A stretch of 64,000 nt of DNA. Source: Candidatus Thorarchaeota archaeon. Its GTDB lineage: Archaea; Asgardarchaeota; Thorarchaeia; Thorarchaeales; Thorarchaeaceae. Below the pieces are notes generated by a model. The model was not told the DNA's origin and did not search any database. It saw only the letters and a program-made list of their open reading frames with translations. Positions within the stretch are counted from its first letter, which is position 1, and the number at the start of each line of letters is the position of its first letter. Position numbers and translations under genes: made by a program. Positions 1-64,000 of the stretch are shown here, in pieces. Location: positions 32,001 through 96,000 of the forward strand of contig JAFGAR010000146.1 in assembly GCA_016933575.1 (NCBI GenBank). The letters are read 5' to 3'.

Positions 1-90
1 CCGAAGCTTGTCATCATCATTGACATATGCAAGATGCGCCGGGCATTCTGAGCAGACGATTCCACAATATGCTCTCATACTATCGGACAT
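1..90 (-). CDS. DUF3795-like Cys-rich protein (5' part only; runs off the window edge)
   Basis: Manual translation from ATG at 90 gives MSDSMRAYCGIVCSECPAHLAYVNDDDKLR, with a CGxxCxxCP motif; not in the ORF track. Confidence 0.7.
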   Translation of the reverse strand, partial: MSDSMRAYCGIVCSECPAHLAYVNDDDKLR

Positions 91-270
91 GAGAAAAGAA
101 GTAGTCACAATAGTATAAAAGATGAACAGATAGCCGAAACTAATTATCGAGATTACTCAAAGGGCTCTTGCATTAAACAATCTTTTTATCCGATTATGCG
201 TGAAATAGTATGCTGAGCATTGTTGGGTTTGCTCAGATAGTATTCTTTCACACCTATCGAGTTGATACAT

Positions 271-810
271 ATGGCTGAGAATGCAGAATGGGATAAAGCA
301 GTGAATTTCAAAGATTTCCTGAAGAAAGCCCGTGAGAACGTAGAGATAATGAAGGCCCGATATACTGACCTTCAGTTAAATGAGACTGATCTGGAAACCC
401 TGAAAAGCATTCAGAATGACATCAAGATTCTTGTCATCGGAACAGACCGATGCACTGACACTGCTGGAAATCTACCAATTCTCGCAAAGATGGTTGATGC
501 CTCTTCAAAATTGGAATTGCGGTTACTTGATAGTGATGAGAATGTTGACTACCATATGAACTTCAAAGTCAACGGAAAGCGCAAGACTCCTGTTGTGCTA
601 TATTTGAACAAGGCTCTTGAAGAGATCTGTCGCTGGGTCGAGAGGCCAAATGCTATCTACAAGATCATCAACGAGGGAACTATACAGTCCATCGAGGATC
701 GAAAGGCAGAACTCAAGAAACTCTACAGTGATCCTGAGATTCAACGCCAGAGTCTTGGAGAATTCCTGCGACTTGTCCTGCGAGCTGACTTCATTCTAGG
801 ACGAAAATGA
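271..810 (+). CDS. Thioredoxin-fold protein (Thioredoxin_9-like), single Cys
   Basis: ILVIGTDRCTDTAGNLP, NGKRKTPVV and RWVERP motifs; no CxxC. Confidence 0.75.
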   Translation: MAENAEWDKAVNFKDFLKKARENVEIMKARYTDLQLNETDLETLKSIQNDIKILVIGTDRCTDTAGNLPILAKMVDASSKLELRLLDSDENVDYHMNFKVNGKRKTPVVLYLNKALEEICRWVERPNAIYKIINEGTIQSIEDRKAELKKLYSDPEIQRQSLGEFLRLVLRADFILGRK

Positions 811-811
811 T

Positions 812-1468
812 ATGACTCATCATCTGGGAAAAGCCAATTGGAATGATGAGGAACGAATTAATGGGCTCATCAGGTCTTATTCTACAAGATACGATAACCT
901 ATTTTGGAAGACCTTTATCCCCCTCGTAGGTCCAGAGCCTCGGAAAGCCATAGCGGACTTTGGTTGTGGTCCAGGTCTCTTCCTTGTGGACGCCGCTGAG
1001 AAGTTCTCTGCTCAGGTTCTGATTGGACTTGATGAGAGTCAAGAGATGCTCGACCACGCAGAGCAGTTCATCCAAGAACGAACCTCTGTTGAATCCTATG
1101 AATTGAAGACCATTAATTTCGACGTGACTCGTATTCCTTTGCAACCGGACTCAGTCGATCTCGCCTTTTCAGGTTACATGCTTCACGAGGTCTCGGACCC
1201 ACAGGATTTTGTCAAACAGATTGGCAGAATCGTAAGAAGAGGCGGGGTGTATGTTGTCTATGACTTTGTATCTGGAAATGAAGCAGTATTTGTCCAAAAG
1301 ATGATTGAACGTGACATGTCAGAAGAACAGGCACGAAAACGCTATCCCCATATGTGCAAACACTCGATTGATGATATCATCTCTCTGATGAGAGATGCAG
1401 GGCTGAAAGAAGTAAAAGGCAGAGCCGTTAATGATATACGTGCAGTTGTAGTTGGGCATATGAAGTAG
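812..1468 (+). CDS. Class I SAM-dependent methyltransferase
   Basis: IADFGCGPG motif I, GLDES, YMLHEV. Confidence 0.9.
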   Translation: MTHHLGKANWNDEERINGLIRSYSTRYDNLFWKTFIPLVGPEPRKAIADFGCGPGLFLVDAAEKFSAQVLIGLDESQEMLDHAEQFIQERTSVESYELKTINFDVTRIPLQPDSVDLAFSGYMLHEVSDPQDFVKQIGRIVRRGGVYVVYDFVSGNEAVFVQKMIERDMSEEQARKRYPHMCKHSIDDIISLMRDAGLKEVKGRAVNDIRAVVVGHMK

Positions 1469-1504
1469 CCTGACATTTAGTAATTGAAGGAAATTGTGTA
1501 CAGC

Positions 1505-1705
1505 ATGTCTTCGAACAGACGAAAGTCACCATGGGCCTATAATGAACCTGAATTGCAGTGTCCGAATTGCAAGAGTACGAGGATCAATCGTGTAGTGAAT
1601 ATTTGGGCAATGCGTCAAGGAATCCAGATGTTCAAGTGTGCTGTCTGTGGTAAGAAATTCTATGATCGAGATGTTGATGATTATCAACCAACTTTCGAGA
1701 GGTAG
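1505..1705 (+). CDS. Small C4 zinc-ribbon protein
   Basis: CPNC...CAVC; packed between the methyltransferase and priL on the same strand. Confidence 0.7.
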   Translation: MSSNRRKSPWAYNEPELQCPNCKSTRINRVVNIWAMRQGIQMFKCAVCGKKFYDRDVDDYQPTFER

Positions 1706-1717
1706 CAACTGAATGGA

Positions 1718-2869
1718 GTGAGCGATATGTCAAGTAATCTCCAGCAGCTGAAGTATCCCTTTTCTGTCTCTGCTCGACAAGCCTCTACACGACTTGCAAG
1801 AGACCTCGGGGCACTTGTAAAACTCCTCGAGCATCCAGACAATCACTATATCATCGAAGAGGCTGAACGGAGAGTCTACGCAGCAATCACTCAATCCGAG
1901 ATCTCCTTCTCAGATATGCGAGACGAAAAGGAAGTCCTAGTATATCCAACTGCTAGAGTCATTGTTGAGGAGATAGGCAATGCAAAGCTCAGAGCCCTCC
2001 AGGCTGAAGCTGAATCTAAGGCTGTGAATAGACTGCTTGGAGATGAAGAGAGTGATTTTGTCGAAGACCTCGCTACGAGTTCCTTTGGTTGGAAGGTCGA
2101 GTCGTTGGGCGACCTCCACAAACGTGCCAAGATGGAGCTTGCCTTGCGCTCTTTTGAGTTTCGAATACGCTTTGAGAATTTCCTAGAGGTTGCTCCCGAC
2201 TTTCATGCTGACGAGTGGAAACTTATCAATCGATATGTTGACAGGGGTTGGGTACTGATTCGAAGAAAAGAACTAAACAGGTTAATCTCTGGCAGGTTTA
2301 GACAGATCATTGTGTTTGGCCAGTTAGACATCCCCAAACTCTCACGAAGATTGACCGAGGCGGTGCACCGGGTCGAAGAAGAGGTGAAGGGAAAAATCCG
2401 TCAATATGAGCCTGTGAAAATCACTGGTCAGATCACTTCTGCCTTTCCGCCATGTATACAAGAGATGTATGACAAGTCAATCAGTGGAACTGGCAATCTC
2501 TCACATGATGCTCGATTTGCACTTGCAGCATTCCTCCTTCGAATAGGGATGAGTGAAGATGAGGTGAACAAAGTGTTCGGTCACTCACCTGATAGGGACA
2601 CCCGGTTAATCGAATATCAGGTAGGCCATATATCATCAAAACGGTCGATAAGTTCCGAGAGTCCGGGGTATACCCCAACTGGGTGCAAAAAGCTTCAGAC
2701 TAATAATCTCTGTCCTGTCTATCTTGGTCTGACCTTTGACCCACTATGTGAATATGTTCTGAATCCACTTGCATTCTATAGTACCCGTGCCTGGGAATTG
2801 TCACGAACTCCTCCAATCACCAATCACTCTTGGTATTCAAAGTCAAAGGACAAGAAACAGTCATTCTAA
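1718..2869 (+). CDS. priL: DNA primase large subunit
   Basis: KYPF, WKLINRYVDRGWV, FPPCI, LSHDARFALAAFL, YQVGHI and C-terminal Fe-S cysteines. Confidence 0.93.
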   Translation: MSDMSSNLQQLKYPFSVSARQASTRLARDLGALVKLLEHPDNHYIIEEAERRVYAAITQSEISFSDMRDEKEVLVYPTARVIVEEIGNAKLRALQAEAESKAVNRLLGDEESDFVEDLATSSFGWKVESLGDLHKRAKMELALRSFEFRIRFENFLEVAPDFHADEWKLINRYVDRGWVLIRRKELNRLISGRFRQIIVFGQLDIPKLSRRLTEAVHRVEEEVKGKIRQYEPVKITGQITSAFPPCIQEMYDKSISGTGNLSHDARFALAAFLLRIGMSEDEVNKVFGHSPDRDTRLIEYQVGHISSKRSISSESPGYTPTGCKKLQTNNLCPVYLGLTFDPLCEYVLNPLAFYSTRAWELSRTPPITNHSWYSKSKDKKQSF

Positions 2870-3714
2870 CATGTTGGCCCCTTTCCTCGAGACCTGGCGT
2901 AATAGTAGAGATATTGTTGTGCATAGCCACCATATCTACCAAAATAGCTCCGCGCAGCTACTGATTTTTTAGTGTAGGATTTTCCTGATTCTGTGAAGAC
3001 ATCATAGTGCTCCTGAATCGTTCTCTCAATCCACACATCGATAGGGAATGCCTCCAAGAAACCAAGAGAGAAGAGGCATACACAATCAGCCACCTTATCT
3101 CCCACACCACTTAGGGTCTTGAGAGAGTCATGAGCCTCCAAGTATGTCATATCTCCAAGTGCCTCCTCTGTGATATCCCCCCTTGCAATGACATCTGCTG
3201 AATGTTTCAGATACTTTGCTCTATATCCAAGCCCAAGTCCCTCCAGACCTTTGAGACTCATCCCTGCAAGTCTCTCGGGAGCAGGTAGACCATGAAACAT
3301 CTTTCCCCTGAATTCATACACGGGACCTAGTTCAGATCTAATATTCCTCATCATCATCTGAATTGCTGGGATATTCTTACAGGTCGAACATATGAACGAA
3401 ACAAGACATGAGAAGAATGGGTCCCTTACTATTCTGAGGTCTGGTGCAAATTCTATGCTCTGTTTCATCAGACCATCCCGCAATATCTCACTTTGAATCT
3501 CATCGAGCGGATCATCAAGACGGAACAGCCTATTCAGAGAGACCTTCTCGGAAGATGAAGTTTCATAGTATAGTCTATCACCTTTCTGTTCGACATAGAT
3601 GACCTGGCCCATATCTGCATTGACATACCCTTCTCCCTCACGAATCCAAGTAAATGTCTGACCGCACTCAAGGGTGTCAAAGAGGCTGAAACGTTTGGCA
3701 CTAATACTTCTCAT
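2866..3714 (-). CDS. ogg: 8-oxoguanine DNA glycosylase/AP lyase (Ogg1-type, HhH-GPD)
   Basis: TLECGQTF, GLGYRAKY, LSGVGDKVADCV, FPIDVWI, GYAQQYLY; start taken at the internal Met. Confidence 0.9.
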   Translation of the reverse strand: MRSISAKRFSLFDTLECGQTFTWIREGEGYVNADMGQVIYVEQKGDRLYYETSSSEKVSLNRLFRLDDPLDEIQSEILRDGLMKQSIEFAPDLRIVRDPFFSCLVSFICSTCKNIPAIQMMMRNIRSELGPVYEFRGKMFHGLPAPERLAGMSLKGLEGLGLGYRAKYLKHSADVIARGDITEEALGDMTYLEAHDSLKTLSGVGDKVADCVCLFSLGFLEAFPIDVWIERTIQEHYDVFTESGKSYTKKSVAARSYFGRYGGYAQQYLYYYARSRGKGPTC

Positions 3715-3888
3715 TGAGAGGACGCACATCATAATCCAAAATGAGTATTGTCCTATAGCTCTTTCAACGAGCTTTGACAAGGCTAATAACAACAGTATTC
3801 TTTCATCAAATGCGGCTGTGATGAACTCCTTAACGAGAGATTGTGAACAAATGATCGACCTTAGGGGTATCTGAGCCGCAACTTCTTT

Positions 3889-4386
3889 TCAGATACTTAG
3901 CTGCTGAAGATTGATTGCATCTCGTTTGATTATCTTCACAATACCATCAATATCTGTTGACTTGAGGACTGGAGGTGTTTCATCCTTGTCTACACTCTTC
4001 TCAAACCAGCTGATGATGGCCTTAATGGACTCGTTGAGGTCTTCGGGAGTGATCTTTGATCCACCAACGCACCAGACCTTCGGAATTTCGCTTTCCTTCA
4101 TTCCCTCTATGATTAGAAAATCTGCATCTGTCCTTCTGACAAGGGCTGAGATCTTCTTCCGAGCACGATGATGCACTACAGAACTATTCGGCCCAAGAAG
4201 TATGGTGATCTTTGCTCCTGCTTGAACATGTCGGTAAGAATCAGTGCCTTCTTGGTCTTCGTAATCATGTTTGGAACTCTTGGCAGTGGCAATGGTAAAG
4301 CCCTCATCACTCAACCTCGTTACAATTGATTCCACTAAGGTTGTCTTTCCGGTTCCTGAATATCCTGACACTGCAAATACGCGCAT
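3889..4386 (-). CDS. mobB: Molybdopterin-guanine dinucleotide biosynthesis protein B
   Basis: GYSGTGKTT Walker A, DQEGTDSYRH, LIIEGMK. Confidence 0.85.
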   Translation of the reverse strand: MRVFAVSGYSGTGKTTLVESIVTRLSDEGFTIATAKSSKHDYEDQEGTDSYRHVQAGAKITILLGPNSSVVHHRARKKISALVRRTDADFLIIEGMKESEIPKVWCVGGSKITPEDLNESIKAIISWFEKSVDKDETPPVLKSTDIDGIVKIIKRDAINLQQLSI

Positions 4387-4506
4387 GATACCTCTTATGA
4401 TAACAACTGTGCCATAAGGTCATTTCGTTATCGAATCTTGAAAGAATGCTCAAAGCAGTTCCCTTAAAACGGAGTCTTTATCCTTCGAGAAACTGGTGAA
4501 TCACCA

Positions 4507-5283
4507 TTGGCCGCCGAGAAGCAAGCCGCAGTGACCTGCATAGATGTCAGAAGAGATTTCCAAGATGGCTCCCGCGTTATCAAGGTACTTCAGGGTACCA
4601 ATCTCACAGTTTATCGTGGTGAGTTTGTAGCTATTGTTGGAGCGAGCGGATCTGGAAAGACAACCCTCCTGAACCTGATTGGAGGACTCGATACACCCAC
4701 ATCGGGAACCATCCTCATTGATGGAGATGACATCACAAAACTTGATGATGATGAAATGTCTGAAGTGCGGCGTCACAAGATTGGCGTCCTCTTCCAAGAC
4801 CAACACCTGCTACCCATCTTTACGGCACTAGAGAATGTAGAGGTTCCCATGCTTCTTGATAACATCCCTGCAAAGGAACGTGAAGAACGTGCCATGAAAC
4901 TCTTGGACACTGTCCTTGTCAGTCATCGAGCACAACATATGCCTCACGAGCTCTCTGGCGGAATGCGTTCTCGTGTGGCTCTTGCTCGAGCCCTCGCTAA
5001 TGATCCAGCTGTGCTTCTCTGCGACGAGCCTACAGGCGATCTCGACCATAAGAGCGGTGGGGAGATCATCCAGTTAATGAGCGACCTTGCGAAGAAACAG
5101 AATCGCGCAGTCATTGCAGCAACACATGACCCTGAGACTGCGAGAATGGCTGATAGAATTCTCCTACTTCGCGATGGTGTTCTTGTTGATGAACTTGTTA
5201 GTGACTTCTTCAAGACAAGCGGTATAGACGTGAGGACTAGAAGAGAATCTCGAAAGAAAGTCGAGGAAGAGACCTCTGTCTAG
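4507..5283 (+). CDS. ABC transporter ATP-binding protein (LolD/MacB family)
   Basis: GASGSGKTT, LSGG, LCDEPTGDLD, ATHD. Confidence 0.95.
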   Translation: MAAEKQAAVTCIDVRRDFQDGSRVIKVLQGTNLTVYRGEFVAIVGASGSGKTTLLNLIGGLDTPTSGTILIDGDDITKLDDDEMSEVRRHKIGVLFQDQHLLPIFTALENVEVPMLLDNIPAKEREERAMKLLDTVLVSHRAQHMPHELSGGMRSRVALARALANDPAVLLCDEPTGDLDHKSGGEIIQLMSDLAKKQNRAVIAATHDPETARMADRILLLRDGVLVDELVSDFFKTSGIDVRTRRESRKKVEEETSV

Positions 5284-5285
5284 GA

Positions 5286-8186
5286 GTGATTGGATTGGTG
5301 GCTGCGAGATCGAAGAAGACTAGGACTCTCAAATCCAATGGGAACAAAGGATACGGATTGTCATATGCATTGAGCACAATTCGTGCCAATCCCTTCAGAG
5401 CGATCAGTCTAGCCCTAACGCTGAGTCTTGGTATCAGTCTCTTTGCATCAACAATGGTGTGGGGTGATACCGGGGTCTATGTGAGTATCTATGAACACCT
5501 TGAACAGAATCCGTTCCAGGTGGCGATCTCTACTTCTGCTGGCGATTTAGGCGAGCTTGCCCTTGCAGAGTCATATCTGCAGAGTAGTCCTTTCATTGAG
5601 AGCACATACCGTTTGAATTCAACAATTGGACTGGTATGGGGCACTGAACTACCTGATTCAAAAGTGTATGATATTGGTGGGTATGTCTATAGTGATGGAA
5701 TGAAGGACTGTCAGGTCTTCTTTATTGATAATGAATTTCTGAATCTGACCTATAATGAGTTCTGGCATCAAGGTGCATCGCAACTCCAAACAGGGGAGAT
5801 ACTTGTCACATCTCTCTTCATTCATAATGTCAGATCTGTCTTCAATCTGACACTAGAGATTGGTGATATTATCGACATTGAGCTTCTTACGGGAGAAGCA
5901 GCTGTCGCACCAATTGGCGACCTTGGTCGTCTAAGCCTGACTGACCTTCGTATTGTTGGTACCTATGATCCTGTCAAGATTGGCGGATTAATGGAGCTAG
6001 CTCTTCCCACCGTACGAAGAGAACACTGGAATCAGACAAATATTCGGTACCCAGTCCTTGGCTTACGCGACAGTGTCATGATATTGAAGGATTCCATCCC
6101 GCCTGATTCTCTTTCAGAGAATGGGTTCTTTGAACCTGTGGTCTTTGGCAGAGTGTCTTCGTCTGTCCTTGCTGCTAATGGACCTGAGAATGTAGCAAGT
6201 AACCTGTTTGGTCTGATGTACCGTACTGAAGAACTCTATGAGATCGAATGGTTAGGAACCAATGATATCAATGACATGCAGGATTCAATCAATACATATG
6301 TATCTACACTATCACTATCTGTTCTTGCACTCCCAGTCATCCTCCTCGCACTCTTCTTCTCAGTATTTGCAGCTGATGCTTTCATGGCCCCTCGTACAGT
6401 GGAAGTCGGTATTATCAGGTCCAAGGGTGCTAGCTATTCCCAGGTCTCTACAATCTTCCTCTGGGAGACCTTACTGATCTCTTCATTTGCAGTGCTCATG
6501 GGCGTGATCTTCAGTATCCTATTCGCTCCTCTGATCCCTGCTTCAACTAACTTCATGACATTCGACTGGAGTATCTACTTCTATTACATCTCTAAGACAG
6601 TCCTCACTTCCAATACTACGCTTCGTGCAATTACACTTACTGTTCTTCCGAGTATGCTTTTCATTCTCTATAGAGCACGACGAGCCGCCCAGACTGAGAT
6701 TGGTCTGACCTTAATGGAAGTGGAAGAGGAGACTACTGAACAGGCTGAGTCTCACGGATTCACTATTGGAGCCTCAATCGTTCTTCTTGGCATTGTGATA
6801 CTATTGATCTTCATTCTTCCCAAGACAACCATCTTCTTCTGGATGGAGCTCTCATTCGGTACTGCAGCGTGGTTCTTCATCGCCTATAATGGCTCTCGAC
6901 TCTCGCGGGTTGGGCTTGCTAAAGTATCTGAGAAACTCTCCTTCGTACTAGGCCAGAAGAATCTCATCTCTGCTGGGTATTTGAAGATGAGAAAGGGACG
7001 AATCATACCACTCATGGTCGTGCTGACATTGACAATGTCTTCAACAATTGCATTTGCGGTGCAATCAGAGAGTCTTAGGGTCGATTTGGGCAGGGAGATC
7101 AACTACTCTATAGGTGCAGATCTACGGATTGATTGCACAGCGCGAGAACTATCATATAATGATACTATAGGAGCGTATGATGGGATCGAGAGTGTGATGC
7201 CTGTCCTCAGAACCTGGGCAAAATTGGGACCTGAACAGCTCACAGTTGAAGCGATATACCCCTTGCAGTACACATCTATAGGACACTTCGATGAATCAAG
7301 TTTTCCTGATCGAGAACCTGAAGAGATTCTATCGGCACTTGCTGCAGTGAGTAATGGTATCATCATTAGTGATTTTCATGCAACCATCTGGAATAAGACC
7401 GTTGGGGACTCTCTGACCATGGAAATGAGCGGTGTTGGCACAAACCAATGGGTCGTGTTTGAAGTGGTTGGTGTGGTTCATAGTGCGCCTGGGTTTGGAT
7501 ATGCGACAGCTGCTGAAATTCCGTACTCATCACAAGGAACAGGATTTGGTTACCAAGCTGGCTACAACGGTTTTGTCTTGGCAAATATGGAGTTCATTCA
7601 ATCAAAGATCACGAATCATCAGACAAGCCTATTTCTTGCAAGCCTTGGGGATGATGCCAATCAGACTCAATTAATCGACGATCTCAGATTGCTCCCCGGA
7701 ATCTATCCCAATACGCCTGAGAGTTTTGATCTCAAATCCCACTCTCTGTATACTGCATTATTTCTCAATACTGTTGAGGGTCTGTTCTCAATAGGCTTTG
7801 TCATGTCACTGATCTTGAGCATCTTCGCATTATCTATCTCACTGGGATCTGTTGTGAGAGAGCGTAGAAAGGAGTATGCAGTAATCCGTGCAATAGGTGG
7901 GTCAAGGAGTCAAGTAGTGAGTATGGTCTTTTCTGAGTTCACAGGAGTGGTTCTTGCTTCACTTGCTCTTAGCCTGATTCTCGGTGCTGTCTTTGGATTT
8001 GTCATGCAATTTTTGCTCAATAATATGAGTCCGTTTTCCCGGGTCTTGGCAACAACAATATCATTTCCAATGCAATTTCTCTCAATAGTACTTCTCATTG
8101 AGATACTGACTATGATAATAGGGGCTTACTTACCAGCACGAGAGGCTGCAAGAACTGAGCCCGCTGTAGTATTAAGGAATATGTGA
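5286..8186 (+). CDS. Large FtsX/MacB-type ABC permease
   Basis: Two FtsX-like TM repeats (EVGIIRSKGAS; EYAVIRAIGGS) with large extracellular domains; ends PAVVLRNM. Confidence 0.9.
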   Translation: MIGLVAARSKKTRTLKSNGNKGYGLSYALSTIRANPFRAISLALTLSLGISLFASTMVWGDTGVYVSIYEHLEQNPFQVAISTSAGDLGELALAESYLQSSPFIESTYRLNSTIGLVWGTELPDSKVYDIGGYVYSDGMKDCQVFFIDNEFLNLTYNEFWHQGASQLQTGEILVTSLFIHNVRSVFNLTLEIGDIIDIELLTGEAAVAPIGDLGRLSLTDLRIVGTYDPVKIGGLMELALPTVRREHWNQTNIRYPVLGLRDSVMILKDSIPPDSLSENGFFEPVVFGRVSSSVLAANGPENVASNLFGLMYRTEELYEIEWLGTNDINDMQDSINTYVSTLSLSVLALPVILLALFFSVFAADAFMAPRTVEVGIIRSKGASYSQVSTIFLWETLLISSFAVLMGVIFSILFAPLIPASTNFMTFDWSIYFYYISKTVLTSNTTLRAITLTVLPSMLFILYRARRAAQTEIGLTLMEVEEETTEQAESHGFTIGASIVLLGIVILLIFILPKTTIFFWMELSFGTAAWFFIAYNGSRLSRVGLAKVSEKLSFVLGQKNLISAGYLKMRKGRIIPLMVVLTLTMSSTIAFAVQSESLRVDLGREINYSIGADLRIDCTARELSYNDTIGAYDGIESVMPVLRTWAKLGPEQLTVEAIYPLQYTSIGHFDESSFPDREPEEILSALAAVSNGIIISDFHATIWNKTVGDSLTMEMSGVGTNQWVVFEVVGVVHSAPGFGYATAAEIPYSSQGTGFGYQAGYNGFVLANMEFIQSKITNHQTSLFLASLGDDANQTQLIDDLRLLPGIYPNTPESFDLKSHSLYTALFLNTVEGLFSIGFVMSLILSIFALSISLGSVVRERRKEYAVIRAIGGSRSQVVSMVFSEFTGVVLASLALSLILGAVFGFVMQFLLNNMSPFSRVLATTISFPMQFLSIVLLIEILTMIIGAYLPAREAARTEPAVVLRNM

Positions 8187-8195
8187 GGTGAAAAA

Positions 8196-11111
8196 ATGGC
8201 CAAAAAGAAGAATACAAAGGACATCCTCAAGGGCAATCGTCTATGGTCTATTGGCTACGCACTCGTTTCACTGAAGCATAATCCCACACGAAATATTGGA
8301 ATTGCGCTTGTTTTAGCTATTAGCATAGCCCTCCCGACAACAGTCTTCTCCTGGACAAACACAGGCACAATTCTCGCAGTTGAAGATTACTTCAATAATA
8401 ATGCATACCAGTTCAGTGTTCAGAGTAGCCCTGGTGATATTGATTATACACACCTCTTTGATGCTCAGAACCTCATTATGGCTAGCCCTTTCACCAGATA
8501 CGCTCACGTTGTTCCAAGCACTGTAGGGCTTCTTAGAATCGATGGAACGACTCCAGAATGGGAAGTATACTATACAGGCTCTCTCAATTATGCCCTGGGA
8601 TTGAAGGATACAAGAGTCATTACTGTGACTCCTGAGATTCTCGATGTATGGTCCACTGAATTAGTATGGGAAGGCAACTTTTCACTCAATCCTGGAGAGA
8701 TTCTTGTATCCCAACGATTCATCGATACTGCATTACAAGTCACAGGTGGTTCGGTTGAGATTGGTCTAGGTTCAGAGATAGGCATAGACGTTCTCTGCAA
8801 TCGATACATACCTAGAAGTGGTCAACCATTTGACCCGCTCGAACTTGAACGTCAGATAGTGAGAAATCTCACGATAGTTGGTGTCTACCAGATTGTGCGT
8901 TCATCTATTGTCGGACAATCATTCCCCGAGATTTACAGAAGGAACTGGGATCCCATGGGAATGGCTGAGAGTGTTTTGGGAATTTCAGATTCTGTTCTGA
9001 TGCTACAGGATGAGCTCCCTGAGGATTCTATTGATACCATGATTAACAACGGTTTCTTCTCGCCGGTCTGCTTTGTGCGTGGTTCCTCTGATGGACTCAT
9101 CGCCGCTGGACCCTTTGCTGCTGCTTTCAATATGCAGTCCCTCAGTATCCAAGTAGAAGAGAGTGACCAGACACTAACCGTCGTGACACTGGGTTCAATC
9201 GAGAATCTTCAGACACATATCAACACGTATGCTGCAAGTCAGGTCTTGATTATCTTGGGACTCCCCATAATGATCATGAGCTTGATGTTGACCATATTCA
9301 CCTCTGAAACATCAGTTTCACAGAGGAAGGGTGAGATCAGTGCGTTACGATCAAAAGGAGCCTCATTCAACCAGATCTTCTCAGCATTCATCTGGGAGTC
9401 GTTAATTCTCTCCCTCTCAGGATTTATCATTGGATTGAGTTTTACGTTGCTGATGGCTCCTCTCATGGGGTCATCCACTGGTCTCCTATCAATTGACCCA
9501 ATCAAATACGAGCTGTTTGTGAGTAGGTTTGCTTTACCCGGAGAGGCAATAACCCTAGCCGCCATCATTGCTCTATTCCTACCAGCTGCATATCTATTCC
9601 ATGTTTCTAGAAGGATAGACATAACTGAAATCGGTCAACCAACAATACGCCAGACATATGAAGTCCCTGAAGAAGTTGGATTCACAGTCTATGCAGTCGG
9701 TCTTGCAGTCGTACTAGCAATTCTCGTACTTGTCCCATTACTCGTTGCTCCCAATGGGCAGAATGCCCTCTATGAAATCCTTCTCTCGACACTTCTATTG
9801 TTTGCATCAGCCTACCTCGGTTCACGAGCCATGCGACTCATCACCGCTGAAGCCTCTGAGAAAATCACGCGAATAATGGGTGAAAAACGACTGTACTTGA
9901 CACAGAGCTTACGCAGAAGGAAGGGACAATTCATCCCTCTCCTTGTTGTCCTTACCCTGACACTGACAACAACAACAATGATGCTTATTCAGACAGCAAG
10001 CTTTGAGAACACCCTCATAAACGAGGCAAACTACTCCCTTGGGTCAGATATACGAATTCAGACTCCTGAACAGGACTTTGACTGGATTGACAGTCTACCC
10101 TCCTCCACCTTGATTGATGGAGCAACACCTGTAATCGAAGCTCTTTCGCATGTGGGAACAGAAGGTTTCTATCTTGAGGGAATCGATGCTGCAGTGTATA
10201 GGGACATCGGGAATTTCAAGTCCACAAGTTTTGTTGGTGGGACTCCGGAGAGCATTCTAAGCGAACTTGATATCACCCCGAATGGGATCGTCATTAGTCA
10301 GTACTATGCATCGAGCTGGAATCTAACCATTGACATGACAGTCCCGATTGAAGTATTGACGGATTCAGGCAATGAGCTTGTCGTCTTTCAGGTCGTTGGC
10401 ATTATGCAGAGCGCTCCTGGATTTGGAATGGCCTCCACGCGTGACCTGTATGGCACTCCTTTTGGTTCATACTTCGACTTTCAGCCTGGCCTTGGTGGAT
10501 TTGCACTTGTGAATCTTGATTTTCTTAGAATTCGCACTGGCATTGAAACATCAGAGACCTTCTTTGTTGGCGTGTCATCTCTCTTAGATGTAGCTCCTAT
10601 GATCGATTATTTGGAGAGTCAAGTCTATACCGATGTGTATACTACAGATAACATTGAGTTCAGTCCCGACTCAGTTACTGGATTGTTCCTTGCAGGTCTT
10701 CAAGGACTTACAATGATTGGTTTCATTCTCTGTGCAGCTATGGGTATTGCATCAATTGCACTCTTCCTTGGGTCTGCTGTCATCGAGCGTGAACCTGAGT
10801 ATGCTCTCTTCCGTGCAATCGGAGGTACGAAAAAACAGGTCATTAGTCTGGTGTTTGGAGAATTTGCAGGCAGTGTACTCGCTGCAGTGCTCATCAGTCT
10901 TGTACTGGGAATCATATTCGGTTACACAGCAACATTATTGACCTTTGGTATTTCCACAGTGTGGCCAATCTTACCAAAGATATTGACATATCCACTCTTT
11001 GCAATGCTACTTACTGTTGCATTAGAGTGTGCAGTAATGATAATTGCGTGCTACTATCCAGCACGCCGAGCAGGAAACACCAATCCTGCAGAGGTACTAC
11101 GAAATATGTGA
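8196..11111 (+). CDS. Large FtsX/MacB-type ABC permease (paralog)
   Basis: Same architecture (EISALRSKGAS; EYALFRAIGG); ends PAEVLRNM. Confidence 0.9.
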   Translation: MAKKKNTKDILKGNRLWSIGYALVSLKHNPTRNIGIALVLAISIALPTTVFSWTNTGTILAVEDYFNNNAYQFSVQSSPGDIDYTHLFDAQNLIMASPFTRYAHVVPSTVGLLRIDGTTPEWEVYYTGSLNYALGLKDTRVITVTPEILDVWSTELVWEGNFSLNPGEILVSQRFIDTALQVTGGSVEIGLGSEIGIDVLCNRYIPRSGQPFDPLELERQIVRNLTIVGVYQIVRSSIVGQSFPEIYRRNWDPMGMAESVLGISDSVLMLQDELPEDSIDTMINNGFFSPVCFVRGSSDGLIAAGPFAAAFNMQSLSIQVEESDQTLTVVTLGSIENLQTHINTYAASQVLIILGLPIMIMSLMLTIFTSETSVSQRKGEISALRSKGASFNQIFSAFIWESLILSLSGFIIGLSFTLLMAPLMGSSTGLLSIDPIKYELFVSRFALPGEAITLAAIIALFLPAAYLFHVSRRIDITEIGQPTIRQTYEVPEEVGFTVYAVGLAVVLAILVLVPLLVAPNGQNALYEILLSTLLLFASAYLGSRAMRLITAEASEKITRIMGEKRLYLTQSLRRRKGQFIPLLVVLTLTLTTTTMMLIQTASFENTLINEANYSLGSDIRIQTPEQDFDWIDSLPSSTLIDGATPVIEALSHVGTEGFYLEGIDAAVYRDIGNFKSTSFVGGTPESILSELDITPNGIVISQYYASSWNLTIDMTVPIEVLTDSGNELVVFQVVGIMQSAPGFGMASTRDLYGTPFGSYFDFQPGLGGFALVNLDFLRIRTGIETSETFFVGVSSLLDVAPMIDYLESQVYTDVYTTDNIEFSPDSVTGLFLAGLQGLTMIGFILCAAMGIASIALFLGSAVIEREPEYALFRAIGGTKKQVISLVFGEFAGSVLAAVLISLVLGIIFGYTATLLTFGISTVWPILPKILTYPLFAMLLTVALECAVMIIACYYPARRAGNTNPAEVLRNM

Positions 11112-11121
11112 GGTAGTTAGA

Positions 11122-12150
11122 ATGAATACGATTGAGATCGAAGAAGAATTGGACCTTTACGGTGACCTACCTGATGATGTTGTAGTCAGTGTCAATGATT
11201 GCTACAAGATCTACAAAGCACAGGAACTTGAGGTCGTTGCACTCAGCGGAGTCTCCCTTCAGATTCTTGAAGGAAAGATCATGGCTGTTGTTGGTCCAAG
11301 CGGTAGCGGCAAGACCACGCTGATTAATGTGATTGGTGGCATTACAAAGGCCACAGTGGGAAAGGTCTACTGGGCTAATCTCAGAACTGACATCACAAAG
11401 CTCAGCGAGCGAGTTCTAACTGAGGCGCGACGGAACTTTATTGGATTCCATTTCCAACTGAATAATCTACTACCTCATCTAAATGCGTGGCAAAATGTAG
11501 AACTAGCTGCTAGAATTGCTGGAGTTCCCCGTCAGATCCGAAAGGAACGAGTAAATCGTCTGATCAAGATGGTTGGACTTGAGGAACGAAAACGGAACAA
11601 GGCAACAACTCTTAGTGGTGGTGAGAAATCTCGAGTAGCAATTGCAAGTGCTCTTGTTAATCTTATTGACACTGAAGGAAAAGGCCTCGTCCTATGCGAC
11701 GAACCTACCGGGGATCTTGACCCAGAGACCGGTGAACGTATTCTTGACCTCTTCCAAGAACTGAATGAGACCATTGGAACGTCCTTCTTCATCGTCACAC
11801 ATAGTCAACAAGTGGCTTCGAAGGCAGATGTCACAGTGGAGCTGCGTGACGGTGTCATTTCCGGGTTCCATCAGGCTGGTATTGACCTTGACATGCTGGA
11901 TACAACTCGAATCGTGCGATTGGATGACAAGTCTCGACTCCCTATGCCCACTGACCTTCTTGACCTGGCTGGCAATCCTCGCGAGTTTAGGTTGAGTTAC
12001 ACTGACAACAAGTTTGTCCTCGTCCCACAGACTGATGATGTTGTGGATACAATGCGGGCAAAGAAGGCAAGGACCTGCAGGGTCTGCGGTTCAGAGATTC
12101 CCGGTGGCAAGTTCATCTGTCCCAACTGCGGAAGCCAAGTTGTAGTCTAG
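11122..12150 (+). CDS. ABC ATP-binding protein with C-terminal AbrB-like segment and zinc ribbon
   Basis: GPSGSGKTT, LSGGE, LCDEPTGDLD; tail RLDDKSRLPMP and CRVC...CPNC. Confidence 0.9.
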   Translation: MNTIEIEEELDLYGDLPDDVVVSVNDCYKIYKAQELEVVALSGVSLQILEGKIMAVVGPSGSGKTTLINVIGGITKATVGKVYWANLRTDITKLSERVLTEARRNFIGFHFQLNNLLPHLNAWQNVELAARIAGVPRQIRKERVNRLIKMVGLEERKRNKATTLSGGEKSRVAIASALVNLIDTEGKGLVLCDEPTGDLDPETGERILDLFQELNETIGTSFFIVTHSQQVASKADVTVELRDGVISGFHQAGIDLDMLDTTRIVRLDDKSRLPMPTDLLDLAGNPREFRLSYTDNKFVLVPQTDDVVDTMRAKKARTCRVCGSEIPGGKFICPNCGSQVVV

Positions 12151-12266
12151 GCTGTCGTCTATTGATAATATGAACAATAGTCAACTCCAATCGACTGACT
12201 TACTCCCCGAAGGGTCTGTACCTAGAAACAAACCTGCTACCTATGCGTGAGAAATGATGAAATTGA

Positions 12267-12686
12267 TTACTGATGACTTGCCTCTGGCGAATCGCTCCGG
12301 TCGAGCAGTGAGACAAACTCTTCAATACATCTCCAAGTAGCCATATACTTTCTAATCCTACGACGAACTCCTTGGAGTGTCTTTGCCCCACTCAATTCAA
12401 GTTCCTTCTCAAGGTATCGAAAAATCTTCATCCCTTCTCTATCATAATCCGTAAGGATTAGTACATTCCCTTTTTTCCCAGCAACTTCAACAATCTTCTC
12501 TACAATGCGGTGCCTTGGGAGGCTTGATTGTGTCTTGATAATAGGCGCTTTTACACCAAGACTGCGAAGAATAGCGACATCACGATTTCCTTCCACAACA
12601 ATGATGAGATTCTCATATTTTGCATCAAGACTCTGGAGAATCTCAAGTAGTGCACGTTCGTTGTCTTGTAGTTTAGTTGGTCTCAT
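12267..12686 (-). CDS. Small Toprim-domain protein
   Basis: IVVEGNRD and ILTDYDREG Toprim motifs; start uncertain (ORF extends to 12764). Confidence 0.85.
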   Translation of the reverse strand: MRPTKLQDNERALLEILQSLDAKYENLIIVVEGNRDVAILRSLGVKAPIIKTQSSLPRHRIVEKIVEVAGKKGNVLILTDYDREGMKIFRYLEKELELSGAKTLQGVRRRIRKYMATWRCIEEFVSLLDRSDSPEASHQ

Positions 12687-12774
12687 ATGTCTTTTCTCTG
12701 GAGTTCCGGTTAGTTCTCCTTTTCTTCTCTGTGAATCCACATTCTTTCTACCCAAGGGGTGCACCTGATATCTT

Positions 12775-13818
12775 CTAAGGTGAGATTGAGACCTTCATGC
12801 TTTTTCCAGCACTCATCATCTCTAATGCTTCATTTATTCGTTCAAGCGGCATATCATGAGATATCAATAGGTCTGGATTGACATCCTTTGCTATGATAAG
12901 TTGAAGGGCTTGCTCGACATGTCTTGGTTTGAGATGGAACACTCCCTTCAGAGTGAGCTGGCCATAATGGAATCGAACCGTATCTACCTCAAAGGTAGTT
13001 CCTGAAGCAGCTCCGCCAAAGAGCACTGTAGTTCCCGCATCCCGGGTCATATCTACTGCCTGTTCCCATAATTTTGGTAGACCCACCGCCTCAATGACCA
13101 CGTCTGCACCTCTTCCTGAGGTCTCTTCCTTCACTCGTTCAACCGGGTCCTCATTAGCTGGATTGATGGCAATATCCGCTCCCGCCTTCTCCGCAATATC
13201 ACGTCTGAAGTCCGCAAGATCTGAGACAATCACAGTGGAGGCTCCACTCTTCTTTGCGAGCATCACCATCATCTGTCCAATCGGTCCAGCTCCAATGACC
13301 ACTACGGTATCACCCAGTCTGATATTTGCTTCTTCAATCCCATGAACCACACAGGCTAATGGTTCTGTCAGAGCTGCGTCTCTGAAGGATAAGGTGTCTG
13401 GAATCTGATGTGTGTTCCATCGAACAACCTCTTTTGGCACGCGGATATACTCAGCAAAGGCTCCATTCACAAGACTGTCTTTCAGTTTCGCACATAGGTT
13501 TGGCATGTCCCGCTTACAGAAATAGCAATCCCCACAGGGAGCTGAATTTGTGGCAACAACACGCATCCCGGGCTTGAACTTCTCTACTCCTTCGCCCACT
13601 GCCTCAATTGTTCCTGCATATTCATGCCCAAAGAGGGCAGGAGTATGTTTGATCAATATCGGATGTCCTCTCTTGTAGGTCTTGACATCAGTACCACAGG
13701 TTAGTGCTTTTCCTATCTTGATGAGGAGTTCCCCTGGACCTGCCTTGGGAATGTCAGTCTCCTCATACCTGACATCTCCGATTCCATAGTACATTGCAGC
13801 TCTCATCTTTCCAGACAT
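12775..13818 (-). CDS. Zn-dependent MDR dehydrogenase (threonine/iditol DH-like)
   Basis: CGTD, GHEYAG, CGDCYFC structural Zn site, GAGPIG. Confidence 0.9.
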   Translation of the reverse strand: MSGKMRAAMYYGIGDVRYEETDIPKAGPGELLIKIGKALTCGTDVKTYKRGHPILIKHTPALFGHEYAGTIEAVGEGVEKFKPGMRVVATNSAPCGDCYFCKRDMPNLCAKLKDSLVNGAFAEYIRVPKEVVRWNTHQIPDTLSFRDAALTEPLACVVHGIEEANIRLGDTVVVIGAGPIGQMMVMLAKKSGASTVIVSDLADFRRDIAEKAGADIAINPANEDPVERVKEETSGRGADVVIEAVGLPKLWEQAVDMTRDAGTTVLFGGAASGTTFEVDTVRFHYGQLTLKGVFHLKPRHVEQALQLIIAKDVNPDLLISHDMPLERINEALEMMSAGKSMKVSISP

Positions 13819-13923
13819 GACAATCCCATCAATGCCACTCAATGTCCGTTTAAATGACTTCCTGACGAACCCTACCGGAATCCTAATCACCATGTTCTTG
13901 AAGAGAGTCCTTGGCGCTTGACA

Positions 13924-14376
13924 ATGAGATTGAAGTCAAAATATCCCGAGAAGATAGAGTACCATTCTAGCTCTGAATGGGATGGTACGACTGGTGGTAC
14001 TGCCACAGTCAGTAATGGTCGAAAGATTATCTACGACACTCCTGAGACCTATGGTGGTCGAGGTGATGGTATCTGTCCCGATGAACTCTTCGTGTCTGCT
14101 GTTCTTGGTTGTCTCAACAATACATTCCTTGACTTCCAACGTCGGTTTGAGATGGATCTGAGAAAGTTGGACCTGAAGGGAACCGCGACTGCAATCTTCG
14201 ATGGAACGGGGTACAAGATCACTGGCGTCAGTATCTCAGGTGAGGTTGTTGTTGGAGAGGATGAACTAGGGACCGGCGAACGATGCGTGCAACTCATGAA
14301 AGAATACTGCCATCTAACTCGTACCATCAAGACCTGTATACCCTTCACTTATGATATCTCTGTCCGGGAGGAATAG
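13924..14376 (+). CDS. OsmC/Ohr family protein
   Basis: GICPDELFVSAVLGC and EYCHL cysteines. Confidence 0.85.
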   Translation: MRLKSKYPEKIEYHSSSEWDGTTGGTATVSNGRKIIYDTPETYGGRGDGICPDELFVSAVLGCLNNTFLDFQRRFEMDLRKLDLKGTATAIFDGTGYKITGVSISGEVVVGEDELGTGERCVQLMKEYCHLTRTIKTCIPFTYDISVREE

Positions 14377-14377
14377 C

Positions 14378-14869
14378 CTAGGACTTCAGTTCCTCCATGA
14401 GGTCAGCAATTCGTACCATATAGTCATCGATATTGGTCCATTGCCCTCCTTGGAAGAAGACACTTTTGCAGTACTTGCAATACCAAAATTCTTGATAGTA
14501 ATTGTAGGTCTGGTCAGGAACAAGGTCTTTTATCTGAGCCTTTTCAGTGCCTTCAACGTGGATAAGGTCTCCATTGCATTTTGTACATCGTGATATTGCA
14601 GGGTCTGCTTTTGGTTCAATTCCATACTTGAGAAATACACTTGCTACCTCTTCGTCAACACTTCCCCTCACAAGCATTGTTTCTATACCTTCATTTGATG
14701 CACGTGTTGAGAGAATTGCATCGGATGTGAGCAGGATTCTATTCTGTTCCTTTGCAATACGAAGGAGTTCATCATCATGTACCTTTGTTGAATAGAAAGT
14801 ATCGTATCCTGTGAGTCGAAGCCAAGTTGCAAGCTTGCCAAGCATGGCATCTACAATGAACGTCTTCAT
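14378..14869 (-). CDS. Mut7-C RNase (PIN-like) domain protein
   Basis: FIVDAMLGKLATWLRLTGYDT, RCTKCNG, CKYC. Confidence 0.9.
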   Translation of the reverse strand: MKTFIVDAMLGKLATWLRLTGYDTFYSTKVHDDELLRIAKEQNRILLTSDAILSTRASNEGIETMLVRGSVDEEVASVFLKYGIEPKADPAISRCTKCNGDLIHVEGTEKAQIKDLVPDQTYNYYQEFWYCKYCKSVFFQGGQWTNIDDYMVRIADLMEELKS

Positions 14870-15771
14870 GATCTCTCACCAAAGAAAATCCGTGCAGCAT
14901 TCCTCGACATAACTTTCTCGATCTCCTCACTCGTGATCTGAGGATATCCAATATCTGTCAGTTCATCTGGAAGTCTAAGATTACTAAAGAACTCAACCCA
15001 TTGCTCTAGAGGCATAGCATATTCAAAGAGCGGAAAATCACTCCCAAATATTAGTCTATTCGGAAAGACTCGTGATATCTTTGCCTCTGCTATCATCTGA
15101 TAGACTTTCATTGGTACTCGTGAGGCGAAGACTTGCCATCCCGAAACATCAACAGAAACGTTCGGACTCTTCGAAGCAACCATCAATGCTTCGTCGGTCC
15201 ATGGTACACCAACATGTGCCAGTACTATCTTTAGGTCTGGAAAGTCCGCTGCAACCTTGTCAACGTAGACTGGTTGTCCATATTTCACATGCTTGAATCG
15301 TGATGTAAAGCCGGTATGAATGACAATGGGAATGTTCAGCTCAACGCATCTCTCGTAGTATGGATAGAACTTGTCATCATCTGGATAGAATCCATTCGGA
15401 GGATATATCTTCCACCCACGACAGTCCTTCTCCATGACAGCGCGCTCAAGTTCGATGAGTCCCTCTTCTCCTCTACGAGGGTCAATTCCAACAAAGGTGA
15501 TTATGTCTGGATACTTGGCGACCTCATCAGCATGCCAGTTCGTCTTCGCCTGAAGACTAAGAGGCATTGTCTGCGAGAGTCCACTATCAATGGGCAGCAC
15601 TACAGCTCGGTCAACGTGACCTCTCTCCATGGCTATCTTCAGAGATTCTATGGGTGAATCAAGCTGCGGTTCGATACCAGCTCGTTCAGCTGCTATCTCA
15701 CGAGCTCTTCTGTCCTTTTCGCTAATGATATCCTTTGTCCAAGTATGGGTGTGTGCATCTATAATACGCAA
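14866..15771 (-). CDS. Amidohydrolase family 2 protein
   Basis: IDAHTH, IHTG, LAHVG, FGSDFP. Confidence 0.9.
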   Translation of the reverse strand: MRIIDAHTHTWTKDIISEKDRRAREIAAERAGIEPQLDSPIESLKIAMERGHVDRAVVLPIDSGLSQTMPLSLQAKTNWHADEVAKYPDIITFVGIDPRRGEEGLIELERAVMEKDCRGWKIYPPNGFYPDDDKFYPYYERCVELNIPIVIHTGFTSRFKHVKYGQPVYVDKVAADFPDLKIVLAHVGVPWTDEALMVASKSPNVSVDVSGWQVFASRVPMKVYQMIAEAKISRVFPNRLIFGSDFPLFEYAMPLEQWVEFFSNLRLPDELTDIGYPQITSEEIEKVMSRNAARIFFGERS

Positions 15772-15829
15772 GATAATCCCACATTGTTTTTCTCTTAAGA
15801 ACGGTTAAGGTTTCTGTACTCTTTTTGCT

Positions 15830-16687
15830 CTATGACCTGCTTACTACATCTGCAGCCTCTCGAAGTCTGTCTATCACTTCGATTGGCACTGTCATGCTTC
15901 CGAGATCATTATGGGTATTATCGCCATGAAAGTCAGTTCCACCGGTTTCTATCAGACCAAGCCCACTTGCTGCTCTCTGGACCTCTCGAATGTTGTCCTC
16001 TAAGGTAGTATCTCTATCATAATTATACACGACCTCTACTCCAATCAGACCCATGTCTTTCAATATGTGCAGTAATTCCCTTAGGTTTCCACCTGTGTAA
16101 TAGAGTGGATGTGCCAATACAGGGACTGCACCTACTTCTCGTAGTAGTCTGATACCGTCGGATATGTCTGGCCTTGCCCTCCTTACATACGCAGGCTTTC
16201 CTTCTGCCAGGTACTTTTCAAAGGCTTCGTCAATAGTATCTACGACTCCCATATCTATTAGGATTCTTGCCAGGTGAGGTCTCCCCGGTGAAGCTGCGGT
16301 CTCGAGTACTTCTCTGACATCTGAGTCCTTGATATCAAATCCCATATCTCTGAGTTTCTGAACCATCTTTGGAAATCGTGAGTGCCTATCACCTCTGAAA
16401 GCAACCAGTCTCTTCTCAAGAATCTCATCGTTCTCTGGGACATAGTATCCAAGTAGATGTAACTCGAATCCCTCGTAGTCTGTGCTGATCTCAACTCCGG
16501 GTATGCATTGAATGTCCAATCCTGCGGATGCACTGAGTAGCTCCTCATTTCCAACTATCGTATCGTGATCGGTGAGAGCAATCCCTCCTAGTCCAAGATC
16601 AATAGCCATCTCAACCAACCTTTCAGGAGGGTATACTCCATCTGAGTGACTTGAATGCAGGTGCAGGTCAGCACGGGCTTTCACCAT
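15830..16687 (-). CDS. PHP-domain metal-dependent phosphoesterase
   Basis: DLHLHSSHSDG, LTDHD, GRPH, LAHP, GGTDFHG. Confidence 0.92.
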   Translation of the reverse strand: MVKARADLHLHSSHSDGVYPPERLVEMAIDLGLGGIALTDHDTIVGNEELLSASAGLDIQCIPGVEISTDYEGFELHLLGYYVPENDEILEKRLVAFRGDRHSRFPKMVQKLRDMGFDIKDSDVREVLETAASPGRPHLARILIDMGVVDTIDEAFEKYLAEGKPAYVRRARPDISDGIRLLREVGAVPVLAHPLYYTGGNLRELLHILKDMGLIGVEVVYNYDRDTTLEDNIREVQRAASGLGLIETGGTDFHGDNTHNDLGSMTVPIEVIDRLREAADVVSRS

Positions 16688-17084
16688 GTGCAGCCTCCCA
16701 TCGTAATCTTTCAACAAGTTTTCTGACCTTATGACATATCTTTCTGATTTCTTCCCTACTTACAGTGCTCGCAGATGGGCAGTCAGTATCAACGATGCAC
16801 TTTTTCTTTCGTGAATCATAGATAATCGGGTAGTACCTGCACCCCTCCGGTCGACTCTCATAGATTATACATTTCTTTGAGTCAGGGTCATAGAAATAAC
16901 AGTGTCCATCCACATTTTTGAGTTCACAAAAACCTGCCATTACTCTGATGAGAAAGTCCTTCTTATCATACCCCAAGGCCTCTATTCTCTCTGCATCCTC
17001 CTTGGTCAATGTCATCTCAGTCTCAGTGCAGCAGATTCTGACTTCTTCACATGAGCCATCATGATTACAGACAAAGGGCGACAA
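16668..17084 (-). CDS. YkgJ-family Cys-cluster (Zn/Fe-chelating) protein
   Basis: ICC, CYFYD...CIIYESRPEGCRYYP. Confidence 0.85.
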   Translation of the reverse strand: MSPFVCNHDGSCEEVRICCTETEMTLTKEDAERIEALGYDKKDFLIRVMAGFCELKNVDGHCYFYDPDSKKCIIYESRPEGCRYYPIIYDSRKKKCIVDTDCPSASTVSREEIRKICHKVRKLVERLRWEAAHGESPC

Positions 17085-17121
17085 GTTAGGTTTGAACTCC
17101 TATACATAGTTATACTGGTAG

Positions 17122-17198
17122 ATCGGTCAGTCTGCGGTTTAACGGGTCATCGCGGTGATGAGCTCGCTCACCATCCCTGCATTCATCATCATCCCGAT
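17122..17198 (-). ncRNA. Box C/D guide sRNA (putative 16S rRNA 2'-O-methylation guide)
   Basis: Minus strand reads ATCGG-G-ATGATGA (box C) ... GCGATGA (C') CCCGTTAAACCGCAGA CTGA (box D) CCGAT. The 5-bp terminal stem has k-turn geometry; the element is intergenic with an upstream TATA-like sequence. Confidence 0.8.
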
Positions 17199-17240
17199 AA
17201 GAGTTGAAATACTCTGGAGCCTAAATATGCTTTTCAACGG

Positions 17241-17864
17241 TCACTTTTTACCACTTCGAAGTAAAGCTACCAGTCCGATGATGATTGCTAGTTCAACAAG
17301 GATTCCAGCAAGCAGATATCCTTCTATTCTGATATAGGTTGCATCAAGATCATCTAAATTATCAGAGGTTATGAAATATTCTTCTGAATCGATCCAATAA
17401 TTCCCTGGAAATGCGCCTCCCTCTTGATAAAACATCCACATGAGAAACAAACCCATATCCTTGCTGTAGAATACTTCTTCACCTTCCTCAATTCCACTCC
17501 AACACGCAAGATTATGGACAATACTCTGATTTCCAGTGATATTGAGAATATGGTCTCCAACAGTGACTAGGAGCCCAACCTCCCATGTACTAGTATTTGC
17601 CCACAATGGAAACCCGTTGATATCCTCAGAACCAAGAACCTCTGGTAATGTATTGTTTGACACATTGATGCTCACAGGAATGTATTCTTCCTCGCCTCTC
17701 CACCCAAGGGTTGAATCAAAGGTTGAGTGAGTATGCTTGTAGACTAAGGACAGTTCAATGACTCTATCATTACTCGGTACGTCTAAGAATGCTACTGGAA
17801 CGTATGATGATACAATGAGCAAGACGCAAATAGAACCAATGACTATCTTCTTTGAAATCTCCAA
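17241..17864 (-). CDS. Hypothetical membrane-anchored surface protein
   Basis: N-terminal signal/TM segment and C-terminal TM followed by RSGKK. Confidence 0.7.
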   Translation of the reverse strand: MEISKKIVIGSICVLLIVSSYVPVAFLDVPSNDRVIELSLVYKHTHSTFDSTLGWRGEEEYIPVSINVSNNTLPEVLGSEDINGFPLWANTSTWEVGLLVTVGDHILNITGNQSIVHNLACWSGIEEGEEVFYSKDMGLFLMWMFYQEGGAFPGNYWIDSEEYFITSDNLDDLDATYIRIEGYLLAGILVELAIIIGLVALLRSGKK

Positions 17865-17926
17865 TCCCTATGGAGATTTCTCTTGTATTGCTATAAATCT
17901 AATGATTCTAAGCCGATTTCTTCACT

Positions 17927-18160
17927 CTATAGACCCTTTCTTGCGAGTCTTTTCGAAGGTGATAAGTTCTTGGTGATATCACTGAAATCCTCCCCAGATG
18001 GAGGTGTGAGTGTTGGAAGTGTCTTTCCAGTCAATTTCAGGTATGTTGCTGCACGAACCCCATAGAGGTAGGAAATGAGATCTGTTGGGGGCGAGATTGC
18101 TCCAGTCCTGAGAGCACGTCTTCTTCCAAACATATCAAAGAGTCGTTCCAGTAGATTCAT
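17927..18160 (-). CDS. Hypothetical small protein (uncertain)
   Basis: 77-aa ATG ORF filling an intergenic gap; no recognisable motif. Confidence 0.35.
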   Translation of the reverse strand: MNLLERLFDMFGRRRALRTGAISPPTDLISYLYGVRAATYLKLTGKTLPTLTPPSGEDFSDITKNLSPSKRLARKGL

Positions 18161-18295
18161 CTTATTCTATCCAATCAATCCTTTGGATGGATTGCAGAAA
18201 AGAATTTGGAAGTAGACATTTGATTGTCTATCAGTACCTGAACATAACACTACGGAACAGATTATAAGAAGTCTTCCCAGTGGTGATTGAAATCG

Positions 18296-18613
18296 ATGAG
18301 TATGAAGCGTCTGTTGTGGTGGATTATTGCTGGTACCCGCGGAGGAGCGAACCGGGCAAGAATCATTACTATTCTGCATGATAGGCCATCAAATGCAAAT
18401 CAATTAGCAGAGATGCTCAATCTCGATTACAAGACCATACGTCATCATCTTGATGTCCTCACAAAGAATGGGATTATCGTTACTCAGGGGGATGGGTATG
18501 GTATGGTCTATTTTCTCTCTGTTGAAGTTGAGGAAGAGTATGCTATTTTTCAAGACATATGGGAGAGATTTGGGAAAACACGGAAAAGCAAAACCCGCTC
18601 TGAGGAGGACTAA
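18296..18613 (+). CDS. ArsR-like winged-helix transcriptional regulator
   Basis: RLLWWIIAGTRGG, PSNANQLAEMLNLDYKTIRHHLDVL; a known archaeal wHTH family. Confidence 0.88.
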   Translation: MSMKRLLWWIIAGTRGGANRARIITILHDRPSNANQLAEMLNLDYKTIRHHLDVLTKNGIIVTQGDGYGMVYFLSVEVEEEYAIFQDIWERFGKTRKSKTRSEED

Positions 18614-18615
18614 TA

Positions 18616-19038
18616 ATGAAACACACTCGATTGTTGATTTGGATTATAGTATCAGTAGTTGCAGCCATTATCTTAGGATTTATTCTATCCCCCATCGTAT
18701 TGAAACCTCCTGCTCAACCCCCGGCTCCAATCCCTCCTGAAGGTAATGACCAACTTGCGTTCCTTGTCACTCTAAAGACAATTGTTTCCTTCGTGAATAT
18801 TGCTTTGATTGCCACATTGCTTGGACTCTACTATCGGATCTACTCAGAGATACGATCACGATTCACACTCGGCCTAATCCTCCTCATCCTTGTACTTTTG
18901 ATGTATGCCATCACTTCAAATCCCCTTATTCACATTCTCTTTGGGTACTATCCCTTTGGCTTAGGACCCTTCACTGTTCTTCCTGACCTATTCTCATCCT
19001 TTGCTCTCATCGTTCTTCTCTATCTTAGCTCAGAATAG
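18616..19038 (+). CDS. Small 4-TM membrane protein, partner of the wHTH regulator
   Basis: Hydrophobic helices, RSRFTLGL, LPDLF; starts 2 bp after the regulator. Confidence 0.8.
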   Translation: MKHTRLLIWIIVSVVAAIILGFILSPIVLKPPAQPPAPIPPEGNDQLAFLVTLKTIVSFVNIALIATLLGLYYRIYSEIRSRFTLGLILLILVLLMYAITSNPLIHILFGYYPFGLGPFTVLPDLFSSFALIVLLYLSSE

Positions 19039-19129
19039 GGTAAGATTTGGGAATGATTCAGGTGAGAATTCGGTTAGAGATTATATAGTATTCACATCAA
19101 GCTCTTGCTCAGATGACATTCTAACCGAA
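19037..19129 (+). promoter_or_regulatory. Putative operator array and TATA box upstream of the GT-C gene
   Basis: About 11-bp degenerate repeats directly before TTATATA (19081-19087); TTCGGTTAGA/TCTAACCGAA inverted repeat flanks the TATA. Confidence 0.5.
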
Positions 19130-19148
19130 ACCCGGAGAAATATCTACC

Positions 19149-20648
19149 ATGACTGAGAACACGCCTCAACAAAACCAGCCGCGCCTTTTTGATAGGAGTC
19201 ATCTCCGTGACTACACACTATTCACAATTGGTCTTGGGTTCATAATCAGTCTATACTATGTCTTTTCTGGATCATTTTCAAATGGACCTGGTCGTTCACC
19301 CTCACCTCCAGGAGGCTTTAGCCCTCCTGCGGATTCTGTGGTCATGCCAAATATGCCGGGATTGATGTACAACATATGGCCTCTCTGGGGTCAGTTAGTT
19401 GTTCCATCTCTGGAAGGTGTAGCAATTGCTGTTCTAGCTATCACTCTTTTAGGCATTTCATTACTTGCTCTGAAGAAGCGCCAGTACAGGTTACCAGCTC
19501 TTCCAATTCTCCTCACGTTGGGTCTTGTCCTCATAGTCCTCACAAATCTCATACATGGATGGACTACAGGGATTGCGGATACTATTGGTGCTGCTAGTGA
19601 AATATACTCAGACATCTCTAAAGTAGTAGATCCGATATCCTTCATCTCCAACTACAACTCACTCCAAGAAATTCTCTCTCTCCACGCGCAGACCCAACCC
19701 CCAGGAGCAGTTCTTGCAATCTATCTCCTTAACTTGATATTTCAGACCCCTGCGTTCATAGCCATCGGACTCAGTGTGATCTCTGGTATTCTCTCTGCAT
19801 ACTTCATCAATGGGCTCTATACCCGACTCTTTGAAAAGGAGTCAGCAAGATATGGTGTCTTTCTCTATCTTCTATTGCCTGCAGTTCAAGTCTATTATCT
19901 GGCTAATATCTATGCTATCGTAGCGACTCTTGCCGCAGGAGCGTCGTATTTCTATTTTCATCCCAATAAGATAGTCAGTCTGATTGGCATAATAGTGACT
20001 GTGTTTCTTGGAACTTTCATCTCATTCCTCTTTGTCTATATTCCAATTCTCTTTCTGACCTATGAGTTACTGAATTCTTGGTCTACATCCCGGAATCAAC
20101 CTCTTTCCACGAGGGTGTTCCATTGGATGTTATCTCTCAATAAGATCATAGTGGCTGGAGTATGCATAGTCCTTGTCTATGCTGTCCTGTATTTTGGACT
20201 TGGTTTCAGCTATGTGCAAGCCTTTCTCTATGCGAGTTCACTTGAGAATCCTAGTGGATTCATGCTCCTAGCTAGTCCTCTCGATTATGTTGTCACTAGG
20301 TTGCAGGATATACTTGACATCGTGGTCTTCTTTGGACCCGTGTTATCTGTTTTAGCGTATCGTGGCTTGAAATCAATGAAGCTCACAATGCCTCTAGAAG
20401 AGAATGCGACCAAAACATTCAATCTTGTTGCTGCTTCTCTTGTAGCCTTGCTTCTGCTCTTCGTAACAGGAGCTCCCAAAAAGGGCGAGACCGCACGCAT
20501 CTGCATGTTCGTACTTCCGCTACTCTTGATTCCCGTACTCTACTATCTCAATAATACTGCTTTTAGTCGGGCTGAGAAGATCAAACTCCTGCTACTGGTT
20601 TTCGGGCAGGCGGTACTGCTACAGTTATTTGGTCTTTACATATGGTAG
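19149..20648 (+). CDS. Multi-pass membrane protein, GT-C (PMT-like) glycosyltransferase-like
   Basis: More than 10 TM segments, HAQTQPPG loop, GETARI motif. Confidence 0.6.
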   Translation: MTENTPQQNQPRLFDRSHLRDYTLFTIGLGFIISLYYVFSGSFSNGPGRSPSPPGGFSPPADSVVMPNMPGLMYNIWPLWGQLVVPSLEGVAIAVLAITLLGISLLALKKRQYRLPALPILLTLGLVLIVLTNLIHGWTTGIADTIGAASEIYSDISKVVDPISFISNYNSLQEILSLHAQTQPPGAVLAIYLLNLIFQTPAFIAIGLSVISGILSAYFINGLYTRLFEKESARYGVFLYLLLPAVQVYYLANIYAIVATLAAGASYFYFHPNKIVSLIGIIVTVFLGTFISFLFVYIPILFLTYELLNSWSTSRNQPLSTRVFHWMLSLNKIIVAGVCIVLVYAVLYFGLGFSYVQAFLYASSLENPSGFMLLASPLDYVVTRLQDILDIVVFFGPVLSVLAYRGLKSMKLTMPLEENATKTFNLVAASLVALLLLFVTGAPKKGETARICMFVLPLLLIPVLYYLNNTAFSRAEKIKLLLLVFGQAVLLQLFGLYIW

Positions 20649-20773
20649 AATCGTGCGGCCTCAGCCCACCCTTTTTGGGATTTTGCAGTCGTAAGAGAAT
20701 GGTCACTAAGCCAAAGCGCTAAATAGTGACCATTGTCTCACTTGGACAGCTCTTCTATGGGTGTGAAGTATAG

Positions 20774-22594
20774 ATGCGTATTGCCATTGTAGACCGAGCC
20801 AGATGTAGACCAAAGGACTGCTCTCACGAATGTCAGAGGTTCTGTCCTCGCGTTCGTACTGGCGACGAGACCGTGATCTTTCCAGAGGGTCCAGACAAAC
20901 CTCCTGTCATTGTCGAAGCCTTATGTAGTGGTGAGGCCATATGCGTCAAGAAATGTCCCTATCACGTCATCAAGATTGTAAATCTCCCTGAAGAGCTGGA
21001 GTCTGATACTAGCCATCGATACAGTGTGAATGGCTTCAAGCTGTTCCGTCTCCCAACACCTAAAGTGGGCCAGGTACTTGGATTGATTGGACCAAATGGT
21101 GTCGGAAAGACAACAGCAATCCAGATACTTGCTGGTGAGCTGAGACCAAATATGGGTCGAATTGACAATCCTCCTGAATGGGATGAAATTATCCATCAAT
21201 ATCGCGGTTCTGAACTTCAACCCTTCTTTGAACGGATTCAGGCAGGTAACATTGTTCCTGTACACAAACCTCAGACCATCACAGATATCCCAAAAATGAA
21301 AGCTATTGCGGATCGCCCCATCAGTGACCTTCTTGAGTCTTCAGATACATCTGGCCGTCTTAAAGAACTCAAGGATGACATGAATCTTGGAGACATCTGG
21401 GACCGTCCTGTCAAGGTCCTCAGTGGCGGCGAGCTCCAACGTGTGGCTATCACTGCAGCTCTTGTCCGTGAGGGTGACATTTACTTCTTCGACGAACCCA
21501 CTGCGTATCTTGACGTTCGTGAACGTCTCAGGGTAGGACGCGCAATACGTCAGCTTGCTGACCTAGGAAAGACAGTCATCGTTGTTGAACACGACCTGTC
21601 TATCTTGGACTATGTATCTGACCTCGTGTGTCTATTTTACGGCAATCCCGGAGTGTATGGTATTATCTCCAATCCTCATGGTACCAGAGTAGGAGTGAAT
21701 CAGTTTCTTGATGGATTCATTCCTGATGAGAACATGCGATTCCGTGACACCTCAATCTCATTCAAGGGAATGTCTACAGAGGATATTGAGTTCACCTCTT
21801 CTGAGCCCCTCGTTGAATATGGGAACATGAAGAAGAGCTTTGAAGATTTCTCTCTAGAAGTGATGAGTGGTAGAGTCTCGAAGGGACAGGTCATTGGAAT
21901 TCTTGGACCTAATGGTATTGGTAAGACAACCTTTGTACGAATGCTTGCTGGCGAGCTTGACCCTGATGAGGGTGAGGCACCAAAGAAGACGATCTCTGGG
22001 CTTGATCTGAAGATCAGCTATAAGCCCCAGTATATTCCCAAAGACTTCGAGGGCAACTTGCGGATGTATCTCCGAGAGGCTGGTGGAAATACCATCGATA
22101 GTGCTGACTTCAAGACATCGGTCATCAATAAGCTAGAATTGGAGCATCTATTAGACCACCAGATCCAGGACCTAAGTGGTGGAGAACTTCAACGAGCTGC
22201 AATTGCAGCCTGTCTCTCTCGAGAGGCTGATATCTACCTGTTGGATGAACCCTCTGCCTTCTTGGACATCGAACAGCGCCTTGCTAGTTCAAGAGCTATA
22301 CGAAGGCATGTTCGGATAAATCTGAAGACTGCATTTGTCGTCGAACACTCAATTCTCATGGCTGACTATCTCAGTGACAGCTTGGTGGTGTTCAAAGGAA
22401 ATCCTGGAAAGACTGGTATTGCCTCTTCTGTTCAGACTCTACGTAGTGGCATGAATTCCTTCCTCAAGGAGATGGGCGTGACTTTCCGGAGAGACCCCCA
22501 GACTGGTCGTCCCCGAGTGAACAAGGATGGATCTCAATTAGACTCTCAACAGAAGGCATCCGGTGATTATTACTACGTGGGAAAAGGCAAGTAA
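20774..22594 (+). CDS. rli: Ribosome recycling ATPase ABCE1/RLI
   Basis: N-terminal Fe-S domain, two NBDs (GPNGVGKTT, GPNGIGKTT, LSGGELQR twice), TFRRDP...RPRVNK. Confidence 0.97.
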   Translation: MRIAIVDRARCRPKDCSHECQRFCPRVRTGDETVIFPEGPDKPPVIVEALCSGEAICVKKCPYHVIKIVNLPEELESDTSHRYSVNGFKLFRLPTPKVGQVLGLIGPNGVGKTTAIQILAGELRPNMGRIDNPPEWDEIIHQYRGSELQPFFERIQAGNIVPVHKPQTITDIPKMKAIADRPISDLLESSDTSGRLKELKDDMNLGDIWDRPVKVLSGGELQRVAITAALVREGDIYFFDEPTAYLDVRERLRVGRAIRQLADLGKTVIVVEHDLSILDYVSDLVCLFYGNPGVYGIISNPHGTRVGVNQFLDGFIPDENMRFRDTSISFKGMSTEDIEFTSSEPLVEYGNMKKSFEDFSLEVMSGRVSKGQVIGILGPNGIGKTTFVRMLAGELDPDEGEAPKKTISGLDLKISYKPQYIPKDFEGNLRMYLREAGGNTIDSADFKTSVINKLELEHLLDHQIQDLSGGELQRAAIAACLSREADIYLLDEPSAFLDIEQRLASSRAIRRHVRINLKTAFVVEHSILMADYLSDSLVVFKGNPGKTGIASSVQTLRSGMNSFLKEMGVTFRRDPQTGRPRVNKDGSQLDSQQKASGDYYYVGKGK

Positions 22595-22603
22595 TTGTTG
22601 AAG

Positions 22604-23431
22604 TTACTTATTGAGTCGACGATGCCAGTATCTCTTTCCATCTTTTTGTTCATCTAGCTCTGCAAGTATCTTCACAGCTTCATTACCGCATTTAATGACA
22701 TCTGCCTCTCCCCTGACTGCAAACTCATCCCGTACGCGATTTGCATAGACTGCACAGGCAGCTCCGGTCCTGAATCCATAGATATTGCCGAGAGTCAATA
22801 ATGTTGCAGCCTCCATCTCAAAATTCATCACATTTGCCTTAGTTAAGTCTTGAATCAGTGTTTCACTCATAGTCTGCGTATACCCATTGAATCCCGGTCT
22901 TGATTGACCAAGATAAAATGAATCAGTTGAAGCAGAGATTCCCAAATGATAGGTCAAACCTAGCGTTTCTGCCGCCTCAACAAAGGCAAGAATGACTTCA
23001 TAGCACGCTGAAGCAGGATATTCTTGCCTAACATATTGTTTACTTGTCCCTTCTAGGCGTACTGCTCCAGTGGTTATGATAATGTCACCAATATTGACAT
23101 CTTCCTTCAGAGTCGCACATGATCCAATTCGGAGAAATGTGTCTGCTCCGACATTGGCGAGTTCCTCGATCACAATCGCTGTACCTGGCCCTCCGATTCC
23201 TGTGGAACATGCAGAGATGTCCTTCCCCTTGTACTTGCCTGTGTGAGTCACAAACTGACGGTGGGAAGCAGCCTCTCTATAAGAGTCCCAGTGAGCACTT
23301 ATTCGCTCCACTCGTTGTGGATCTCCTGGTATCAGAACAGATCTAGCAACATCTCCTTCCTTGACCTCAAGATGGTATTGCTTCCTGTCAAGTGTAACTG
23401 GTTTTTTTGCTGAAACCTTCTTGTCTGTCAT
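22604..23431 (-). CDS. udp: Uridine phosphorylase
   Basis: QYHL, PGDPQRV, STGIGGP, RLEGTS, NFEMEAA. Confidence 0.92.
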   Translation of the reverse strand: MTDKKVSAKKPVTLDRKQYHLEVKEGDVARSVLIPGDPQRVERISAHWDSYREAASHRQFVTHTGKYKGKDISACSTGIGGPGTAIVIEELANVGADTFLRIGSCATLKEDVNIGDIIITTGAVRLEGTSKQYVRQEYPASACYEVILAFVEAAETLGLTYHLGISASTDSFYLGQSRPGFNGYTQTMSETLIQDLTKANVMNFEMEAATLLTLGNIYGFRTGAACAVYANRVRDEFAVRGEADVIKCGNEAVKILAELDEQKDGKRYWHRRLNK

Positions 23432-23557
23432 TTCTCTACCTCTCGGATACCTTTTATTGTAATCAGAATTCCCTTTTGTATTCAACGCCTAGCCAGTCTC
23501 GTTAAGCATATAGGAAGAATCGGCTACAAAAAGGGCGTATCACTGAGGTAAAACGTT

Positions 23558-24445
23558 ATGACATCACTCGATGAACTGGACCATCTCAGCTTGGGAAAAC
23601 GAGTACGCTTACACAGAATGATGTATGAACACGGCCCTGGAAACGGGAAGTTAATGATACTTCCTATCGACCAAGGTCTAGAACATGGTCCGGTTGACTT
23701 CTTTACCAATCCTGCATCAGCTGATCCTGAGTATCAATTCAAGCTTGCTGTTAAGGGCGGTTATTCAGGCATTGCGTTACATCTTGGTCTAGCAGAGAAA
23801 TATGGTCCAAAATATGCTGGAAAGATACCTATGGTCCTGAAGATAAATGGCAAGACACGGATTCCCCCAGCCAATGAACCAATATCTCCAATGACTGGTT
23901 CAGTAGAGGACGCGGTACGAATTGGAGCCGATGCCATTGGTTACACATTGTATGTTGGTAGTCCCAATCAGACCCTTGATTTCACGCAGTTCAGGAAGGT
24001 CAAGAAAGATGCAGAGAGATATGGAATGCCTATTATCATGTGGGCATATCCGCGAGGTGAGGCTGTCGATAAGAAGGGGGGTCGTGACTCGCTCTATGCT
24101 ATTGATTATGCCGCACGTGTAGCTGATGAGCTGGGTGCTGACATTGTGAAACTCAATGTACCTGAAGATGATCCCAAGATACGTTCCCTGCAGCCCAGTC
24201 CCTATGATAAATTGGAGCTAAGCTATGAGGAACGTGTTCGAAAGGTTGTGAAGACAGCAGGCAAGTGCATGGTGTTATTCTCTGGCGGTAGTCGGGTTAG
24301 TGATGATGATGTCATCCATCGAGCCAAAGTATGCCTCGAAGAAGGTGCAACAGGTCTCATATTTGGGAGAAATCTGTGGCAGAGAGAATGGACGGATGCA
24401 CTTGCAATGACCAAGCGGCTCAAAGATATGATAAAGAACCTGTAA
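23558..24445 (+). CDS. fbaB: Class I fructose-bisphosphate aldolase (DhnA/FbaB type)
   Basis: LPIDQGLEHGP, WAYPRG, LGADIVK Schiff-base Lys, GLIFGRN. Confidence 0.9.
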   Translation: MTSLDELDHLSLGKRVRLHRMMYEHGPGNGKLMILPIDQGLEHGPVDFFTNPASADPEYQFKLAVKGGYSGIALHLGLAEKYGPKYAGKIPMVLKINGKTRIPPANEPISPMTGSVEDAVRIGADAIGYTLYVGSPNQTLDFTQFRKVKKDAERYGMPIIMWAYPRGEAVDKKGGRDSLYAIDYAARVADELGADIVKLNVPEDDPKIRSLQPSPYDKLELSYEERVRKVVKTAGKCMVLFSGGSRVSDDDVIHRAKVCLEEGATGLIFGRNLWQREWTDALAMTKRLKDMIKNL

Positions 24446-24577
24446 TCGTACAGTCATATTTGCCACTCACACTGTTGCCTTACTAAATGATAACTATTAT
24501 ATGGGGAAAGAATAGTCGAAGGTCTCAGCGGGGCATGATTTTTTGCAGCCTCCAAGAAAAAAGATTGAAGGAGCGAA

Positions 24578-25732
24578 ATGCAAATGGTCGAAACCACCAT
24601 TAGCGTGATTAAAGCTGATATTGGATCACTAGCTGGTCATGTTGTTGTTCCCGACTTCCTCTTTGAATTGGCAAGGAAGTCGTTGAAAGAAGCCGTGGAG
24701 AAGAAAATAATCAATGACTTCCACGTATCAAATGCTGGAGATGACCTCGAGCTTATAATGACCCATAACAAGGGTGACGGAAATGAGGAAGTCCACAAGT
24801 TAGCTTGGGACACATTCATCAAAGGCACAGAACTTGCGCGGAAGAATAAGATCTATGCAGCAGGTCAAGATATCCTTGCTGACACTTTCAGTGGTAATGT
24901 GAAGGGTATGGGTCCCGGTTCAGCAGAGATGACTTTTGAAGAGCGAAAGTCGGAACCTATTGCAGTCTTTATGGCTGACAAGACTGAGCCTGGAGCATAC
25001 AATCTACCACTATTCAAGATCTTCGCAGACCCATTCAACACAGCGGGTCTTGTTATTGATCCCAATCTACACGATGGATTCCGTTTTGTCATTCAGGACA
25101 TCATGAAGGATGTACCATGCTTCATTGAAATGAAAGCTCCTGAAGAGATGTACGACATACTGGCGCTTCTTGGGAGCACTGGTCGTTACACTATCAAGAA
25201 GGTCTATCGCTATGATGGAATGATCACGGCATCTGTGAGCACTGACAAACTCCATGCAGTCGCTGGTAAGTATGTTGGCAAGGATGATCCTGTTGCCATC
25301 GTACGCGCACACTCTGGTCTTCCAGCTATGGGCGAAGTTCTAGAAGCATTTACACTTCCTCACCTGGTATCTGGTTGGATGAGAGGATCACATACAGGAC
25401 CTCTCTTGCCTGTTGGTCTGAAAGACTCTCGATGTACTCGTTTCGATGGACCTCCAAGAGTAATAGCACTTGGTTTCCAAGTCTCCCACGGAAAACTACT
25501 TGGTCCTGTGGATCTCTTTGATGACGTTGCCTTTGACATCAGCCGTCAGAGAGGTATGGAGATGGCCGACTACCTACGAAGACATGGACCATTCCAGCCT
25601 CACAGACTCAGCGATGATCAAATGGAGTACACGACACTACCCAAAGTACTCACAAGATGTGAAAACCGATTCGTCACAAAAGAAATCGTACCCACTGGAA
25701 AGGCTAAGGATCACTCTAGCTCTGCAGAGTAG
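24578..25732 (+). CDS. fbp: Bifunctional fructose-1,6-bisphosphate aldolase/phosphatase (FBPase V)
   Basis: SVIKADIG, GDD, DKTEPG, GKYVGKDDP, GWMRGSH, RFDGPP. Confidence 0.96.
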   Translation: MQMVETTISVIKADIGSLAGHVVVPDFLFELARKSLKEAVEKKIINDFHVSNAGDDLELIMTHNKGDGNEEVHKLAWDTFIKGTELARKNKIYAAGQDILADTFSGNVKGMGPGSAEMTFEERKSEPIAVFMADKTEPGAYNLPLFKIFADPFNTAGLVIDPNLHDGFRFVIQDIMKDVPCFIEMKAPEEMYDILALLGSTGRYTIKKVYRYDGMITASVSTDKLHAVAGKYVGKDDPVAIVRAHSGLPAMGEVLEAFTLPHLVSGWMRGSHTGPLLPVGLKDSRCTRFDGPPRVIALGFQVSHGKLLGPVDLFDDVAFDISRQRGMEMADYLRRHGPFQPHRLSDDQMEYTTLPKVLTRCENRFVTKEIVPTGKAKDHSSSAE

Positions 25733-25740
25733 AAGTAAGT

Positions 25741-25760
25741 GCGGGATTCAATACTCCCGC
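25741..25760. terminator. Short hairpin between convergent genes
   Basis: GCGGGA-N8-TCCCGC followed by a pyrimidine-rich run. Confidence 0.35.
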
Positions 25761-25795
25761 CCCTTCATCCTTTCCAAATTAGAGATATTCATACA

Positions 25796-26086
25796 CTATC
25801 CAGTTCTTTTAATGATATGATATCCAAATTTCGTCTTCACCGGATCTATTGTCATTGCTCCAATACTCAGACCAAATGCAGCTTTTTCGAACTCTGCCAC
25901 CATCTGCCCTTTTGCGAACCAACCGAGGTCACCGCCCTTCTTCTTGGAAGGACATGTACTGTATTCTCTAGCAATCTTTGTGAAATCTTCTCCAGAGTTG
26001 ATTCTCCCAATGAGTGCCTGAGCTTGGCTATGCTTCTCTACAAGGATATGACTTGCGCGTACCTTTCCGCCTTTTACTTTTGACAT
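25796..26086 (-). CDS. ppiC: Parvulin-type peptidyl-prolyl isomerase
   Basis: [27 protein letters not shown]. Confidence 0.93.
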
Positions 26087-26222
26087 ATAATCACCAAATT
26101 ATGGTTAGATAGTTCTACCATTATAGAGAGTGTCTTAAAGTTGTCCACATACACTCTAGCTGAGAAAGGCAAGAATTTATGACGAAAGAAGCTGGTACTC
26201 TTACACTCCAAGGGTGTGAAAG

Positions 26223-27263
26223 ATGAAAGCAACAGTATTTCACAAACATGGTTCTCCTGAGGTTCTCTCTTACGAGGACTATGATGACCCTCAGGTCACA
26301 TCAAATCAAATACTAATTCAGGTTAAAGCCGTGGCTTTGAATCATCTAGATCTCTTTGTTCGTAGTGGGATTCCCGGTCTCAATCTAGAGATGCCTCATA
26401 TCCTTGGAAGTGATATCAGTGGAGTGGTTGTGGAACTTGGTAAGAATGTCCAGAACTCATTCCAAATCGGTCAGCAGGTCATTATAGATCCTGGAATATC
26501 CTGTGGTATTTGTGAGTTCTGCATCCGTGGTGAACAATCACTCTGTCCTTCATATGGAATTCTTGGCGAACACTATCGCGGCGGATATGCAGAACTTCTA
26601 GCAATAGACGCTAAGAATGTTGTACCAATCCCTGGTGATGCGCCTCTTGATATTGTGAATGCTGCTGCCGTACCGCTTACTTTAATGACCGCGTGGAGGA
26701 TGCTAATATCCAAGGCTCAGATACAACCTGGTGACGATCTATTAATCATAGGCATTGGCGGGGGTGTAGCTCTAGCAGGGCTTCAAATTGCTAAGACTGC
26801 TGGCGCAAGAGTAATTGTCACAAGCTCGTCGAATAGTAAATTGGAGCGAGCGAAAGAACTGGGAGCTGATATTGTAATCAATCACAATGAGATGCCGGAT
26901 TATCATAAGGAGATAGGTCGATTAACAAAGAATCGTGGTGTTGATGTCGTTCTTGATTCTGTAGGCCAGGCTACTTGGACTAGGAGCTTGAGAAGCCTAC
27001 GGAAAGGTGGTCGTCTGGTAACATGTGGGGCAACCTCTGGACCTAATGCTGAAACAAATATCAACTCTGTATTCTGGAGACAGCTTGAAATCCTTGGCTC
27101 AACGATGGGAAGCCGAGATGAACTACGCACAGCACTGAAATTGGTCTGGAATGGCAAAATTCATCCGGTAGTTGACAGAGTCCTTCCTCTCTCAAAGGCA
27201 AGAGAGGCTCATGAGCTATTAGAACGTGGTGAGCAGTTCGGAAAACTGGTGCTTACACCTTAG
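26223..27263 (+). CDS. Zinc-binding MDR oxidoreductase (quinone oxidoreductase-like)
   Basis: LNHLD, GSDISG, CGICEFC, TAWRML, GKLVL. Confidence 0.88.
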   Translation: MKATVFHKHGSPEVLSYEDYDDPQVTSNQILIQVKAVALNHLDLFVRSGIPGLNLEMPHILGSDISGVVVELGKNVQNSFQIGQQVIIDPGISCGICEFCIRGEQSLCPSYGILGEHYRGGYAELLAIDAKNVVPIPGDAPLDIVNAAAVPLTLMTAWRMLISKAQIQPGDDLLIIGIGGGVALAGLQIAKTAGARVIVTSSSNSKLERAKELGADIVINHNEMPDYHKEIGRLTKNRGVDVVLDSVGQATWTRSLRSLRKGGRLVTCGATSGPNAETNINSVFWRQLEILGSTMGSRDELRTALKLVWNGKIHPVVDRVLPLSKAREAHELLERGEQFGKLVLTP

Positions 27264-27341
27264 GAGTTAGTAATACCTAGATACGCACCAGAATCAGACA
27301 CCGTTTCTTTACGGGTTTTGTAATGACTGATATTGGTCACT

Positions 27342-27572
27342 ATGAGAGTCGTCACTATCTGCTTACCAGAATCTTATGTTGAAGGCGTTGATGAACTGAT
27401 AGGCCAGAACAAGTATCCGAATCGTTCGGAAGTCATTCGAATTGCTATCAGAGATCTTCTTGTTGATGAATTATGGGGTGAGCGAAAACCATCCGGTGGC
27501 ATTCCTCTTCTTGCTCAGTTAGAGAAGATGGCACTTGTCCAACAGACTCCTGAACCAAATCCCCCTGCTTGA
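27342..27572 (+). CDS. Ribbon-helix-helix (CopG/CdrS-like) regulator
   Basis: VVTICLP...YPNRSEVIRIAIRDLL. Confidence 0.85.
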   Translation: MRVVTICLPESYVEGVDELIGQNKYPNRSEVIRIAIRDLLVDELWGERKPSGGIPLLAQLEKMALVQQTPEPNPPA

Positions 27573-27656
27573 TGAGTATAACTGAGCTATCTTTTTCTAT
27601 ATCTATGTTGCATTTGTGACTACTAGCTCGCTAACTATAAAGGAGCGAATCTGAAT

Positions 27657-28223
27657 ATGTCACGATTCTTTAAGCGCAAGAAATCAGAAGAAGAAAAAAC
27701 AGAAACAGAGAAGGTAGAGTCCACAGAGGATGCTCCAACTGGGACTGAAACCACTGAAGAGGAAGTTCATGAAGCTGAAGGTGCAGAGGCTGAAATTGAA
27801 GCAACACCTACAGGTCGACAGGCAACTATTCCTTATCATTCAACAATTCAAGAGCGTCTAATGTACATGTTCAATGATTCGCATATGGGCGCAGGAATTG
27901 AAGGGACCGATGAATTCTACATCGAGTTCATGGCCATGGGTGAACGTTTCTGGATTGGAAAAGCTCCCCTTGGAGACATTGCGATGAAGACGGGTGCAAT
28001 GACCGAACAAGACGCACATGTTCGAATGTCGAACGATGTTGTTGCAGACCTGCTCTCAGCTGCAACGTTCTCAGAGTTCTCAAAGATTTATCTCCAGTAC
28101 TACAAAAATGCTGAGGCTGGTAAGTTCATCAAGATTGAGGTACGAAAGCCAATAACAGATCTGAATAGACGGGGATACGCCCGAGTACCAGTCATGAAGC
28201 TTCTAATTGGTTCTGCCAGATAG
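27657..28223 (+). CDS. Hypothetical protein with acidic N-terminus and possible SCP2-like domain
   Basis: GGAG RBS; Glu/Thr-rich tail; C-terminal pattern resembles the SCP2 fold (weak). Confidence 0.6.
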   Translation: MSRFFKRKKSEEEKTETEKVESTEDAPTGTETTEEEVHEAEGAEAEIEATPTGRQATIPYHSTIQERLMYMFNDSHMGAGIEGTDEFYIEFMAMGERFWIGKAPLGDIAMKTGAMTEQDAHVRMSNDVVADLLSAATFSEFSKIYLQYYKNAEAGKFIKIEVRKPITDLNRRGYARVPVMKLLIGSAR

Positions 28224-28306
28224 TATGCAGATAAAGACCCACTCTGTCCTCTAGTAATAGTTATAATCAGGACTTTGGCAGTTAGAGGCATTCAGGTGGG
28301 ATATGA

Positions 28307-28990
28307 TTGGATAATATAGAAACACCAGTTGTCATTATCAATCTGAAGACGTACTCACAAGCTACCGGCGAGAAGGCAGTCCTGATGGCTCAGGCTTGCG
28401 AGAGGGTCTCAAATGAATATGATGTTCCAATAGTTGTAGCACCACAAATGCCAGATCTATATCGTGTTGCTAAGGCTGTTGAGATACCTGTGTTTTCGCA
28501 GCATATGGACCCTGGGGAACCTGGACGTTTTACTGGGCATGTTTTGGGTGAAGCACTTGTCGAATCTGGATGTGCTGGAACCCTTCTCAATCACTCTGAG
28601 CATAGAATGCAATTAGCAGATATTGAAGAAGCGATTCAAATTGCACATAAACTCCATCTCTATTCTGTAGTGTGCACAAACAACATTCAGGTAAGTGTTG
28701 CTGCAGCATGCATGAGACCTTGGTCAGTTGCTGTGGAACCTCCAGAATTGATAGGGTCTGGAATATCTGTTTCTCAAGCTCAGCCTGAGATCATCTCTGG
28801 TACAGTGAAAAAGATACGGGCAGTTAACAAGGACGTAGTGATACTCTGTGGTGCAGGTATCAGCAATGGTGAAGACGTTACTTCAGCTATAAAACTCGGT
28901 GCACAGGGAGTCCTGCTTGCCTCTGCAGTTGCCAAATCACCAAAGCCAGAATCTGTTCTTGCTGATCTCGTAGGTCCCTTGAGCAAATAG
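28307..28990 (+). CDS. tpiA: Triosephosphate isomerase (archaeal type)
   Basis: INLKTY, LNHSE, AVEPPELIG, GVLLAS. Confidence 0.96.
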   Translation: MDNIETPVVIINLKTYSQATGEKAVLMAQACERVSNEYDVPIVVAPQMPDLYRVAKAVEIPVFSQHMDPGEPGRFTGHVLGEALVESGCAGTLLNHSEHRMQLADIEEAIQIAHKLHLYSVVCTNNIQVSVAAACMRPWSVAVEPPELIGSGISVSQAQPEIISGTVKKIRAVNKDVVILCGAGISNGEDVTSAIKLGAQGVLLASAVAKSPKPESVLADLVGPLSK

Positions 28991-29044
28991 CACCTTCCGG
29001 TTCATTTTTCACTGGTTCTGGAAGTGGCTCCTTAGGCGATATCA

Positions 29045-29926
29045 GTGAAAGTTTCTCTAGAATGCGCGCATTGTCTCTTGGAACGGGCGGGGAATCAGGT
29101 ACGATTAGCCACTGATGATCCAGATCTTCAGATGCGAGTCATTCAAGCCATGACAAAGTTTCTGGGAGAGAACTTTGATAGTGATGCGGTACCCAGTCAT
29201 ATTGGAACTGATAGAGACCTCCTTGTGCAGCGTATGACTGGAAGGGACCCGTATAAGGATTTGAAGCATCAATCCAATGTAATGGCTCTTAGCATCCTTC
29301 CTGAATTGTTGCAGCTAGTTGATGAGAAAGATGGTTCTGAGTCAAGATTCAGGACCGCGACTCTAATTGCAGCAGCAGCCAATTCAATTGAGTTTGATGT
29401 ATCCGGTCGAGAATTCAGTCTTAGCGAGTTAAAGACAATTATTGAGAATGTTGAAGCTGATTTGGCCTTGGACCAAGTAGACGAATTCCGAGAACTTTGT
29501 AAAACCGCTCAGAACGTTCTCTATCTCATGGACAATGCTGGAGAGGTTGTCTTGGATATGATCTTGATCCGCGAGATCAAGAGGTTGGGTCCAAAGGTAA
29601 CCGCAGTGGTGAAGGGTGGACCAATCCTCAATGATGCAACTATGATTGATGCAGATGAAGTCGGCCTTGGAGAGTATGCAGACGATGTTGTGGATACTGG
29701 AGCTCCAGCCATTGGCGTGAATCTAGAGCGAAACTCACAGGAGTTCAAAGAACTTCTCTCATCATCAGAATTGATAGTAGCAAAAGGAATGGGCAATTTT
29801 GAGTCAATGACAGAGTTTGAACCAAGTTCTCCAACGGTTCATATAATGCGAACAAAGTGTAATCCTGTTGCCAGACATGTGGGTGTTCCGAAGAACAAGA
29901 ATGTGGTGTTGATCAGAAGTCCATAG
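29045..29926 (+). CDS. DUF89/ARMT1-like damage-control phosphatase
   Basis: CAHC, DPYK, DNAGE, ILNDAT, AKGMGNFES, RTKC. Confidence 0.9.
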   Translation: MKVSLECAHCLLERAGNQVRLATDDPDLQMRVIQAMTKFLGENFDSDAVPSHIGTDRDLLVQRMTGRDPYKDLKHQSNVMALSILPELLQLVDEKDGSESRFRTATLIAAAANSIEFDVSGREFSLSELKTIIENVEADLALDQVDEFRELCKTAQNVLYLMDNAGEVVLDMILIREIKRLGPKVTAVVKGGPILNDATMIDADEVGLGEYADDVVDTGAPAIGVNLERNSQEFKELLSSSELIVAKGMGNFESMTEFEPSSPTVHIMRTKCNPVARHVGVPKNKNVVLIRSP

Positions 29927-29934
29927 TAAACATG

Positions 29935-30765
29935 TTATGCCATATCTTCCGTGTATGGTCTCAAGCCCAGAGTGAGTGGTGAAGATGCCATGAACTCGAT
30001 CTTCAACTCTGGAAAATCAAGACTGATACTATCTCTGAGTCGTTTCATCCCAGGGTCTTCAGTCACGAAGGCACCTAGTTCTATAGTATTAATTCCCTCC
30101 TCATTCGCAAGTAATCTGATCTCAGGAGCAAGTTCGCCTGTGACGATTGTCTGGATGTCTTGTTTCTTTGCATTGATTATATCTGGCATGTCTACTACGC
30201 TACCAGCTATTAGGAGAAATTCTTCCACTTCGTCATCAAGGTCTCCGCTGAAAAAGACCGTATTGAGTCCCATCTTGGAGGCTATATAATTTGCAAAGCC
30301 AGAATGATTCTTCACACCTGGAGGATTGCAGATTCTACCGAATGGTTCTTGTTGACCAAAGTCACTCTCAACAAAGAAGTCTCCTGATTTCTCTATTCCA
30401 AGTGTGTCGACAAGAGCATCATTCATCCCATCTCTCGCGCAGAGCCAACCACTTCCAATAGTGTAGGTAGAGATGTAATTCTTAGTCAGAAGACGTACAC
30501 GAACAAGATCAAGTCCTGACAGTCTATCAACGACGAACGGAAATAGAGGGCGATATGTGATAATGAGGTTTGATTTGTCCTGGGAGGCTTTTGTTACTGC
30601 TCTCGCAGAGAGATAGGAAACCACTAGAATCTTGTTGACCGTCGTGTTTGCCTGTTCTGTAACAGTCTGAGGTCCCACTTCCACCCGATTCTCCATTCCG
30701 CGAAGCACTTTGTCGGAAGGCGAGAGTTCTTGAAGCCGTTTTAGAATTTGAAGTAAACTTGTCAT
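29935..30765 (-). CDS. NIF3/YbgI-family protein lacking metal ligands
   Basis: NIF3 layout is kept (LIITYRPLF, GMNDAL, VTGE, LGAFVTE) but the His ligands are replaced. Confidence 0.75.
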   Translation of the reverse strand: MTSLLQILKRLQELSPSDKVLRGMENRVEVGPQTVTEQANTTVNKILVVSYLSARAVTKASQDKSNLIITYRPLFPFVVDRLSGLDLVRVRLLTKNYISTYTIGSGWLCARDGMNDALVDTLGIEKSGDFFVESDFGQQEPFGRICNPPGVKNHSGFANYIASKMGLNTVFFSGDLDDEVEEFLLIAGSVVDMPDIINAKKQDIQTIVTGELAPEIRLLANEEGINTIELGAFVTEDPGMKRLRDSISLDFPELKIEFMASSPLTLGLRPYTEDMA

Positions 30766-30856
30766 ACCTACTCTCCTCTTCTGCAGTGGTCAGATTGCTA
30801 ATGGGTAATATCCGTCTTATTCTTTTTGATGATTGGCGATATGAAGTTCTTCTTAA

Positions 30857-31225
30857 TTAATCGGATGCATCCTCATTTTCTTCAAAGTCTTCATCCAGAT
30901 CTTCATCATCATAAGAGTAGAGCTCTTCTAGTTCGTCATCGATTTCTTCGACTTCTTCCAGAACTTCTCCGATTACTGGTTCCTCATCAATGACTTCAAG
31001 TTCTGGCTCCTTGACTTTCTTTTCCTTCTCAGGTTTTGCTTTCTTCTCAATCTTACCCTTGGTATCTGCTTTCTTCTCTGGTACTACAGCCCTCTTCTTC
31101 ATCTTCCAATATTCTGTCTTTGCGGATCTCTTTCTACCCATGATTTTGTAGTCAATCTGCTCTGGATTCTGAAGATTTCTAAGTCTAGTCCGTTCACGTT
31201 TGAGGGTCTTATCTCTGTTCACCAT
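30857..31225 (-). CDS. Hypothetical bipartite basic/acidic protein
   Basis: Lys/Arg-rich N-terminal half, Asp/Glu-rich C-terminal half. Confidence 0.65.
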   Translation of the reverse strand: MVNRDKTLKRERTRLRNLQNPEQIDYKIMGRKRSAKTEYWKMKKRAVVPEKKADTKGKIEKKAKPEKEKKVKEPELEVIDEEPVIGEVLEEVEEIDDELEELYSYDDEDLDEDFEENEDASD

Positions 31226-31365
31226 CGACTATCACCGTCGCGTTCCTGCGGAGTCCTCTGATTTGTTTTATAACTGTGTCGAAAGAGAGAGAAGACAACC
31301 CTTTTGTCCTTGGTCTACTCTCAATAATTGTCTTAAGCTTCGACTTCAGTATAGGAGAAGGAATA

Positions 31366-31887
31366 ATGCCAAAGAAAGGTGTTGATGATACAATAAGCAT
31401 TCGAGTGCGTCTTGAGAAATCGCTCATAGATCGACTTGACAAGGCGGTTGGCGAGGGAAATCGTCAACGATTCATCAGAGATGCAGTTGAATGGCGTTTG
31501 GACGAGGAACTTCCACCAATCTATTATGAACTATCTGAGGAATTGGCACAACTCAACGTACGTGTTGCACATCTAGAAAAATCTCAATCAACTAGTGTCT
31601 TTCTTGGCGAACTCAACACTACTACTAATGATCAGATCTGTGCTGATGACCTAGATCGTAAATTACTAGCCTTCTTTATTCGAAATGAGGGTGGAACCAC
31701 TCCTGAACTGGCAGAGCATCTCCTCGGGGACTCTGGCAAGCGACGAACAATTCTTGATAGGATCGATAGATTGAACACACGGGCTCAGGAACTAATCGGT
31801 TCTCCCGTCCTCGAATACAAGAAGGGGTTTGTTAAGGACAAACGCGGTGCTTGGTGGCTTGTCGACCCAACATCTATTATGACATAG
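31366..31887 (+). CDS. RHH + coiled-coil + winged-helix protein (putative regulator)
   Basis: ISIRVRLEKSLIDRLD...NRQRFIRDAV, then LDRKLL...TTPELAE; AGGAG upstream. Confidence 0.7.
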   Translation: MPKKGVDDTISIRVRLEKSLIDRLDKAVGEGNRQRFIRDAVEWRLDEELPPIYYELSEELAQLNVRVAHLEKSQSTSVFLGELNTTTNDQICADDLDRKLLAFFIRNEGGTTPELAEHLLGDSGKRRTILDRIDRLNTRAQELIGSPVLEYKKGFVKDKRGAWWLVDPTSIMT

Positions 31888-31940
31888 TATACATGTCTTC
31901 GGAGCAAATCCTTTAAGAAACTCTGTTCTCATTGGCACTT

Positions 31941-32018
31941 GGGGCCGTAGTCTAGCCTGGATAAGGCACCAGCCTCCGGAGTTGGTAATCCCCGGTTCGA
32001 ATCCGGGCGGTCCCGCCA
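31941..32018 (+). tRNA. tRNA-Arg(CCG)
   Basis: Cloverleaf: GGGGCCG/CGGTCCC acceptor stem, CCAGC-CTCCGGA-GTTGG anticodon arm, GGTTCGAATCC T-arm, encoded CCA; TTTAAG upstream. Confidence 0.96.
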
Positions 32019-32096
32019 CCCATTTTGAAATTACTAAGCTCAATCTGACTTTATATACCTCCTCTCGGCAGTAACTTTTGAATTGAGGTTTCAAAA

Positions 32097-32303
32097 ATGA
32101 CCACATTAAGCGAATATCGCACAGACGAAGAACGGGTTGTGGCACGCTTTACAAAATATCTCAATGGTCCTATGGGTCGCACAGTTCTTGATAATTTGGA
32201 TGATGGAGAGCATTTTATCCTCCAGACCTCCCAGCATACCCTAAAGGTGACCAAACAACGTGGTCGTGCAGTGGTATCAATAATCCGGGTTCCTCTAGTC
32301 TAA
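32097..32303 (+). CDS. Hypothetical 68-aa protein between the tRNAs
   Basis: Own TTTATATA box and GAGGT RBS before the ATG. Confidence 0.7.
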   Translation: MTTLSEYRTDEERVVARFTKYLNGPMGRTVLDNLDDGEHFILQTSQHTLKVTKQRGRAVVSIIRVPLV

Positions 32304-32391
32304 TCTTTGAACAATTCTTGATTGTGCATTCTTGTATGTGAAAGATTTCACAACGAAGACTTTATGAGTCAAATCTAGCCCCCCGAGTAAT

Positions 32392-32469
32392 GGGGCCGTA
32401 GTCTAGCCTGGATAAGGCACCAGCCTGCGGAGTTGGTAATCCCCGGTTCGAATCCGGGCGGTCCCGCCA
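32392..32469 (+). tRNA. tRNA-Arg(GCG)
   Basis: Identical to 31941-32018 except the first anticodon base; encoded CCA. Confidence 0.96.
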
Positions 32470-32591
32470 TTTATTCTATATCATCTCTAACCAATGTACT
32501 CGACACGAAGCTTAAATGGGCTATTAAAATCGGTAACAATGTAACTGGCTGCTGATAGCGACCAATGACCACACGGTGAGAAGATGATCAG

Positions 32592-33719
32592 ATGATATAC
32601 ACTCCCCAACGATTAGAACGTGTGTATCGTTCCATGAATCGCGAAGAGATTGATGTCCTCATAGTCACACGAAGGCAAGATGTTCAGTATCTCACTGGAT
32701 TTCAGAGTGGTGGTCATAATCTTCCAATTGGTTGCATAATCTCAGAGGGAAATCAACCTCATTTGGTAGTTTCCAACGCGCTCGAAACAACCATAGCTAA
32801 TGAAGCGATTATGGCAAAAGTACACTCTTTTAGTACTGATGCATCTGAAGACTGGTTCCGTGCCCATGGTAACGCCTTCTGGGAAGAAGTTGTTAAGATA
32901 CTCACAGAAAATGGTCAGATAAAAGGAATGATTGGTCTTCAACATGATTGGCTATCAGTCCGTGAATTTGAGAAGATCAAATCTAGTCTACCAAATGCTG
33001 GCTTTCGGGATTTCTCTTTACCACTCTGGAGAATCCGGCATATCAAGGACGCTGCGGAAATCGAGGCTATTCGTCAAGCAGTCAATGTTGCAGAGATTGG
33101 TATCAGAACCGCTCTGGAAATTGTCGCATCTGGAAAATCTGAGGATGAGGCATCTCTTGAGATTGAGGCTGCAATGCGAAGTGCAGGCGGGCAACAACGA
33201 GGAATTCGTGCTGCTGTCCTATCCGGAACTCATGCACGTTATCCCTCTGCACAACCTGGACCTGAGCGCATTAAGAATGAGGACTTTGTCGTTCTCGATA
33301 TCACAGTGAGCCATTCAGGCTATTTTGCTGAGATCACACGTACCATACACCTTGGTTCTCCAACAGAAAAACAAAGAAAACTCTATGAGTATGTTGTCAA
33401 TACGATCAACACCGCCCAGCGAGTGATGCAACCTGAAACAAGTATCAGCGATGTGGCGGCTCAGATAATCAAGAAAGTAGGAAAAGCATTTCCTCCAGAG
33501 ACCCTCATACAACCAATCGGGAGTTCTATCGGTCTTGATCTTCGAGAACCCCCCTACATATCTCCAGATAGCCAATTCTCATTACGGGCGGGTATGGTAT
33601 TCACAATCCATCCAACAGGATACATTCCTGATGTAGGTTCTGCGAAGGTAGCAGATGTTCTATTGGTCACACAAGATGGTGTTGAGAATCTGGGTTCTCT
33701 TGCTCGTGAAACTATGTAA
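32592..33719 (+). CDS. M24 (Xaa-Pro peptidase/creatinase fold) protein, catalytically degenerate
   Basis: YLTGF N-domain, RHIKDAAEI, EITRT, GMVFTIHP; most metal ligands substituted. Confidence 0.85.
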   Translation: MIYTPQRLERVYRSMNREEIDVLIVTRRQDVQYLTGFQSGGHNLPIGCIISEGNQPHLVVSNALETTIANEAIMAKVHSFSTDASEDWFRAHGNAFWEEVVKILTENGQIKGMIGLQHDWLSVREFEKIKSSLPNAGFRDFSLPLWRIRHIKDAAEIEAIRQAVNVAEIGIRTALEIVASGKSEDEASLEIEAAMRSAGGQQRGIRAAVLSGTHARYPSAQPGPERIKNEDFVVLDITVSHSGYFAEITRTIHLGSPTEKQRKLYEYVVNTINTAQRVMQPETSISDVAAQIIKKVGKAFPPETLIQPIGSSIGLDLREPPYISPDSQFSLRAGMVFTIHPTGYIPDVGSAKVADVLLVTQDGVENLGSLARETM

Positions 33720-34253
33720 TCAGGTAGATTGTTGCCAACGCTTTAATTTCTGAAATACATGTGCGATGGCCTCTACTCTGGTATTATGTTTATCAACTTC
33801 TTCACGAGAGAGTTCTCGAATTTGAGCAGCGGGAGCTCCAGAATTGAGACTACGTGGAGGGATGACAACATTTGATGGTACAATACTTCCTGGAGCGAGC
33901 ATGACGCCTTCACCAAGAGTCGCTCCGTCAAAGATCACACAACCATCTCCTATATTCGCGCTATCACCAATATAGACGCCATGAATTACTGCAGCTGTAC
34001 CAATGATAGTATTGTTGCCGATAATAGTCGGATTATCTTCACTATGAGCATGAATTACTGCGCTATCTTGCACACAGGTATTTTCGCCAATTCTTACAGA
34101 CGCAAAGTCTCCACGTATCACAGCACCTGGCCAGATACTTGCTCGAGGACCTATATCGACATCACCAACAATTGTTGCCTGTGGACTAACGAAGGCTTTT
34201 GAGTCAATCTTGGGGCTCTTATCTCCAAAGGGTAATATTGGCACATCTTGCAC
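33720..34253 (-). CDS. Gamma-carbonic anhydrase-like hexapeptide-repeat protein
   Basis: VIRGD, VQDSAVIH, left-handed beta-helix repeats, GAPA. Confidence 0.85.
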   Translation of the reverse strand: MQDVPILPFGDKSPKIDSKAFVSPQATIVGDVDIGPRASIWPGAVIRGDFASVRIGENTCVQDSAVIHAHSEDNPTIIGNNTIIGTAAVIHGVYIGDSANIGDGCVIFDGATLGEGVMLAPGSIVPSNVVIPPRSLNSGAPAAQIRELSREEVDKHNTRVEAIAHVFQKLKRWQQST

Positions 34254-34320
34254 CTCTCAACCTATTCTGATTCACACCAGTCTCGCTGTCTAATAAAACA
34301 TCATGTGCTCTATTAGAAGG

Positions 34321-34689
34321 TTAATTCAGTAGTGCTGATATGGCAAGTTCGAAATGTTCCGCAGGTCTCAGACCAATTAGTCTATCATGAACAGTCACCT
34401 GACCAGTTGATGGATTCTTGATCTCAAGTCTTGCTGGTTTCCCATCAAAGAACATGAGAACACATGGAATACCTCGAATCTCATTCATGATTGCGTATTC
34501 TCGATACTTGTCTGTATTTACTTTCAAGAATTGGACATCTTCATTATCCTTGTATTTTATCTCAAGTTCATCGAGTATTGGACCTAGTGCTTTGCAGGGT
34601 CCACACCACTCAGCCCAGCAATCAACAAAGAGTAACCGTGTTTTTTTCTTTGCGAGTTCGACATCATCAGGGGATACATCTCTTACCAT
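34321..34689 (-). CDS. trxA: Thioredoxin
   Basis: WAEWCGPC and GIP cis-Pro. Confidence 0.92.
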   Translation of the reverse strand: MVRDVSPDDVELAKKKTRLLFVDCWAEWCGPCKALGPILDELEIKYKDNEDVQFLKVNTDKYREYAIMNEIRGIPCVLMFFDGKPARLEIKNPSTGQVTVHDRLIGLRPAEHFELAISALLN

Positions 34690-34813
34690 AGGGGGTTACA
34701 CCATCTGAGTTTCTTTCTTGTGAGGCTAAGAATGTTCCCCCACTCTCATTAAGACAAATATCTTTTCTTAACAAGATGAATTTAGGAGGAGTTGAAAAGA
34801 AGAAATGACCTTA

Positions 34814-34836
34814 AGGAGAAGGATAGTCCTTCTCCT
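34814..34836 (-). terminator. Hairpin terminator after the upstream thioredoxin
   Basis: Perfect 10-bp stem AGGAGAAGGA-TAG-TCCTTCTCCT, followed on the minus strand by a T-rich run (TTTCTTCTTTT). Confidence 0.55.
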
Positions 34837-34851
34837 CATCACTGATAGATT

Positions 34852-35214
34852 TTATGCGGCTATTTGTGCAAGAAGGTCGTTTGCTATCTGTTCATAGATC
34901 TCAGCTGGCATTACACCAACAAGTTTGTCAGTCTTCTTGCCATAACCATCGTCGAAGATAACTCTCTTGCCCTCGGCATAGACCAGAACGCTTGGAACAC
35001 CAGTAATCTGATTCTCCATGCTGAATTCCCTGTTATGGTCAACGTCTATCTTTACTACCTTCAGTCCTTTGTCTTGATATTTGTCGTGTACTTCTTCGAG
35101 AATTGGGCCAAGTGTTCTGCAAGGCATGCACCAGACCGCATGACAGTCCACGAATACTACCTTGTTATCTGAGATTATTTGGTCTAGCTCCGTTGAGCTG
35201 ATGTCTTCAACCAT
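34852..35214 (-). CDS. Thioredoxin (paralog)
   Basis: WCMPC and GVP; start taken at MVEDISS. Confidence 0.9.
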   Translation of the reverse strand: MVEDISSTELDQIISDNKVVFVDCHAVWCMPCRTLGPILEEVHDKYQDKGLKVVKIDVDHNREFSMENQITGVPSVLVYAEGKRVIFDDGYGKKTDKLVGVMPAEIYEQIANDLLAQIAA

Positions 35215-35292
35215 TATGATCAAACTCCGCTTTGTACGGGTCGGTTGTGCAAATTTACAACACAACCGTTTTAAGTATTGCGTTATATCCAA

Positions 35293-35781
35293 TCATATTT
35301 TGATGGATTTTCCACAGTTCTGACAAATGACCTCTTCATTGTTTATAGAGTCAAGATCGTATGCATATGATGCTCTACAATATACACATTTGATTTGAGA
35401 TAGGTTCTTCCCGGTAGTAGGTGTTTCTTGTTCTTGTGCATATATGTAGGGTTTTGGCCAGATAAGCACAAGAAACTGGATACAAAATACAACTGGAAGA
35501 CCCAGACCTATTCCTGTTGGTAGAAGGATTGCCAGTAATCCTACTACCCAAAACAGACCGATAATCCGCGAATTGAATTCCCATTCTGGTCTTAGGAACC
35601 AGAACATAAGGAAGGGGATTAAATCAATGAGGAAGAGAATGAAATACAGTGAACCTAGTGACCAACCATAATACACAACATAGTCTGGATATATCATTGA
35701 ACCATTCAATAGCAGCATCATTCGAGCAAAATGAGTTCCTATTGTTGCAGTCTGGATGTTCGTCTTGTAATCTTTAAACAT
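35293..35781 (-). CDS. Hypothetical membrane protein with C-terminal zinc ribbon
   Basis: 3-4 TM segments, then CVYC...CQNC. Confidence 0.7.
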   Translation of the reverse strand: MFKDYKTNIQTATIGTHFARMMLLLNGSMIYPDYVVYYGWSLGSLYFILFLIDLIPFLMFWFLRPEWEFNSRIIGLFWVVGLLAILLPTGIGLGLPVVFCIQFLVLIWPKPYIYAQEQETPTTGKNLSQIKCVYCRASYAYDLDSINNEEVICQNCGKSIKI

Positions 35782-35914
35782 ACAAATTTCCCTCTATCTC
35801 ATTAAGAACTGTGAAGATATATCATGTATTCGGGAAGTCTTCTTCCTTCCATTTTCACGGTGCCAAAGTTTGATAAGCCCAAGAACTTTCCGGTCATGGA
35901 ATCTGGTGGTAATT

Positions 35915-38566
35915 GTGCCTGTCCTTCACTGTCCAAAATGCGGGTCTCGCCTTGACTTCAAGAAAGAAGTGGGGGGTTGGTACGTCACTTGTTCATCCTG
36001 TAATATTCAAGTGATTGTGGATGGTAGTAGAAAGGACCTCTTTGATGCATATGAGGCATATTCAGAGGAAATCAAACATCAAGGTCCGCTACAGGATAGT
36101 CTAAAAGGCAAAACACGAAAGAGGAAATATCTTGGTAGTGGGGCGGAAACATCAAGAAAGAAGGGTAAAAGAAGACTCGATCCATCCTCTCGTGTTCAAT
36201 CCGAAGAAGCAATCAGTAAACTTGTAGCAGATGGTGGAGGTGATGTTGAGTCATTTCCTGATGCATTGAAGTCCCTTGTCGCCTCTGGTCGAGATTACCT
36301 AGTAAAGTATCAATATATGGCATCTACTGAGGCGGAATATGGTACTTCTGTTGACGATCTTAGCGTACCTACGCGACTGAAAGAATATTTGAAATCAAGA
36401 GGGATTTCGATACTCTACAAATTCCAGGAAGAGTCCTATAATGCAATCAACGATGGAGATGATGTAGTCATTGTTGCACCTACTGCTCAGGGTAAGACCG
36501 AAGGGTTCGTTTTGCCCATAATCCGACAACTACTTCTGACTGTCCAAGATGCTTTTACAAATCCCGGTGTGCGAGCTCTGCTCATCTATCCTACAAAGGC
36601 TCTTGCACGAGACCAATACGATAAGATCAAACAACTTGGCAAGGCATCAGGTCTTACAGTTGCGCTCTTTGATGGAGATATCCCACAGACTGAAAGAAGT
36701 AAGCTCTATTCATCTCCTCCAGACATTCTTCTGACTAATCCTGATGTGCTTCATTATCACTTGGGTTGGATTGATTCTCGTTTGGTACCTCTTCTCCGCA
36801 CTGTGAAGTTTGTTGTCTTAGATGAGATTCATCTCTACACTGGTTCCATGGGAGCGAATGTCTATTATATTCTGAAGCGCCTAGAACTCGAATCCGGTAG
36901 ATTTCAGAAAATTGGAGCTTCAGCTACTGTAGCAAATCCAAAGGAATTTACAGACATTCTCTTTGATATAGAAGTAAAACTAATCGAATCGAAGGATGCA
37001 AAACGTGGTCCGATTCATTTCTTGATGTACTATCCGGGAATGCGTAGCAAATACAGCATGATTGTTGACCTGGTCACATCAATACAGAGAGGCGATTTCA
37101 AGACCCTTGTCTTTGGAAATACCCACTCTGAGGCTGAAGTAATCAATATGTTACTTGGTGACTCTGGTGTGAAATCAATGGTCCACAGGGCTGGACTCTC
37201 AAAGAAGTATCGAAGCGATGTTGAGGATAAGTTCAGAGCTGGAGATCTACCCGTCATCGTATCGACTCCCACACTCGAACTTGGAATTGACATTGGAGAC
37301 CTGAATAGTGTAGTCAGTATGATTGTCTCAATTACAAGACTGACCCAGCGCATTGGAAGAGCTGGCCGAAAGGGGCAGGAGAGTGTAGCAATTCTAGCTC
37401 TCCGTGAAAATGATCCAATCTCCTCTTTCTACAGATTTGAACCTGAGAAATATTTTACTGATATTGATGCTGCCTATACTGAGCCAGAGAATGAGGTCGT
37501 AGGCTACTACCAATTGATCGCTGCAGCCATGAGTGGTAGATTAAAGACAACTGATTTTCCAAGACATAATCGAGTCTTAGAGAAATTAAAGGCTGATAAT
37601 ATACTGGATGTGTATGATAATGGAGACATCCGTATTACTGATTTTGAGAGAGCCCAAAAAGCTTGGAGAGGGTATAGTATCCGGGGGATTGGGGATACAG
37701 TTCAGATTAGATTGGATAAACGAGGCCTAGGTGAGCGTTCCATGCCTATGGCAGCACAAGAGCTTCATCCAGGAGCCATCTATCTCCATGGAGGCAAGAA
37801 CTATCTCTCTGTGGACTTCAAATACATGCCTGGTCTTGGTAGAGCTACTGTAGTACCATATACTGACCGAAGTTTCCATACGAAACCACTCTATTACACA
37901 ATGCCAAAGATACTCGAGATAGTTGAACACAGTAAGATCCTGGGCCTCAATGCGGTCTACTGTACCCTAGAAATGACACAGACTGTCTATGGTTATGTTA
38001 AAAGAGAGACCCGCAGTGGTAGAATTCTTGGTAGAACTGATTTACCAACACCATTGATCTATTCCTATCAGACAAGGGGGTTTGCATTCACTGCTCCAGA
38101 ACCCGTGAAATCCGTAAACGACTATACCACAGGAAAATATGCGGCACTTGGAGGTGGCAAGATGGGCCCCGTCGAACTCTATGGTGGGGCTTTCCATGCA
38201 GTTGAGCATGTGCTTATCGAATCGAGTAACATGTTCACTGGTGGTGGTACTCGAGAGATTGGTGGTGTATCGATGGGTGATTCTGGCATCATCTTTGTGT
38301 ATGATGGAAGCCCGGGCGGGAATGGAGCCTCTCGACTGCTCTTTGGAAAACTAGATGAGGCATTCAGAAGAACAAAGACGATACTCAAGAACTGCAACTG
38401 CAACACAATTGATGGGTGCCCACTCTGTACGTACTCTTACTATTGTGGAAATAATAACAGCCCCCTCTTCAAGATCGGTGCACTTGAGAGTGTCGAGAAG
38501 ATACTCTCATTGGATGAGACCACAGTGGATACAGAAGGGTACGCAGGATTTGAGCCGTTAGTATAA
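35915..38566 (+). CDS. DEAH-box SF2 helicase with DUF1998 (Hrq1/MrfA/SftH-like)
   Basis: APTAQGKT, DEIH, SAT, QRIGRAGR, HAVEH, CNC...GCPLC...C; GTG start after GGTGGT. Confidence 0.9.
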   Translation: MPVLHCPKCGSRLDFKKEVGGWYVTCSSCNIQVIVDGSRKDLFDAYEAYSEEIKHQGPLQDSLKGKTRKRKYLGSGAETSRKKGKRRLDPSSRVQSEEAISKLVADGGGDVESFPDALKSLVASGRDYLVKYQYMASTEAEYGTSVDDLSVPTRLKEYLKSRGISILYKFQEESYNAINDGDDVVIVAPTAQGKTEGFVLPIIRQLLLTVQDAFTNPGVRALLIYPTKALARDQYDKIKQLGKASGLTVALFDGDIPQTERSKLYSSPPDILLTNPDVLHYHLGWIDSRLVPLLRTVKFVVLDEIHLYTGSMGANVYYILKRLELESGRFQKIGASATVANPKEFTDILFDIEVKLIESKDAKRGPIHFLMYYPGMRSKYSMIVDLVTSIQRGDFKTLVFGNTHSEAEVINMLLGDSGVKSMVHRAGLSKKYRSDVEDKFRAGDLPVIVSTPTLELGIDIGDLNSVVSMIVSITRLTQRIGRAGRKGQESVAILALRENDPISSFYRFEPEKYFTDIDAAYTEPENEVVGYYQLIAAAMSGRLKTTDFPRHNRVLEKLKADNILDVYDNGDIRITDFERAQKAWRGYSIRGIGDTVQIRLDKRGLGERSMPMAAQELHPGAIYLHGGKNYLSVDFKYMPGLGRATVVPYTDRSFHTKPLYYTMPKILEIVEHSKILGLNAVYCTLEMTQTVYGYVKRETRSGRILGRTDLPTPLIYSYQTRGFAFTAPEPVKSVNDYTTGKYAALGGGKMGPVELYGGAFHAVEHVLIESSNMFTGGGTREIGGVSMGDSGIIFVYDGSPGGNGASRLLFGKLDEAFRRTKTILKNCNCNTIDGCPLCTYSYYCGNNNSPLFKIGALESVEKILSLDETTVDTEGYAGFEPLV

Positions 38567-38582
38567 TGGGAGATGAAGAAGT

Positions 38583-40520
38583 TTGACAGAGTTTCGAATT
38601 GGTCGCGGACATGATGGTCCTGCAAGAATTGGCGAGTATGTCATGGGTCCAGAAGTACTTCCAACACCAGTTCTTGCCAGTGCTTTTTCACCGCACGATA
38701 AAATGCTCTACTATTACACACTTGAAAGAACCAGCCGAATAACATCGAAACCTAGTCTCATTTCCCTTCCCTTTGGCAAGAGCTTCGGAGAGATCAAATC
38801 AAATGAATTCACGTCAGATGATATTCTTCTTCTCCCCTCCTTGGCATCACTCTCGTACTTGGGCAGCAATTCAGGAGCTCTCTCTTTGCAATATCAACTA
38901 AGTGCACTCGATGTGATTCAGTCCTCTATTAAGCCCTCTCAGGTCATTGTAAGAATCTTTGAGAATACAGGTCTAGAGCAGCTTCAGTCAGCCATAGACA
39001 CTCTGCATTCTAGGGGGGTCCGTGGAGCCGCCTTTGCCTTTGATGGTTTATTGGGAGACTCTGATCTTGAATCTCTCTTATTGCGTAGTAAGATTCCCAT
39101 GTCTTGGCTTGCTATTGCTGTTGGACGAATTGATCCCGGAACCATACCACTCCTGTATTATCTTGGATTTGATGTAATCGATATTGGTCATGCACAGGAA
39201 GCTGCTGCAAAGCATATCCGTCTATGGCAAAATGGTTCCGAGTCTATCATTGAGGATCAGCAGCCTCGTTATTGTGCTTGTGCGAGTTGCCAAGACCTCC
39301 CTGATGCAAAATCTTCTAAGACTGTAGAACTGCTTCAAGATCATAACATCAATGTGTATAGGTCAATCCTCTCAGAGTCTGTTGCAGCAATGAGCAACGG
39401 AAGGTTACGTTGGCTTGTTGAATCCATGACCCATAACAGTCCTGCGCATGCCTCCATTCTCAGACGTGTTGATAGGCAGATGTATGCCTTCCTTGAGGAA
39501 TTCACACCTGCTTCAGGAACTCAGATTGTCCCACTCATTGGTCCAGAATCCTACTATTCTCCAGCTGTGCAGAGGTTTAGAGAGAACGTAGTGACTCGAT
39601 ACATGCCTCCTGCAGAAAAACGGATTGTGCTTCTTCTTCCATGCTCAGCTAAGAAACCATATTCGGACTCAAAATCTCATAGACGGTTTCTTGAAACTCT
39701 GGAGGCTTCCTTAGGCAATGCTACTTCTCATGTTGCTCAAGTCATTCTCACCTCACCCCTTGGTCTTGTTCCTCGAGAACTAGAGCGAATATTTCCTGCA
39801 GCGAATTATGACATTCCAGTAACAGGTGAATGGGATACGGAAGAAACGACTATCGCGGCTGATGCACTAATCACTCATCTAAAGAAATTCTCCCAAGATG
39901 TTGTCATTGTAGCTCATGTATCTGGTGGATATCTGGGAATTGTAAATACCGCAGAGGATAGTATCTCGCATAGTATCATCTATACGAGTCCAGACACTTC
40001 TCCCACCAGTCGTGAGTCTAGAAATGCTCTCTATGAGACACTTACAGACATGAAGACAGTCCTTGAACTTGGCAGTAAACCATCCCGAGTCCTTGAGGAG
40101 ATTGTACGGGCTACAGCAGACTTTCAATTTGGTAGAGGCGCAGGAGATCTTCTTGTTCCTGAAAATGCGCGACTTAAAGGGAAAGTGTACAGACAGATAT
40201 TGTGTCGTATTGGTAACGAGCAGGTCTGTTCATTTATTGCTGACTCAGGTCTATTATCGCTCACATTAGATGGAGCAAAACGACTAGCACAACTTGGACA
40301 CTATTGGGTCAGACTTGATGCTCATGTTGTCAAGGGTGGCTCTGTCTTTGCTGTGGGTGTGCAGGAGGCTGATACATCGATACGACCCGGTGATGAAGTC
40401 ATAATTTTCAACAATAACGATGAGGTGATAGCTGTGGGTCGAAGTGAGATGTCAGGTCGCGAAATGTGTGAACTAGAACGAGGAAGAGCTGTAAGCATTC
40501 GCCACAAATTGGAGGGTTGA
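38583..40520 (+). CDS. arcS: Archaeosine synthase alpha subunit (TGT-like + DUF5591 + PUA)
   Basis: DGPARIG, LLLPCSAKKPYSDSKSH, TSPLGLVPRELE, YDIPVTGEW, C-terminal PUA domain. Confidence 0.93.
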   Translation: MTEFRIGRGHDGPARIGEYVMGPEVLPTPVLASAFSPHDKMLYYYTLERTSRITSKPSLISLPFGKSFGEIKSNEFTSDDILLLPSLASLSYLGSNSGALSLQYQLSALDVIQSSIKPSQVIVRIFENTGLEQLQSAIDTLHSRGVRGAAFAFDGLLGDSDLESLLLRSKIPMSWLAIAVGRIDPGTIPLLYYLGFDVIDIGHAQEAAAKHIRLWQNGSESIIEDQQPRYCACASCQDLPDAKSSKTVELLQDHNINVYRSILSESVAAMSNGRLRWLVESMTHNSPAHASILRRVDRQMYAFLEEFTPASGTQIVPLIGPESYYSPAVQRFRENVVTRYMPPAEKRIVLLLPCSAKKPYSDSKSHRRFLETLEASLGNATSHVAQVILTSPLGLVPRELERIFPAANYDIPVTGEWDTEETTIAADALITHLKKFSQDVVIVAHVSGGYLGIVNTAEDSISHSIIYTSPDTSPTSRESRNALYETLTDMKTVLELGSKPSRVLEEIVRATADFQFGRGAGDLLVPENARLKGKVYRQILCRIGNEQVCSFIADSGLLSLTLDGAKRLAQLGHYWVRLDAHVVKGGSVFAVGVQEADTSIRPGDEVIIFNNNDEVIAVGRSEMSGREMCELERGRAVSIRHKLEG

Positions 40521-41605
40521 GAATGAATTCACCATTAGAACAGATTCATGATGCAATACGGCATGCAACTGTGCATGCACGAGGCCAATCGATTAATAGA
40601 CGAAAAGCACGAGATCCTACTAGACCAGCGGCAGCATGGGTTGCACCAGGGCGAATCGGTCAAGACCAAGGAAAAGCTCTCTCAATTGTTCTCTCCACAA
40701 TTGGTTGTGCTCATGCCAGAAGTGATGAGGGCGGTTGCACAATGTGTAGTTATCTCTTGGATGGTTCGAGCACTAGTCCATCCTCTGAGGACTTCTATAA
40801 TCAGTTTCAGACTGCGATGGCCAAGCTTGATGGCTTACCTGCACCTCTGTCAGTGAAGATTTACACTAGCGGGAGTTTTCTTGACGAAAGCGAAATTCCT
40901 ATTGAAGCCAGAAACAAAATCCTAGGAGATCTCTCAAGCGACACTCGAATTAGGGAGGTTGTTCTTGAGTCACGCCCTGAATACATAGAGGAGTCCACTA
41001 TGATGCATATTCGAGAGACCCTAGGAGATCGAATTGTAGAGCTCGGTATTGGTCTTGAGAGCAGTAATGACACTGTGAGGTTTCTATGCATCAACAAGAA
41101 CTTCGACCTGAAGTCCTTCAAAGAGTCTGTCCAGTCTGCCAAGAACCATGATATTGGAATCCGAGCCTATGTCCTCCTAAAACCTCCATTTCTCACAGAA
41201 CAATCTGCTCTCATCGATGCGCAAAACACTGTGACAGATGCTATCTTCATGGGTGTGACCACAATATCGTTGAATCCTGTAAACGTGCAACGAAATACCC
41301 TGGTCGAGACCCTTTGGGAAAAGGGCAAATTCAGACCCCCTTGGTTATGGAGTGTTGTTGAGGTACTGCGCCATGCACATGAGTCTGCAAAAGGAAAAGT
41401 CAATGTAGTATGTGACCCTGTAGCTGCGGGAAAGATACGTGGAACCCATAACTGTGGAAAGTGCGATTCTGCAGTGGTTGAAGCAATCAGAGCCTTTTCA
41501 CTGACCCAAGATGTGCATGTATTTGATAATCTGGACTGCGACTGCAAAACTCTCTGGAAACACACTCTTGAACACGAGGATATATCCCTTGTAATCCATA
41601 AGTGA
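40517..41605 (+). CDS. Archaeosine biosynthesis radical SAM protein RaSEA
   Basis: GCAHARSDEGGCTMC, KIYTSGSF, ESRPEY, LLKPPFLTE, RPPWLWS, RGTHNC; overlaps arcS. Confidence 0.92.
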   Translation: MRMNSPLEQIHDAIRHATVHARGQSINRRKARDPTRPAAAWVAPGRIGQDQGKALSIVLSTIGCAHARSDEGGCTMCSYLLDGSSTSPSSEDFYNQFQTAMAKLDGLPAPLSVKIYTSGSFLDESEIPIEARNKILGDLSSDTRIREVVLESRPEYIEESTMMHIRETLGDRIVELGIGLESSNDTVRFLCINKNFDLKSFKESVQSAKNHDIGIRAYVLLKPPFLTEQSALIDAQNTVTDAIFMGVTTISLNPVNVQRNTLVETLWEKGKFRPPWLWSVVEVLRHAHESAKGKVNVVCDPVAAGKIRGTHNCGKCDSAVVEAIRAFSLTQDVHVFDNLDCDCKTLWKHTLEHEDISLVIHK

Positions 41606-41683
41606 TGCCAAATCACCACATAGTAAAAGTCATATGTCAAGTGCAGAGGGTTGCCTTTGTATACCGTAGTGAGGTTGTCATCT

Positions 41684-42037
41684 ATGTCTAGATATATCAC
41701 GAGTGTTCAAGTCTGGTTTTACAGTGAAGGAGCATCACCATCACAGGTTATGAAGAAACTACTAGAATTAGGATTCCGGCCTGTAAGAGGCGCTTATGAT
41801 TTCATATACGAACATAAAGACCCTAACATGTCCAATGGTGATCTTAGTACTGCGATTGTAGAGATAGCTGATGCAATCCACAAGACTCTAACTGGTTTTC
41901 GTGTCCTATACACATTAGACACCCACGAAATGGATGCGGATGATGAAACAGACTACATTCCGCTTGACGATATCGATGCGGAGCTCGAAGAAACAAGAAA
42001 AGAACTCGAGAGTATTGAGAAAGAAAAGCATGAATAA
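41684..42037 (+). CDS. Conserved archaeal hypothetical protein with acidic tail
   Basis: FYSEGASPS...LGFRPVRGAYDFIY; GAGGT RBS. Confidence 0.7.
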   Translation: MSRYITSVQVWFYSEGASPSQVMKKLLELGFRPVRGAYDFIYEHKDPNMSNGDLSTAIVEIADAIHKTLTGFRVLYTLDTHEMDADDETDYIPLDDIDAELEETRKELESIEKEKHE

Positions 42038-42048
42038 TCCTGGAATAA

Positions 42049-42070
42049 GCAGCGGATTCATCTCCGCTGC
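42049..42070. terminator. Hairpin between convergent genes
   Basis: GCAGCGGA-N6-TCCGCTGC. Confidence 0.45.
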
Positions 42071-42089
42071 CTCTATCCATTAGGTTAGC

Positions 42090-43880
42090 CTATAAAGAGG
42101 TCACTTCAGGTTCTCGGCGTTCGTACTCGCCCTCGCCTTGGACAGTAACTCTGATTTTCTTACTGTCTCCCGGATTCATGCGAGTCCAATTCCAGACCAT
42201 GTTTGTACCACCAGAAAATTCCTTGATCTCTGGCTGGTCATCTTCAGGGTCTGTTGAAATATACTCAAAGCCTGCTGGTATCCAATCAGTCATCTGAATG
42301 TTCTCAGCAGTGACCTCACCATTGTTTGATACAACCAGCACAATGAGATACTCGCCAGCTCCAGATCCCTTATTTATAGCCTTCTTTGTGGAGATAGCAC
42401 GTTTCTTGTAGATCACCCCAAGTTTGTGACCATCTTCAGGACTAGCAACCTCAACTGGGAGCCCTGCGGGATAGGTATTGCCATAGCAGGCGATTGGTGC
42501 TGGGTACTCTTTCTCTGGTCTGTTTCTCCAGGCCATTATTGCAAAATTGATTTTTACACTCTCACCTGGTTCAAGCTCACCTACAGAATCCTTCAAAGAT
42601 TCAAGTTTGAAAGTCAGATTATGTTTCTTCTCAGGATTCTGATCATCTGGGTCTATTACAAATTCATAGGGCCCGGTGTATTTCTCTCCACGGACCCATA
42701 TTGAGATGTGTTCACTGGTTGGTGGCATTACATCATCAGGAATGACATCATGAATCTCAATCTCATTGAGGCGCGCGGTGCCATTATTCTTCACTTCGAT
42801 GGTCACCTCGACAGGTGTCTTATCAAAACTATTTACAGAAGGCGGGTCAAATGTCTTCACATAGTCAATACTGTAACAGGGGACTTCTTGAGGAGTCTTT
42901 TCAATTGTGCCTAAGACTCGCTTGATGACTGCATTTACTGGTGTGTAAAGAAGTTCCTGTGTACACTTGGGAGTTTCCTTACTAGAGACAGAGAAAGAGG
43001 CTGACCATTCTTGATCTGGTCCCAGTTCGATGCTTGGTGCTGCATCAATCATTTTCTTTTTCTCACCACCACTTTCTGGTGTTAGGAAGACCTCTGCCTT
43101 GTCAAGTCGTACGATTAGATCACTCTCATTACTGCATTCAAGGGTGCAATCCCATTGATTTGGTTCAGTTTCAGCAGTTTCAATTCCAGTGAGAAATTCA
43201 GTCAGTGCAGTAAGATCTGGATCCAAAACTGATCTCTGTTGTCCTTCACCTTTGTAGCTCAGGACTATTTCACCTGCACTCTTTGGTTGCGTATCGTCTA
43301 TTTGACCAGTGGCTCCGATGACAAGGGTGCTCTCTTCTCGTGGGTACACAACAAAATCCTTCCAGACCAATTGTTTGGTTCCTTCATCATACTCTGCCTT
43401 CCCAGATTTGGCAGATAGAATTTCAATATTGGAAAGTTCTGCTGGAATGGTCTTGTTGAGAATGATGCTATCTATTTCTCCATCCGTTTCGTTTTTGATA
43501 GTGAGTGTAATTTTTACAGGGTTTTCTTTTCCAATTACATAAGCCCAGTGTGGAGCATCAGTTTCAATCTTACCACATGTATCGAAGACTTCTGTAAGTG
43601 TAACAATTGGAGCATCAACAGTTACCTTGTATCCGCTCTCCCATTTACCACCTACATCAATCTCTCCAGCTGAGAGCGTATCTTCGCTAATATCTGTCGT
43701 ACCTCGTGAATCACCAAGATGTACTCTGACATTCCAGATGCGGCTCTTCTCAGACACATTGATGACACTCAGGACACCTGATACATCAACGCTCTCGAGC
43801 TCGCTCGAACCTCTAAGAGTGGTCTTTTCAGATTCTTCGAGGTCGATTATTACTTTCTTCTTCATATTCTCACTCATCAA
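42090..43880 (-). CDS. Soluble all-beta protein with mu-homology-like and DUF11/Ig-like domains
   Basis: No signal peptide or TM; VIIDLEES...VDVSGVL and SGKAEYDEGTKQLVWK segments; repeated Ig-like motifs. Confidence 0.65.
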   Translation of the reverse strand: MMSENMKKKVIIDLEESEKTTLRGSSELESVDVSGVLSVINVSEKSRIWNVRVHLGDSRGTTDISEDTLSAGEIDVGGKWESGYKVTVDAPIVTLTEVFDTCGKIETDAPHWAYVIGKENPVKITLTIKNETDGEIDSIILNKTIPAELSNIEILSAKSGKAEYDEGTKQLVWKDFVVYPREESTLVIGATGQIDDTQPKSAGEIVLSYKGEGQQRSVLDPDLTALTEFLTGIETAETEPNQWDCTLECSNESDLIVRLDKAEVFLTPESGGEKKKMIDAAPSIELGPDQEWSASFSVSSKETPKCTQELLYTPVNAVIKRVLGTIEKTPQEVPCYSIDYVKTFDPPSVNSFDKTPVEVTIEVKNNGTARLNEIEIHDVIPDDVMPPTSEHISIWVRGEKYTGPYEFVIDPDDQNPEKKHNLTFKLESLKDSVGELEPGESVKINFAIMAWRNRPEKEYPAPIACYGNTYPAGLPVEVASPEDGHKLGVIYKKRAISTKKAINKGSGAGEYLIVLVVSNNGEVTAENIQMTDWIPAGFEYISTDPEDDQPEIKEFSGGTNMVWNWTRMNPGDSKKIRVTVQGEGEYERREPEVTSL

Positions 43881-43952
43881 TTATACACCCTTTGTCAATT
43901 ATTTCCTAGTTAGGGAATTTACTGGCTTCCGTATAAGCTCAAACGGAGAATA

Positions 43953-44666
43953 TCAGTTTAGCTCGTATCGAAACTCATTACCCGCGGCCCATTGCACTGT
44001 AAGAACTTGATTCGGTTCCATCACAACTGGTTTGGTTCCCTGTCCAAATTGCTCTACATATTTTGAGAACTTTATTGGTTGATCGTCGGCAGTCCATCGC
44101 ATTGGTATCCCAATACGCGGTTTCGCATCAATACATAGGCTTACAGCGTCTTTTACTGGGAAAGTCACTTTGCCTCCAATTGGAGCAATGAGAATATCCA
44201 TCTCTAGTTGTTCAAATGGCCCACGAATGGTAGTATCGCCAAGATACCCTACCTTCATTCCTCCCATCTCAATAATGAGACCGAGGTTTTCCATCCGTGC
44301 TCCTGTATCCTCATTGATTCTTGCTAGAGCATATGGAGTAATCCGTACATCGGGAATCTCATAGGGCACTTCTGCCTCCAGAACATGGAGAAGCCAAGGC
44401 TTTACGCCCTGTTCAGTAGCCTTCTCAGCTGCTTCTTTATTTCCGAGGAACCACGCCTTTGAGTTGACTGCAATTGTAGCGGCATTACCAATAGCATCAT
44501 CTGCGCTATTTGTAGCTATCACTACTCTTGGAATGAAATCATCTGGAACAACTGGTGTGTCATTCCATATTCCTGGATTCAATAGAATCTTTATTTCTTT
44601 AGACTCCAATACAAATGTTGTATATCCAAAGTAGGTGATACTTAGCAAACGATCACTTCCCGTCAA
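43953..44666 (-). CDS. Metallo-beta-lactamase-fold protein (UPF0173-like), degenerate
   Basis: ITYFGYTTF, ILLNP, YLGDT, PIGG and IPMRW layout; HxHxDH replaced by NSADDA. Confidence 0.75.
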   Translation of the reverse strand: MTGSDRLLSITYFGYTTFVLESKEIKILLNPGIWNDTPVVPDDFIPRVVIATNSADDAIGNAATIAVNSKAWFLGNKEAAEKATEQGVKPWLLHVLEAEVPYEIPDVRITPYALARINEDTGARMENLGLIIEMGGMKVGYLGDTTIRGPFEQLEMDILIAPIGGKVTFPVKDAVSLCIDAKPRIGIPMRWTADDQPIKFSKYVEQFGQGTKPVVMEPNQVLTVQWAAGNEFRYELN

Positions 44667-44882
44667 AGCTCACTAGCACGGTCTAGCCAGAGTCACTGTT
44701 GCTATGAAATCGATGTGCTAGTTACTTAAAAGGAAATTGCGAATCTATGCTGTTTTTGGCTCTCGCGAGGCGCTATTACAAGCAACTCATATTGGTCGAG
44801 TGCTACCTTTTTATGATTCCGCTTGCACACAGATATGTTGGTGTGAGTGCCTTTCCTATCTTAGTGGAGTGATTTAGATTCT

Positions 44883-46175
44883 ATGCTTGAGAAGATTCTC
44901 ACTGAAAAGTTCAGAAATACACTGAGACTGGTCTTTTCAGATATTAATAATCAACAAGATAGAAGAGACGAAGAAGAGTTTGCCAAAGACGAAGTCCGGA
45001 TTAAGGAGAAATTACTAGATACAATCGACCCATATCGCTCTGATATCATATTGGATGAAGACTTCTTAGTTGCAGCCATAGACGGATCTGGAACTGACAG
45101 TCTTGTAGTTCTTGATGATATCCGTGTTCATTTATTGAGTACATCCACTGTTGTTTTGAGTACAAATACTGCTAGTGAGCAGTTTTTCTCTCCAATCGAT
45201 AGAACCAGGCTTGAAGAAGAGCTCGGAGAACAGCCCCATATCGATGCACATTGGCACTCTGGTGTCCGAGGTGATGCCAGAAACAAGATGGCTGAGTCTT
45301 TGAGTTCTATCTACCCTCTGAAAGACCCTATTGATCTTGTTCTTCCTTTCTTTCGCGATTATACAGGGAATAAAATCCGATCTTTTACTGATTTTGCTGA
45401 ATCTGAATATATGCAATATGCAGAGAAGTTACGTGGTATGGAATCGCTCATCACACGAGAACAGGTACTGACAAACGTGTTAGTTCATGATGAGTTGAGA
45501 AAATGCAGTGAATATGCGGCAACACGACGACTTTTGAACAGTGATATCCAAACAAAATACATTCTGCTGGACGGAGCAATGTCTGTATTCATGCACTTTG
45601 TAAGACACTATCCATCAATGCCTACTGGTTTCATGCTCAGAGACCTCTGTGCATTAGCACGTCAAAAAGGCGTGATTCTCTGCGCGGTCAGTAAGAATCA
45701 TACAATTCCATTTGCACATCGAATTGCTAAGATGGCAAAGGATGTGCTGGGCGATGGAGCCAAGTGGTTCTGCCATCTTCCATGCAAAGATGACCCTGGC
45801 GGTGGGCTCCATATCATTGAGGAAAGAACGTATATTCCACCAATGCTTGCGGTTCCCTATCTCTTTAGTTTTTCACGTGACAACAGACCATCTAGAATTG
45901 ATTTTGACAGAATCTGGTGGTTGAAGAACATCTTTGTTGATGGTGACCCACAAGCAACTCGCGAGAACGAAAAGGCTCTCTTCAGAGAGATCGAATTCAT
46001 GTCCAGAGACGCTCGCTGGTACGGTTATCCAGTCCCATTAGCCTTGGCGCATGAAAGCTGCAAATTGAGTTATGAAGACCTTCGACTAGCAAAAGAGATT
46101 GTGCGAGATGTACGTCAGGAATTGGGATTAGATGATAGGAAGACAGACTCTTACCGAGCTGATTACAATTTATGA
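44883..46175 (+). CDS. nurA: NurA-domain nuclease
   Basis: VAAIDGS, ILLDGA, AVSK, GYPVPLALAHES. Confidence 0.85.
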   Translation: MLEKILTEKFRNTLRLVFSDINNQQDRRDEEEFAKDEVRIKEKLLDTIDPYRSDIILDEDFLVAAIDGSGTDSLVVLDDIRVHLLSTSTVVLSTNTASEQFFSPIDRTRLEEELGEQPHIDAHWHSGVRGDARNKMAESLSSIYPLKDPIDLVLPFFRDYTGNKIRSFTDFAESEYMQYAEKLRGMESLITREQVLTNVLVHDELRKCSEYAATRRLLNSDIQTKYILLDGAMSVFMHFVRHYPSMPTGFMLRDLCALARQKGVILCAVSKNHTIPFAHRIAKMAKDVLGDGAKWFCHLPCKDDPGGGLHIIEERTYIPPMLAVPYLFSFSRDNRPSRIDFDRIWWLKNIFVDGDPQATRENEKALFREIEFMSRDARWYGYPVPLALAHESCKLSYEDLRLAKEIVRDVRQELGLDDRKTDSYRADYNL

Positions 46176-46193
46176 TGATTTGAGGAGATACAA

Positions 46194-47954
46194 ATGGAAA
46201 TAGATCGAGATAGACTCGGCGAACTCTACGGAAAAGTAGGAGTTGGAAATCAGACCTCCCTAGGAATTATGGGAAGTAATCGTGACATCAGTGTGGGTGA
46301 GATCTTTATGATCTATTCTCACCGTGATAACCATGAACGTATCTTCTTTTTCAGAGTGTTAGGTCTTGAGAATTATCTTCGCCAAGTTGATGATATGGCA
46401 AGAGTCGCTGGTACACTTATGGTGGAAGGCGATGCATATCTATCAGGAATCGAACGGAATATGCTTCTCTCAGTCAACGGACGAATGCTTGGGTATGCTG
46501 AGAAGGAAAAAGGTGTATGGACCTTCAAATCTCCCCGAAGACTCCCCGATCACTTGGCTTCAGTGTATCGACCTGTTCCAGGAACCTCTGATGAATCTGT
46601 TCGTGAGATGTTAGCCTCCCAAACTGATGGCGATGTATATATCGGAGACCTTCAGGTCGGCGAGAAAACGCTTGATGTTCCTGTCATGATTCCCGCCAAG
46701 TTCTTGCCAATGCATGTTGGTATCTTCGGCTCAACAGGTGCTGGTAAGAGTAATCTCATGATGGTCCTCATCAAATCGTTGATTGATACGAATCTTGACA
46801 CGATTCGAAACCTCAACGAAGACCGGACTAGAGTGTCAGCATTTTGTATAGATCCTCATGACGAATTTGCAAAGGGTGTTGACAAGTATGGAATTCAGAG
46901 CATTGTCGAAGACATGAGCCCTTCAACTCGTACAGAAGTCATTGGTGATTATTATTATCTAACAACCCATAAACGTGCCACAACACGTGAGATTCGCAAG
47001 TATGCTCAGGAGATTCGTATACTCTGGTCTGAAATACAACCTCGTGATCTCTATTCGATTCGAGAATTCACTCCTGAGATGGCTTCATTTATTGACTCGC
47101 AATATGCTTCTGCTCAAGAGGACTGGATCAGCTCTATTCTAAGCATGGATGATGATGTCCCAGAAGTGCAAAAGGGAACAGTTCGAGCAGTGAAACGTAG
47201 GCTCGGATTCTTGCAGAGGTCTCCAATCTTCATTGAAAATGGCACCTCAATACTCGATGAGATATACATAGCAATGGAAACCGGTAGGATCCTTGTCGTC
47301 AATACAAGTCTAATGAGTGATACGGAGCAGTTCTTACTGACAACTATCGTTACCCGAACACTCTCTGATATGAGACGAGCCTTGAAGAGCAGTGGAAATC
47401 TGGCTGACTTTGAGAATCAGGGACAGATGCGTCTTCCCAGGGGTTTCTTCTCTCGAGTGCGAAAACAGGCTCGTGCATTCTATGGTAAAGGTGGAGTTGA
47501 TGATACATCAGAGGTCATCGATCCTCGAAAACTTCCGGTTATTCAGGTCACCGTGGAGGAAGCTCCATCGATTCTCAATCCAGAGCTCATGCGAGGACAA
47601 TCTGTCTTCAAGGACATATCTAGGCAAGGGCGGAAGTTCAATATTGGATTGCTTGTTGTCAGTCAACAAGTCAGTGTGCTTGATAATGTCATACTAAGTC
47701 AAATGAACACCGAGATTAATCTCAGGTTAGGAAATGAACGTGAAATACGGTCATGCATTGAGAATGCAAGCGTGAATATCTCTGGTTTTGAGAATGAATT
47801 CAGGGTCATGTCTCGTGGGGAAGGTATATTGACAGCTTCTTACCGAGAATTACCACTCCCAGTGCGAATTCCACTCTTTGATGACATATATGAGAAGGAT
47901 AAGCATAGGTACAAAGATACAAAGTCAAAGAAGACTGAAGAACATATACTATGA
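46194..47954 (+). CDS. herA: HerA/FtsK-family ATPase
   Basis: HVGIFGSTGAGKS, IDPHDE, VEEA, RQGRKF, VVSQ. Confidence 0.9.
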   Translation: MEIDRDRLGELYGKVGVGNQTSLGIMGSNRDISVGEIFMIYSHRDNHERIFFFRVLGLENYLRQVDDMARVAGTLMVEGDAYLSGIERNMLLSVNGRMLGYAEKEKGVWTFKSPRRLPDHLASVYRPVPGTSDESVREMLASQTDGDVYIGDLQVGEKTLDVPVMIPAKFLPMHVGIFGSTGAGKSNLMMVLIKSLIDTNLDTIRNLNEDRTRVSAFCIDPHDEFAKGVDKYGIQSIVEDMSPSTRTEVIGDYYYLTTHKRATTREIRKYAQEIRILWSEIQPRDLYSIREFTPEMASFIDSQYASAQEDWISSILSMDDDVPEVQKGTVRAVKRRLGFLQRSPIFIENGTSILDEIYIAMETGRILVVNTSLMSDTEQFLLTTIVTRTLSDMRRALKSSGNLADFENQGQMRLPRGFFSRVRKQARAFYGKGGVDDTSEVIDPRKLPVIQVTVEEAPSILNPELMRGQSVFKDISRQGRKFNIGLLVVSQQVSVLDNVILSQMNTEINLRLGNEREIRSCIENASVNISGFENEFRVMSRGEGILTASYRELPLPVRIPLFDDIYEKDKHRYKDTKSKKTEEHIL

Positions 47955-47965
47955 GGTCATCACCT

Positions 47966-49276
47966 ATGACTGTTCGAATTGCCCACATCTCTGATACGCA
48001 TCTCGGGTCTCGCCCAAGAGATGGTGTGAGGCATAACATCTGGGGGCAGGAGATGAAAGCTCAGCTCTTAGAGAATGATTTCTATGAGCGATTCACGGAG
48101 GTATTCGAGCGTATTGCAGCTCTTGACCCACCTGTCGATCTTGTCGTTCACTCAGGTGACCTCTATAATTCTCCTTGGGAGGGCAATCCATCGCAACCAC
48201 CTGTAGTCGCTCAGATAACTGCAATTGAAGTCCTTCAGCAGTTCATTCAGAATACAGGAATTCCAGTTGTGGTCATTGAAGGAAATCATGGTCTCTTTCG
48301 ATTGTACGAGGTCTCACTGCTCGATAGCCTGAGACTTTCAGTACCCGGTTTGAAAGTTGCAACACAACAAGACTTGAAAGAAGCAATCCGTGAAGGCAAA
48401 CCATTGGAATTCTCGTTTGAGAAAGTGGATGTTTTCTGTTTTCCATTCATAGACCCAGCAGTTCTCCGGTCATCAGAACTTATGAGTACCTTTGATGACT
48501 GGATCACAACACATCAAGGTCGTGATAGACTACGACCTGCTATTGCTATTGCTCATGGTATGGACCTTGATCATACACTATACAAATCCATCTTTTCAAT
48601 GAATTATGATTATATTGCTCTCGGACATGACCATCGACAGATCCGGCATTCGCCCAAAGCCTGGTACGCAGGTTCCCCTGAGCGCTGGAGATTTGATGAA
48701 GCTCGCCATGAAAAGGGGTTCCTTGTAGTCGATATCAAGACTGGTGAAGATCCTATTGTCTCTCCTCAGAAGTTTGAATTCATTCGTCCAGTTCTAAATG
48801 ATAAGATAGCAATCAGTGAGGATGATACTGCTGATTCCATTGTTGAGAAGATGGAGTCTTGGTTCGCTGAGAAAGGTCTTTCAGTGGCATGGGACCCGAA
48901 GACTGCAGCTCGAATAAGACTGGTTTTAGAAGGTCACTCAAAACGAGCAAGTTCTTTTGATGTTGGTGTTGCTCTTGAAACTCTTCGTCTGAGAGTTCTC
49001 TCTCAGGACTCGCCTTACAACATTGCACAATTAATTTGGATTCTTCGAGAGACCGGGGATGCTGAATTTACATCTGCATCATATCCTGAGATCGAGTCTG
49101 AGTATCTCATTGAAGACCCGGAGGAGGATTTCAAGAACTACCTTGCAACCCTCGAGATTGATAAGAGCTTTGACACTGAAATCCTCACAAAGATTGCAGT
49201 AGCTTCCCTTGAGTATGCTGTAGGAAAACGAAGTGGAAAGATGACTGCTCAGTCACTCACGGAGGCAGAAGAATGA
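47966..49276 (+). CDS. mre11: Mre11/SbcD metallophosphoesterase nuclease
   Basis: SDTHLG, HSGDLY, GNHG, AHG, LGHDH, YAGSPE. Confidence 0.88.
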   Translation: MTVRIAHISDTHLGSRPRDGVRHNIWGQEMKAQLLENDFYERFTEVFERIAALDPPVDLVVHSGDLYNSPWEGNPSQPPVVAQITAIEVLQQFIQNTGIPVVVIEGNHGLFRLYEVSLLDSLRLSVPGLKVATQQDLKEAIREGKPLEFSFEKVDVFCFPFIDPAVLRSSELMSTFDDWITTHQGRDRLRPAIAIAHGMDLDHTLYKSIFSMNYDYIALGHDHRQIRHSPKAWYAGSPERWRFDEARHEKGFLVVDIKTGEDPIVSPQKFEFIRPVLNDKIAISEDDTADSIVEKMESWFAEKGLSVAWDPKTAARIRLVLEGHSKRASSFDVGVALETLRLRVLSQDSPYNIAQLIWILRETGDAEFTSASYPEIESEYLIEDPEEDFKNYLATLEIDKSFDTEILTKIAVASLEYAVGKRSGKMTAQSLTEAEE

Positions 49277-51348
49277 AACTACTGAATCTGGAGGTTCGCA
49301 ACTTCAAGCCTTTCCGAGAATTGATTCTACCGGAGGATGAAGACGAGCTTCCTGGTGGTCTCATTCTTGTTCGAGGTCCCAACTCAACTGGAAAGTCATC
49401 ACTCTTTGAAGCAATTCTTTGGGGGCTTTGGGGTGCAGATGCAGTAGGCTTGACGAATGACGAACTCATAAGTTTCAGTTCCACCTATTGTAAAGTCATT
49501 GTCACCTTCGATGTAGCAGGTGATAGATACAAGATTGACCGCTCATACAACCCTGCTGATGGTATGTCTGTAGTATTGTTCCTAAAGAAGGGGAACGCCT
49601 GGAAACGGATTGCAGACAAGAGTAAATCTGTTTCAACCAAACTCGATGAGATATTCAGCCTCGAACTTCGTCAAGCACTGAATACCATATTAGTCAGACA
49701 AGGTGAAGTTGCAGCAATAGCTAACTCCACACCATCCGTCCTCAGAAATCTGTTGATCGATGTCTATGATATAGAGATCTTGAATCGCATGTCGAAACAT
49801 CTGGAGGACCTTGAATCAAATCTTGATTCTGAGATTGATTCTCGTGCTCGTAGCTATCGGTCACCCGAGGACATTCAAGAGGAGATTCAACGCTGTCATT
49901 CTCGTATAAACAGATACAATGAATCGATCAAACAGCGGAAAGATGAGATAACTTCCACAGAGAAACTGCTTGCAGACATCCCTGATATTCCGTCACTTCG
50001 AAAGGTGAGTGAAATCAATTCCAAAATGGAGCGCCAACAACAGGAGCTGACCCTTGTGATGAAAGAGCTCCAACGTTATCTTAGTCAGGCTGGGCTCTTG
50101 GAGGCTGATGACACACTTATTCATGCTCGTCTGGAATCGCTGGATCGGGAACGGGAGCGTGTAGAGTCTGAACGTAGCCTGATTGAAACGACAATTCAGA
50201 AGATTGACCAAGAGATAGGAATAAGCAAGGGGCGACGTACTGACTTCTCTGACAAAATCAACACATTGACTGGAAGGGAAAAGACTGAAGCAGTCTGTCC
50301 TACTTGTTCGAAACCACTCTCCGCTTCCGAACGTGATAGTCTTGTTTCTGAGTACAAGAAGGCGATAACGGATGGTGATATCCAGATCAGGGAGCTGGAA
50401 AAACAACGTGATCACCATTCAGAATCAATAAAGAAGATAGACGGACGTCTAACAGTAATATCAAAGTCATCTGACGCAGCTGATAATGTAAAAGACACTC
50501 ACACGAATGTTAGAGAGATCCAACAGAAGATATCAACATCCGAACATGAACTTCAACAGATACTTGATTCCATGGGTGTGAAGGACTTTGATGTTTTTCT
50601 GAAGAAATTCAATGTGGATAGTATTGCTAGCCTTCAGAGTAAAGTTGAGAGTCTGACTAGCATGCTCAAAGAGGCTAAGAAAGGGACATCTGAAATCGAA
50701 GAAAACATCCTTCAAGAACAAGAACAGATAGCTGATTTGGAGAGCAAGGAAGTACTCATGAAACAGCTAGGTGCTGAGATTGAGGAGATGAAGCAACTCA
50801 ATGAACACGCAAAATATGTGCGTAGGAAACTCGTTAGTGGGTTTGTTGCAGACTATGTATTTCAGAAGAGACTCCTTGGGATCATTAGGAGTGCCACCAA
50901 TCAATATGTGCGCTTCTTCACTAATGGACAGTATACAAGTGTGGACCTTGAACCCACGGCACCGACAAAACGGTCTGGTCCCGGCCTTCTCTTAAAGATC
51001 TGGGATGAACGCGATCAAGCCTGGAAGAAGACCTCACAGTTAAGCTATGGTGATAGGACCGCAATCAGTCTTGCACTACGACTCGGTATTAGCCGAACCA
51101 TGAGTAGTATCAGACCGCTCCGAGATAGTCCAATAATGATACCACGAATGAGGAGTGTCCTACTTGATGAACCTCTTGGAGGGCTTGACAAGAGCCGTCG
51201 TGAGTCTGTCGTGACCAATCTCGTCAATGATAAGAACTTCGAGCAAATACTACTCATCACACATACTGATGTTCAAGGTTGGGAAGATGTTCCAATCATT
51301 GAGGTCTCTAAATCAGGTGCTGGTAGCAGAGCGGTCCTTATAATGTAA
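49273..51348 (+). CDS. rad50: Rad50/SbcC SMC-like ATPase
   Basis: GPNSTGKSS, VRQGE Q-loop, CPTC zinc hook, LSYGD, LLDEP, ITH. Confidence 0.9.
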   Translation: MKLLNLEVRNFKPFRELILPEDEDELPGGLILVRGPNSTGKSSLFEAILWGLWGADAVGLTNDELISFSSTYCKVIVTFDVAGDRYKIDRSYNPADGMSVVLFLKKGNAWKRIADKSKSVSTKLDEIFSLELRQALNTILVRQGEVAAIANSTPSVLRNLLIDVYDIEILNRMSKHLEDLESNLDSEIDSRARSYRSPEDIQEEIQRCHSRINRYNESIKQRKDEITSTEKLLADIPDIPSLRKVSEINSKMERQQQELTLVMKELQRYLSQAGLLEADDTLIHARLESLDRERERVESERSLIETTIQKIDQEIGISKGRRTDFSDKINTLTGREKTEAVCPTCSKPLSASERDSLVSEYKKAITDGDIQIRELEKQRDHHSESIKKIDGRLTVISKSSDAADNVKDTHTNVREIQQKISTSEHELQQILDSMGVKDFDVFLKKFNVDSIASLQSKVESLTSMLKEAKKGTSEIEENILQEQEQIADLESKEVLMKQLGAEIEEMKQLNEHAKYVRRKLVSGFVADYVFQKRLLGIIRSATNQYVRFFTNGQYTSVDLEPTAPTKRSGPGLLLKIWDERDQAWKKTSQLSYGDRTAISLALRLGISRTMSSIRPLRDSPIMIPRMRSVLLDEPLGGLDKSRRESVVTNLVNDKNFEQILLITHTDVQGWEDVPIIEVSKSGAGSRAVLIM

Positions 51349-51386
51349 GATACCCTCTCGTGGCAATAGCGTAAGGCTAAATATTA

Positions 51387-53753
51387 ATGAGTGGGGTTTC
51401 CTCTCGAAGACCCATGGACGTTCTTGAGGGAAGGATGCATCGCATAAGAACAAGTAGAAACCTACTTGATAGATGGTTCCTTCGGAACGGCCATCGACTT
51501 GCTGAGACTCTGAATGAGTACCGCTATCTTATTGCAGTATTGCTTATTGGATTTGTAGTCTGGGCTGTTGTCTTCAATATAGCTCTAGTCGATTATCTCA
51601 ATTCAACACGATGGACATCGCGGACAGCGTGGCTTGGTCCTCTTCCTGACCCTGCATATTTTGATTTTCTTGGTTTCACAATAGAGTACCAATTCGAAGG
51701 ATATAGTGATTATTCATTCTACTATGTTCACTGGGGGTATAATCTACTTAATGGCGTAATGCCATACTCCGGGGAATTTGGTTATCTAGAAATGGATGGG
51801 TTGATTAATGAAAATGGAGCCTACATGTTTCCTCCGCTCACAGCGTATCTCTATGCATTCGGCATAGCTCTTGGAAACATCATCGGTCCCGGAAATTGGG
51901 GCATAGGTCTCTTATTCGCCATCTTCGGGTATCTAACGACTTTACCTGTCTATGGGATTGCAAAGGAGTTCTCTGGAAATCCAAGAGTTGGAGAGATTGC
52001 TGCACTGACATATGTCATAAATCCCCTAGTGCTCTACCATATCGATTACATTTGGCTTAATCCTGCGCCATTCTATTTCTTCTTCTTTGCTGGGTTTTAT
52101 GCACTTCTCAAGAAGAGAAGAAATACTGCAATCATTCTGATTGTGACTGCGGCATTATTCAAGCAGACTGCTTGGTTCTTGGGAATTCCTCTTGTGGTTC
52201 ATCTTATCATGCGTGCTCGTGAGAGAAAAGAGAGACCCTCCACAGAATACGAATCTGTTGTGCCTCTCGATGGCAATGATGCCAAGATGTCTTCACGAAC
52301 GCTTAGTCTATCCTTCATAAAATCTCGCTTTAGACGGGTACTGAAAGATAGGGTGCCTAAGGCTAAAAAGGATGAACCAAAATTGAGTACAATTGCGTTC
52401 ATCAAGGAGTTCTTTGACCTTCGAGTGTTTCTTGAGAGTGTTATTGTTGCTGTCCTCTATGTGGGAGCAATTATGCTACCGTATATCCTTGCTCAACCAC
52501 ATTTCTTGAGTTATTGGCAACTTGCCACGGGATACTTCAACTTTGAGAACTTTGTAGATCCAATTGCTTACAATGTTCCAGAACGGCTACCAATATTATT
52601 GATTCTTAACAACATGCCGGAATTAGCTGAATTATTGGATTTGCTCTTACTCTCCTCTGGTCCATTTTTCTTTGGAATTATTGTCTTTACAGGACTGATG
52701 ATTCTCCTCGATAAATACAAAGGCGAGGAAACCCGTTATCTTCGCAGACTCCTCTTCTTCACATTTCTCCTCATGCTCTGGACGAATCTGACTGGTCCTC
52801 GTGGTGTCTTCAAGTATTATTTCACGATGTTTGCTCCATTCTTCTCGATTTTCTCTTCGTATTCTATGACACGTTATGACAGCGATCATGTACCAGTTTC
52901 AGCCTCGATGATTTGGATGCCTATTTCCTTCACTCTTCTAATTCTACTTCCAGATCGTGATTTCTATCTAGCCTATGTCATCGGTATCTTTCTATGGTAC
53001 ATACTTGCCCCACTATTCGCAAGACTCTATGGCATCATTAAGAAACCATTCGGATATCTCAAAACCAGAGTTGGAACGCGAATAGATCTTGCAATGGCAA
53101 CTATCACTGTGCAGGGTTTCTCTCACCCCTCGAAGATCCATCGATCTCTTGGGATTGCTATAGTCGTAGTTTCTGGAATTGCTGGCTCCTCTCTAGTTAT
53201 ACTGGGTGTCTTAGCAACATTCACAGTACTAGAATTATCAATCCAAATCATTATGCAGTATCTTCTCCTGACCGGTGCAATTATTTTCATCGGTATGCAA
53301 TTTCTCTCAATCGCACTAACCTATCTGCAACCTTCAATTGACAAAATTACTGATCTGAACTATACTCTCAAAACACTGTCCTACACGCTAGCTGGACTTA
53401 TCCTCATCTTTGGGGGGAGTACGTACATTCTAAGTTGGAACATTGATAGCTTCCTATCACGACAACTGATGGTCATATCAGGGGTTATCTGCATGATCTG
53501 GACATTTGCCTTAGTATTGAAGACTGAAAATCGGACTAGGCTGTTAATCGACATCTTCCTCCTTATTGGAACTGGCACAGCCACTTGGGTGTGGTTCAAT
53601 CTTGTAGATACTCTCTACTTCCCTCTTGGCATAGCCTGTATGGTTGGCATAGTCATCCATCTGATGACAGTCCTGCTTAAGGAATTCAGGCATGACGAAG
53701 AGTCTGTTCAGGATAAAAATGGAGAACTAACAATCGAAGCTGCACTTTACTGA
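51387..53753 (+). CDS. GT-C membrane glycosyltransferase (GT87/PIG-M-like) with extra TM helices
   Basis: FEGYSDY, GVMPY, YMFPPL, FKQTA, PRGVFKYY; start uncertain. Confidence 0.65.
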   Translation: MSGVSSRRPMDVLEGRMHRIRTSRNLLDRWFLRNGHRLAETLNEYRYLIAVLLIGFVVWAVVFNIALVDYLNSTRWTSRTAWLGPLPDPAYFDFLGFTIEYQFEGYSDYSFYYVHWGYNLLNGVMPYSGEFGYLEMDGLINENGAYMFPPLTAYLYAFGIALGNIIGPGNWGIGLLFAIFGYLTTLPVYGIAKEFSGNPRVGEIAALTYVINPLVLYHIDYIWLNPAPFYFFFFAGFYALLKKRRNTAIILIVTAALFKQTAWFLGIPLVVHLIMRARERKERPSTEYESVVPLDGNDAKMSSRTLSLSFIKSRFRRVLKDRVPKAKKDEPKLSTIAFIKEFFDLRVFLESVIVAVLYVGAIMLPYILAQPHFLSYWQLATGYFNFENFVDPIAYNVPERLPILLILNNMPELAELLDLLLLSSGPFFFGIIVFTGLMILLDKYKGEETRYLRRLLFFTFLLMLWTNLTGPRGVFKYYFTMFAPFFSIFSSYSMTRYDSDHVPVSASMIWMPISFTLLILLPDRDFYLAYVIGIFLWYILAPLFARLYGIIKKPFGYLKTRVGTRIDLAMATITVQGFSHPSKIHRSLGIAIVVVSGIAGSSLVILGVLATFTVLELSIQIIMQYLLLTGAIIFIGMQFLSIALTYLQPSIDKITDLNYTLKTLSYTLAGLILIFGGSTYILSWNIDSFLSRQLMVISGVICMIWTFALVLKTENRTRLLIDIFLLIGTGTATWVWFNLVDTLYFPLGIACMVGIVIHLMTVLLKEFRHDEESVQDKNGELTIEAALY

Positions 53754-53764
53754 GGGTCAAAACT

Positions 53765-55282
53765 ATGATTTCACATAAGAAATCGCAGGTATCTAGAATC
53801 TCAGCGGCATTACATACGAATCTCATATTGATTATCATTCTTTGTACAGCTGTTATTCTATGGGCATGGATATTCACACTGGCTTCTTCTGAGTTTCTTG
53901 AGGGTTCAACTCGGCCTCTCAGGGCTGTCTGGAGTGGTACTGGCCATTTCGAGCTCTTTGGTATGACTATCTATTATGACTTTGAAGGGTATGCTGATTA
54001 TGATTATTACTACTACTCGTGGGGTGAGCAGTTCGTAAATGGTATACCACCTTATACTGACCTCTTCAATACGATAGAATTCAATACAGCCCAATACCAG
54101 ACTCCATACTTCTTTCCCCCTCTCTTCGTCTACATGTGTGCCCTGGGGATGCTTCTCCCAATCAATCCATTTGGAATTGCTTTTCTACTAGCCATGTTTG
54201 GATTTCTCACTGCTTTCCCTATTTATGGAATTAGTAGGTACTTGTCTCAAAATCCTCATGTTGCAGAGATCTCCGTTGCTACCTATCTCTTCAATCCAAT
54301 CATCCTCTATCATACTGTTTACTCATGGTTGAATCCCTCACCATTTGTGTTCTTCATGATTCTCTCTTTCTATCTCCTAATGAGAGGAAATCGATTGACA
54401 GGTGTATTAGCAATGACCACTGCAGCACTATTGAAACAGACTGCATTCTTCATGGCTCTCCCCCTGGTTGCCTTCTTACTGGTCAAACGAGTTCCTTCTG
54501 ATCATAGCTCAACGCCTGATGAAGAACCACGTCGGAAACTTGAGTTCGACCTAAGAGGATTTGCAAGATATTCTGTTTATACTGCTGTCTATGTACTAGC
54601 TATCTCCTTTCCCTATGTTCTAAATCTAGGTAATTATCTATACTATATCTTCCAACGTCCCGGTGCCTTTCTGATAGAGGACATTACCACATTGCCAGAT
54701 GTTTCCCAACCCATCACTATTACAGTACTTCTGATATTACTTGGTGCTCCTGCTGTTCTTACTGAGCTTGTTAATCAAGCAACATATCTTGGAGTCTTTC
54801 TTACGATATCGATGTGCGCCATCTTTCTTCTCATGTTTTTACTGAAGCGAGAACATGACGATGTGCGCATATATTGGCGCAAGATGTTCCTTCTCTCTCT
54901 TCTCTTGATGTTTTGTGTGCATCTATTCTCTCCGCGAGGGATCTACAAATACTACTGTGTTGCTCTCATACCCTTTATCTCAGTCCTCTCTGTGTCGCGT
55001 ATGTTCTCAGCAGCAGAAGAACCAGTAAGGCCAACTCTCTTCATGGTTCTTAATCCCATGGTCTTTAGTGTGTTAATCCTCTTTCCAACACGCTATGTCT
55101 ACCTATTCTTTCTCATTCTCTTATTTGTAGGATATGTTCTGCATAAACAGTTTAGCCTCTTCATAGAGATGGCTAATCAATCCCTGAAACGAGTTTTCTC
55201 CTACCTACGACTAAGATCAAAGGGAATACCTGGAACTGAATTTCATGAAGATACTGAAGAGATTCCTAATCCTCACTCTTAA
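53765..55282 (+). CDS. GT-C membrane glycosyltransferase (paralog)
   Basis: FEGYADY, GIPPY, YFFPPL, LKQTA, PRGIYKYY. Confidence 0.65.
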   Translation: MISHKKSQVSRISAALHTNLILIIILCTAVILWAWIFTLASSEFLEGSTRPLRAVWSGTGHFELFGMTIYYDFEGYADYDYYYYSWGEQFVNGIPPYTDLFNTIEFNTAQYQTPYFFPPLFVYMCALGMLLPINPFGIAFLLAMFGFLTAFPIYGISRYLSQNPHVAEISVATYLFNPIILYHTVYSWLNPSPFVFFMILSFYLLMRGNRLTGVLAMTTAALLKQTAFFMALPLVAFLLVKRVPSDHSSTPDEEPRRKLEFDLRGFARYSVYTAVYVLAISFPYVLNLGNYLYYIFQRPGAFLIEDITTLPDVSQPITITVLLILLGAPAVLTELVNQATYLGVFLTISMCAIFLLMFLLKREHDDVRIYWRKMFLLSLLLMFCVHLFSPRGIYKYYCVALIPFISVLSVSRMFSAAEEPVRPTLFMVLNPMVFSVLILFPTRYVYLFFLILLFVGYVLHKQFSLFIEMANQSLKRVFSYLRLRSKGIPGTEFHEDTEEIPNPHS

Positions 55283-56453
55283 GAAACTCTAATTCCTTTT
55301 CCTTTTTCTCTATCTTTTTCTGAATACTCTTTATCCTTGCATCAAGCTTCTCGATCTGCTCAGTATAGGTCTCTTTTGGCATTGTTCCAGAGGAATGCCT
55401 CTGTTCAACGTGGTCTTTGAGTTGTTCAACAGATTTGATCTCTTTCTTCAGTGACTTGACATCCGCCTCAATATCTGCGGTCTTGTTCTCATCTGCAGTC
55501 TTGAACTGCTTCGCAGGAATCATGACACCAAGCTGTTCCTGTGTTTTTTCAGCAAAGTCTTGAAACTGATCACGTAGAAGTTCAATATTGCCTTCTACAT
55601 TCTCCACCTTCGTGCTTATTTTTGAGATATCTTTCTGAAGGTCAAAGACTGCATTAACAAGCCTTCTAAGTGTCTGTTCAAACTCTGCTGATAGAGCTGC
55701 TTCCGCATGAGTCTGTGCGGCTTTCTCAGCTGCTTCTTCTTTGGCTTGTTCCTTCACTACGGAGCTTGGTTTGGTCAATTGAAACTCACCACTCAGCCAT
55801 TGAAATGCATTCTGGGCGAAAGTCTTGTTGCCTTTGTGTTTTAGTCCGCCCCCTCTTCTGAAAATCTCATAACTACCTACACACATCACACGACCTTTCC
55901 CAGACTCTGCAATGGCAACAATCGGAGCTTTTGCTGGTTCTGCCATCTCAGATGTTCGTGCAAGTGTCTGTGCTTTTCCAGTGACGACAAGGCTACATGA
56001 TGAAGGAATGAGAAGGTCGTTTACATCCTCTGTGATGGGATGCGCTACTAGATCCGAAATAATAGGCATCGTTGGTAGACCTGCATTATTTCTCTCATCC
56101 TTTACAGCTGTATTATCGAATGTGATTCCAAATTCCTCTGACAGCTGGGATAGGTTATTCATAAGACCTCGATCTCCTCCTGAGAGTGATAATAGGAGGA
56201 GACTACCTCCATTATTCACGTATTTCTTAAGGACATCTATCTCTGGAGGTCGAATCTTTGAACTATTAGGACAGGCTAACACAAGTACATCTGTATCCTT
56301 GAGGTTCTTGGCAAGGATCATGAATTCGGTATATGGTTCAACATCATAGTCATTATCACGCAAGATCTTTCCAAGCTCTGAATATGTGCTATCCAGCCTT
56401 CCTCGTTCATTTTGTGTTTGATCGAAGTGTATTTTCTTTCTTCGTCCGCTCAA
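55266..56453 (-). CDS. GIFT (GldG/IFT52-like) domain + coiled-coil protein
   Basis: IHFDQTQNE, DVLVLACP, LKKYVNNGGSLL, FGITF, HPIT, GKGRV, AFQWL; heptad-rich C-terminus. Confidence 0.75.
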   Translation of the reverse strand: MSGRRKKIHFDQTQNERGRLDSTYSELGKILRDNDYDVEPYTEFMILAKNLKDTDVLVLACPNSSKIRPPEIDVLKKYVNNGGSLLLLSLSGGDRGLMNNLSQLSEEFGITFDNTAVKDERNNAGLPTMPIISDLVAHPITEDVNDLLIPSSCSLVVTGKAQTLARTSEMAEPAKAPIVAIAESGKGRVMCVGSYEIFRRGGGLKHKGNKTFAQNAFQWLSGEFQLTKPSSVVKEQAKEEAAEKAAQTHAEAALSAEFEQTLRRLVNAVFDLQKDISKISTKVENVEGNIELLRDQFQDFAEKTQEQLGVMIPAKQFKTADENKTADIEADVKSLKKEIKSVEQLKDHVEQRHSSGTMPKETYTEQIEKLDARIKSIQKKIEKKEKELEFLKSED

Positions 56454-56573
56454 AGGAATGCACCTACAGTAACCAGGTATTATCTCATCATGAAAGATGC
56501 GCTAATGAGACTTGTGTAGATATCACTCCCTACCTTCGAATGCTTTATCATGCACAAATACCAGTATTTCTCC

Positions 56574-57002
56574 ATGAATGATGAGAATTGTATCTTCTGT
56601 AAAATAGTAAAAGGTGAGATACCTTCCTCAGTCATCTTCAAAGATGATATCTGCATGGCCTTTATGGATGTCTATCCAATTACACCTGGGCACTGTCTGT
56701 TGATACCCAAACGCCATTTTGTGAATCTATTCGATGTTGACCCCGAAGTATTGGCTCACATGGCAAAACGGCTTATTGATCTCACAAGAGGTGTGTCTGA
56801 GGCAACGGGAGCTGATGGAGTCCTTACAGTCAATGCAAACGGCGAAGGTGCTGGTCAAGAAGTTCCTCATCTGCATTTCCATGCAATTCCTCGAAATAAG
56901 GGTGATCCCTTTGGTTTCAAGTTTCCCCCGGGTTATCGAGAGTCCATGGCTACACGTGATGAATTGGATAAGATAGCTAAGAGGATCCATGAATCGATCT
57001 AA
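56574..57002 (+). CDS. hit: HIT-family nucleotide hydrolase
   Basis: CIFCKI, GHCLLIPK, GQEVPHLHFH. Confidence 0.93.
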   Translation: MNDENCIFCKIVKGEIPSSVIFKDDICMAFMDVYPITPGHCLLIPKRHFVNLFDVDPEVLAHMAKRLIDLTRGVSEATGADGVLTVNANGEGAGQEVPHLHFHAIPRNKGDPFGFKFPPGYRESMATRDELDKIAKRIHESI

Positions 57003-57430
57003 ACATTCAACAGATTCAGTCCAGTCAGCTCATCGCGTTCTCGCTCTATTACCGGGAATTCAGTGATAATTGCCTCGATTGTGACCGAAACCTCACATCC
57101 TTCTAAAAGGTGTCCACCATAACATTTTCCTTTCTCATCTGATGCTACGACATGTGCATGAACTACATACCCATCCTTGTGTTTCGAAATGTTGCCCATG
57201 CATGAAACGATCTCAAGATCCTCTAGCATAGTATAGTCCTTGTAGGTCTTTGATTCTCTATCGAAGTAACCAAGATGAACCCGTGATACTGCTCCTATCA
57301 ATCTCAATTCGCCTGATAGTATTTCATTATCTCGGGATATTGTTTCGATGGAGCGAAGTATGTCTTCTCCGGGCTCGAGACGAGCGATTACGACTCTCCC
57401 AGTTGTTTTAGTTACAAGAGTACGAACCAT
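56999..57430 (-). CDS. PPC/DUF296 domain protein
   Basis: RLEPGED, IGAV, EIVSCMGN, HAH, GGHL. Confidence 0.9.
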   Translation of the reverse strand: MVRTLVTKTTGRVVIARLEPGEDILRSIETISRDNEILSGELRLIGAVSRVHLGYFDRESKTYKDYTMLEDLEIVSCMGNISKHKDGYVVHAHVVASDEKGKCYGGHLLEGCEVSVTIEAIITEFPVIERERDELTGLNLLNV

Positions 57431-57524
57431 AACAATGAAGACATCACGGTAACTAATGAATGACTCGGAGCTATTTGTGTAATGGGAAGTGCTTATCTAT
57501 GGTATTCAATCATTAAAAGTGTGG

Positions 57525-60359
57525 ATGGCCTTGGTGAAGGACGAAAACCCCCTTGATGAAAATCAGTCTTCATTGGAGGATTATCTCAGATTTGAAGAAG
57601 AAGGTCCCTCTTCCTCAGAATCTACTACACAAGTAGATGAAGAGATATCTAAACCGATACCGGAGGTAGAAGACACTCCGAATCCTACTTCTTCTAATGC
57701 ATTAGTTGAAGAGGGCTCTGAAAATGAGGATGAAGAGATTCTTGATGATAATGAGGAAGAGGTCATAAGTGACATTTCTATTGGAGCCCAAGATACTCCT
57801 CAAAATCTCCCACCATCTTTTCTGCTCTCCATAGACTATTCCGGGCCTCTGAACAAGGCAATTGCTCGTCTCTATGAACCAAAATCAAAGAGAATCTATT
57901 TCTGGGAGGATAATACTGGCCACAAACCCTACCTGTATACCGATTGGCCTGCTCAAATGGTCGAATCCAAGACGCGGAGAAATCCCGGATTTATTAAGAC
58001 CGAAACTGTGGATCTTCACGATCTTCTGCATGACAAACCTGTAACGATGACCAAGCTCATTGGAGATAATCCCCTCGCTATTGGTGGTGGGAATGACTCC
58101 ATGAGAAATGTCCTCAAAGACAATAGTGGAGTTAGTCATGCATGGGAAGCAAATATTCGGTACCATCTCTGTTACACTTATGATACAGAATTAGTCCCAG
58201 GACTGATGTATAAGATCGAGAATGGTGACCTCATTCCTTGTCCTCCCGATGTTGATAGAAAGACCCTCGAAGAATTCAAGGATACTATCGCCAAAGAGAA
58301 GGGACTCGAATCAATCATATCCACCTACTCACCTATGTTCTTCACAACAGTACCTGACATTAAAAGACTCGCAGTGGATATTGAAGTCTATACGCCTGTG
58401 GTAAACAGAATTCCAGATACCCGTGCTGCTCAACAACCTGTCACTGCAATAGGTCTCTCAGACAATGAGGGCTACAACAAGTGCTTCGTATTACGTCGGA
58501 AAGGTATGGACTCCGGTGAGAAGGGAAAGGACTTCCCGAAGGAACTTGAAATCGTCTATTATGATGATGAATCTGAGATGTTAGTCGAGGCTTTCAAGAT
58601 TATTGACAGTTATCCAATTGTTCTGACATTTGTTGGCGATTCATTTGACCTCAAATATCTGTACAACCGTGCTAAGGCACTACGGATAGACTTGGACCGT
58701 TATTGCCCAATTGTAATCCGTGGCAATCAAGACCCAAGAAGAGAACAAGCCAATCTGAAACGCGGAATCCATGTTGACATGTACAAATTCTTTGGCAATC
58801 CCTCCATCAAGATCTACGCATTATCTGGTGCATATCAACGCGAGAATCTCGATACAATTGCAGCGGGTATTCTTGGTGTTGGAAAACTTGCCCTCAGCGA
58901 CAATATCTCCAATCTGTCTTACTATGAACTTGCCCATTATTGCTGGTTAGATGCTAATCTTGTTCTCCGTTTTACCGAATATGAACACAATCTTCTCCTA
59001 CGTCTTATGGTGCTTCTCATGCGTATCTCGCGTATGTCGTTGGGTGAAGTAACACGATTCTACATTTCCTCTTGGATTCAGTCGCTCTTTCGTCAGGAGC
59101 ATAGGTCAAAGAAGTATCTTCTCCCCCGTCGTGTTGATATTGACACAATGAAACAGCCAGATGCCCAGACTGAGGCAATGATTGGCGGCAAGGCATTCAA
59201 AGGAGCAATCGTCATTGAACCAGTTGCTGGAGTACACTTTGATGCAACAGTTCTGGACTTTGCCAGTCTATATCCAACTATTATGAAAGCCCACAACATC
59301 AGCTATGAAACAATCGACTGCCCCCATGAGGAATGCAGAACAGCTGGCGATAACAGAGTTCCTGAGACCGATCATTGGATATGTAAGAAGAATCGCGGAA
59401 TGATTAGTCAAACGATTGGATTCTTCAGAGATACTCGAGTTAATTGGTTCAAACCGAAGAGTAAAGACAAGAAACTGGATGAGGCTACTCGTAACTGGTA
59501 TTCTGTAGTAGAGAAGGCTCTCAAGGTGTTCGTCAATGCATCCTATGGGGTAACCGGAGCGCAGCACTTTGAGCTTTTCTGTATGCCTGCAGCAGAGAGT
59601 GTGACTGCCTTCGGCCGTGATGCAATTATTCGTACAAAAGCAAAGTCCGAAGCCATGGGAATTAGAGTTCTCTATGGCGATACAGACTCAGTCTTCCTAG
59701 ATAATCCAACCCCTGAACAACAGAAGGAACTTGTAAAATGGTCCCGAGAGGTATTAGGAATTGACCTTGAAGTTGAGAAGACATACAAGTATGTAGCGCT
59801 CTCTGACCGGAAAAAGAACTACATTGGAGTGTACAAAGACGGTCGCGTTGAGGTCAAGGGTCTCAGTGGCAAGAAACGCAACACACCAGATTTTGCACAA
59901 GAAGCATTTCGAAAGATGCTGGAAGTACTTAGTCGTGTTGATGATGCAGAAGGTTTTGAAGCTGCTAAGGATGAAATCCGTGAGATTGTCAATTGTGTGA
60001 TTGATAGGCTCGAAGGAAAAACGGAGGAGTACTCTCCCTCAGAACTTGCATACCGAATTCAGCTAACTAAACGACTATCTGACTATCCCACTGATACTCC
60101 TCATGTACGTGCTGCTAAGATGTTAGTTGAGAAGACAAATGACCCAAACAAAGTTCAACCTGGAACAATTATTGAATTCATTCGTGTAAAAGGTCAAGGC
60201 GGAGTCATTCCAGTAGAGATCGCAAAAGATGTGTCCTACTATATCGATAAGGACACCTACATTGATATTCTCAAGAGTGTTTTCGAACAAGTTCTTGATT
60301 CTGTAGGTCTCGATTTTAATGAATTTCTTGGTTTTACCACACTGGATAAGTTCTTCTAG
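57525..60359 (+). CDS. polB1: Family B DNA polymerase, PolB1 type
   Basis: DNTGHKPY, AVDIEV, DFASLYP, SYETIDCPHEEC, KVFVNASYG, YGDTDS; C-terminal PIP-like TLDKFF. Confidence 0.93.
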   Translation: MALVKDENPLDENQSSLEDYLRFEEEGPSSSESTTQVDEEISKPIPEVEDTPNPTSSNALVEEGSENEDEEILDDNEEEVISDISIGAQDTPQNLPPSFLLSIDYSGPLNKAIARLYEPKSKRIYFWEDNTGHKPYLYTDWPAQMVESKTRRNPGFIKTETVDLHDLLHDKPVTMTKLIGDNPLAIGGGNDSMRNVLKDNSGVSHAWEANIRYHLCYTYDTELVPGLMYKIENGDLIPCPPDVDRKTLEEFKDTIAKEKGLESIISTYSPMFFTTVPDIKRLAVDIEVYTPVVNRIPDTRAAQQPVTAIGLSDNEGYNKCFVLRRKGMDSGEKGKDFPKELEIVYYDDESEMLVEAFKIIDSYPIVLTFVGDSFDLKYLYNRAKALRIDLDRYCPIVIRGNQDPRREQANLKRGIHVDMYKFFGNPSIKIYALSGAYQRENLDTIAAGILGVGKLALSDNISNLSYYELAHYCWLDANLVLRFTEYEHNLLLRLMVLLMRISRMSLGEVTRFYISSWIQSLFRQEHRSKKYLLPRRVDIDTMKQPDAQTEAMIGGKAFKGAIVIEPVAGVHFDATVLDFASLYPTIMKAHNISYETIDCPHEECRTAGDNRVPETDHWICKKNRGMISQTIGFFRDTRVNWFKPKSKDKKLDEATRNWYSVVEKALKVFVNASYGVTGAQHFELFCMPAAESVTAFGRDAIIRTKAKSEAMGIRVLYGDTDSVFLDNPTPEQQKELVKWSREVLGIDLEVEKTYKYVALSDRKKNYIGVYKDGRVEVKGLSGKKRNTPDFAQEAFRKMLEVLSRVDDAEGFEAAKDEIREIVNCVIDRLEGKTEEYSPSELAYRIQLTKRLSDYPTDTPHVRAAKMLVEKTNDPNKVQPGTIIEFIRVKGQGGVIPVEIAKDVSYYIDKDTYIDILKSVFEQVLDSVGLDFNEFLGFTTLDKFF

Positions 60360-60467
60360 ACAAATAATTGTTAAAGGGTTCGAATAAGAAATTCTTATAG
60401 CCGTGACGAGCTACACCCAAGGGGACCAAGAGCCTGACCTCATGCACTATAGACGGGGTAAAAGATA

Positions 60468-61502
60468 ATGAAATTGAACTACCGCGAATTTTTCATGCAA
60501 AAGATGTTAATTATGTTCAAACCCGAAGACATCGACATGTCTGCGAAGGACTTCATCTCAACCTATGCATCGTATATGGAGGATGTTGGCATCGTTGGAA
60601 AAGGTCCTGATGGTTATGCATTCTACCCCAGCAAAACGGCTCCAGTGAGAAAAGAACATACTGCCTTTTTCGAGGAATGGGTTCGTCTCACTGATGCTCT
60701 GGAGATTCATGGTGTGGTTGGACTTGATATGTATACAGATGGTTGGTTCGCACGAGATCCCAAATATCAGACCATGAACGACAAGGGCGTCAAGATGGAA
60801 CATCAAATCTGCCCCAATCGCAGCGAGTTCTGGCAATATGGTGCTGAGATTGTAAAGGAGATCGGGTCTTACCCAATTGATGAAATCCTTCTCTTCGGTT
60901 CCGGATTTATTCGCGATCAGTTCTGTTTCTGTGAACGATGCAGAAAGGAGTTTGCGCCTCTTGTTGATCAAGAACCAAACAGATTGACCTACCAATACAT
61001 AACTGAAAATCCTGAATACCATGAGAAGTGGCATCAATTTCGGAGCGATAAGGTCCACGAGGGATTGACCTATCTTCAAGAAGCAGCTGTGGAGTCTGAT
61101 GATGCAACTGGGCGAGAGCAGCCATTGAAGATTTCGGTTGAGGTCCTGATGGATCCTGAAACTGGTCTCTCTGAAGGTGCAAAGAACGAGTACGGATATG
61201 ATTATGTCCGAATTGGAGAAATCACCAAGAATGTGCTAATCAATCTCTTCCCATGGTCTCCAGTACTACCATCAAAAGGTTCGTCAGAATACAGTGAGCT
61301 CGTAGAATCTCTCTATTTTGTCAACGAGTTTACAAGACGCGGTGGAAGAGCCTCATTATTCAGATGGGGTGTGACTACAATTGAGCAGCTCCAAGAACTC
61401 AAGGCACTTGGTAAAGAAGTCGGCATAGATCGTGTGGTTTCAACTTTCCATTATCCATCAGACTACTCACGCCGTCGAGAGAGTGCAATTGGTAACTACT
61501 AA
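60468..61502 (+). CDS. Hypothetical protein, putative glycoside-hydrolase-like TIM barrel
   Basis: ICPN and FCFCERC Cys motifs, typical of GH-like barrels. Confidence 0.55.
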   Translation: MKLNYREFFMQKMLIMFKPEDIDMSAKDFISTYASYMEDVGIVGKGPDGYAFYPSKTAPVRKEHTAFFEEWVRLTDALEIHGVVGLDMYTDGWFARDPKYQTMNDKGVKMEHQICPNRSEFWQYGAEIVKEIGSYPIDEILLFGSGFIRDQFCFCERCRKEFAPLVDQEPNRLTYQYITENPEYHEKWHQFRSDKVHEGLTYLQEAAVESDDATGREQPLKISVEVLMDPETGLSEGAKNEYGYDYVRIGEITKNVLINLFPWSPVLPSKGSSEYSELVESLYFVNEFTRRGGRASLFRWGVTTIEQLQELKALGKEVGIDRVVSTFHYPSDYSRRRESAIGNY

Positions 61503-61511
61503 GTGCAGTAA

Positions 61512-62375
61512 TTACTGTCGTGCTCCGCAATAGGGGCATACTCTATTGCTCTTCCTGATATTTCGACCACATGAAAAACAGAACATCTGTTCCTGATTAT
61601 CCTCTCTTGCATCATCAAGGAAGGGGCTTAGCTCTCCTTGGGCGAATAGAGCTCCAATTCCATCGACAGACTCATCCCGTTGAATGTTACAAACACTACA
61701 ACTAAGGTCGTCCTTTGTTGGAACTGCACCTTGTAAATCTGCATAGATATCCCTGCTCTCTCGATCTTCTCTCTCCTGGTTCTGAGGTGGATATCTATCA
61801 TCACGACTCTGAGGCCAATTAGTGAGTCTCCCATCAAATGGTTCCTCTCTTTTATCCATACTTCTACCTAACGATTCAAAGTCACGCCGGTAATCATCGG
61901 AACCATACCCATAATCTACAGCTGGTCTATTGGCTATTCGTTCACGTGAAGTCTGAGTGTCCCACTGGGAGTCCTCTGTACCAATCCCACGAGCAGTTTC
62001 AACAAATCTGAAATGGGCATCTCTCTTCAGACTCTCGTATTCCTCTGGTGTAAGACCCAGAACCTCAAGAGCACGGTCTCTCTCGGCACACCTTTTTGAT
62101 AGTGGGCAGCAATAGGATAAGCTTCCGTGGCAGAGGGAAGCCATCGCTCGATCTTGACGTGACTTGAAGATAGGTGTAATTCGTTTACTACCCAATACAA
62201 TCGAGTCTCCCACAGATCGGAGTTCAGCATACCCACTCTGAGCAAGAGCTTCGATTAGTTCTCTTGCAGGATATGCTCTACCTTCAATTACGATATGTCC
62301 TTCTGTCTTATCGAGTCTAACAGGTCTCTCCGTAGCCTTATCCCCTTCGTAGGAAGAATATCTCGTCTTTGCCAC
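61512..62375 (-). CDS. Protein with a methanogenesis-marker-9-like Cys domain and C-terminal zinc ribbon
   Basis: LCHGSLSYCCPLSKRCAERDRALEVLGLTPEEY; CFSC...CPYC. Confidence 0.65.
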   Translation of the reverse strand: MAKTRYSSYEGDKATERPVRLDKTEGHIVIEGRAYPARELIEALAQSGYAELRSVGDSIVLGSKRITPIFKSRQDRAMASLCHGSLSYCCPLSKRCAERDRALEVLGLTPEEYESLKRDAHFRFVETARGIGTEDSQWDTQTSRERIANRPAVDYGYGSDDYRRDFESLGRSMDKREEPFDGRLTNWPQSRDDRYPPQNQEREDRESRDIYADLQGAVPTKDDLSCSVCNIQRDESVDGIGALFAQGELSPFLDDAREDNQEQMFCFSCGRNIRKSNRVCPYCGARQ

Positions 62376-62528
62376 CTCTGTGTAGAATTGCTGTCATATG
62401 TGCATGACCTCCAAACAATACAATGGTATGTATTACCTCGGGAAGTATGGATTCGGGATACTTTAATACTCATTAGCATTCTACTCAAGACAGAATTGGG
62501 ACAGTGGTTCCAAGGAGGACAAATAACA

Positions 62529-62900
62529 ATGGGTTGTAAAGCTGAAGGCGCTGCTCAAGGTTACACTATCCTTGGTGGTATCGTACTCATACTCTCTGCA
62601 CTGCAAAGAATTATCAACAACATGAATTCACCTGGACCTGGCACTGTTGAAGGTATCATGCAAATTGTCCTAGGTATTGTTCTACTGGTCGTAGTCTTAT
62701 TGGCATTTGATGCATGTGGTTTTGTCTATTGGAAACTGCGACGTTCTGGTGCTCTACTTGCGTTATTTGGATTCATAGCTATCTTGATAGTTTCATGGCC
62801 TGGTATCACATTAGACATTCTTGGATGGTTACAGAGTCTTGATACACTGGCAGGATTCATGATACTAATCGCTGGTTTACTGCTTCTAGTAAGCAAATAG
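62529..62900 (+). CDS. Hypothetical 4-TM membrane protein
   Basis: GGAGG RBS before the ATG; four hydrophobic helices. Confidence 0.75.
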   Translation: MGCKAEGAAQGYTILGGIVLILSALQRIINNMNSPGPGTVEGIMQIVLGIVLLVVVLLAFDACGFVYWKLRRSGALLALFGFIAILIVSWPGITLDILGWLQSLDTLAGFMILIAGLLLLVSK

Positions 62901-62986
62901 ATTGTTCCAAAATCAACGCTCACATAGGAAATTAAATAATGGAGCAAGTATGCTCCATGACCTGTCAATCACTGGACCGTATCAAT

Positions 62987-64000
62987 ATGGATGAAAAACA
63001 TATCAAGATCCTTAAGGATCTCGGATTTGATATCAGTCAAAAAGATCTGACTAATGATTATTGGAAGAAGCGTGCAGCTGAGGCTTTAGCGCTTACTACT
63101 CAAGATAGAGACGTGTATGGTTGTCTTGATCACACTGTTGGAGAAGGCGTCCGTATCTTTGATATAGAAGGTACGGAATACCTTGATGTCACTGGTGGTG
63201 TGGCTGTTCGAGCTCTGGGACTACGATACAAGCCGTATCATGATTTTGAAGCAAGTATCAATGATGTAGTCCACGAACTTCCTGGAATGGACTTTGATGC
63301 CATTCCTCAGACTCTTCTTGCTGAACGTGTTGCTGGAATTACCCCGGGAAATCACAAGAAACGAGTTATATTCACAACATCAGGTGGTCGTGCAGTCGAG
63401 GGATGCATGAAGTCTGCAATGGATCTTACTGGTCGACGACGATTTGTCGCATTTCGACCAGCTTTCCATGGTAGAACTGGCTATGCATTGGCTCTCACAT
63501 CATCCAACTCAAAGCACAAGTCTGGCTTTCCACAAGGTGTGGACGTCATTCGTGTCTTCTATCCCTATTGCTATAGATGCCCCTATGGCACGACTGAGGA
63601 AGATTGTAGCTTGGAGTGTGTTGAGGCACTAAGATATGCCCTTGAGGTTGAGGGGAATGATATCGCTGCAACTGTCATGGAACCACTCTGTGGTGAGGGT
63701 GGTCTCATCGTACCTCCCGCAAAAGCAGTGAAGGGTATCTATGACCTCACGAAGGAAATCGGTGCTTACTTTATGTCTGATGAGGTACAGGCTGGCATGG
63801 GTAGGACTGGTAAGTGGTGTGCAATTGAGAACCATGGTGTTGTTCCAGATTATATCTCAATGGGCAAAGCGATTGGTGGTGGCTATCCAATGGGTGCCTC
63901 AATTGGTCCTGCTCCTATGTTCACAGGTGGTGCTCGCCATTCAGAGACTTTCTCTGCTGAGCCAAAGATGTCTCTGCTCTCCCTTTGGATATTCAAACAT
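62987..64000 (+). CDS. Class III PLP-dependent aminotransferase (GabT/ArgD-like), 3' truncated by the window edge
   Basis: Manual translation gives GEGVRIFDIEGTEYLDVTGGVAV, FHGRT, SDEVQAGMGRTGKW, GKAIGGG; not in the ORF track. Confidence 0.9.
   Translation, partial: MDEKHIKILKDLGFDISQKDLTNDYWKKRAAEALALTTQDRDVYGCLDHTVGEGVRIFDIEGTEYLDVTGGVAVRALGLRYKPYHDFEASINDVVHELPGMDFDAIPQTLLAERVAGITPGNHKKRVIFTTSGGRAVEGCMKSAMDLTGRRRFVAFRPAFHGRTGYALALTSSNSKHKSGFPQGVDVIRVFYPYCYRCPYGTTEEDCSLECVEALRYALEVEGNDIAATVMEPLCGEGGLIVPPAKAVKGIYDLTKEIGAYFMSDEVQAGMGRTGKWCAIENHGVVPDYISMGKAIGGGYPMGASIGPAPMFTGGARHSETFSAEPKMSLLSLWIFKH

Follow-up and report, generated by a model that had tools for sequence, protein, structure and literature searches.

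A prolidase-derived, probably non-catalytic M24B protein of Asgard archaea and its apparently convergent likeness to the Spt16 N-terminal domain

The window, a 64,000-nucleotide stretch of a Candidatus Thorarchaeota contig, encodes a 375-aa protein (P0001; 32592..33719, + strand) with a prolidase fold and a degenerate metal centre. We consider it most probable that this protein is an Asgard-specific pseudo-peptidase derived from PepQ, with a binding or regulatory role, and that its likeness to the N-terminal domain of the FACT subunit Spt16 (Spt16-N) is convergent. A preliminary description had interpreted the gene as an inactivated M24 peptidase, possibly an Spt16-N-like one. The interpretation as an intact, conserved and inactivated M24 pseudoenzyme is supported and holds for an entire clade of Asgard proteins, while the specific relationship with Spt16-N is not supported.

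A prolidase scaffold with a degenerate metal centre

The reading frame is open from the ATG at 32592 to the TAA at 33717-33719, and its translation bears out the earlier view that the gene is full length and intact. The protein has the two-domain architecture of the M24B prolidases. Its N-lobe (residues 7-151; 32610..33044, + strand) is of the Creatinase_N type (PF01321, E 4e-17), not of the Spt16_Nlob type, and its C-lobe (residues 158-361; 33063..33674, + strand) is a pita-bread Peptidase_M24 domain (PF00557, E 1e-38), as is also indicated by the AF2 model (pLDDT 88) and by the Foldseek and VIA comparisons. The best sequence match is the Pyrococcus furiosus prolidase 1PV9, with an E value of 9e-38 from the single sequence and of 3e-53 to 6e-87 with profiles, and with 133-295 bits over these searches. 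With the model as the query, the best Foldseek match, at 4e-31, is to the prolidases 1WY2 and 1PV9, and the VIA comparison gives Z scores of 35-38 against prolidases and creatinases. The architecture and length are thus those of PepQ (MEROPS M24B; P. furiosus 1PV9, P. horikoshii 1WY2), although the protein scores 145 bits on the NCBIfam model for archaeal PepQ (NF040821, dipep_PepQ_Arch), below its cut-off of 630.

The difference from PepQ lies in the active site, where four of the five ligands are changed, one of them conservatively, and both catalytic histidines are lost. In the residue-by-residue alignment to 1PV9, the ligands D209, D220, H284, E313 and E327 correspond to D236, E247, S311, H340 and A354, and the catalytic histidines H192 and H291 to S219 and R318. 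All of the motif changes read earlier from the sequence were recovered in this alignment, as was the statement that only the first Asp remains. PH192 has become PS219 (S219 codon, 33246..33248); this position, the site of the catalytic, proton-shuttle His, is mostly Phe in Thor orthologues and Tyr in the other Asgard lineages. The stretch from the retained Asp236 to Glu247 (33297..33332) includes the change from SD220ITRT to AE247ITRT. GH284GVGLEIH291E is replaced by GS311SIGLDLR318E (33522..33548), in which position 318 is variable across the clade, and TIE313P and RIE327D by TIH340P and KVA354D, with the altered codons at 33609..33611 and 33651..33653, respectively. These features, all on the + strand, were placed by the 1PV9 alignment, the family columns and a codon check.

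The changes in the site are neither random nor private to this genome, because the same pattern is kept in 118 full-length Thor and Sif orthologues: D236 is present in all 118, E247 in 110, S or N at 311 in 117, S312 in 117, H340 in 110 and A354 in 113, and the adjacent D355 is kept in 99% of the Thor/Sif orthologues. Other M24 genes of the same genome, namely L001, L003 and three of the MetAP2 type, retain an intact D-D-H-E-E set. We infer from the residues alone that the protein is inactive, a pseudo-peptidase for which two-metal hydrolysis would not be possible.

An Asgard clade with an eroded active site

Of 400 Asgard genomes, 105 contain a member of this clade, always as a single match, in the Thor, Sif, Jord/Freyr, Odin, Baldr and Hod lineages; 102 of the 105 genes lack an internal stop and the remaining three have one each. 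At E <= 1e-10 the homologues of the protein number over 200, with identities of 49-76% among the matches listed, and a 64-sequence Thor/Sif alignment has 43 invariant columns. The boundary of the clade is sharp: all sequences scoring at least 373 bits are degenerate and, where the source is named, come from Asgard archaea, while below this cliff (<=279 bits) the 21 of 21 sequences checked, and three other canonical controls, carry H-D-D-H-H-E-E. The ligand tables contain no sampled clade member with all five metal ligands. The clade received a support of 97 in FastTree and was monophyletic (SH-aLRT 99) in IQ-TREE under LG+C20 PMSF, where it is sister to, or nested among, the canonical archaeal PepQ prolidases. 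Our literature searches found no published description of this Asgard clade, and we regard it as a previously undescribed M24B family.

Across the clade, the invariant residues are nearly all structural ones that are also found in canonical prolidases, the segment lengths are canonical, and those of the C-lobe are identical throughout to PepQ. By contrast, at the seven former active-site positions the commonest residue accounts for no more than 24-60%, where columns average 48% identity, and these positions are among the most variable, differing from lineage to lineage in charge and size. Each ligand persists in some lineage, as in the sets Y-N-D-H-Y-E-E of Jord and L-D-D-H-Y-K-E of a single sequence (P0133), and some Jord/Freyr members retain four of the five. 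That the site varies more than the protein as a whole, and took its own course of decay in each lineage, argues that the clade probably gave up peptidase activity at or near its base. H311, E340 and E354 are still present in sister lineages such as Jord/Freyr, and the Ser, His and Ala of the Thor proteins therefore arose after the clade had split.

A gain-of-conservation analysis of the Asgard clade against canonical prolidases revealed two motifs specific to the clade. P-x-x-G-F-x-D-x-S-x-x-x-W (residues 134-146; 32991..33029, + strand) covers the end of the N-lobe and the linker helix, and A-E-x-G-x-R-T (residues 167-173; 33090..33110, + strand) lies on the first helix of the C-lobe; its R172 is invariant within the clade and unconserved among canonical prolidases. 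The places where conservation lies, on the scaffold and on these two segments, suggest a role in binding or regulation. We therefore favour a scheme in which the clade would derive from Xaa-Pro dipeptidases of the PepQ type (M24B prolidases), Xaa-Pro hydrolysis would have been abandoned at or near its base, and the metal ligands would then have drifted independently. The retained function would probably make no use of the old catalytic centre and would more likely reside on the scaffold and on the conserved patch formed by the linker and first helix. A non-catalytic binding or regulatory role is what the conserved residues suggest for the Thorarchaeota protein itself.

The gene neighbourhood provides a candidate partner. 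Upstream lies a gene for a 170-aa protein with a ribbon-helix-helix and a winged-helix domain, a putative transcription regulator (31375..31887, + strand). Its start was assigned from an alignment of six orthologous neighbours: the mechanical reading frame begins at a GTG at 31276, and the homologues favour the Met at 31375. RHH_1 and HTH_24 were each detected in five of the six orthologues. The regulator adjoins the M24 gene on one contig in five Asgard families, in a co-directional or divergent arrangement, and some Thor genera (g16, g6) carry the regulator gene but gave no M24 match at the threshold applied. The pseudo-peptidase would probably be controlled by this regulator or act as its partner. 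Two tRNA-Arg genes predicted by ARAGORN, with anticodons CCG (31941-32018) and GCG (32392-32469), lie between the two genes on the same + strand (31941..32469).

A recurrent group of genes identified with Pfam (28307..30765) encodes TIM (28307-28990, + strand), an ARMT1-like/DUF89 phosphatase (29045-29926, + strand) and a NIF3/DUF34 protein (29935-30765, - strand), and it is found near the M24 orthologue in Thor, Sif, Jord, Odin and Baldr loci and in the lineage of P0136. In Jord 12 bp separate the M24 gene from the DUF89 gene downstream, with TIM next in line; the Hod gene has a HAD sugar-phosphatase gene 16 bp behind it, and in Baldr FBPase_3 is next. The neighbour on the other side, a convergent gene for a left-handed beta-helix protein (hexapeptide, gamma-CA/DCTN5-like by Pfam; 33720..34253, - strand), is kept beside the M24 gene in the Thor, Sif and P0136 lineages (loci L014, L019 and L022). 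The setting differs from that of the one canonical Bathyarchaeia PepQ locus compared, which has proteasome and P5C reductase genes, and neither the regulator nor the TIM/DUF89/NIF3 set. The recurrence of TIM, DUF89 and NIF3 near the M24 gene may simply reflect a gene order passed down, with no connection in function.

Likeness to Spt16-N and alternative readings

Spt16-N (3BIQ and 3BIT from yeast, 3CB5 from S. pombe, 5E5B from human) is, like the Asgard protein, a two-lobed and catalytically dead derivative of M24B, and both have small or basic residues at the former ligand and His positions. The Spt16 motifs that the preliminary description had cited agree exactly with the PDB sequences (human 346-418, yeast 366-424), and the residue parallels that it drew from them are real, with Ser at the His ligand, Arg at the second His and Ala at the last Glu; at these three former catalytic positions the Thorarchaeota protein and yeast Spt16 are identical. 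A functional analogy can also be made, as both would be pseudo-peptidases retained for a non-catalytic role (PMC4741192). The two differ in the N-lobe, which is Creatinase_N in one and FACT-Spt16_Nlob in the other, and in their setting: the 375-aa Asgard protein is free-standing, while Spt16-N heads a protein of about 1000 aa.

The kinship proposed on these grounds found no support, as hhalign, HMMER, phmmer, PF14826, the insertions and the structural Z scores all fail to favour the clade. The hhalign score of yeast-type Spt16-N is 57.5 (E 3.6e-7) with the Asgard clade, as compared with 75.9 (E 7e-10) with canonical prolidases; the HMMER scores are 40/44 bits with the clade versus 39/51 with canonical prolidases. 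In pairwise phmmer searches with Spt16-N, canonical prolidases occupy all of the 25 highest ranks, and the median is 8.6 bits for the clade versus 16.3 for canonical sequences. PF14826 (FACT-Spt16_Nlob), which gives 167-169 bits with yeast-type Spt16 as a positive control, matched none of 25 clade members at E <= 10, a search in which HMMER's own filtering removes most hits with E values beyond about 0.1, and it matched nothing in the source genome (85.5% complete). None of the six larger insertions of Spt16 (segments 7-33, 58-77, 115-140, 176-199, 199-212 and 341-355) is found in the clade, where all six segments have the canonical length. On the structural level, the VIA Z scores of the protein are 31-33 against Spt16-N, at 13-17% identity, as compared with 35-38 against prolidases and creatinases. 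The clade has lost 28 canonical residues; Spt16 keeps ten of them and has the same residue as the clade at four, and it shares three of the 17 clade-specific residues. The isoelectric points (a median of 5.7 for the clade, 6.2 for canonical prolidases and 5.5 for Spt16-N) do not discriminate between the readings.

The phylogenetic check that had been suggested has no power to place Spt16: the clade nests among canonical PepQ and the maximum-likelihood trees put Spt16 outside it, while the AU test rejects Spt16 neither together with the clade (delta lnL 2.0, p 0.47) nor with the Thor sequences alone (p 0.33), which we read as a want of power and not as support. Spt16 is represented by two yeast sequences that are closely related to each other. 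These two are Saccharomycetaceae genes from metagenome contigs (L016 and L018), and the trees were built without creatinase, AMPP, DoeA, EBP1 and non-yeast Spt16. In them, Spt16 sits on a branch of about 2.6 changes per column and joins another long branch (own_L001), a grouping that is probably due to long-branch attraction.

An Spt16-N-like histone- or peptide-binding module, in a clade that is sister or ancestor to FACT Spt16-N and whose prolidase died before eukaryotes, is very unlikely. In its favour are the Ser, Arg and Ala in common with yeast Spt16, the detection of human SPT16 by the clade profile (E 1e-21, 80 bits), the AU result, and the presence of the clade in Hodarchaeota, which are close relatives of eukaryotes. 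In the PDB search with the canonical prolidase profile, Spt16 lay beyond the best 60 matches listed, and the two profiles were compared through hhalign and hmmsearch instead. However, canonical prolidases match Spt16-N equally well or better, and the Hod members are among the lowest phmmer scores against it (P0301, 6.6 bits). At the positions of Ser, Ser and Ala in yeast, the human protein carries Phe, Asn and Gly, so that the residue match is to one species only, and the Ser, His and Ala of the Thor proteins, having arisen inside the clade, cannot be inherited jointly with Spt16. A profile search for longer proteins among 8000 candidates also revealed no fused or longer form of the protein, nor Spt16, which is weak evidence. 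That the clade, Hodarchaeota included, is the sister or source of Spt16-N, the FACT head having been inherited inactive and perhaps already with DNA-binding partners such as the RHH-wHTH protein, is barely plausible: the similarity, indel and character comparisons all point away from such a source. The alternative that the preliminary description itself had named, convergent decay, fits best, with canonical prolidases matching Spt16-N better and the Thor substitutions arising inside the clade, and the likeness in the replaced residues looks like convergent loss, not common descent.

Another possibility, which we regard as unlikely, is that the protein has remained an enzyme but changed its chemistry, using one metal (D236, E247 and H340) or none on a non-peptide small molecule. 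The same two-domain fold offers precedents in creatinase (1CHM, 1KP0 and 7YTO), the ectoine hydrolase DoeA (6TWK) and the DMSP lyase DddP (4B28); creatinase is metal-free and thus a precedent for an M24 protein without a dinuclear centre. Creatinases are the top VIA matches (Z 38, with an rmsd of 3.3-3.5 over 361 residues), level with prolidases to about 1 Z unit, and the remodelled site is well conserved within Thor/Sif (D236 100%, E247 93%, S312 99%, H340 93%), where Asp, Glu and His could in principle hold one metal, so that this sub-lineage might have gained an activity of its own. Its substrate might be connected with the adjoining sugar-phosphate genes (TIM, the DUF89 phosphatase, FBP aldolase/phosphatase), with the close spacing in Jord and Hod and the FBPase_3 of Baldr in its favour. 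Against this, the ligand tables and column conservation reveal no conserved replacement catalytic residues across the clade, no polar constellation is kept in the old pocket clade-wide, the invariant residues are those of the prolidase scaffold, and the proton-shuttle His has given way to Phe, Tyr or Ser. An assignment as creatinase itself was rejected on the sequence scores, 76-130 bits as compared with 184-295 for prolidase, despite the tied structural Z. The idea of a decaying gene without retained function, to which the lost catalytic residues and their drift between lineages might be ascribed, is effectively refuted by conservation: the reading frames are full length and single-copy across the 105 genomes, the homologues are numerous with many invariant columns, the segment lengths are conserved, and new clade-specific motifs have appeared.

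Eukaryotes supply the best-known cases of dead M24 proteins turned into binding modules (Spt16-N, EBP1, Arx1). EBP1/PA2G4 and Arx1 are dead M24A proteins, derived from MetAP2 and reused in this way; they stem from a single-domain branch, while the Asgard protein is an M24B member with a Creatinase_N lobe. MetAP-type chains reach only 33-81 bits with it or with its clade, and the MetAP2-type paralogues of the genome keep their ligands. On the reading that we favour, a PepQ-derived pseudo-peptidase, a subset of Asgard archaea would have made and kept a single-copy pseudo-prolidase of its own, an old one common to Thor, Jord, Odin, Baldr and Hod. Our comparison also advises caution, as identical substitutions at catalytic sites, three in the case of yeast Spt16, can be convergent and do not by themselves establish homology to a eukaryotic signature protein. 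Clade members are currently labelled automatically as 'Xaa-Pro peptidase' or 'M24 family metallopeptidase', labels that probably inflate the peptide-degrading capacity in metabolic reconstructions of Asgard archaea. The pairing with the RHH and winged-helix regulator, together with the recurrence of TIM, DUF89 and NIF3, provides concrete handles on the function of the clade.

Former active site and predicted fold of P0001

The gene at 32592-33719 (+) is an intact ORF whose 375-aa product, P0001, carries a Creatinase_N domain (residues 7-151) and a Peptidase_M24 domain (158-361), as defined by Pfam. In NCBIfam the top match, archaeal PepQ, scores 145 bits where the cut-off is 630. Among solved structures the P. 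furiosus prolidase (1PV9) is the best relative (E 9e-38), and its alignment with P0001 sets the residue equivalences. The catalytic histidines H192 and H291 of 1PV9 correspond to S219 and R318, and the ligands D220, H284, E313 and E327 to E247, S311, H340 and A354; D209 is kept, as D236. All of the altered prolidase motifs quoted in the preliminary description of this intact ORF are present in the alignment. The M24 paralogues L001, L003 and three MetAP2-type genes of the same genome have complete D-D-H-E-E sets, which makes this altered site particular to the P0001 gene.

The MetAP2-type M24A paralogues are L005 and the pair L006/L007 at G000:C64:94734-96260; two of the three (307 and 317 aa) lie in tandem on the minus strand. 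A separate M24B group, a distinct clade in the trees, has the ligand pattern x-V/S/N-E-H-H-E-S, in which both His are kept and the initial Asp and final Glu are replaced. It includes L002, a 437-aa paralogue in the source genome (G000:C215), and P0151, P0156, P0225, P0231 and P0260.

With the AF2 model of P0001 (pLDDT 88, pTM 0.86), Foldseek ranks prolidases at the top (E 4e-31, 24-25% identity), and the N-terminal domain of Spt16 (Spt16-N) appears from rank 45 on (E 2e-20, 13-15% identity). VIA-align Z scores are 38 for creatinases, 35-37 for prolidases and DoeA, 31-33 for Spt16-N and 29-31 for DddP and AMPP. The model predicts that P0001 shares one two-lobed fold with all of these proteins, among which Spt16-N is not the nearest.

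An Asgard clade with a decayed site

Thor and Sif metagenome bins yielded more than 200 homologues of P0001 (E <= 1e-10), those listed being 49-76% identical; the source names of the close ones identify the organism as a Thorarchaeota (Asgard) MAG. Among 118 full-length Thor/Sif homologues, D236 is conserved in 118, S/N311 and S312 in 117 each, A354 in 113, and E247 and H340 in 110 each; residue 318 is R, Y or H in the Thor orthologues. When 1.8 billion representatives were searched exhaustively with a profile, the next-best relatives scored 200-300 bits and were also devoid of the ligands; they belong to further Asgard lineages, namely Freyr/Jord, Sigyn, Odin, Baldr and unclassified Promethearchaeota. 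With a second profile, members from Hodarchaeota and Jordarchaeales came in as well, and the scores showed a cliff: all proteins at or above 373 bits are degenerate, and all those checked at or below 279 bits, from Bathyarchaeia, Thermoproteota and bacteria, are canonical H-D-D-H-H-E-E sequences. At E <= 1e-100, 105 of 400 Asgard species genomes, spanning about 10 families, carry one copy each, and none of the 135 genomes of the largest Asgard family does.

The copy is free of internal stops in 102 of the 105 carriers. In the other three the reading frame holds a single stop, TAG in one and TGA in two (G316:C12:11144-12268, G098:C87:207-1307 and G107:C40:32531-33628). One in-frame stop also occurs in each of four matches to the upstream RHH + winged-helix (RHH-wHTH) protein (TAA in G113, G114 and G116; TAG in G002). 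Sequencing error, overhang of the match or recoding may account for these stops.

All degenerate Asgard sequences form one clade in a FastTree tree of 150 representatives (support 97), as do 22 Asgard sequences in IQ-TREE under LG+C20+F+G4 (PMSF) (SH-aLRT 99), where the sister is a group of canonical archaeal prolidases. At positions 219/236/247/311/318/340/354, the pattern is x-D-E-S/N-x-H-A in Thor, Y-N-D-H-Y-E-E in Jord/Freyr, Y-V-R-S-E-K-E in Jordarchaeales, Y-N-Q-C-C-Y-G in Hod, Y-S-N-N-I-E-G in Odin, R-N-K-H-F-E-G in Baldr and L-D-D-H-Y-K-E in the P0133 lineage. The whole ligand set is found in none of the sampled members, and each single ligand persists in some lineage. The commonest residue at the seven former-site columns reaches only 24-60%, where column identity averages 48%, and segment lengths from residue 115 to 372 equal those of canonical prolidases. 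Nearly all clade-wide invariant residues are structural and common to canonical prolidases. New clade-specific conservation lies at residues 134-146 (P..GF.D.S...W) and 167-173 (AE.G.RT, R172 invariant), at the N-lobe end, in the linker helix and in the first C-lobe helix. We read these patterns as suggesting that the catalytic constraint was lifted at the clade's base or close to it, that the ligands then drifted independently, and that selection continued on the remainder of the protein.

Genomic neighbourhood

Immediately upstream of the M24 gene, at 31375-31887 (+), lies a gene for a 170-aa protein with RHH and winged-helix domains. In five Asgard families its orthologue and the M24 gene are direct neighbours. 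Comparison of coordinates showed that the two are co-directional in the Thor order and divergent in three other families; adjacency kept while orientation shifts typifies a regulator paired with its target or partner, which these genes may be. The 122-aa ORF at 30857-31225 (-) is basic and Lys-rich in the middle, ends in a strongly acidic tail of Asp/Glu, and gave no Pfam match; small Pfam-less ORFs also stand between the NIF3 and RHH-wHTH genes at the orthologous loci L019 (94 aa) and L022 (149 aa).

Within a few kb of the M24 gene, the Thor, Sif, P0136, Jord and Odin lineages repeatedly have genes for NIF3, TIM and a damage-control phosphatase of the ARMT1-like/DUF89 type, except that TIM is absent from the Odin locus. 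In Jord the genes run M24-DUF89-TIM, 12 bp and 6-33 bp apart. FBPase_3 adjoins the Baldr orthologue, with NIF3 nearby, and a HAD phosphatase gene lies 16 bp downstream of the Hod orthologue. At the one control locus, canonical Bathyarchaeia PepQ has a different context, of proteasome and P5C reductase genes. This synteny is suggestive, a hint that points to no named function.

Convergent with the M24 gene, at 33720-34253 (-), is a gene for a left-handed beta-helix protein (Hexapep; sub-threshold Pfam matches to dynactin subunit 5, E 5e-9, and the eIF2B-epsilon LbH domain), its position conserved in the Thor, Sif and P0136 lineages. An MrfA/Lhr-like DEAD-box helicase gene at 35870-38566 (+), whose product has a zinc ribbon at its N-terminus and an MZB zinc-binding domain, is syntenic in Thor and Sif loci, where an archaeosine TGT/PUA gene follows. 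The Odin locus holds a second Peptidase_M24 gene, L013:7923-9107 (-), 800 bp from the degenerate orthologue; its 394-aa product has no Creatinase_N match. Eukaryotic-signature-type genes occur a few kb from M24 orthologues (L008, L013, L014, L015, L020), namely profilin and Yip1 (Hod), actin (Odin), Roadblock/LC7 (P0136 lineage) and an Arf/Ras-like GTPase (P0290 locus). A Hist_deacetyl gene recurs in Hod and Jord loci.

Likeness to Spt16-N and proposed role

The Spt16 motifs quoted in the preliminary description proved exact against PDB sequences (yeast, IGSLIGLEFRD ... NISFG ... LQLADTV; human, GFGMGIEFRE ... SINLG ... LFIGDTV). At three former catalytic positions, yeast Spt16 and P0001 have Ser, Arg and Ala in common, whereas human Spt16 has Phe, Arg and Gly. 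For kinship, two yeast-type Spt16 genes from Saccharomycetaceae metagenome contigs (L016:1912-5019, 1035 aa, and L018), confirmed by PF14826 and PF00557, were compared. In hhalign, Spt16-N scored 57.5 (E 3.6e-7) with the Asgard clade, whereas a matched set of 25 canonical prolidases gave 75.9 (E 7e-10); hmmsearch gave 40/44 bits for the clade versus 39/51 for the canonical set. The best 25 phmmer matches among 404 collected sequences are all canonical prolidases, with median bits of 8.6 for the clade and 16.3 for canonical sequences; the Hod member scores 6.6. None of 25 clade members matches PF14826, the Spt16 N-lobe, and none of the six larger Spt16 insertions occurs in the clade. The clade has lost 28 canonical residues; at these positions Spt16 keeps the canonical residue in 10 and has the clade's state in 4. 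It has 3 of 17 clade-specific residues.

Since Jord/Freyr retain H311, E340 and E354, the S311/H340/A354 of Thor arose inside the clade, and joint inheritance of these residues with Spt16 would require that Spt16 came from within Thor. Spt16 falls outside the clade in ML trees. Its branch is very long, however, and the AU tests, which have no power here, reject neither a grouping of Spt16 with the clade (delta lnL 2.0, p 0.47) nor one with Thor (delta lnL 8.8, p 0.33). The proposed Spt16-N-like pseudoenzyme keeps its residue parallels with yeast Spt16, a specific kinship is not supported, and we regard common descent as highly improbable. Convergent decay, offered originally as the alternative, fits the sequence, indel and residue-state comparisons best, the parallels being best explained by convergent replacement of ligands no longer needed.

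P0001, which retains the PepQ scaffold, is probably a pseudo-peptidase, in which two-metal hydrolysis would be impossible. It may act by binding through surfaces away from the old catalytic centre, under or alongside the adjacent RHH + winged-helix regulator. A remodelled single-metal or metal-free enzyme would be likeliest in Thor and Sif, where D236, E247 and H340 are conserved; set beside the scattered site patterns of the other lineages, it seems unlikely. A relic without function, given the selection read from the rest of the protein, is barely conceivable.

Database labels call the clade members Xaa-Pro peptidases, and no description of an Asgard dead-prolidase family was found in the literature searched. 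The family would be an archaeal, M24B-derived form of the M24 pseudoenzyme.

Follow-up and report, generated by a model that had tools for sequence, protein, structure and literature searches.

The gene and its setting

The window analyzed here, a 64,000-nucleotide stretch of a contig from a Candidatus Thorarchaeota archaeon (JAFGAR010000146.1), carries on its minus strand a gene for a protein that combines an N-terminal GIFT domain with a long helical tail (Table 1). The ORF list and the translation confirm that this ORF is real, and the outline given in a preliminary description of the sequence, a 395-aa ORF with an N-terminal alpha/beta domain and a heptad-rich tail, was confirmed in all its parts. 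The start codon is a TTG at position 56453. Followed upstream in frame from this TTG, the sequence runs into a stop after 17 codons and has no ATG, GTG, or TTG on the way, so that a signal peptide supplied by an upstream start is impossible. The homologues begin with MSGRR at the identical position of the alignment. The stored gene call P0002 (351 aa, from M45) is 44 codons too short, and a start at M45 would cut off strands and a helix that are predicted at pLDDT 98 in the structural model.

Table 1. Features of the GIFT-domain gene, with positions in the window.
Feature	Position	Strand	Basis
Whole gene, cytosolic (predicted) GIFT-domain protein with helical tail	55266..56453	-	395 codons plus stop at 55266-55268; ORF translation
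Shine-Dalgarno-like AGGTG	56461..56465	-	7-nt spacer to the TTG start; read from sequence
GIFT domain, residues 1-226, class-I-glutamine-amidotransferase-like alpha/beta fold	55776..56453	-	Pfam, hhalign, AF2, Foldseek
Variable E/K/A-rich linker, residues 227-258	55680..55775	-	Gapped and poorly conserved in close homologues; pLDDT <50
Heptad stalk, residues 259-308, conserved TLRRLVNAVFDLQKDISK ... LRDQFQDFAEKTQ stretch	55530..55679	-	Heptads, conservation, predicted helix
C-terminal helical hairpin, residues 320-393, SHOCT-like turn motif RHSSGTMPKETYTEQ	55275..55496	-	Helices at pLDDT 78-92

A Kyte-Doolittle scan of the whole 395-aa protein found no 19-residue window reaching 1.6, that is, no TM or signal segment, and the protein is predicted to be cytosolic. 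The preliminary description had noted the absence of both segments and had allowed that an upstream start might supply a signal peptide; the absence holds, and the in-frame stop removes that possibility. Among the proteins encoded in this genome, the 395-aa protein is the only cytosolic GIFT protein. Four paralogues are exported, each with an N-terminal signal or TM segment and a C-terminal anchor, and an IFT52 HMM gives them 27-33 bits, compared with 80 bits for the 395-aa protein. The preliminary description's view that GIFT domains of prokaryotes mostly lie outside the cytoplasm is only partly right: 93 of 121 full-domain representatives have no hydrophobic segment at the N or C terminus when judged by a crude Kyte-Doolittle criterion, in a set biased toward the Asgard cytosolic family.

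With a threshold of E <= 0.001, we found 316 homologues. The nearest of them are named Thorarchaeota and share 70-78% identity, a level that is kept across Thorarchaeota with the tail included. At E <= 1e-30, the family comprises 68 cluster representatives, of which only a few have names, these being Loki-, Hel-, Ran-, and Promethearchaeota. The distribution across Asgard genomes, which had been suggested as a check, turned out to be broad: some match to the family is present in 348 of 400 genomes, including two single-contig genomes of 4.4 Mb and 6.0 Mb, with strong full-domain matches of 190-215 bits in many Asgard families and weak matches or none in several.

The gene is surrounded by HerA/Mre11/Rad50, two membrane proteins, HIT, PCC, and PolB. 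ABC transporter genes are absent from its vicinity here, in another Thorarchaeota locus, and in the Loki and Ranarchaeia loci. In the loci of Thorarchaeota and of a sister lineage, it invariably lies convergent to a gene for a 459-521-aa multi-pass membrane protein, and the neighboring 505-aa protein has no Pfam match. Synteny is confined to these two lineages and has no counterpart in the Loki or Ranarchaeia loci, and the neighborhoods in Thorarchaeota, the sister lineage, Loki, and Ranarchaeia yield no pan-Asgard functional clue.

The head domain and its relationship to IFT52

In Pfam, the 395-aa protein matches IFT52_GIFT (PF23355) at 64.8 bits (cut-off 27.2, E 8e-18) and ABC_transp_aux (PF09822) at 40.1 bits (cut-off 34.7), which assigns its head to the GIFT domain superfamily (PF23355, PF09822, and DUF4350, PF14258). 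The best of these matches bears the name of a ciliary protein, which is no sign of a special tie to cilia because the exported paralogues and many bacterial proteins bear the same label. Against the IFT52 crystal chains, phmmer gave E 3.5e-12 for 5fmr_A and E 2.9e-8 for 5fms_A, over the same segments that the preliminary description had quoted, and hhalign aligned the family with the IFT52 GIFT profile with a probability of 99.8% (E 5.5e-29, 222 columns), pairing residues 2-228 of the family with residues 19-268 of IFT52. We modeled the head (residues 1-226) with AF2 from a 67-sequence alignment (pLDDT 95.6, pTM 0.92). The top Foldseek matches of this model are mouse IFT52-N, 5fms and 5fmr (TM 0.84-0.88, E 1.4e-20, rmsd 1.9-2.3 A, 26% identity), followed by OST48/Wbp1 at E 1e-10, STM3548, and then ThuA and GH42 domains, a ranking that is one-sided in that the PDB has no prokaryotic GIFT structure. 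The whole-length similarity to IFT52-N is real and far above chance by Pfam, phmmer, hhalign, and Foldseek, with IFT52-N the best structural match, and on these profile and model comparisons we regard as solid the assignment of the head as a true whole-length homologue of IFT52-N.

IFT52 (OSM-6/BLD1; PDB 5fmr, 5fms, and 8bd7_B), a core subunit of IFT-B1, is like the 395-aa protein cytosolic with an N-terminal GIFT domain. The two share the motifs ILFD, E-x-x-x-LK, GG, GG[DE], TN-x-N, N-D-x-V, G-x-G-[RK], GS-x-x-x-F, and N-x-x-x-x-x-x-x-x-x-W-L. IFT52 differs in carrying some 25 additional residues, inserted behind the NDAVV strand. The luminal domain of OST48/Wbp1 (7oci_G, 6ezn_G, and 6s7t_G), the other eukaryotic GIFT protein besides IFT52, has the same fold and forms the second-best structure group (TMq 0.68-0.73), but it belongs to a luminal type-I membrane protein and has 14-18% identity to the head. 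Closest by profile are the prokaryotic GIFT/DUF4350/ABC_transp_aux domains (GldG-like), which carry the same signature residues and are not separated from the family by the tree backbone. GldG-type proteins are exported or membrane-anchored, whereas the Asgard cytosolic family is free of an export signal, carries a coiled-coil tail of its own that ends in a hairpin, and has no adjacent ABC transporter.

This homology does not come with a special likeness to IFT52. By hhalign, the IFT52 profile scores 230 with the Asgard cytosolic family, 241 with all of the other sampled prokaryotic groups, and 218 with the exported prokaryotic GIFT groups alone; the Asgard family itself scores 268-484 with the other prokaryotic GIFT groups. 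IFT52 is thus as far from the Asgard family as from the exported groups, a result biased by the comparison set, which was picked by similarity to the 395-aa protein and not to IFT52. Five signature positions, D94, D119, H138, C153, and S154, are near-invariant within the Asgard cytosolic family and common to it and the exported prokaryotic GIFT groups, whereas IFT52 has E, R, R/K, A, and T. K66 and P173 are common mainly to IFT52 and the Asgard family. The ESM Atlas clusters nearest to it hold small proteins of bacteria and archaea, with the eukaryotic IFT52 cluster ranking 17th. An LG+C20 tree recovered IFT52 as monophyletic (100/100) on a stem of 1.55, with a polytomy as backbone. Constraining IFT52 and the family core together gave p 0.519 in the AU test (lnL +0.62 relative to the free tree), and placing IFT52 with an exported clade gave p 0.452, so that neither placement is rejected. 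By profile distance and signature residues, the head is an ordinary prokaryotic GIFT domain, and therefore its relationship to IFT52 is demonstrated at the level of the superfamily.

A search from the IFT52 side through 185,579 prokaryotic species genomes, which is uninformative on distant relatives, found only two 1.6-kb contigs of bacterial MAGs with 46-50% identity to IFT52, most likely eukaryotic contamination.

The preliminary description had proposed the protein as a candidate archaeal relative of IFT52, a reading to be abandoned if it grouped with GldG/DUF4350 domains and not as sister to IFT52. Homology stands, and special closeness is unsupported, given the profile distances, the signature residues, the polytomy, and the AU tests. 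The grouping itself came out halfway, because profile and signature residues place the head with the prokaryotic GIFT/DUF4350 domains, yet the AU test permits sisterhood to IFT52. The GIFT phylogeny that it had called for recovers the IFT52 clade and rejects neither its sisterhood to the core of the Asgard family nor that to the exported clade.

Features specific to IFT52 are not found in the archaeal protein. K130 and R204 of IFT52 are required for IFT-B2 binding (PMC4818760); they are present in 13/13 and 12/13 IFT52 sequences, respectively, kept in no prokaryotic group, and aligned by hhalign to T128 and A176 of the 395-aa protein. Where IFT52 has a central IFT88/70-binding and a C-terminal IFT46-binding domain, the 395-aa protein has the heptad stalk and the hairpin. 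Almost all retrieved eukaryotic IFT52 proteins have both IFT52_central (PF23352) and Itf52_C (PF21178), neither of which matches the 395-aa protein at E <= 1 or anything in the whole genome (85.5% complete). Nor did IFT46_B_C (PF12317) match in this 85.5%-complete genome, in a comparison whose control genomes included no eukaryote. With hhalign, the tail and the C-terminal half of IFT52 gave a probability of 0.2%, that is, no similarity. The tail thus appears unrelated to the IFT88/70- and IFT46-binding regions, only the head being common to both proteins.

These data bear on a more ambitious reading, that the family is the direct archaeal ancestor of IFT52. The head would then have come down by vertical descent at eukaryogenesis, with regions that bind IFT88/70 and IFT46 later taking the place of the tail. 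We hold this as a tentative proposal, on the doubtful side. It is in line with the protein being the sole cytosolic GIFT protein of its genome and by far the best match to the IFT52 HMM there, with the strong full-domain matches in many Asgard families, with K66 and P173, with the lead of IFT52-N over OST48 by ten orders of magnitude among solved structures, and with a tree holding IFT52 and the family core together that is as likely as the free tree. However, the lead among structures is not a fair comparison in a PDB that has no prokaryotic GIFT structure, the exported clade is an equally acceptable partner on a polytomous backbone, and the profile distances reveal no special closeness. Clear shared derived residues are absent, and the family retains prokaryotic signature residues that IFT52 has lost. 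The IFT-B2-binding positions are occupied by T128 and A176, the partner-binding regions and IFT46 find no match in the 85.5%-complete genome, and several Asgard families have weak matches or none. Taken together, descent of IFT52 from the Asgard cytosolic family is possible.

The tail and the proposed function

The tail is rich in charged and polar residues (47% D/E/K/Q/R in 233-395, with 2 Pro and 3 Gly). In the best register, 66% of its a/d positions are hydrophobic, compared with 42.4 +/- 2.8% in 200 shuffles, a difference of about 8 SD, and in the stalk the fraction reaches 0.96-0.97 (28-residue windows starting at 253-280). A full-length AF2 model predicts tail helices at 229-282, 284-308, 320-354, and 360-393; only these helix boundaries were taken from it, as the model was built from 17 close homologues with a mean pLDDT of 66.8 and is poor at 1-50 and 225-310. 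The stalk is strongly conserved within Thorarchaeota, and the hairpin is conserved at the extreme C terminus of distant orthologues, its profile recovering 31/61 family tails. The role of the tail may vary by lineage, since about half of the family representatives are without the hairpin. With Pfam, the tail alone matched only coiled-coil families below threshold (DUF7310 at 27 bits against a cut-off of 40). A two-copy co-fold of residues 228-395, run without controls, scored 0.02, below the mark, and counts neither for nor against a homodimer.

The hairpin follows the pattern helix-[RK]-x-x-x-G-x-[IMLP]-x-x-x-x-Y-helix, which it has in common with SHOCT (PF09851) and with OST1 of MK-D1. SHOCT matches 5/31 family hairpins at E <= 1 (best E 2.3e-4); the hairpin of the 395-aa protein itself falls below every Pfam cut-off and, among the matches listed, has none to SHOCT. 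In the PDB, the hairpin profile finds 8whn at E 2.6e-4, the cytoplasmic four-helix bundle of MK-D1 OST1/ribophorin I, which is a ribosome-binding membrane protein (PMC11417166). In this genome, the same motif sits on the tail of a Na+/H+ exchanger (E 2.1e-5), and we therefore treat the hairpin as a generic SHOCT-like module. A link to the OST complex, with the hairpin resembling OST1 and the head OST48, was considered and rejected: Ribophorin_I and OST48_N have no Pfam match in this genome, and the hairpin also occurs on the exchanger.

We propose that the protein is probably a soluble cytoplasmic scaffold or adaptor whose head is an ordinary prokaryotic GIFT domain homologous to IFT52-N. The head would bind a partner or a small ligand through a putative crevice lined by D11, D94, D119, H138, and C153/S154, residues that directly follow predicted beta-strands, are kept in exported prokaryotic GIFT proteins, and have disappeared from IFT52. 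By way of its heptad stalk and SHOCT-like hairpin, the protein would self-associate or dock onto a second helical protein and so display two or more heads, such that it may act as an oligomeric cytosolic adaptor.

The conserved Asp, His, and Cys residues of the head could instead mean an enzyme. According to such a model, the head would catalyze a reaction or bind a small molecule or glycan instead of being purely a protein scaffold, with D94, D119, H138, C153, and S154 as its active or ligand site, and the protein would work alongside the adjacent membrane proteins in Thorarchaeota. The near-invariance of these residues and their retention in the exported GIFT groups, the fold of class-I-amidotransferase, ThuA, or GH42-domain type, and the constant convergence with the multi-pass membrane protein in Thorarchaeota and the sister lineage would all fit, but we judge this model unlikely. 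We know of no GIFT protein with a demonstrated catalytic activity. IFT52-N has no catalytic residues and binds no sugar (PMC4818760). In the model of the head, C153 is found where a strand begins and not at a nucleophile elbow, the adjacency to the membrane protein is lost in the Loki and Ranarchaeia loci, and the adjoining 505-aa protein matches nothing in Pfam.

Very improbable, in our estimate, is an ESCRT-I-like chassis in which the GIFT head replaces the UEV domain of Vps23 and the hairpin, of the steadiness-box or Vps28-N type, enters the ESCRT-I headpiece. The succession of head, linker, stalk, and hairpin does resemble Vps23, the hairpin profile touches Vps28 core chains (2f6m_B, 2p22_B, and 2caz_B) at E 0.12-0.21, and one family member matches Pfam VPS28 at E 0.015. 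These matches are below significance, however; VPS28 and Vps23_core are not among the 25 Pfam families matched by the greatest numbers of the 31 hairpins, and the best significant matches, 8whn and the exchanger tail, are to unrelated carriers, which fits a generic SHOCT-like module better. Read specifically as a steadiness box, the hairpin is unsupported by these Pfam and PDB comparisons.

It is hardly credible that the protein is exported and serves an ABC transporter as a GldG-type accessory, its signal peptide having been overlooked: the ABC_transp_aux match exceeds its cut-off and some relatives carry the database names "DUF4350" or "Gldg family," but the sequence already contradicts export through the stop upstream, the MSGRR start common to the homologues, and the absence of a hydrophobic segment, and no locus examined has ABC transporter genes near the gene.

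Possible implications for the origin of IFT-B

Apart from IFT, the soluble adaptor proposed here is an uncharacterized and strongly conserved Asgard protein. Its possible bearing on eukaryotes can be put as a speculative scenario, which we would not yet favor, whereby an Asgard cytosolic family joining a GIFT domain to a coiled coil gave rise to IFT52 and, in parallel, exported GIFT paralogues with a C-terminal anchor, encoded in those same genomes, possibly gave rise to OST48/Wbp1. The usual view traces IFT back to a coatomer-like ancestor within eukaryotes, and to our knowledge no core subunit of IFT-B has a documented archaeal forerunner. A full-text literature search found no paper linking IFT52 with Asgard archaea and none describing the family, and the paper on Heimdallarchaeial ancestry mentions neither IFT nor GIFT. 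If the scenario were true, an archaeal ancestor could for the first time be traced for a core subunit of IFT-B, namely IFT52, and part of the ciliary transport scaffold would be older than the cilium, having existed as a soluble adaptor in Asgard archaea. A conserved cytosolic GIFT protein of many Asgard families thus offers a concrete candidate, and a testable question, on the origin of IFT-B.

Gene start and head domain

The 395-aa reading frame proposed in the preliminary description is a real gene, its start being supported by alignment with homologues. The start codon reads as TTG at 56453, with AGGTG seven bases upstream, and the MSGRR start position is common to the protein and its close homologues. 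Since an in-frame stop lies 17 codons upstream, with no ATG, GTG or TTG in between, a longer form of the protein is impossible, which rules out an upstream start that would add a signal peptide. The stored gene call, P0002 (351 aa), begins at Met45 and is 44 codons too short, because it lacks the conserved MSGRR start along with the opening strands of the fold. Given that no 19-residue stretch reaches a mean Kyte-Doolittle value of 1.6, neither a signal peptide nor a membrane segment is seen, in agreement with the earlier description. The nearest homologues (70-78% identity) carry Thorarchaeota names; the genome comprises 3.47 Mb in 215 contigs.

The head (residues 1-226) is homologous over the whole domain to the N-terminal GIFT domain of IFT52 (IFT52-N), a eukaryotic IFT-B1 subunit, as the preliminary description had stated; the segments quoted there are contained in the phmmer alignments described here. 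It scores 64.8 bits against Pfam IFT52_GIFT (cut-off 27.2; E 8e-18) and 40.1 bits against ABC_transp_aux, and its significant phmmer matches among PDB sequences are IFT52 chains only (Chlamydomonas 5fmr_A, 3.5e-12, and 8bd7_B, 1.6e-11; mouse 5fms_A, 2.9e-8). Combining 67 head domains of the family into a profile gave an alignment to the IFT52 profile over 222 columns (99.8% probability, E 5.5e-29; family 2-228 against IFT52 19-268), IFT52 differing by one insertion of ~25 residues. The structure predicted from the 67-domain alignment (pLDDT 95.6, pTM 0.92) retrieves mouse and Chlamydomonas IFT52-N first in a Foldseek search of the PDB (E 1.4e-20 to 3.6e-19, TM 0.84-0.88, rmsd 1.9-4.3 Å, 26% identity), followed by oligosaccharyltransferase OST48/Wbp1 at ~1e-10, the luminal OST48 domain of the OST complex having the same fold, and then by STM3548, GH42 middle domains and ThuA-like proteins.

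Five places in this genome match Pfam IFT52_GIFT: the gene studied here and four paralogues of 376-843 aa, all of which carry a signal or TM segment at the N terminus and a TM anchor at the C terminus. With an IFT52 HMM made from 44 eukaryotic sequences, the gene studied here reaches 80 bits and the exported paralogues 27-33 bits. The smallest of these, L004, has the type-I topology seen in OST48/Wbp1, which besides IFT52 is the GIFT protein of eukaryotes, but gives no match to Pfam OST48_N.

Helical tail and gene neighborhood

IFT52 shares only its head with the archaeal protein. The tail gives an hhalign probability of 0.2% against the C-terminal half of IFT52, and in the 85.5% complete genome we found no match to Pfam IFT52_central or Itf52_C, in this protein or elsewhere, and no IFT46. 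The tail ends in a helical hairpin, whose iterated profile recovered 31 of 61 family tails, each at the extreme C terminus. The hairpin stays below the cut-off of every Pfam family; 5 of the 31 match SHOCT (best E 2.3e-4). Among PDB sequences the best match is 8whn (E 2.6e-4), the ribosome-binding cytoplasmic four-helix bundle of MK-D1 OST1 (PMC11417166), and within the same genome the profile also finds a Na+/H+ exchanger tail (E 2.1e-5) and the end of a 182-aa protein, which display the recurring pattern ...Y-x-x-G-K-[IL]-x-x-x-x-Y.... Because of these matches, the hairpin reads as a generic SHOCT-like C-terminal module, and it looks like one that is mobile among Asgard proteins. An ESCRT-I-specific hairpin was rejected, Vps28 core chains matching the profile at E 0.12-0.21, more weakly than 8whn or the exchanger; an OST-specific one was rejected given its presence on the exchanger and the 182-aa protein.

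The GIFT gene is divergent from a HIT-family gene, with PCC and then a family-B DNA polymerase beyond. The whole gene order recurs in L018, from another genome of Thorarchaeota, and in the more distantly related L019 (49% identity) the part with the membrane proteins and Rad50/Mre11/HerA is retained. At its 3′ end the GIFT gene overlaps the 3′ end of the convergent 505-aa ORF by 17 bases (55266-55282), a tail-to-tail overlap also seen in L018 and L019. The Lokiarchaeota orthologue (L021, 558 aa) has a tropomyosin-like tail and no hairpin; the coiled-coil protein and a 317-aa protein without family encoded downstream of it may be lineage-specific partners. None of the Thorarchaeota neighborhood is present at the Ranarchaeia orthologue locus, and no operon-level clue across Asgard was found in the window, L018, L019, Lokiarchaeota and Ranarchaeia loci.

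Coordinates of the GIFT gene, its parts, its neighbors and related loci (window-based unless a locus or residues are named)
Feature	Position	Strand	Remarks
GIFT gene	55266-56453	-	395 codons
Segment missing from P0002	56322-56453	-	conserved MSGRR start, first fold strands
Codons of D94, D119, H138, C153, S154	within 55776-56453	-	conserved residues
Linker	residues 227-258		E/K/A-rich, variable
Stalk	residues 259-308		strongly heptad
Break	between stalk and hairpin		short, conserved, LGVMIPAKQFKT
Helical hairpin	residues 320-393		C-terminal, turn RHSSGTMPKETY
(430-aa ORF)-HerA-Mre11-Rad50 and two membrane proteins	44883-55282		flank of GIFT gene
Two large multi-pass membrane proteins	51387-55282	convergent with GIFT gene	after HerA, Mre11, Rad50
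505-aa membrane protein ORF	53765-55282	convergent with GIFT gene	no Pfam match
HIT, PCC, PolB	56550-60359		other flank
GIFT paralogue	L002 166-2697	-	contig C155
GIFT paralogue	L003 238-2748	-	contig C156
GIFT paralogue	L004 778-1908	-	contig C21, 376 aa
GIFT paralogue	L005 505-2796	+	contig C38
Na+/H+ exchanger	L024 25-1698	+	contig C56, hairpin motif twice in cytoplasmic tail
182-aa protein	L025 1477-2025	-	contig C45, no Pfam family, hairpin motif once at end
785-aa long coiled-coil protein, Lokiarchaeota	L021 8785-11142	+	same strand, after orthologue; CALCOCO1/CCDC39-type matches

Distribution and relation to IFT52

Searching 1.84 billion cluster representatives with the Thorarchaeota profile returned 1537 proteins with E <= 0.001, of which 68 reached E <= 1e-30. 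In the top ~65, of 330-570 aa, the GIFT domain is N-terminal or nearly so, and hydrophobic segments are missing from both ends in nearly all; the few named ones are Loki-, Hel-, Ran- or Promethearchaeota or "Asgard group," plus one labeled Korarchaeota. Matches occur in 348 of 400 genomes of the phylum, with full-domain matches of 190-215 bits in many Asgard families and weak matches or none in some. The results show that the protein is cytosolic, that it combines a GIFT head with a heptad tail and that it is strongly conserved over many Asgard families. Two 1.6-kb contigs in bacterial MAGs (L031 110-874 and L032 140-804; Paceibacterota, Desulfobacteraceae) carry fragments 46-50% identical to eukaryotic IFT52; contamination of these bins with eukaryotic DNA is the most likely origin.

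The preliminary description saw here a candidate archaeal relative of IFT52, a reading that is partly supported. The whole-length head homology stands; a special closeness does not emerge from profile scores or signature residues, which place the family among the prokaryotic groups. Eukaryotic IFT52 is absent from the best 150 representatives for the Thorarchaeota profile (cut ~78 bits), which include many exported multi-domain proteins. Against a prokaryotic set picked, for this and the following comparisons, by similarity to the archaeal protein and not to IFT52, the IFT52 profile scores 230 with the family, 241 with all other sampled groups and 218 with exported ones only, and the family scores 268-484 with the other groups; the distances from IFT52 to all groups are thus similar, and the family lies among those groups. 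D94, D119, H138, C153 and S154 vary hardly at all within the family and are also frequent in the other GIFT groups of prokaryotes, whether exported or cytosolic, whereas the IFT52 residues at these positions are E, R, R/K, A and T. Mutating both K130 and R204 of IFT52 abolishes binding to IFT-B2 (PMC4818760); the two residues correspond to T128 and A176 in the archaeal protein and are kept in no prokaryotic group.

We built a tree from 74 rows and 235 columns under LG+C20+F+G4, taking support from SH-aLRT and ultrafast bootstrap. IFT52 forms a single clade (100/100) whose stem is 1.55 substitutions per site long, the 16-row family core is weakly supported (82/92) and the backbone is unresolved. 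The AU test rejects neither placement of IFT52: constrained with the family core, the likelihood lies 0.62 units above the free tree (p 0.519), and with an exported clade the cost is 2.24 units (p 0.452). An ESM Atlas feature search agrees: small bacterial and archaeal proteins labeled DUF4350 or IFT52_GIFT make up its nearest clusters, and the cluster of eukaryotic IFT52 comes 17th. A position of this family at the archaeal origin of IFT52 is a tentative proposition, and in our judgment a rather doubtful one.

A putative binding platform

The conserved Asp/His/Cys set may, from its near-invariance in the family and its frequency in other groups, be a putative ligand or catalytic site lost by IFT52, a role we consider improbable. 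IFT52-N itself is not an enzyme but a surface for protein binding, which joins with IFT88 in bridging IFT-B1 and IFT-B2 (PMC4818760). The archaeal head is probably a binding platform, with a putative crevice of D11, D94, D119, H138 and C153/S154, residues that come after beta-strands in the predicted model, and the stalk and hairpin would let the protein form oligomers or attach it to another helical protein.

Knowledge of GIFT domains in prokaryotes dates from Beatson and Ponting 2004, as cited in PMC4818760. Full-text searches returned no paper with both IFT52 and Asgard, and, judged by their titles and abstracts, none of the papers combining IFT52 with "archaea" concerns an archaeal IFT52 relative. 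The proteins described here thus form a so far undescribed cytosolic GIFT family, found in many Asgard families and with a tail of its own.
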